Part shown: piece after piece, positions 1-20,000 of the stretch
Position numbering within the stretch: position 1 is the stretch's first letter
Layout: every line of letters starts with the position of its first letter
IMG/VR virus record: IMGVR_UViG_3300023178_004374
DNA length: 20,000 nt
Strand: one strand, 5' to 3'
DNA from: an uncultured virus (IMG/VR IMGVR_UViG_3300023178_004374)
Taxonomy: Duplodnaviria; Heunggongvirae; Uroviricota; Caudoviricetes
The notes under the pieces: generated by a model
Database searches by the model: none
The model's input: only the letters and a program-made list of their open reading frames with translations
What the model was told of the DNA's origin: nothing
Position numbers and translations under genes: made by a program

Positions 1-792
1 TTCATGGCCATTATCGTCCATCCATTTTGCTACATCTTCGTAATCAACACCTTTGTCTTCAATATAATGCAATGGATTGGTTGTTTTTTCAATTAAATTG
101 AAAAATTCCATATGACTAATACCACCATGCATTTCTTGTAATACGTATTGATAAAAAGGTTCTTCAGATGGAGTCTTACTATTTGTTAAAGTTTCAAACA
201 TTGGATCTGCTTCATTGGTTGCAGCAGAACGAATAGTGTCTTCAATTTTTTCATATTGTCTTTTATAAAAATTAAATCTTGGAATTGAGTTACCTTTCCA
301 GAAAAAATAGAAAGTTCTATCTCTAATTTGACTTAGTCCATGTAAAATAGATTTAGTTTTATAAATGCTAAAGGTATAACCATTTTTTCTTGCTAGTTGA
401 CGAAGTTGTGCTACAACCTTTTCACCCATTTTGCTTGCTAATCTTGGAGCATTTTCTCCCCAAAAAACTGTTGGCTGAATTGATTCCAAAACATATTCTG
501 CTGACTTGACCATCCAGTCATTAGTGCTGCTATCAGCATTGCTGCTAGGAGAAAGGGAAGACAAGCCAGCGCAAGGGCAAACAGTGTTGACAACATCGAC
601 ACTATGAGGCGCAAGACCACCCACGTCAAGCTTATAATAAGGAACGCTATTGTCGTAATAATTAAGAAGTTGGCTGTCATTTGCTTCAAAGTCCGTATAT
701 GATAATATATATTCAGGTTTTGTCCCAAATACATTTTGCATTGCTATTGTTTCTCCACCAATGAGTGGAACTATACTTGCATACTTAACCAT
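1..792 (-). CDS. Divergent DNA (cytosine-5)-methyltransferase-like protein, runs off the window (3' partial)
   Basis: Not in the ORF track. Manual translation from ATG at 792, open to position 1: MVKYASIVPLIGGETIAMQNVFG...VDVVNTVCPCAGLSSLS...QPTVFWGENAPRLAS...HGLSQIRDRTFYFFW. This shows motif IV (PC), motif VI (ENA ~ ENV) and motif VIII (QxRxR) in the correct order; motif I is degenerate (VPLIGG vs FxGxGG). Start overlaps the end of the upstream UDP-glucose dehydrogenase. Confidence 0.8.
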   Translation of the reverse strand, partial: MVKYASIVPLIGGETIAMQNVFGTKPEYILSYTDFEANDSQLLNYYDNSVPYYKLDVGGLAPHSVDVVNTVCPCAGLSSLSPSSNADSSTNDWMVKSAEYVLESIQPTVFWGENAPRLASKMGEKVVAQLRQLARKNGYTFSIYKTKSILHGLSQIRDRTFYFFWKGNSIPRFNFYKRQYEKIEDTIRSAATNEADPMFETLTNSKTPSEEPFYQYVLQEMHGGISHMEFFNLIEKTTNPLHYIEDKGVDYEDVAKWMDDNGHE

Positions 793-1603
793 AATTTACA
801 TTCTGAGCCTTTTCTCTTTCATCTTTATCATAACAATTACGATACTTATTATTCTCTTCGATAACTTTTTCTAAAACGGAAAAAGATTTCGCAAAGTTCG
901 CAAACGCTGCTGTGTCTTTTGGGAAGCAAGCGCCACCAAAGCCACGCTTGCCATCAAACCCAGGCACAGTAATATGAGACCTACCAATTCTTGGATCTGT
1001 TCCAATTGCGTTACTGATAACACCATAATTTCCTCCAAAGTTTTCTATGACATCATAAAATTGATTCATCCATAAGACCTTTGATGCAAGGAAACAATTA
1101 ATTCCATACTTTACAAAGCTTGCATCAGTGGACGTCATGTGATATACAGGACACGGCTTGCATAAGCTAAAGTCTTTATAGATTTGTTCTAATCTTTCTG
1201 TAGCTTCTGGATTTCCTCCAAAAATATGCATAGATGGATTTACAAAATCTTCACATGCATTTTTTTCAGTTAAAAATTCAGGATTGTAAACTACTCTAGC
1301 ACCTCCACCGCGTCTTGAAAATTTTTCAATTATGTCAGGTGTCACAGTTGATTTAATAACAATGATTCCTGATCTACGTAGCAAAAGTTTTGTTACAGTA
1401 TCAACTACAATAGAACAATCGATCGATCCATCTTTACCCATAGGTGTAGGAACACAAACAAACGTTATATCTTCACTTAATTCTACATCATCTAAAGTAG
1501 TATTATAGAGAGGATCGATGATAGTTTTAGTAATAGCTTTATTTGAAAAGCCATAATCCACAGCTTTGCCAACAAACCCGTGGCCAACAATTGTCATTCT
1601 CAT
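785..1603 (-). CDS. ugd: UDP-glucose/GDP-mannose dehydrogenase family protein (short form lacking most of the C-terminal domain)
   Basis: Rossmann GHGFVG, FVCVPTP, IKSTV, YNPEFL, KYGINCFLASK, DPRIG and catalytic GFGGACFPKD motifs; 272 aa. Confidence 0.9.
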   Translation of the reverse strand: MRMTIVGHGFVGKAVDYGFSNKAITKTIIDPLYNTTLDDVELSEDITFVCVPTPMGKDGSIDCSIVVDTVTKLLLRRSGIIVIKSTVTPDIIEKFSRRGGGARVVYNPEFLTEKNACEDFVNPSMHIFGGNPEATERLEQIYKDFSLCKPCPVYHMTSTDASFVKYGINCFLASKVLWMNQFYDVIENFGGNYGVISNAIGTDPRIGRSHITVPGFDGKRGFGGACFPKDTAAFANFAKSFSVLEKVIEENNKYRNCYDKDEREKAQNVNYG

Positions 1604-2562
1604 TAATTAACTCCATAATAACTTTTGTACCATGTAATGAATTCTTTAACACCATCTGTTATAGAAGTTTTAGGATTATAACCTAACGCTTGTAATTTAG
1701 TAGTGTCAGACCACGTCTCAGGGACATCTGCAGGATGTTTAGGCGCTAATTCTCTTTCTGCTTTCCGATCAAGATTTTTTTCAATTTCATCTACAAAATC
1801 TAATAGATTAACCTGTTGGCCATAACCAATATTATAGATTTCATGCCATTCTTGATTGGTTTCATTCATAGCTTTATCTACTACTAATTCTATACCATCT
1901 ACGATGTCTTGTACATAGGTAAAATCACGTTTCATATCACCATAATTATAAAGTGTGATTGGTTCACCTTTAACGATTCCATCTGTGAATTTAAATAGAG
2001 CCATGTCTGGTCGACCATATGGTCCATACACTGTAAAGAAGCGAAGGCCTGCAGAACGTGAAATTTTAGAATGAGAAAACTGACATTCATTTACTCGTTT
2101 AGACCAACCATATGGATTGTTTTGTAAATCTGGTCGATCATGTTCATTCCAAGGTAAAGGCTGTCCATGCATAACGCAGGAGCTTGATGCATATACAACT
2201 GGTATGTTTAGTTCTTCACATACTTCTATAATACGTTGTGTTCCAGTTATGTTAGTATCAATATATGGTTGCGGTTCTTCAAGAGCGTGTCTTGGATTTG
2301 CATATGCAGCTAAGTGTAATACAATATCTACATCTTTCATAAATGACGTATTGTCATTAATTACTTTAAAGTCTTCAATGTCCCCTCGCATAATAGGAAC
2401 ATTATATTCTTCTTGTAAAATGTTAGCACGATCTTCTTTTAATTGTGGATCGTAATAATCATTAAAATTGTCTAAGCCACATACTTCCCAATTATTTTTT
2501 GCGAAGTGCCTGGCTGCGTGAAAGCCGATCATGCCGGCAATACCTGTTACTAAAATTTTCAT
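1603..2562 (-). CDS. NAD-dependent nucleotide-sugar epimerase, UDP-glucuronate 4-epimerase-like
   Basis: TGIAGMIG, DNFNDYYDPQLKEDR, YASSS, YGWSK (YxxxK), GLRFFTVYGPYGRPDMALFKF, RDFTYVQDIV: the pattern of the GAE/WcaG/CapI subfamily of extended SDRs. Confidence 0.88.
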   Translation of the reverse strand: MKILVTGIAGMIGFHAARHFAKNNWEVCGLDNFNDYYDPQLKEDRANILQEEYNVPIMRGDIEDFKVINDNTSFMKDVDIVLHLAAYANPRHALEEPQPYIDTNITGTQRIIEVCEELNIPVVYASSSCVMHGQPLPWNEHDRPDLQNNPYGWSKRVNECQFSHSKISRSAGLRFFTVYGPYGRPDMALFKFTDGIVKGEPITLYNYGDMKRDFTYVQDIVDGIELVVDKAMNETNQEWHEIYNIGYGQQVNLLDFVDEIEKNLDRKAERELAPKHPADVPETWSDTTKLQALGYNPKTSITDGVKEFITWYKSYYGVN

Positions 2563-3806
2563 ACGAAAAATTCCTCTAGTCCTTGTGGTTGGTTTTCAGT
2601 TGTGTTAATAGCAAGATCAATAATTTCATTTACAACATCCTCACCATTGGAGTGTTGTTTCCAAAATTCAAATGCCATTTCTCTCCAATCATCTCTCATA
2701 GACGGATCGTTTTTGAGTTTTGTCATCATTTCTTGACACTCTTTAAAATTAGTATAGTCAACACCAAGAGTGCCAGAATTTTTGCATTGACTAATAGGAT
2801 CACCCTGTACAGGGTGTATTACGTTATCACAGAAATGTTTATGGAATAATGGTACAGTGCCAGATGCAATACATTCAGCATGACAATTTTCAATATTGTT
2901 ACCATATGTTTCTGCTTTTAAATGATAAAGATCTGAACCAAATGCTGAACGTGCCATTCTCATCATTGCCTCATTATTTATGTATTGAGGATATAGATAA
3001 GCACCTTTATTGGTTTCTTCTTTACCATACAAGTCAGGTGTAAACTTGACTTCATTAAATTTCTTTTCTGGTCTAAAATAATTTTCAACCATGCGGCGAT
3101 CAACAGGATTATCTTCTTTATTATCACGATATAAAACAAGAGGATATTGTATAGAAGCTTCTAAACCTTCAAGGACAGTTATAAATCCTTGCTCCATCAA
3201 AGCATCTTGATGGAAATCAATCATTAAACTAGGACCTTTCCACATTGCAGTACGACCAATCCAACGAACCATATTATGCTGTTGTTCTTCAATTGGTCGC
3301 CAATACTTTTGACGGTGATCCTCATAATCAAAACCCAAACCCATTTTAGTTAATGGAGTTTGGATTCTATTTTTCTTCATAAATTTTGAGAAATCATTTT
3401 CAAGACTGTGAGTCATAATGACATCAACATTTTCGCAAACTTCTTTTAGATTAGCATTACGTGCTATTGAAGCAGCTTTATGGTCTACATTAATAAACGC
3501 TTTACGTATTTTTAGTCTCTGTAAAAATGGTACAAAATTATCTTGACAATCTTGTGGATGAGACTTAGAAGGTACTGAATAAATGATTGCTAAATCATAC
3601 ATTGAATTAATAACATCTGCAGTTAATTCCCACTGCGTACCCATTACAAATTCTTTTTGATCAATTTCTAATCCTTTAGCTCGTCCCCATTTTTTATCAA
3701 TTGCAGAATAGATATCTGCTCCTGTTACTTTTTGCATTTGAATAGCACATTGTGTTACACCGCAGCCTTCAGTACCACGACCAAGGATAATAGCAATTCT
3801 AGTCAT
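2559..3806 (-). CDS. agt: DNA alpha-glycosyltransferase (T4 alpha-glucosyltransferase homologue, GT-B)
   Basis: Colinear with T4 AGT as recalled: RGTEGCGVT (RGLEGCGVT), YSVP, DH...RNANL, HS..NDF, RWIGRTAMWKG (RWIGRTTTWKG), DFH, EGLE, YINNEAMMRMARSAFG (YINSEMLERMSKSGFG), GTVPLF, RE.AFEF..QH; similar length (415 aa). Confidence 0.9.
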   Translation of the reverse strand: MTRIAIILGRGTEGCGVTQCAIQMQKVTGADIYSAIDKKWGRAKGLEIDQKEFVMGTQWELTADVINSMYDLAIIYSVPSKSHPQDCQDNFVPFLQRLKIRKAFINVDHKAASIARNANLKEVCENVDVIMTHSLENDFSKFMKKNRIQTPLTKMGLGFDYEDHRQKYWRPIEEQQHNMVRWIGRTAMWKGPSLMIDFHQDALMEQGFITVLEGLEASIQYPLVLYRDNKEDNPVDRRMVENYFRPEKKFNEVKFTPDLYGKEETNKGAYLYPQYINNEAMMRMARSAFGSDLYHLKAETYGNNIENCHAECIASGTVPLFHKHFCDNVIHPVQGDPISQCKNSGTLGVDYTNFKECQEMMTKLKNDPSMRDDWREMAFEFWKQHSNGEDVVNEIIDLAINTTENQPQGLEEFFV

Positions 3807-3842
3807 TTATGATTCCTTAAATTTACAAGTGTGTGATATACG

Positions 3843-3850
3843 TATTTATG
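3843..3850 (-). promoter_or_regulatory. Possible T4-type late promoter variant CATAAATA
   Basis: One mismatch to TATAAATA, intergenic, about 37 nt upstream of the agt start; an AAGGAA RBS-like element precedes the ATG. Confidence 0.4.
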
Positions 3851-3863
3851 ATTATTAAATATA

Positions 3864-3893
3864 ATTCTAACATATTTTTACACAAATGTAAAC
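3864..3893 (-). promoter_or_regulatory. T4-early/sigma70-type promoter for the agt operon
   Basis: Minus strand GTTTACA-17 nt-TAGAAT with TG extended -10 and upstream A-tract, in one of the few intergenic gaps. Confidence 0.75.
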
Positions 3894-3901
3894 TATTTTT
3901 T

Positions 3902-4216
3902 TTATTTTGGTGAAGAACAATGCATGTGACATTCTTTACATGCATTTTCAGGATGTTCATATAATTCTTTGTGAAAGTTATACCACTGTTCTGATTCTAT
4001 AATATCAAGAATGTCATCATTTCGATCAACTCTTAATTCATCATCCCATAAATTTTTAGTATTATTTTTATAGTTGTGATACTTATCTAAATAACAACAA
4101 GGAAGAAGATGCCCTGAAGCAGTAAAGGCTAAACCATTTCCTGCACCAGGAAATCCATCATTGGGTTTATAATCGCCTTCCATTGTTACGCTCCAACATT
4201 GAGGATAAAGTTTCAT
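3902..4216 (-). CDS. Stand-alone SPASM/twitch Fe-S domain protein
   Basis: C...G.LLPCC...CKECHMHC cysteine pattern; ATGA-coupled to the upstream radical SAM gene. Confidence 0.7.
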   Translation of the reverse strand: MKLYPQCWSVTMEGDYKPNDGFPGAGNGLAFTASGHLLPCCYLDKYHNYKNNTKNLWDDELRVDRNDDILDIIESEQWYNFHKELYEHPENACKECHMHCSSPK

Positions 4217-4938
4217 ACTCTTTTTTTCTCACCAAATAGTTTTTTAGAAATTAAATTTATATTTGTAGGAGGAGCAACTGGACTGTCAGGATTAAACCTA
4301 CCTGAAGTAAGTAATATTAATTCTACATCTATTTCATCTGCCATTTCTTTTGCTTTCATAATATCATGTTCATTATATGCAAATGGAATGTATTGCCAAA
4401 TGACTCTCCACCTTTCCCATTCAGGTTCTCTTCTTTGCCTTGATGCTACATATTTCATTGCCTCAAAAGCTGAATGAAAATCTTGGCCAACTCTATGAAT
4501 AGCTGCTTTTTCATCTATGCCATCTATACCAAAGTGCCATTCTATTCTAGTTGGAAGTTGCCAAGCTACATCTACAAGTTCATCCCAATACTCTTGTTTT
4601 TTTCCAGATCCATTTGTATGAATTTCGATTTTTTCTAAATATGTTACATCATCTATTGATGACAATAATGAAATAAAATCTTTGTGATAGATAGGATCAG
4701 AAATCTGACCACAAAATGAAATGCCACTTCTTACGAAGTTAGTTAACTTTCTCAATTCTTTTGATTTTAAATCACCATAAGATTTCCTATAATCAGAAAT
4801 CATAGGTTGTCCTTGAACTTCAGATTGGCGTGAACAAAACTGACATTGAAGTAAACACCTATGAGTAGTGTCTACATTTATTACTGTCCATCTGTATCCC
4901 TCTATAATTTTGGAATACATTTCAGCAAATGAATTCAT
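4213..4938 (-). CDS. Radical SAM protein
   Basis: CLLQCQFC (CxxxCxxC), FCGQISDP (GGEP-equivalent), HTNGS, FGIDG. Confidence 0.85.
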   Translation of the reverse strand: MNSFAEMYSKIIEGYRWTVINVDTTHRCLLQCQFCSRQSEVQGQPMISDYRKSYGDLKSKELRKLTNFVRSGISFCGQISDPIYHKDFISLLSSIDDVTYLEKIEIHTNGSGKKQEYWDELVDVAWQLPTRIEWHFGIDGIDEKAAIHRVGQDFHSAFEAMKYVASRQRREPEWERWRVIWQYIPFAYNEHDIMKAKEMADEIDVELILLTSGRFNPDSPVAPPTNINLISKKLFGEKKRV

Positions 4939-5356
4939 ACTCTACGCCTGCTTCATCAAATAATTGTTTAGTCATATTCCATGACTCGACCCACTGTTCT
5001 TTTATTTTTTGTCTTGGCATAACAACTCTTTTTATTCCTACCTGAATAACACCAAGAGCACAATGGTTGCAAACAGGCAAGCCATGAACAAATAAGGTAG
5101 CTCCATCTAATGATACTCCGTTGTATGTTGCGTTATAAATTACATTCTGTTCAGCATGTACTATGTACTTGTATTTAGTTTCTCTCACTGCATATCTATC
5201 AAGAGAATCTGTTATTCCTCTAGGAAAACCATTATATCCTTGAGATAAAACTTGACCTTTAGATCCTACAGCAATAGCACCGATTTGAGAAGATGGATCT
5301 TTAGACCACTTAGATACTTCTTCTGCTAATTTTAAATATCGTATATCCCATTTCAT
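4922..5356 (-). CDS. cd: dCMP deaminase
   Basis: SKDPS.QIGA, GYNGFPRG, HAEQN and PVCNHC zinc motifs. Confidence 0.92.
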   Translation of the reverse strand: MKWDIRYLKLAEEVSKWSKDPSSQIGAIAVGSKGQVLSQGYNGFPRGITDSLDRYAVRETKYKYIVHAEQNVIYNATYNGVSLDGATLFVHGLPVCNHCALGVIQVGIKRVVMPRQKIKEQWVESWNMTKQLFDEAGVEYEFIC

Positions 5357-5601
5357 ACTTCTTGCTCTTCACCAAAAGATTTTTTTAATATTTCTTTTAT
5401 TACTTTTTCTTGCAAACAGTTTACTGCTAATATTGGCATGTCTTTTCCATATTCTTCTTTTAATTTTCCAAGATACGCGATTTGATCTAATGGATCTCTA
5501 ATACTAACCATACATTCTTCTCTAGTTTCAAACCTAGGCTTTTCAAAAATATAAACATCGCCTTGCAATGTTCCAAATATTACTACTATTAACCAGTTCA
5601 T
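5353..5601 (-). CDS. Hypothetical phage protein with hydrophobic N-terminus
   Basis: ORF track 5353..5613; ATG at 5601 preferred because it forms an ATGA overlap with the upstream small ORF; stop overlaps the dCMP deaminase start. Confidence 0.6.
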   Translation of the reverse strand: MNWLIVVIFGTLQGDVYIFEKPRFETREECMVSIRDPLDQIAYLGKLKEEYGKDMPILAVNCLQEKVIKEILKKSFGEEQEV

Positions 5602-5747
5602 TTTACATACCACTTCATCCAGATAGGTCCTATTCTAATAGAATAATACCTGGTAGTTTCATTATTACATCTAACTTCTTTAGGTGTAATTTTAAACTTC
5701 CAAGTACTAATATGCCATATCCAAGTAATGTAAAATTTTATTAACAT
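5598..5747 (-). CDS. Small hypothetical protein (49 aa, Trp-rich)
   Basis: Manual translation MLIKFYITWIWHISTWKFKITPKEVRCNNETTRYYSIRIGPIWMKWYVK; fills the gap exactly, abutting the upstream stop and overlapping the downstream start. Confidence 0.5.
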   Translation of the reverse strand: MLIKFYITWIWHISTWKFKITPKEVRCNNETTRYYSIRIGPIWMKWYVK

Positions 5748-6305
5748 CTACCATTTAACGATATAATAATTTTCATTTAGTTGTTTAATAATAGGATTAT
5801 AAGGATACAACAATTTTTGTAATTCTTCTTTAGTGTATTTATGGTATTCTTCAGCAATGCCATCATCATACCATTCTGCATAAAATATAAAAAAAGCATG
5901 CTGAGCATTAAAATTTCTATAGTGCTCCAACAACTTAGGAAGACCTATGTAATTAGGTACACCAAATAAACTAACAAGAACATCACAGCTATCATCTATA
6001 TTTTCATTACAATCAGCTAAAACAAAGTTATAATCTTTAAACTTTTCTTTAGCATTATTTAACATGCCTTGAGATAAATCATATCCTGTAAAATTTTCTG
6101 GTCCAGGCCATTGTAAGATAGGAATGTCTTGTCCGGATCCAACACCTAATGAAATAATTTTTCCCTCTTCTATATTCTCCATCCAAAACTCATGAGCATC
6201 TTTCTCATCTTGCATATAGATGTTGTTTTCCCATCCGCCATCAACATATTTTTCTTCATAATATGTCTTAGCAGCATGATTATATTTTTCAACTAAGTCT
6301 ACCAT
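5748..6305 (-). CDS. Class I SAM-dependent methyltransferase
   Basis: ISLGVGSG (motif I), TGYDLSQGML (motif II), CDVLVSLFG. Confidence 0.8.
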   Translation of the reverse strand: MVDLVEKYNHAAKTYYEEKYVDGGWENNIYMQDEKDAHEFWMENIEEGKIISLGVGSGQDIPILQWPGPENFTGYDLSQGMLNNAKEKFKDYNFVLADCNENIDDSCDVLVSLFGVPNYIGLPKLLEHYRNFNAQHAFFIFYAEWYDDGIAEEYHKYTKEELQKLLYPYNPIIKQLNENYYIVKW

Positions 6306-6982
6306 CCTATATCTCCATACATATTTACTGCAATTTTAGCACACTCATCAAGAGATAGACCTTTTTCATTATCTAATTGATCATATGCATATTCTAATTC
6401 TCTACACCCCATACAATAACCACAAGGTTCAGTGGCGTGAGTGTTACATGAAATAGTTGTGTCATAAATATAGTCAAATCCATTCCGTCTTCCTAAATCA
6501 ATTACATGATATTTTTCAATATGTTCAAACGGATTCTTCCAAAATTTATCATTAGTTAGCCATGGGCGTTTTGCCATTCCCTTTTGGTCTACATTCCAAC
6601 GAGGAAACCATTGAGGATGTGGAGGCAAAATATTTCCACAATAAAGTTCTTCAATATCTTCATCATTTCTTACATCTTGAAACGCAAGCATAAGTCTAGC
6701 AAAATGATTTTTCATTTCCCAATTATGATACTTTTCTCCGATGATTTCTAATTCTAAATCAACGTCAAATTTTTCAAGGATTTCTTCAATTAAAGGTTTC
6801 TTAGGATCCCATGAAGTCTGTACATTAAAAATTCTAATTTCTGTATCAGGAAAATTGTCCCATAATAATTTAAAAAGTGTAGTGCTGTCAGCGCCTGATG
6901 ACATTAACACACCAATCTTTTTAGCTGGATTTAGTTTTACAATTCTTTCATCCCATTCAGGACCACATCTAAATTCTTTCAT
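6299..6982 (-). CDS. QueC-like PP-loop ATPase
   Basis: VLMSSGADS PP-loop; C-terminal TISC...PCGYCMGCRE zinc site as in QueC. Confidence 0.75.
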   Translation of the reverse strand: MKEFRCGPEWDERIVKLNPAKKIGVLMSSGADSTTLFKLLWDNFPDTEIRIFNVQTSWDPKKPLIEEILEKFDVDLELEIIGEKYHNWEMKNHFARLMLAFQDVRNDEDIEELYCGNILPPHPQWFPRWNVDQKGMAKRPWLTNDKFWKNPFEHIEKYHVIDLGRRNGFDYIYDTTISCNTHATEPCGYCMGCRELEYAYDQLDNEKGLSLDECAKIAVNMYGDIGW

Positions 6983-6991
6983 TCCATATCC

Positions 6992-7690
6992 TTATTTAAC
7001 TAAATGGAAGTGACGTTCATACACGTGTAAATTCATGACTTGCCACATTAACATACCTTTTTCAATAGGACCATGTTCACCATAAATTTCTGCTAATGAA
7101 TTCCATTCTCTTACAAATTTATCCATTAAGTATTGTGCCCAAGCATAATCATTTTTATATCCATAAACAACATCATTAGAACGCATTTGAGATACCATTG
7201 AAAGTATGCCATCACGAATATAAAATGTTTGTGCATTAGTGCAAATAAAATCAGATTTACCGCCTTCATTATATTCACACCATATTGATGGACGGTTATA
7301 AATCATTTGTGCACGACGTGAATCTGGATTAGCTTGTAATTCATCAAAGGCATGTTGGAATTGATAATGATATTTTTCAGAAAAAAGTAAGTGACCATAA
7401 TTAGAATTTATTTCACCATGTTTATTTGCTGCGTATTGCCATGCTTGAGGAGGTGCATCTGAATCAACACCATTTATATCATAAATGTTTGTTGAACCTG
7501 ATTCATACCAAGCTATTTCTTTGTTAATATATTCTTGACTAGGTGTACCAAAAATAGCAGGTTCAGTGCATAAAAAATTAGCACCAATTAACTCAATAGT
7601 TTTTTGACCTGTTTTATCTATAGTAAAGGCTTCATCATTTAGTTCATCAATAAAAAATTGACGTATGTCACTAACCGTTTGGAGAATCAT
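6992..7690 (-). CDS. dCMP hydroxymethyltransferase (T4 gp42-like, thymidylate synthase superfamily)
   Basis: Colinear with T4 gp42 as recalled: DKTG.KTIE.IGA.F, EYI.KE..WY, GEINSNYG, NPDSRR, RPS, SDFICTN (catalytic Cys), MRSNDVV.G..NDYAW (cytosine-specifying Asp), LHVY.RHF. Confidence 0.92.
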   Translation of the reverse strand: MILQTVSDIRQFFIDELNDEAFTIDKTGQKTIELIGANFLCTEPAIFGTPSQEYINKEIAWYESGSTNIYDINGVDSDAPPQAWQYAANKHGEINSNYGHLLFSEKYHYQFQHAFDELQANPDSRRAQMIYNRPSIWCEYNEGGKSDFICTNAQTFYIRDGILSMVSQMRSNDVVYGYKNDYAWAQYLMDKFVREWNSLAEIYGEHGPIEKGMLMWQVMNLHVYERHFHLVK

Positions 7691-8108
7691 TTTTTTCTAG
7701 CTCTCTTTCAAATACTCTTTTACGCAAATCTGATGACGAAAATCTGTGGTCTCGTTTATTAAAATATAAAGAAATATTTCTACGTCTACATTCATCTTTG
7801 CCAGTAAAATCTTTATCTTTATATTCATCACCAAGTATACGTACATCAATTGGATACATGTTTATTATATCAAGTAAATCGGATTCTGTACAATAAACAA
7901 TGATTTCATCTACATATTTTACTGCAGAAAGTTGTTTGTATCTTTCTACTACACTTTGAATAGGTGAGTTTTTTTCTTCACGATCCCAAGACGGATCTAC
8001 TTGCAATCCACAAATAAGCCAATCGCATTGTTCTTTTGCTTCTCTTAGCATTGCGATATGACCAGCATGAAGCAAGTCAAACGTACTACATGTAAATCCT
8101 ACTTTCAT
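7671..8108 (-). CDS. TagD-like (glycerol-3-phosphate-type) cytidylyltransferase
   Basis: FDLLHAGH (HxGH), VKYVDEI, G.EY, FSSS. Confidence 0.85.
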   Translation of the reverse strand: MKVGFTCSTFDLLHAGHIAMLREAKEQCDWLICGLQVDPSWDREEKNSPIQSVVERYKQLSAVKYVDEIIVYCTESDLLDIINMYPIDVRILGDEYKDKDFTGKDECRRRNISLYFNKRDHRFSSSDLRKRVFERELEKNDSPNG

Positions 8109-8109
8109 A

Positions 8110-8496
8110 TTAACAACCTATTTTATCTACACTAAATGGATCACTATCATCATCAATATGATAACCAACAGTTTCACGCTCAATATCATTATGATTAAAT
8201 TCTGCCCAGTATAGCTCATATGCTACGCCTTCTTTAAGACACTCAAATTGATGATAAAGACCAGGTTTAACTTTGTGATAATCACCTTCATGAAGAATAG
8301 TAATATCAACTAAATCATAATCACGTTGCCATGTACGAATAAGCATCTTACCAGATTCGACATAAAAACCATTCCATTTATAACGATGTAAGTGTTTAGA
8401 ACACACGCCGCCTTCTTCCATTTCAATACGATGAAACTCTAATGCACCATTTGCTTCAATAAGCTCAGTAGTGCCCCATACTTTTCCTGCTTTCAT
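8110..8496 (-). CDS. Cupin-fold protein (sugar isomerase-like)
   Basis: KVWG, CSKHLHRYKWNGFYVESG, VKPGLYHQF cupin motifs. Confidence 0.75.
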   Translation of the reverse strand: MKAGKVWGTTELIEANGALEFHRIEMEEGGVCSKHLHRYKWNGFYVESGKMLIRTWQRDYDLVDITILHEGDYHKVKPGLYHQFECLKEGVAYELYWAEFNHNDIERETVGYHIDDDSDPFSVDKIGC

Positions 8497-8579
8497 TTAT
8501 TCATCTCCGTTACTGCAATAATATAAAATCCAATAATTATAATTGCTAGGATACTAATTGCTGTAAATACTTCACCCAT
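8493..8579 (-). CDS. Tiny single-pass membrane peptide (28 aa)
   Basis: Manual translation MGEVFTAISILAIIIIGFYIIAVTEMNK; overlaps the pckA stop and forms an ATGA overlap with the cupin start. Confidence 0.5.
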   Translation of the reverse strand: MGEVFTAISILAIIIIGFYIIAVTEMNK

Positions 8580-9762
8580 TTATCATCCTTTCTAAGATTT
8601 CTAAGACTTCTTCGCTTCTATCTTCGGCTCCTCTAATTAGAGAATTTGTTACACAATTACGAGTAAATTCTAATGGAAATCTTTTACCTTTTTTATCCAT
8701 ACCAGTATTAATTAAATAAACATTAACATCATGTTCTTCTATTTTTTCCATTAACATATCGCTATATACATTTACATTTCTAGGCATAAAAGGTGATCCA
8801 TAACATGGTGAAAATATTTTTTTAATTTCTTCAACACCTGCTTCAGTGCCTGGCATTTGACTTGTATATCCAGTTTCAAAGAACCGTCTTACAGTTTCTC
8901 CAGAAATTTTACTTACTGGAGGAAAACTACCTGTAGCATCCATTGTTAGAAAAAATATATTATTAGGATGTTTGAATTGTGTATCATTTATATATGCATT
9001 TTCTACATACTTTAAAGGATAACTTAATCTAGCATTAGCAGCACCAGGATTTTCTATTACTAATGTTTCAGCTTTTTTTGCAGCTTCCACAGCATTAAAA
9101 ATAGTTGGATGTGTTTCAGGTGACAAACCTTCTGATTTAGCATAGCAGCCTTCTTCAACTTTTGCGATGCCTTCTTCATTCCAAGATACTTCATCATCTG
9201 AAATTAAACCAAATTGAGGATCACTACTTAATGTTGTTTTACCTGTTCCACTTAATCCAAACATAAGATTAGTTTTATCCTTAAAAGTAAAAGCACTACA
9301 ATGCATTGGTAAAACATTTTCGTCTGGTAATTCAAATCCTAAAATACCAAACACTCCTTTTTTAATTTCACCTAGAAAAGTAGTTCCACCAATTAACATA
9401 ATTTTTTCATCTAAATGTACAGCAATTGTAGGTGGACAATTAATTTCAGTGTTGTGAATAATTTTCCATTCTGCATAATGTTCAGTTGGATCATCTACTA
9501 CTGAAAACATGTTTCTTACAAATTGAGCATGTCTATCATCATTAGTTAAGACAGCAAAACCGCGACGAGAAGTATAAAAATGCAAGTAATGTTTATAATT
9601 GTATTCATTTAAATCTTCATAAAATTCCCAAAAATATTTTTCTTCGCCTATCTTATTATATTTTGGTCTTGATAAATCTAGTTTTCTAGCTAAGTTTCCA
9701 TAAAATATTTTATTCTCAGGAGATCTGCCAGTTGGGTTAGTTATTATTTCTATATTAGCCAT
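8572..9762 (-). CDS. pckA: ATP-dependent phosphoenolpyruvate carboxykinase (compact form)
   Basis: TGRSP, GEIKKG, PMHCSA, FGLSGTGKTTLS (P-loop), LISDDE, EGCYAK, NAR.SYP, FPPVSK, GYTS, FSPCYG.PF, YLINTG. Confidence 0.9.
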   Translation of the reverse strand: MANIEIITNPTGRSPENKIFYGNLARKLDLSRPKYNKIGEEKYFWEFYEDLNEYNYKHYLHFYTSRRGFAVLTNDDRHAQFVRNMFSVVDDPTEHYAEWKIIHNTEINCPPTIAVHLDEKIMLIGGTTFLGEIKKGVFGILGFELPDENVLPMHCSAFTFKDKTNLMFGLSGTGKTTLSSDPQFGLISDDEVSWNEEGIAKVEEGCYAKSEGLSPETHPTIFNAVEAAKKAETLVIENPGAANARLSYPLKYVENAYINDTQFKHPNNIFFLTMDATGSFPPVSKISGETVRRFFETGYTSQMPGTEAGVEEIKKIFSPCYGSPFMPRNVNVYSDMLMEKIEEHDVNVYLINTGMDKKGKRFPLEFTRNCVTNSLIRGAEDRSEEVLEILERMING

Positions 9763-10427
9763 TTTTCATTCCACCTTTTTTCATCTTCTGGTGTATTAAT
9801 TTCTATTCCATTAAATTCAGTATGCAGTATACCTATGTCCCAACCTGTTTTTAACCAGCGCAATTGCTCTAGTTGTTCTATTCTTTCTTCTTCTATTATA
9901 CCATACTTGCTATAGAATTGTAAAGGATTTCTTTTATATCCATAAATTCCTAAATGCCAATCGCCATAGCCTGCCATTCCTCTTCCGAACCAAAGGGCTT
10001 TATCTCCACCTCTTACTACTTTTACAGAGTTAGGATCATTTCGCATTTTTTCTGGCATATCGGTGAAAAGAGTAGTGATAGGGTAATGCTTTAAATGCCA
10101 TATTACTTTATTAATCATATGCTTATTCACATCAGGCATATCACCTTGAACGTTTATGTACTGATCATATTCTGGTATTTTATCGAGCGCTCCGGCACAT
10201 CTTTCTGTACCATTATTATATTCTGTAGTATCTAATCGACAATTATTGTCATTAAATAATGAAGCAATTCTATAGTCATCAGTAAGTACATATGTATCTA
10301 AACCTGTATCAGCACAAGTCTCATACACTCTTTCAATCATAGTCATTTCACCAAGATTAACTAATGGCTTACCAGGGTATCTACTTGACTCATATCTCGC
10401 TGGAATAAGAATAGCGGTGGATTTCAT
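9750..10427 (-). CDS. kdsB: 3-deoxy-manno-octulosonate cytidylyltransferase (CMP-KDO synthetase)
   Basis: IPARYESSRYPGKPL, GTER, INVQGD.P, DPNSVKVV, HLGIYGY, EQLEQLRWL, INTPED. Confidence 0.93.
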   Translation of the reverse strand: MKSTAILIPARYESSRYPGKPLVNLGEMTMIERVYETCADTGLDTYVLTDDYRIASLFNDNNCRLDTTEYNNGTERCAGALDKIPEYDQYINVQGDMPDVNKHMINKVIWHLKHYPITTLFTDMPEKMRNDPNSVKVVRGGDKALWFGRGMAGYGDWHLGIYGYKRNPLQFYSKYGIIEEERIEQLEQLRWLKTGWDIGILHTEFNGIEINTPEDEKRWNEKWLI

Positions 10428-11175
10428 CTACAACTCTTTCAAAATCATCTAATCTAAGCATACTTTCCGAATCACTGGGTGCGGATTCAGGCATAGGGTG
10501 GACTTCGATAAAGAAGGAAGTGACCCCCAAAGCAGCCCCACAACGAGCCAACCCAGGCACGTGAATAGGAGCACCGCCCGAGCAATGTCCAATTCCGCCG
10601 GGCTTTTGGACAGAGTGAGTAACATCGAGAACAATATCGCAGTCATAATTATTAAGCATATAGTCAACACCAGTGAAATCGACAACAAGGTTATTATATC
10701 CAAAACTTGTACCTCTTTCAGTTATCCATACTTCTTTAGCACCTTGTGTTTTACTTAAAATTCCTGTAACATCCCAAGGCGCTAGAAATTGACCTTTTTT
10801 TATATTTACTATTTTCTCTGTTCTACAAGCTTCAACAATTAAATCTGTTTGCCTACAGAGAAATGCTGGAATCTGTAGTACGTCTACTAGATTTCCACTA
10901 CCTTGATACCCCAATTGTCTAACTTGTTCTACACTATGAACATCAGTAAGAATTTTAAGACCAGGTATTTCGGTTTTTAAATCACGGAAATGATGTAGAG
11001 TCATTGGCATACCAAGACCACGTTTTCCAGTCAAGCTTGTTCTATTTGCTTTATCAAAACTAGCTTTAAAATAATATTCAGCTTCGTACTTATCACAAAC
11101 ATCTTTACAATGTAAAGCGATTTCTAAACTTTGTTCAAAGGTTTCATGTTGACATGGTCCGGCGATAATTCTCAT
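10390..11175 (-). CDS. kdsA: KDO-8-phosphate synthase (probably metal-dependent class)
   Basis: IAGPC, FKASFDKANRTS, LQIPAFLCRQTDL, NIKKGQFLAP, ERGTSFGYNNLVVD, DVTHSVQ.PGG, EVHP.P..A.SD. Confidence 0.95.
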   Translation of the reverse strand: MRIIAGPCQHETFEQSLEIALHCKDVCDKYEAEYYFKASFDKANRTSLTGKRGLGMPMTLHHFRDLKTEIPGLKILTDVHSVEQVRQLGYQGSGNLVDVLQIPAFLCRQTDLIVEACRTEKIVNIKKGQFLAPWDVTGILSKTQGAKEVWITERGTSFGYNNLVVDFTGVDYMLNNYDCDIVLDVTHSVQKPGGIGHCSGGAPIHVPGLARCGAALGVTSFFIEVHPMPESAPSDSESMLRLDDFERVVDEIHRYSYSSEI

Positions 11176-11357
11176 TTATACAAAGTCCTTTTAAATTTTA
11201 CTAATAACATTATTGAAATATAAATCTGTATACAAATAATCCATTCTTCAATCATATTATTTTCTATTAGAAAGAATACAGTATCACCAAACAATGCTGC
11301 CCATATGAGTATCATAAAAAATGCTACCATTGGCGATGCAAAGATATGGAGACTCAT
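11172..11357 (-). CDS. Small predicted membrane protein
   Basis: Two hydrophobic stretches; ATG at 11357 gives ATGA overlaps at both ends (track start 11378). Confidence 0.55.
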   Translation of the reverse strand: MSLHIFASPMVAFFMILIWAALFGDTVFFLIENNMIEEWIICIQIYISIMLLVKFKRTLYK

Positions 11358-11920
11358 TGTGGTACTAAGCTCCACCATCCTGTTAAAATTGCTTTAGGTT
11401 CTTGAGCTATTACTCCTCTATGAGTATGTGTAAAACCTGGTGGCCAAATTATTGTCCTACCTTTGACAGCATCAACTTTTAAATCTTGATATAAAAATTC
11501 AGTGCCACCATCTTTAACAGTATTTAAATATGTCATAAAAACTAAATGTCGAGTTCCATCTGTTCTATGATGAGCTAATTCATGATGCCAAGTTTTAAAA
11601 CCTCCGCCTGGAGGATAGCATTGAAAATTATATTCTTGTATAATTCTAAATTGATCAACGTTATTAGCATGTTCATATTCTTTTAAATATTCATTTAAAA
11701 CTTTTTGTAACGAGGTTTGATACCTCATAATCAACTCACCTGGAAGATTATTAGATGTTAAATCTTGTGAATCTTTTACATCAGTATTTACAACAACCTT
11801 TCCATTATTTCCAACCATACCAGATTTAACAAAAACTTGATTATTATCCCAATAATCAAAATAGTCTTGTATCAATTCATCACTAATGGAATTGTCGTAT
11901 ATACCAATAAAATTTTTCAA
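11354..11920 (-). CDS. 2OG-Fe(II) oxygenase
   Basis: WHHE (HxD/E), LVFMTYLN, GGTEF, IWPPGFTHTHRG, ILTGW; typical of marine T4-like phage oxygenases. Confidence 0.88.
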   Translation of the reverse strand: MKNFIGIYDNSISDELIQDYFDYWDNNQVFVKSGMVGNNGKVVVNTDVKDSQDLTSNNLPGELIMRYQTSLQKVLNEYLKEYEHANNVDQFRIIQEYNFQCYPPGGGFKTWHHELAHHRTDGTRHLVFMTYLNTVKDGGTEFLYQDLKVDAVKGRTIIWPPGFTHTHRGVIAQEPKAILTGWWSLVPQ

Positions 11921-12327
11921 AGTCTACCATCCTTACGTAGCTGAGCTCTAATTTTTGTAGCGCTAATATCGTGTATGTCTTTTCCTAAATCATGTTCAGT
12001 GAATGTATAACCTACACCTCTCCCATAACTAATGTCTACAATATTAGGAACTTTCATAATAATGTATTTCTCGTTATATGCAAAACCTTCTTTATGTAAT
12101 GCGACTTGAATATTTTGTACAACCTGACTATAGTCAAAAGGATTATCATCTTGTGCTACAGTTCTTCCACCACCAGCATCAGATCCAATAATACCACCAA
12201 CATCTCGAATCATAATAGCAACTTGACCAGTTTCTGCTAAAGCTCTTTTAAATAATTCTGTATGCCCAGCATGCCAAGGCTGCCATCGACCTAGCATTTG
12301 CGTTGTTGGTTTTTTATGATCAAACAC
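11917..12327 (-). CDS. HxGH nucleotidyltransferase (cytidylyltransferase-like)
   Basis: GRWQPWHAGH, DNPF, ISATKIR. Confidence 0.8.
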   Translation of the reverse strand: MFDHKKPTTQMLGRWQPWHAGHTELFKRALAETGQVAIMIRDVGGIIGSDAGGGRTVAQDDNPFDYSQVVQNIQVALHKEGFAYNEKYIIMKVPNIVDISYGRGVGYTFTEHDLGKDIHDISATKIRAQLRKDGRL

Positions 12328-12742
12328 CCGGAAAATCCTCTCTTAATACTTTTGCGAAGTTAATTATTTCTTCATCAGACATAAAAGACTTTACATGATA
12401 ATCAACTTCTGTAGGTCTTTCAAATATTTTATTAGTATTATCAAACCTACCCTCTTCTATTGTGTCCATCCATATTGTAATATCAGCTATAAACTGTTTA
12501 CGTGTTTCTCCAGTAGGACAAACAAAATCACAAATAACAGTACGACCACGAGATCCTTCAAATAATGCAAGAGTATTCATTCTTTCTGCTTGTCTATTTC
12601 TGCCAGATGGAGTAAAGTCCCAATCATTGGCTTGCTCTCTAATCTTATCAGCATTATACCAAGCACAATTTAAATGAATTTGTAACCTTTTAGCTAGGTG
12701 TGTTTTCCCCGCTCCCGGCAGTCCCATTATCAGGATTCTCAT
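12320..12742 (-). CDS. Adenylylsulfate-kinase-like P-loop kinase
   Basis: GLPGAGKT, NADKIR, DF...GR..Q..RM, DFVCP, FERP. Confidence 0.75.
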   Translation of the reverse strand: MRILIMGLPGAGKTHLAKRLQIHLNCAWYNADKIREQANDWDFTPSGRNRQAERMNTLALFEGSRGRTVICDFVCPTGETRKQFIADITIWMDTIEEGRFDNTNKIFERPTEVDYHVKSFMSDEEIINFAKVLREDFPGV

Positions 12743-12899
12743 TTTTTCTAAAACTCCATGTTCCGTCGTTATGTTCTTCCCAAATTAATTCAGTACCAGC
12801 ATCCCATCCCATTTGGTTAAGAATATCTGATGGTAAATTAACTACTAATTCTCCATTTGAATCTTCGCCAATATCAGCTGTCCACGTTTTCTGATTCAT
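12690..12899 (-). CDS. AbrB/MazE/SpoVT-like small DNA-binding protein
   Basis: GELVVNLPSDILNQMGWDAGTELIW swapped-hairpin pattern. Confidence 0.65.
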   Translation of the reverse strand: MNQKTWTADIGEDSNGELVVNLPSDILNQMGWDAGTELIWEEHNDGTWSFRKNENPDNGTAGSGENTPS

Positions 12900-13236
12900 C
12901 TGTTTTCCTTTTAGGTCTATTTAAAAAATCATGCTCAGGATTCTGACCATCTATGTTTCCATTCATATATGCAATAAAGAATGAAGCATAGTTAATTATA
13001 TCTATGCATGAATCTTCAAGGGATTCGAAATTAGGATTATAATCTCTATCCAATTCCATTGCTTCAAGCACAGATTGAATACGTAATACTTTAGCTTGCA
13101 TGGTATCTAGAATAGTAGCACAACCACGAGGATAGTACATTGCTTGACGTACTCGTGAATTAGGATTTTGGTAATCATTACCTTTTTTATTTTGAATTTC
13201 AGCTGCACGCTGTAATACTTTAATTGATTCTTTCAA
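12874..13236 (-). CDS. Nucleotide-modification-associated domain 1 (DUF1599-like, all-alpha NTP-PPase/MazG fold)
   Basis: KKGNDY, K..R, ESLEDSCIDIINYA motifs. Confidence 0.7.
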   Translation of the reverse strand: MKESIKVLQRAAEIQNKKGNDYQNPNSRVRQAMYYPRGCATILDTMQAKVLRIQSVLEAMELDRDYNPNFESLEDSCIDIINYASFFIAYMNGNIDGQNPEHDFLNRPKRKTDESENVDS

Positions 13237-13831
13237 TTGTCCAGTCCTTCCATTTTGTCGCGGCTTTGCTTAAACGGTATGTCAATTGTTCAGGAGTTAA
13301 ATCATAATCGTTTAATATTGCCTCACGAGTATTATAAGTTATTCCTTCAATATTGTAAACCTTGTTTCCAATCCAATTAACCCAAGTAAGTCCCGCTGCT
13401 TTATATGCTTGTCGAGGATGTTTCTTTGCTAGTTCTTCATCATTCTGATATGGTTTCAGAGCTTGATTTTCTGTCTTCAAAGTAATAGCAACTCTACAAC
13501 GAGACTTAATAAGATTAACTAAAAATTTATCGCTTTTGCCTTTACGAATTTGTTCTATAATTGTGATTGATGAATTTTTACGACCCCATATATGTTCCCA
13601 TGTTGTGTCTCTACCTGGTCCAGGTTTTTGAGTAAATTGACACGATGGCGTACACATTCCATTAAAAATATTAGGTGCACCGAAGAGTGCGTTGCCTAGT
13701 GAGAAAGTAATTACACCATCGATTTCATCACTAGTACCATATAGTGGTTCAAGTTGTTTAGCCACTGTTAAAATTGCAGAGTATATTTCATAATGATTGT
13801 CTTTAGCTTTGCACATTGTATCGCCTTCCAT
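13220..13831 (-). CDS. Putative HNH/His-Me-like endonuclease with C-terminal NUMOD1-like DNA-binding domain
   Basis: WEHIWGR...CRVAITLKTENQAL resembles a beta-beta-alpha metal site; C-terminal VYNIEGITYNTREAILNDYDLTPEQLTYRL...W resembles homing-endonuclease HTH modules. The true start may be the ATG at 13816, after GGAAGG. Confidence 0.45.
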   Translation of the reverse strand: MEGDTMCKAKDNHYEIYSAILTVAKQLEPLYGTSDEIDGVITFSLGNALFGAPNIFNGMCTPSCQFTQKPGPGRDTTWEHIWGRKNSSITIIEQIRKGKSDKFLVNLIKSRCRVAITLKTENQALKPYQNDEELAKKHPRQAYKAAGLTWVNWIGNKVYNIEGITYNTREAILNDYDLTPEQLTYRLSKAATKWKDWTIERIN

Positions 13832-13846
13832 CCATTCATAATTACT

Positions 13847-13876
13847 ATACTACCACAGTTCTTATGAATTGTACAC
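13847..13876 (-). promoter_or_regulatory. T4-early-type promoter
   Basis: Minus strand GTGTACA-17 nt ending TGTGG-TAGTAT, preceded by A-tracts; intergenic; same architecture as the promoter at 3864-3893. Confidence 0.7.
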
Positions 13877-13903
13877 CATTTTGTTTCATTTAAAAACAAT
13901 CAC

Positions 13904-14059
13904 TTACGTTTTTTTTACGGATTCTTTTTTACCACAATGTGGACAATGTAAGTTACCTCTTTCAATACAATAGTTTTCTTCCATTGTAGCGTAACTCCAA
14001 TGTCCTTTACATTGAGTACATGTAAGATGCCAAATAATTTCTTTTTCTGCTTTTATCAT
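13904..14059 (-). CDS. Small zinc-ribbon protein (51 aa)
   Basis: Manual translation MIKAEKEIIWHLTCTQCKGHWSYATMEENYCIERGNLHCPHCGKKESVKKT; two CxxC pairs; ATGA overlap with the upstream gene. Confidence 0.65.
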   Translation of the reverse strand: MIKAEKEIIWHLTCTQCKGHWSYATMEENYCIERGNLHCPHCGKKESVKKT

Positions 14060-14832
14060 CTTCTTTCTATATCTTCTTCAATACACTTAGTTCCGTATTG
14101 AACTTCTAATATGTGACAAGGTTTATCAAATGGATTATAAGCTTTATGCCAATCTTCTCTATGTATAATATAAGTCTGATGTTGTTTTAAAATTATCGTT
14201 TCGTCTCTACCAACATTGGTTGAAATAATATCACCTCTTTCAATATCCATTTTCATAGAACCTTCTAATATATACCAATGTTCGCTTCTATGATAATGTC
14301 TTTGATCACTTAAACTGCAGCCTGGATTTATTACAAGTTCTTTTACTTTCACTGTTCCTTTATCATCTAACACTCTCCAATAACCCCAATCTCTAAGTGT
14401 TTTTTGTGTTTTCCATTCATCTAATATCCAACTAGAAGAATTTGTTTTATCACCACCAACACCAAAAACAAATTCTACATCAGGATGATTTTGATATTTT
14501 AAAAACTCAGGAGTATTTTCATTATTTCTGTCTCCGCCATTAGCGAATACAACAGTGTCCATAGTGTCAGAAAGAATCTTATCAATAGCGTTAATAGCAC
14601 TATTATCAGAATCGTCGAACTCAATAATCCAATCAACCATTTCAAGCGCTTCAACAATTGCTACCCTCTCTTCATATGGTAAAAAGGCTTTCCCTTTTTT
14701 TCTTGCTAACCATTCATCAGAATTTAATCCAACTACTAATCTATTTCCTAATTTTTTAGCTTGACTTAAATAAGAAATATGACCTGAATGTATAGGATCA
14801 AATCCACCTGTGACTAATACGATTTTAGACAT
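14056..14832 (-). CDS. Nucleotidyltransferase (RfaE-II/TagD-like) fused to a mannose-6-phosphate-isomerase-type cupin
   Basis: N-terminal TGGFDPIHSGH, GLNSD, FANGGDR, K.NSSS; C-terminal RDWGYWRVL, VKEL.I.PG.SLS.QRH.HRSEHW, ILEVQYG...EEDIER. Confidence 0.85.
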   Translation of the reverse strand: MSKIVLVTGGFDPIHSGHISYLSQAKKLGNRLVVGLNSDEWLARKKGKAFLPYEERVAIVEALEMVDWIIEFDDSDNSAINAIDKILSDTMDTVVFANGGDRNNENTPEFLKYQNHPDVEFVFGVGGDKTNSSSWILDEWKTQKTLRDWGYWRVLDDKGTVKVKELVINPGCSLSDQRHYHRSEHWYILEGSMKMDIERGDIISTNVGRDETIILKQHQTYIIHREDWHKAYNPFDKPCHILEVQYGTKCIEEDIERR

Positions 14833-15754
14833 TTCTATAAGCGTACTCCAATGCTCTATCTGCTTCTACTTCTAATGGACGATTTGCATACCAGTTTCCA
14901 GTTTCAATATCTAGTTCTCTACATAACTCTGCCATTTGTTGTGCGGTGATTGGATATTGATTTTTCAAAGCATTTCCTGCTAAAGCAACCATGATTTGAT
15001 ACATCTTATGATACCAACCAGTGTTACTTATTGTTTTATATTCTGACTCTAATCTACGAGGAAAAAATGGACAATCCTTATATCCAGTCCAAGTGACGTC
15101 TGTATTTGTTAATTTAGATTTTTTATATTCTATTACTTGTTTTTGTAATTCTTCTGGCATACGATCTAAGAAAGATGAACTTGATTTCTTTTCAACATAA
15201 GCGTGCTTTCTCATAAGTTTTAGCGGATCAATATACTCGCCAGGATTAGTAAAGATAAAGTTGAAACTGCCAGCGTACGTACCAGGGATATAATACATTC
15301 GTGATAAATCTTTAGTTTGTTTATCACCAATGGATCCAAATTCGCTGTTGAGTGCGAACCAGAAATGTGGGAGGTTATTTGCTTCAACTCTTTGCGTAAT
15401 TGGGAAGACCATACGAAACTTTGGAAAGTTTTCTCTAGAGCTAGCAGTAGAATAACAGACAAAATGATACTCACCATATTTTTTTATTAGCTCCTCTTTT
15501 AAATTACCTTCAAACTGATGATCATCAACGTCAATTGCACACCACCCACCCCAATCAACTACATTCTTATTAGCACGTGTTGAGTCTAATATATATGTAG
15601 CAGGTGAAATGAGTGATGCTTCTTTTTTATTACTATATTTAGTCTTTGATAATTTGTAAAGAAAGCTTTCAAATTCCATAAAGGTTGAAAACTCCATCTT
15701 ACGATGAGTCTTATTATCAAATATTGATTTGAATATAGTTAAGGTTGTTTGCAT
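14825..15754 (-). CDS. Putative archaeo-eukaryotic-type (AEP) primase
   Basis: ISPA.Y, R.NKNV, AIDVDD (DxD), YSTAS, KFRMVFP, D..TKDLSRMYYIP, plus a helical PriCT-like C-terminus; replication-gene context. Confidence 0.65.
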   Translation of the reverse strand: MQTTLTIFKSIFDNKTHRKMEFSTFMEFESFLYKLSKTKYSNKKEASLISPATYILDSTRANKNVVDWGGWCAIDVDDHQFEGNLKEELIKKYGEYHFVCYSTASSRENFPKFRMVFPITQRVEANNLPHFWFALNSEFGSIGDKQTKDLSRMYYIPGTYAGSFNFIFTNPGEYIDPLKLMRKHAYVEKKSSSSFLDRMPEELQKQVIEYKKSKLTNTDVTWTGYKDCPFFPRRLESEYKTISNTGWYHKMYQIMVALAGNALKNQYPITAQQMAELCRELDIETGNWYANRPLEVEADRALEYAYRNV

Positions 15755-15760
15755 TATACA

Positions 15761-15940
15761 TCACCGGTGAACCAAAGGCTTGGTGTTGCTTGTATCGTGA
15801 TAATCACCTGAGGCATAATAATCACGGCTTGCTTCTTCTTTTATCATCATGCCATTCCGCATACGATAAGTAATAATTTCACGCCTAACTACACCGTCAG
15901 TGTCAGAATCAAATGCGGTCTTAAATGGTCCTTCAGTCAT
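15761..15940 (-). CDS. Small hypothetical protein (59 aa)
   Basis: Manual translation MTEGPFKTAFDSDTDGVVRREIITYRMRNGMMIKEEASRDYYASGDYHDTSNTKPLVHR; TGATG overlap with the upstream gene; fills the gap. Confidence 0.65.
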   Translation of the reverse strand: MTEGPFKTAFDSDTDGVVRREIITYRMRNGMMIKEEASRDYYASGDYHDTSNTKPLVHR

Positions 15941-16353
15941 CAGTCAATAATGCGTGGTAGATCACCAACATTCCCCTCGTGAGTTGGACCTTTCCAACCG
16001 CCAGGTTTTAATAAATCAGGTAAACCAAAACGATTAGGCCGACCAGGTTTTACACCAGGCTTTTTTGCCATATTAGCTTCATACACTCTATCCCATGCTT
16101 CATTAGCATCTACTCCCATTACATCAAGAGTACCGATAGCAAATACACACATATCAATTAGGCCATCAACAACTTCTTCTGCATCAGAATTATTAATAGC
16201 TGACAATGTTTCTTGATATTCTTCACCAATCATTAGCATACGAAACATAATATATTTCCGCATAAGATCTTTATCTTCTTTATTTTTATCAAACCATTCA
16301 CGTACTCCAAATTTATTGTGCATCATGTAAATGTCATTTGCCCAATCACTCAT
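15940..16353 (-). CDS. MazG-like (PRA-PH family) NTP pyrophosphohydrolase
   Basis: EEYQE...EEVVDGLID acidic motif, V..ANM.K, LLKP.GW..P. Confidence 0.8.
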   Translation of the reverse strand: MSDWANDIYMMHNKFGVREWFDKNKEDKDLMRKYIMFRMLMIGEEYQETLSAINNSDAEEVVDGLIDMCVFAIGTLDVMGVDANEAWDRVYEANMAKKPGVKPGRPNRFGLPDLLKPGGWKGPTHEGNVGDLPRIID

Positions 16354-16862
16354 AATTTAAACTCCTTAATTTTTTCAAATGATCCTCTAATCGTAAACAT
16401 ATAATGATCATAGTCAGGTTGACTAAACTTATATGTGCCACATGGGTGTGGAATTGTCATATTTAAAAGTACTCCTAATTTTTCTTTTGGAACATCCCAT
16501 TTTTTTTCGTATTTTTCTAATACATTATTTACGCAAATATCATAGTGAAATCCACATACATAAATTCTATTTACGTTGTTTATCCAGTGATGAATATATC
16601 TATCATCATCAATTACATCACTTAATTTGTATATTACTTTATCATTTTTTCTGTCTATAGATTCCATTAATCCATATTTTTTATATTCTGGATATCCGGT
16701 ATAATGAAACACTTCACTTACATTTCTTATATAAGGTAACATTGTATTTATGTAATTACCAAATGTATGTGCTTCTGTTTCAATAAGTGCGTGACTTCTA
16801 ACATCTTCATCAGGCCAAGTTTGCCATGCATCGACAATCACCACAACATTCTTGAAACGCAT
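16350..16862 (-). CDS. Isochorismatase/cysteine-hydrolase-like protein
   Basis: VVIVDAW and IYVCGFHYDICV (GxxxDxCV) motifs. Confidence 0.5.
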   Translation of the reverse strand: MRFKNVVVIVDAWQTWPDEDVRSHALIETEAHTFGNYINTMLPYIRNVSEVFHYTGYPEYKKYGLMESIDRKNDKVIYKLSDVIDDDRYIHHWINNVNRIYVCGFHYDICVNNVLEKYEKKWDVPKEKLGVLLNMTIPHPCGTYKFSQPDYDHYMFTIRGSFEKIKEFKL

Positions 16863-16868
16863 AATATA

Positions 16869-17594
16869 TTATACCACACCTACGTGCTCATGTACAACCG
16901 GATTTTCTAATGCCCATAACATTCTTTGTGTGTCTTTCCAATCTTTAACTTGAATAGAATTGGTATTACTATATTGTTCAAGAGCTTTTACTAGTGGATA
17001 ATCATTTCCACCTAATTGCATTTTATCGCCAAAGAAAACAATTGGTTTTTCAATCCATCCTACTACTTGACTTTTATCTGCGCCGGGTGGAACGATATCA
17101 ATTCCTGTTTCTCCTGCAACTTGAGCAGAAAGACCGAACGTATCTTCAAAAGCTGCTGCTATAAATTGACGTTCATTTTTATGTTGATCCCATTCTCTAT
17201 ACATTGCTCTTTCTTCAAGATTACAATTACGACCAACAATACTGAAGTTAACCATACCAGGTCGTTCTTCAATATGATTACCGGTTTTACGATAAAAACC
17301 AGATTCTTCTAACATGCCTTCCAACCATTCTCTTGCATCTGCAGGAAGTTTCCACTCATTAGCCCATGTTTGTTTTCCCTTTTGCCAAACGCTATTTCCT
17401 GCACAATTAAAAGAGGCAGTTACATTTTCACAAATGTCTTCTCCTAATTGTTCAAGTGTTTTTTCATAATCGCTACCTGTAACTAAATAGCAATTATTCT
17501 TTTTAATAAAATTTAAAAAGAATTCTTTAAACTCTGTATTAATTTTTTGCCGACTAAGAGTTAGTGTACCGTCAACGTCAAAAATATAATTCAT
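16869..17594 (-). CDS. HAD-IIB phosphomannomutase (eukaryotic-type PMM family)
   Basis: FDVDGTLT, LVTGSD, HIEERPGMVNFSIVGR, GIDI.P.G.DK, FFGDKMQLGGNDYP. Confidence 0.85.
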   Translation of the reverse strand: MNYIFDVDGTLTLSRQKINTEFKEFFLNFIKKNNCYLVTGSDYEKTLEQLGEDICENVTASFNCAGNSVWQKGKQTWANEWKLPADAREWLEGMLEESGFYRKTGNHIEERPGMVNFSIVGRNCNLEERAMYREWDQHKNERQFIAAAFEDTFGLSAQVAGETGIDIVPPGADKSQVVGWIEKPIVFFGDKMQLGGNDYPLVKALEQYSNTNSIQVKDWKDTQRMLWALENPVVHEHVGVV

Positions 17595-20000
17595 ACAAAA
17601 AAGTCCTCCAAGGTTGCTTCATCTTTTAAAGACCATCCTACTGCATCTAAGATTGGTGTGATTGGTTCAATAAATGTTTTTTCAAATTGTAAATCATAGT
17701 CAATATATTTATGAAGATTAAATTCAGGTGGTAAATAATCTGGAAAAGAAACTACATTTTCACGTATAGGATTAGGTAATTTTAAATAAGAATATTTAAT
17801 CTTTTCCCCACTTTTAATTTCACTATATTTTTTGTCAAGTGCGTGGTCACGTAAATAATGATTATATAGTAAAGAACCTCTTACATGAATTGGTGTACCT
17901 CTACCATAAATTGTTTTACGATCTTTCCATTTGTCTATTTCACTTACACCACGAGGAAAGGAAACATCTTCAGCAGGTAAAGATTTAAATGTAGATCTGA
18001 AATCATCTATAAACTGACGAGTTTTTTGTTCATCACCTGTAACAATAATTTTAAATACTTCTTTAAATTTATCACGTACAACTGCAGGTGTAGATGATTT
18101 AATAGCTTCAATACCCATGATCTTGAGTTTTGGTTCTGCATATTGTACACCTTCATTATTATGTACATTTAATATGTATCGTTTTTTTGCAGTCCATATA
18201 CCACGATCAGCTATAACTTCTCTACCCATTTCCATACGAGGTGTATAGGCATTCATTTTATTAAATAGTTTAGAATATTCAGCAGCAATAATTGGTTCGA
18301 AATGTTTACTACATAGTTTATCTAAATCTTGTACTGGATTCTTTAGTTGTAATTTTTTAACTAAAGGACCCATATTAATATAAACAGAATCAGTATCAAT
18401 TGCTATGACATAATCTTTGTCAGTTTTTAGCAGTTTATTCATTTCATTATTAACTGCTTTTTCTGCGCGTTTAATAGAAAGCTGACCTGTTAGTGTTACA
18501 GATTCAGCTAAAGCATTATCAAAATATTTAAAGTATTGATTTGCTAAGGCGCCATAAAGAGAATTTAAAAGAATTTTAATTGCCATCTGATTATTTTCAA
18601 GTTGATTGATTTCAGATTCCAGTTTAGAATTCTTAGATTTTTCATATTCAGATTTAGCTGATAACATTCGTTTTTTAATTGTTGACCTTTCAGCATAATA
18701 ATCTACAATTAATTCTGGAATTATACCTTGTCTTTCTTTACTAAATGCTACACCAGAAGCAGCAATAGAATAATTGTCATTAACTTTATTATCATCTTTC
18801 ATATAATTATCTGGACCTTGAGAGAAACAAATGCGAGGATCTCGTATCATTGTTTCTGGAGAAATATTATATTCAACAATAATATTAGGATATAGAGAAT
18901 TTAAGTCAAAGGAAACCACCCAATCATGGCCACCGACCTGTGGATCCTTTACAAAGCCTCCAGCAATGGAATGAGACTTACCTTTCTTTCTTGCTTCAGA
19001 ACCAGGTTTATTCTTTGATGTTTCGGTTGCACCAGCAATTTGATACCAGCGAATTTGATCTATTTGTTTAAGTGGAGTAATAACATTTTTACTAAGCAAT
19101 CTACGATAAATGATAGATTCCCATATATTAGTCGTTCCAAATGTATCACTTAAATTTACACCACCTTTATATGCCATAGTTAAAGCTAAATTAATTAAGC
19201 CCATCTTAGCATCAATACGATCAACTAATTGAACATCTTTAATATTATAGTCAATAAATTTTTGATGATCTTTTTTATATAAAGTATATAAATTACCATG
19301 TTCTTCATATGATAGTTTACGTTCACCTACTACAACATAACCAATATGATCTAGCTTATATGATTCTTGAGGACCATATGAATATCCAAATTTAGTAAAC
19401 AACTCTAAATAATCAGCTTGCTGTATTCCAACAATTTCAAAAGCCGGAAGTTGGCGATTAGCTCGATATACTGGACGATCATTAACTAGTCCCCAAGGAG
19501 AAAGTTTGTTAACTGCTTCTTGTGTACCAAGATTATGAATACGATTTACAAGATAAGGAATATCAAAAAAACGACAATTCCAACCTGTGATTACATCAGG
19601 ATAATTTTTGGTCCAATAATTTATAAACTTAACAAGTAATTCTTCTTCAGACCTGCAATGGTGATATTGAATAAGACTTCCATCAAGATCTAGTTCAGTT
19701 TTAGAAGGATCATAATTATCTAAACCCCAAACTTGAAATATAGATGACTTACTAGACTTTAAAGTAATTGCTGTAATAGGATGAGCCGCTGCTTCTGGAA
19801 TAGGAAAACCATCATCTGAAGCAACCTCAATATCAAAGTTTACAATGTTAATATGATTAGGATTAAATTTAATGTCTGATGGAAACTTATCTGTAATGAA
19901 TTGATGGATATAATTTGTAGTACCATAGGCTTTAAAGCCATCCATTTCACCATGAAATTCCAACCATTCTTTAGCTTCTTTCATGCTATCACATGGTCTT
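17591..20000 (-). CDS. Family B DNA polymerase, T4 gp43-like (5' partial)
   Basis: Exonuclease DIE, GWN..FDIPY, YN..DV; polymerase SFDLNSLYP, K..LNSLYG, DTDS, KKRY, G.E..KSSTP. The frame stays open upstream of 19984 to the window edge. Confidence 0.97.
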   Translation of the reverse strand, partial: RPCDSMKEAKEWLEFHGEMDGFKAYGTTNYIHQFITDKFPSDIKFNPNHINIVNFDIEVASDDGFPIPEAAAHPITAITLKSSKSSIFQVWGLDNYDPSKTELDLDGSLIQYHHCRSEEELLVKFINYWTKNYPDVITGWNCRFFDIPYLVNRIHNLGTQEAVNKLSPWGLVNDRPVYRANRQLPAFEIVGIQQADYLELFTKFGYSYGPQESYKLDHIGYVVVGERKLSYEEHGNLYTLYKKDHQKFIDYNIKDVQLVDRIDAKMGLINLALTMAYKGGVNLSDTFGTTNIWESIIYRRLLSKNVITPLKQIDQIRWYQIAGATETSKNKPGSEARKKGKSHSIAGGFVKDPQVGGHDWVVSFDLNSLYPNIIVEYNISPETMIRDPRICFSQGPDNYMKDDNKVNDNYSIAASGVAFSKERQGIIPELIVDYYAERSTIKKRMLSAKSEYEKSKNSKLESEINQLENNQMAIKILLNSLYGALANQYFKYFDNALAESVTLTGQLSIKRAEKAVNNEMNKLLKTDKDYVIAIDTDSVYINMGPLVKKLQLKNPVQDLDKLCSKHFEPIIAAEYSKLFNKMNAYTPRMEMGREVIADRGIWTAKKRYILNVHNNEGVQYAEPKLKIMGIEAIKSSTPAVVRDKFKEVFKIIVTGDEQKTRQFIDDFRSTFKSLPAEDVSFPRGVSEIDKWKDRKTIYGRGTPIHVRGSLLYNHYLRDHALDKKYSEIKSGEKIKYSYLKLPNPIRENVVSFPDYLPPEFNLHKYIDYDLQFEKTFIEPITPILDAVGWSLKDEATLEDFFV

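Follow-up and report, generated by a model that had tools for sequence, protein, structure and literature searches.

A predicted route to uronate-modified hydroxymethylcytosine in an uncultured marine T4-like phage

Several described systems resemble the locus considered here, which lies in a 20,000-nt stretch of DNA (hereafter the window) from an uncultured virus of the Caudoviricetes (IMG/VR IMGVR_UViG_3300023178_004374). The glucosylated 5-hydroxymethylcytosine (hmC) of the T-even phages, which involves gp42, gp56, cd and alpha-GT in T4, would share with it the pre-replicative formation of hmC, gp42, the dCMP deaminase and a full-length AGT-family transferase. However, the AGT gene of the window is joined to genes of the UDP-GlcA-epimerase type and of a UGDH-like enzyme, whereas the T-even a-gt used as a control has none, and neither a gp56 nor a gp1 orthologue was identified, the only dCTPase candidates being MazG-type proteins. 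A second class of systems has been described in a preprint, where hexuronic-acid-modified 5hmC (HexA-5hmC) is made by a phage glycosyltransferase (GT) with an adjacent epimerase (contig 57, subclass II), the 5hmC arises post-replicatively from a C5-methyltransferase and 5mYOX/TET, and GT57 adopts a GT-A, JGT-like fold (bioRxiv 10.1101/2023.12.21.572611). In such subclass II clusters a DNA GT adjoins the epimerase that supplies its donor, and AGT and epimerase are likewise adjacent in the window. By description they are set apart, since hmC in the window would come from gp42, the transferase belongs to the GT-B AGT family, the locus has its own UGDH-like gene and no Tet_JBP was found in two lineage genomes.

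Bacillus phage SP-15 offers a natural phage DNA with a glucuronic acid derivative, and its modification cluster contains a UDP-glucose dehydrogenase gene, the product of which matches the short UGDH-like enzyme of the window at 30.8% identity. There, however, the modified base is a thymine (glucosylated, phosphoglucuronated dihydroxypentyl-uracil), the uronate is attached via a phosphodiester, and the two systems have unrelated transferases. Pelagimyophage 'group C' is similar in gene content, with two 'thymidylate synthases', a dCMP deaminase, rfaE and a UDP-glucose dehydrogenase, but that paper attributes these genes to the synthesis of thymidylate and to changes in host LPS instead of hmC glycosylation (mSystems 2020, PMC7029224).

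Here, we propose, with a probability of roughly 55%, that this uncultured marine T4-like phage puts a uronate on hmC by means of a gp42 homologue, an AGT homologue and the adjacent epimerase. The features concerned are given below, with enzyme identities and conserved catalytic residues assigned by homology.

1..792, minus strand: divergent C5-cytosine DNA methyltransferase-like gene (C5MT-like), N-terminal 264 aa of 396 (PF00145, E 9.4e-18 with the complete copy at related locus L002)
785..1603, minus strand: UGDH-like NAD dehydrogenase, 272 aa, without UDP-binding domain (PF03721 and PF00984 only)
1603..2562, minus strand: UDP-glucuronate 4-epimerase-type SDR, 319 aa (best PDB matches 5u4q, E 2.6e-70; UGAepi group 6zl6/6zld/6zll, E 5.5e-42; MoeE5 also at the top)
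2559..3806, minus strand: T4 alpha-glucosyltransferase (AGT) homologue, 415 aa (107.5 bits to PF11440, cut-off 25)
3864..3892, minus strand: promoter-like site TTTACA-N17-TAGAAT with a TG extension, lying in the 95-nt gap upstream of AGT
3902..4938, minus strand: SPASM ORF (3902-4216, PF13186) and radical SAM ORF (4213-4938, PF04055)
4922..5356, minus strand: dCMP deaminase, dCD (PF00383, E 2.9e-18; phrog_174)
5748..6982, minus strand: class I SAM methyltransferase (5748-6305) and QueC-like PP-loop ATPase (6299-6982; weak PF06508 match)
6992..7690, minus strand: predicted gp42-type dCMP hydroxymethylase, 232 aa (phmmer E 2.5e-62 to the solved T4 enzyme 1b49)
7671..8108, minus strand: small cytidylyl/adenylyltransferase-like protein (PF01467, E 6.5e-15; RfaE domain II / TagD-like)
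12874..13236, minus strand: MazG-type NTP pyrophosphohydrolase, putative dCTPase (phrog_18404/1485)

The gp42-like enzyme with a catalytic Cys and a cytosine-specifying Asp, as named in an earlier sequence-only reading, is borne out by the comparison with T4. Residues 4-231 align to residues 6-225 of T4 dCMP hydroxymethylase in phmmer, whereas the best thymidylate synthase match has an E-value of 1.4e-4. In the alignment to the T4 wild type, the catalytic Cys150 is found in 'DFICTN', and Asp181, at the position of T4 Asp179, replaces the thymidylate synthase Asn and is found in 'KNDYAW', compared with 'RNNYAW' in the T4 D179N mutant entry 6l18. Both residues are kept in 46/46 distinct orthologues, and the protein is predicted to be a T4-type dCMP hydroxymethylase. 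ThyX is encoded elsewhere in the genome, therefore thymidylate synthesis does not require the gp42 homologue. Among related loci, dCD comes directly after gp42 in 38 of 59, the MazG-type gene is usually upstream of gp42, and the cytidylyl/adenylyltransferase-like gene, whose ORF overlaps the gp42 start in the window, adjoins gp42 in 33 of the 40 loci having it. In tblastn, the MazG-type protein has relatives in T4-like phages of Serratia/Cronobacter (54.7% identity) as well as in Xp12-like phages, with nucleotide pyrophosphohydrolase as the annotation in the latter.

The AGT homologue is confirmed as such over its full length, with residues 3-397 aligned to 3-397 of solved T4 AGT (E 3.8e-40) and the GT-B fold of the AGT family. 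Among 55 distinct clade members, 189 of the 415 positions are invariant, and invariant basic residues occur beside the motifs common to T4 AGT, such as K110 where T4 has Ser. It is thus a member of the PF11440 family, and a gp42 homologue encoded in its block supports hmC in DNA as its probable acceptor. A promoter of its own had also been claimed for the operon that starts with this gene. The site is present, and the same motif recurs upstream of AGT in 22/51 distinct upstream regions of related loci, but the region contains no excess of sites of the TTTACA-17-TAGAAT type (56 against 47.6 +/- 5.7 expected).

The epimerase is an extended SDR with GxxGxxG and YxxxK, and its top PDB matches are of the UGAepi type, in agreement with the UDP-glucuronate 4-epimerase that had been read after AGT: 6ZLD and 6ZLL are UGAepi with UDP-GlcA/UDP-GalA, and MoeE5 is a UDP-GlcA 4-epimerase. 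All 55 orthologues keep the YxxxK motif, S-S-S-C, T177 and R184 (in FFTVYGPxGRPDMA). S-S-S-C stands against S-T-S-S in BcUGAepi, one Ser being replaced by an invariant Cys; the S-T-S-S presumably belongs to the Thr/Ser network holding the carboxylate of UDP-GlcA. R184 aligns, as counted from the alignment, to Arg185 of BcUGAepi, which holds the carboxylate of UDP-GalA (PMC12338863). All NCBIfam matches fall below their cut-offs, galE scoring highest (119 bits, cut-off 262), and none of these matches is to a UGAepi-specific model. The SDR groups with characterised UDP-GlcA 4-epimerases, and the same activity is predicted for it.

For the third enzyme, which had been called a UDP-glucose dehydrogenase, the NAD-binding and central domains and the catalytic Cys hold, while the UDP-binding domain is absent. 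GxGxxG and the cysteine of GGACFPKD are kept, but the protein has no match to the C-terminal UDP-binding domain and falls below the NCBIfam cut-off (TIGR03026, 144 bits against 189.8). A full-length UDP-glucose 6-dehydrogenase is near 380-460 aa and has a C-terminal UDP-sugar-binding domain; this domain is missing from the 272-aa protein, which is therefore named UGDH-like rather than UGDH. Consistently, its alignments end near residue 295-317 of matched chains of 393-494 aa, and its AF2 model (pLDDT 80) gives Foldseek TMq of 0.60-0.71 and TMt of 0.37-0.50 to UGDH/GMD chains of 377-461 aa. The short form is general, since 56 of the 58 complete orthologues are 270-284 aa long, one has 290 aa and that of C48C1 has 319 aa, with GGAC[FL]PKD in all 58 and the GxGxxG pattern in 57. 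UDP-glucose is a putative substrate of this short enzyme.

As had been described, the genes overlap: the epimerase and the end of AGT share 4 nt, and the UGDH-like gene and the epimerase 1 nt. However, 22 of the 30 gene junctions in the window overlap, therefore overlap alone says little. The conservation of the agt-epimerase-ugd order, which had been proposed as a check, came out in favour of the reading. The epimerase comes after AGT in 72/72 testable related loci, with stop and start touching or overlapping in 69 and reverse-strand NUMOD3 homing-endonuclease-like ORFs in between in the remaining 3, and a ugd-type gene is linked in 53 of 60. Of all junctions in the block, that from AGT to epimerase is kept best; dCD and AGT, by contrast, are adjacent in only 3/67 loci. 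In 24 out-clade loci, whose AGT is 44-52% identical to that of the window, an epimerase-family SDR of other kinds than the window's lies beside or near AGT in 22. A GalE-like gene is upstream of AGT in 5 of them and a short SDR of 249-261 aa is downstream in 17, where, in loci reaching that far, it takes the same position ahead of the C5MT-like gene; no SDR was found near AGT within the available sequence of two loci (L263 and L264). No sugar gene was found within 4 kb of the enterobacterial Tevenvirinae a-gt, the single control. The 72/72 linkage, the different SDRs beside distant AGTs and the lone T-even a-gt argue that the neighbouring SDR would supply the donor of AGT. In the sister lineage (C48C1-like), the epimerase-UGDH pair comes after the primase in 75 of 80 loci, and AGT, gp42, dCD and the C5MT-like gene were found within 7 kb in 0/80; the complete C48C1 genome also has the pair but no AGT or gp42. 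Therefore, the pair has some use independent of AGT, and AGT may simply have landed beside an older epimerase-UGDH pair.

The C5MT-like gene, which has the PC, ENA, QxRxR and QNVP motifs, follows the UGDH-like gene in 49/54 loci; Tet_JBP was not found in two lineage genomes (G003 and G004), nor was an oxygenase partner for this gene. The radical SAM/SPASM ORFs fill a variable slot between dCD and AGT and occur in just a subset of related loci, where identity is 30-48% unless the loci are near-identical. The QueC-like ATPase, with an SSGADS PP-loop and a C-terminal Cys cluster, and the SAM methyltransferase are specific to a sub-lineage (L002-L006 and L072). The window also encodes KdsA (E 2.7e-91), KdsB, PEPCK, PMM and two RfaE-domain-II-like nucleotidyltransferases. 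The complete relative G004, a T4-like myovirus without photosystem genes, contains two GT25 and GT8-like ORFs.

In the proposed pathway, the gp42 homologue would make 5-hydroxymethyl-dCMP before replication, the MazG-type pyrophosphatase would probably remove dCTP, and the dCMP deaminase and ThyX would cover dTMP synthesis, so that hmC DNA would be built. The AGT homologue would glycosylate the hmC in this DNA, with a UDP-hexuronate, most likely UDP-galacturonate, as the donor instead of host UDP-glucose. The GAE-type epimerase would make UDP-galacturonate from UDP-glucuronate, which either the short UGDH-like enzyme or the host could provide, and the AGT, epimerase, UGDH-like and C5MT-like genes would form one unit behind the recurrent promoter-like site. 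That the acceptor is DNA, which sugar is donated and a possible anti-restriction role are inferences. The uronate donor is supported because the epimerase groups with UDP-GlcA 4-epimerases, with the Arg invariant, because AGT has the invariant basic residues, and because there is the precedent of phage DNA GTs that strictly need the adjacent epimerase, HexA-5hmC being the product of one such pair. The AGT-free epimerase-UGDH pair, the other GTs, the short UGDH-like form, the commonness of gene overlap in the window and the two loci without SDR speak against it.

Then, could the AGT homologue transfer plain glucose, or another neutral hexose of the host pool, as in T4? The epimerase/UGDH-like module would then make UDP-GalA for a non-DNA glycan of the host envelope or the virion, and would lie only by chance downstream of an inserted hmC/AGT block. 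We consider this unlikely, although it deserves serious attention: it fits the pair after the primase in 75/80 AGT- and gp42-free sister loci and in C48C1, the other GTs in lineage genomes, the overlapping genes that are the norm in the window, and the pelagimyophage sugar genes, which have been interpreted as LPS O-chain modification (PMC7029224). However, it leaves unexplained the different SDRs up- or downstream of distant AGTs (22/24), as well as an AGT-epimerase junction that is the best kept of all and is broken only by homing-endonuclease-like inserts, and the enterobacterial a-gt has no such neighbour (n = 1). It is improbable that AGT uses another activated sugar (CMP-Kdo via KdsA/KdsB, or NDP-heptose/mannose via the cytidylyltransferase-like protein and PMM), or several sugars. 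Such a use would be consistent with KdsA, KdsB, PEPCK, PMM and the two nucleotidyltransferases in the window, with a Kdo transferase (PF04413) not being found in three lineage contigs, and with the Kdo- and heptose-modified 5hmC made by other phage GT-B enzymes (bioRxiv 10.1101/2023.12.21.572611). But the Kds/PMM-type genes are patchy across related loci, whereas the epimerase is universal beside AGT. Moreover, T4 AGT is a UDP-sugar enzyme.

The missing UDP-binding domain, together with a catalytic Cys motif conserved in orthologues at 51-100% identity, could also suggest that AGT transfers glucose, which the short UGDH-like enzyme then oxidises on the DNA to glucuronate. This is very improbable, as the same short form occurs in the AGT-free sister lineage and in other phages, the full-length UDP-GlcA epimerase would be left without a phage-made substrate, and the reaction has no precedent. 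Hardly credible is the case of no DNA modification, where the gp42 homologue would serve as an additional thymidylate synthase, in line with its listing in the pelagimyophage paper, and AGT would glycosylate a non-DNA target: the match to T4 hydroxymethylase stands at E 2.5e-62 compared with 1e-4 or worse to thymidylate synthases, Asp replaces the thymidylate synthase Asn in 46/46 orthologues, and no non-DNA member of PF11440 is known.

The sequence-only reading had known of no characterised gp42/AGT/uronate system. As a product class, HexA-5hmC has already been reported (bioRxiv 10.1101/2023.12.21.572611), while the gp42/AGT-family/GAE-type version of uronate-hmC predicted here is uncharacterised. 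If the uronate reading is true, the phage would have a natural variant of a chemistry that other viral genes have already yielded in the laboratory.

The window covers the replication region of a T4-like phage (G+C about 32%), organized as a block of genes on the minus strand. In transcription order, the block starts with the DNA polymerase gp43, a phosphomannomutase-like HAD protein, a MazG-like protein and the primase, followed by a cytidylyltransferase-cupin fusion, a small P-loop kinase and a nucleotidyltransferase, a 2OG oxygenase, KdsA, KdsB, PEPCK, a cupin and a small cytidylyltransferase. Then come the gp42 homologue (a predicted dCMP hydroxymethylase), a QueC-like PP-loop protein, a SAM methyltransferase, an 86-aa ORF, the dCMP deaminase (dCD) and the radical SAM and SPASM ORFs. 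A gap of 95 nt separates the SPASM ORF from the homologue of the T4 alpha-glucosyltransferase (AGT, PF11440), after which lie the genes for an SDR of the UDP-glucuronate-4-epimerase type (the epimerase), a UGDH-like protein and a C5-cytosine DNA methyltransferase-like (C5MT-like) protein. A contig of 100% identity extends the block by UvsX, the gp41 helicase and ThyX. The phage collection contains no megablast match to the window as a whole. The genes under study are as follows:

6992-7690, minus strand: gp42 homologue
4922-5356, minus strand: dCMP deaminase
2559-3806, minus strand: AGT homologue
1603-2562, minus strand: epimerase
785-1603, minus strand: UGDH-like gene
1-792, minus strand: C5MT-like gene, start only (full length at L002:11015-12205, in a related locus)

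Some other genes of the block deserve a brief description. PEPCK (E 1e-93), a KdsB-like CMP-Kdo synthetase and KdsA (E 2.7e-91) are consecutive at 8572-11175 (minus strand), a predicted phage-encoded route to PEP and CMP-Kdo. PF04413 (Kdo transferase, searched in three contigs) and PF00534 had no match in contigs of the lineage, where neither a second DNA glycosyltransferase nor a Kdo transferase was found. The small P-loop kinase, which has relatives in Xylella and Stenotrophomonas phages, the nucleotidyltransferase, whose matches to NMN-adenylyltransferase are weak, and an isochorismatase-like ORF (weak match), at 11917-12742 and 16350-16862 (minus strand), may form an NAD salvage set. For two unannotated ORFs, the ESM Atlas returned just unnamed viral clusters or a weak isochorismatase match. 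The divergent C5MT-like protein carries PC, ENA, QxRxR and QNVP motifs; its gene sits in a phage whose DNA would be expected to lack unmodified cytosine, and no Tet/JBP partner for it occurs in two relatives' genomes, G003 and G004.

The sequence-only reading had recognized a gp42-like dCMP hydroxymethylase with the catalytic Cys and the cytosine-specifying Asp, a T4 AGT homologue and a UDP-glucuronate 4-epimerase, and these identifications are all borne out. The gp42 homologue matches the solved T4 dCMP hydroxymethylase with E 2.5e-62, thymidylate synthases being far more distant, and neither its Cys nor its Asp, the latter at the position marked by the D179N mutant entry, varies among 46 distinct orthologues. 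The alignment of the AGT homologue with the solved T4 AGT is full-length (E 3.8e-40). Beside the motifs common to T4 AGT, basic residues are invariant in the clade, namely K110 (Ser in T4), K81/H83, H322/H324 and Arg-rich insertions, which at the sequence level are hints of an anionic donor. As for the epimerase, the solved structures closest to it are 5u4q (whose deposition names it a dehydratase), Bacillus cereus UDP-GlcA 4-epimerase (UGAepi) entries and MoeE5; 6ZLD and 6ZLL were confirmed as UGAepi complexes. Its YxxxK motif and the Arg of "GRPDMA" are conserved in 55 of 55 distinct orthologues, and it is the corresponding Arg that holds the UDP-GalA carboxylate according to the available text of PMC12338863.

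The C-terminal tail of AGT, PQGLE-FF (window 2559-2600, minus strand), hardly varies, if at all, within the clade and resembles clamp-binding peptides; T4 alpha-GT and gp45 are reportedly treated together in one earlier paper. In a single prediction job, the complex of the C-terminal 75 residues of AGT with the gp45 clamp from the same complete genome scored 0.48, 0.08 and 0.15, on both sides of the mark of 0.32, and so weighs neither way on binding.

Three other claims stood only in part. The UGDH-like protein, proposed as a UDP-glucose dehydrogenase, has an intact NAD-binding GxGxxG and the GGACFPKD cysteine motif, but it is an atypical form of 272 aa without the C-terminal UDP-binding domain. 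The short form is kept in 58 complete orthologues with identity down to 45%, of which 56 have 270-284 aa, one has 290 aa and one, from the isolate phage C48C1 of a sister lineage, 319 aa (sister-lineage forms span 318-330 aa). This short build has therefore been selected; it is not a damaged gene. Its AlphaFold model (pLDDT 80, with a poorly defined Cys loop) matches chains of 377-461 aa from UGDH and GDP-mannose dehydrogenase; TMq is 0.60-0.71, but TMt just 0.37-0.50. Short UGDH-like proteins lacking the UDP-binding domain are widespread, occurring in Campylobacter CP220-like, Microbacterium and Listeria phages and in the C48C1 lineage, and the Microbacterium phage gene adjoins a glycosyltransferase. 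The operon's supposed own promoter corresponds to a promoter-like site preceding AGT, and of 51 distinct regions upstream of AGT in relatives, 22 again contain TTTACA-17-TA(G/T)AAT, the most diverged included, but the site is not statistically special in this AT-rich DNA. Likewise, the overlaps among the AGT, epimerase and UGDH-like genes are present, but they are weak evidence of coupling, because overlapping stop/start codons are the rule across the window (22 of 30 junctions, by the gene coordinates).

Gene order in relatives is more informative. A scan of IMG/VR with the AGT protein gave 80 loci at 72-100% identity, onto which all window proteins were mapped, and the AGT-epimerase junction was examined in the 72 of them where AGT is complete and 400 nt or more follow it. 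The epimerase is the next gene in 72 of 72, with stop and start touching or overlapping in 69, and the UGDH-like gene directly follows the epimerase in 53 of the 60 loci with at least 2 kb downstream (next to gp42 in one, none seen in six). The agt-epimerase-ugd synteny, whose conservation in viral metagenomes the sequence-only reading proposed as a test, is thus found. The three exceptions to touching genes contain a reverse-strand ORF with a NUMOD3 homing-endonuclease motif. These ORFs, with a GIY-YIG-like N-terminus, lie exactly between AGT and the epimerase (L019:2440-3105, L055:6262-6777 and L056, reverse strand) and are the sole interruptions of the junction. The statement that some loci lost the UGDH-like gene had to be softened: one of five contigs without it at this place has it elsewhere, the other four being fragments of 2-11%, and L036, L272 and L314 carry it directly upstream of gp42 instead of after the epimerase.

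Direct adjacency was counted as 69/72 for AGT to epimerase, 49/54 for UGDH to C5MT, 56/65 for epimerase to UGDH, 38/59 for gp42 to dCD and 3/67 for dCD to AGT. It is thus the epimerase block, not gp42, that AGT accompanies, and a variable slot precedes them. In a few loci only, this slot holds the QueC-like PP-loop enzyme, the methyltransferase and the radical SAM/SPASM pair. The QueC-like protein matched no solved structure significantly. The radical SAM core and SPASM domain are two overlapping ORFs at 3902-4938 (minus strand), not a single protein, and L017 and L018 have two such pairs in the same slot (32-47% identity).

A full scan of 1.84 billion representatives turned up just 198 clusters of the AGT family. 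The neighbourhoods of two representatives of more distant AGT groups yielded 24 loci, with AGT 44-52% identical to that of the window. In 17 of them (L266-L279 and L282-L284), a short epimerase-family SDR of 249-261 aa, just 26-32% identical to the window epimerase, lies downstream of AGT, directly so in 16, and it fills the slot before the C5MT-like gene in all 16 loci extending that far. In L282 an MT-A70 family (adenine methyltransferase-like) gene intervenes (L282:6269-6811), and L272 combines the short SDR with its UGDH-like gene beside gp42, a pairing different from the window's that could give another sugar. Five loci (L261, L262, L265, L280 and L281) have a GalE-like epimerase directly upstream of AGT, scoring E 2.5e-44 to 2.2e-56 against the GalE model, below the model cut-off, and no SDR was seen near AGT within the available sequence of L263 and L264. 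The one control, an enterobacterial Tevenvirinae phage, has its a-gt flanked by terminators of its own, and sugar genes are absent within 4 kb of it.

A similar association has been studied experimentally. Phage clusters with a glycosyltransferase (GT) and an adjacent epimerase, where the GT needs the epimerase, are described in the available text of a 2023 preprint (bioRxiv 10.1101/2023.12.21.572611). There, HexA-modified cytosine (433 amu) was obtained from the contig-57 epimerase and GT, and also from GT91 alone; Kdo- and heptose-modified 5hmC were likewise made, Kdo by a phage GT-B. As a class of product, uronate-hmC has therefore already been characterized. However, that system differs from the present one in that GT57 has a GT-A fold and the 5hmC comes from a methyltransferase and TET, and the examined text mentions no AGT-family enzyme. 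Literature searches for galacturonate, glucuronate or hexuronate on hmC or 5hmC gave no report beyond this preprint. In phage SP-15, phosphoglucuronate is on a modified uracil in DNA, with a UGDH gene within the modification cluster.

From the above, the DNA of the window phage very probably carries glycosylated hmC. We put the probability that the sugar is a hexuronate at roughly 0.55. Of the two candidates, GalA is preferred to GlcA, since the partner that never varies is the epimerase and not the UGDH-like gene. In the main rival, which we consider unlikely, the DNA would carry glucosyl-hmC and the epimerase pair would serve another glycan. On its side is the sister lineage. Of the isolates, phage C48C1 (classed in Kyanoviridae) comes nearest in both polymerase (54%) and UGDH (45%), and no paper on it was found under that name. 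Its order is primase-epimerase-UGDH-UvsX, and it has no AGT or gp42 anywhere; a Pfam search that matched three contigs of the window's lineage did not match C48C1. Among 80 IMG/VR loci related to its epimerase, the UGDH-like gene occurs in 75 and the primase in 78, and AGT, gp42, dCD and the C5MT-like gene in none within 7 kb. The pair therefore predates the association with AGT and has another use there. In addition, the complete relative G004 (146.6 kb, with terminal repeats) has a separate cluster with a second SDR, an FkbM methyltransferase and two GT25-like genes, as well as GT8-like ORFs, so that AGT is not the sole possible user of the sugar; the argument that AGT, as the only glycosyltransferase, must use it was rejected on this account. 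Genes for rfaE, UDP-glucose dehydrogenase and GTs in pelagimyophages were interpreted as host LPS modification in the available text of PMC7029224 (mSystems 2020). Against the rival, AGT is paired repeatedly with different sugar-nucleotide SDRs, on either side, which is hard to explain by inherited synteny and agrees with the rule that experiments revealed for other phage DNA glycosyltransferases.

These relatives show some further features. G004 (L086-L093) encodes isocitrate lyase, rubrerythrin, peroxiredoxin, PstS-like and PhoH proteins, and an FAD-dependent oxidoreductase gene adjoins its polymerase gene. The absence of photosystem genes makes it look like a phage infecting a marine heterotroph rather than cyanobacteria, although its nearest isolate is labelled Kyanoviridae. 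In C48C1, a row of three genes annotated "hypothetical" (L180:584-4031, record 49583-53030) encodes a Tet/JBP dioxygenase (E 3.3e-17), a 344-aa protein and a UDP-galactopyranose mutase (E 6e-70 to 3hdq), which looks like a module for J-base-like thymine hydroxylation and galactofuranose. The DNA methyltransferase of C48C1 is of the N6-adenine type, and two C48C1-like genomes, G005 and G006, are both without TET.

Returning to hexuronosyl-hmC, it is speculation that the QueC-like enzyme, the methyltransferase and the radical SAM/SPASM pair tailor the modification further. A wider scheme, improbable as a whole, joins such tailoring in the window sub-lineage (of the DNA or of the donor) with donor diversification across the AGT family. 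Here, the QueC-like PP-loop ATPase would turn the sugar carboxylate into a uronamide by activating and amidating it, and further steps would come from the SAM methyltransferase and the split radical-SAM/SPASM pair of the variable slot that lies between dCD and AGT. The donors (GalA, Gal and others) would have diversified by swapping the SDR gene beside AGT, and abundant ocean phages would bear a family of different sugar-hmC bases.

Contigs of the lineage reach about 150 kb, and hundreds of its protein clusters occur in marine metagenomes. If the hexuronate reading is true, the enzymes could serve as 5hmC-labelling tools, the "second thymidylate synthase" and "LPS genes" of pelagimyophage-like phages would be re-read as a DNA hypermodification pathway, and the DNA would resist many library-preparation and cloning enzymes, affecting the recovery of such phages in viromes. 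The T4 alpha-GT family would not be restricted to glucose, and very abundant uncultured ocean myoviruses would carry an anionic sugar on every cytosine, the first natural hexuronosyl-hmC, so far obtained just in E. coli reconstitutions.
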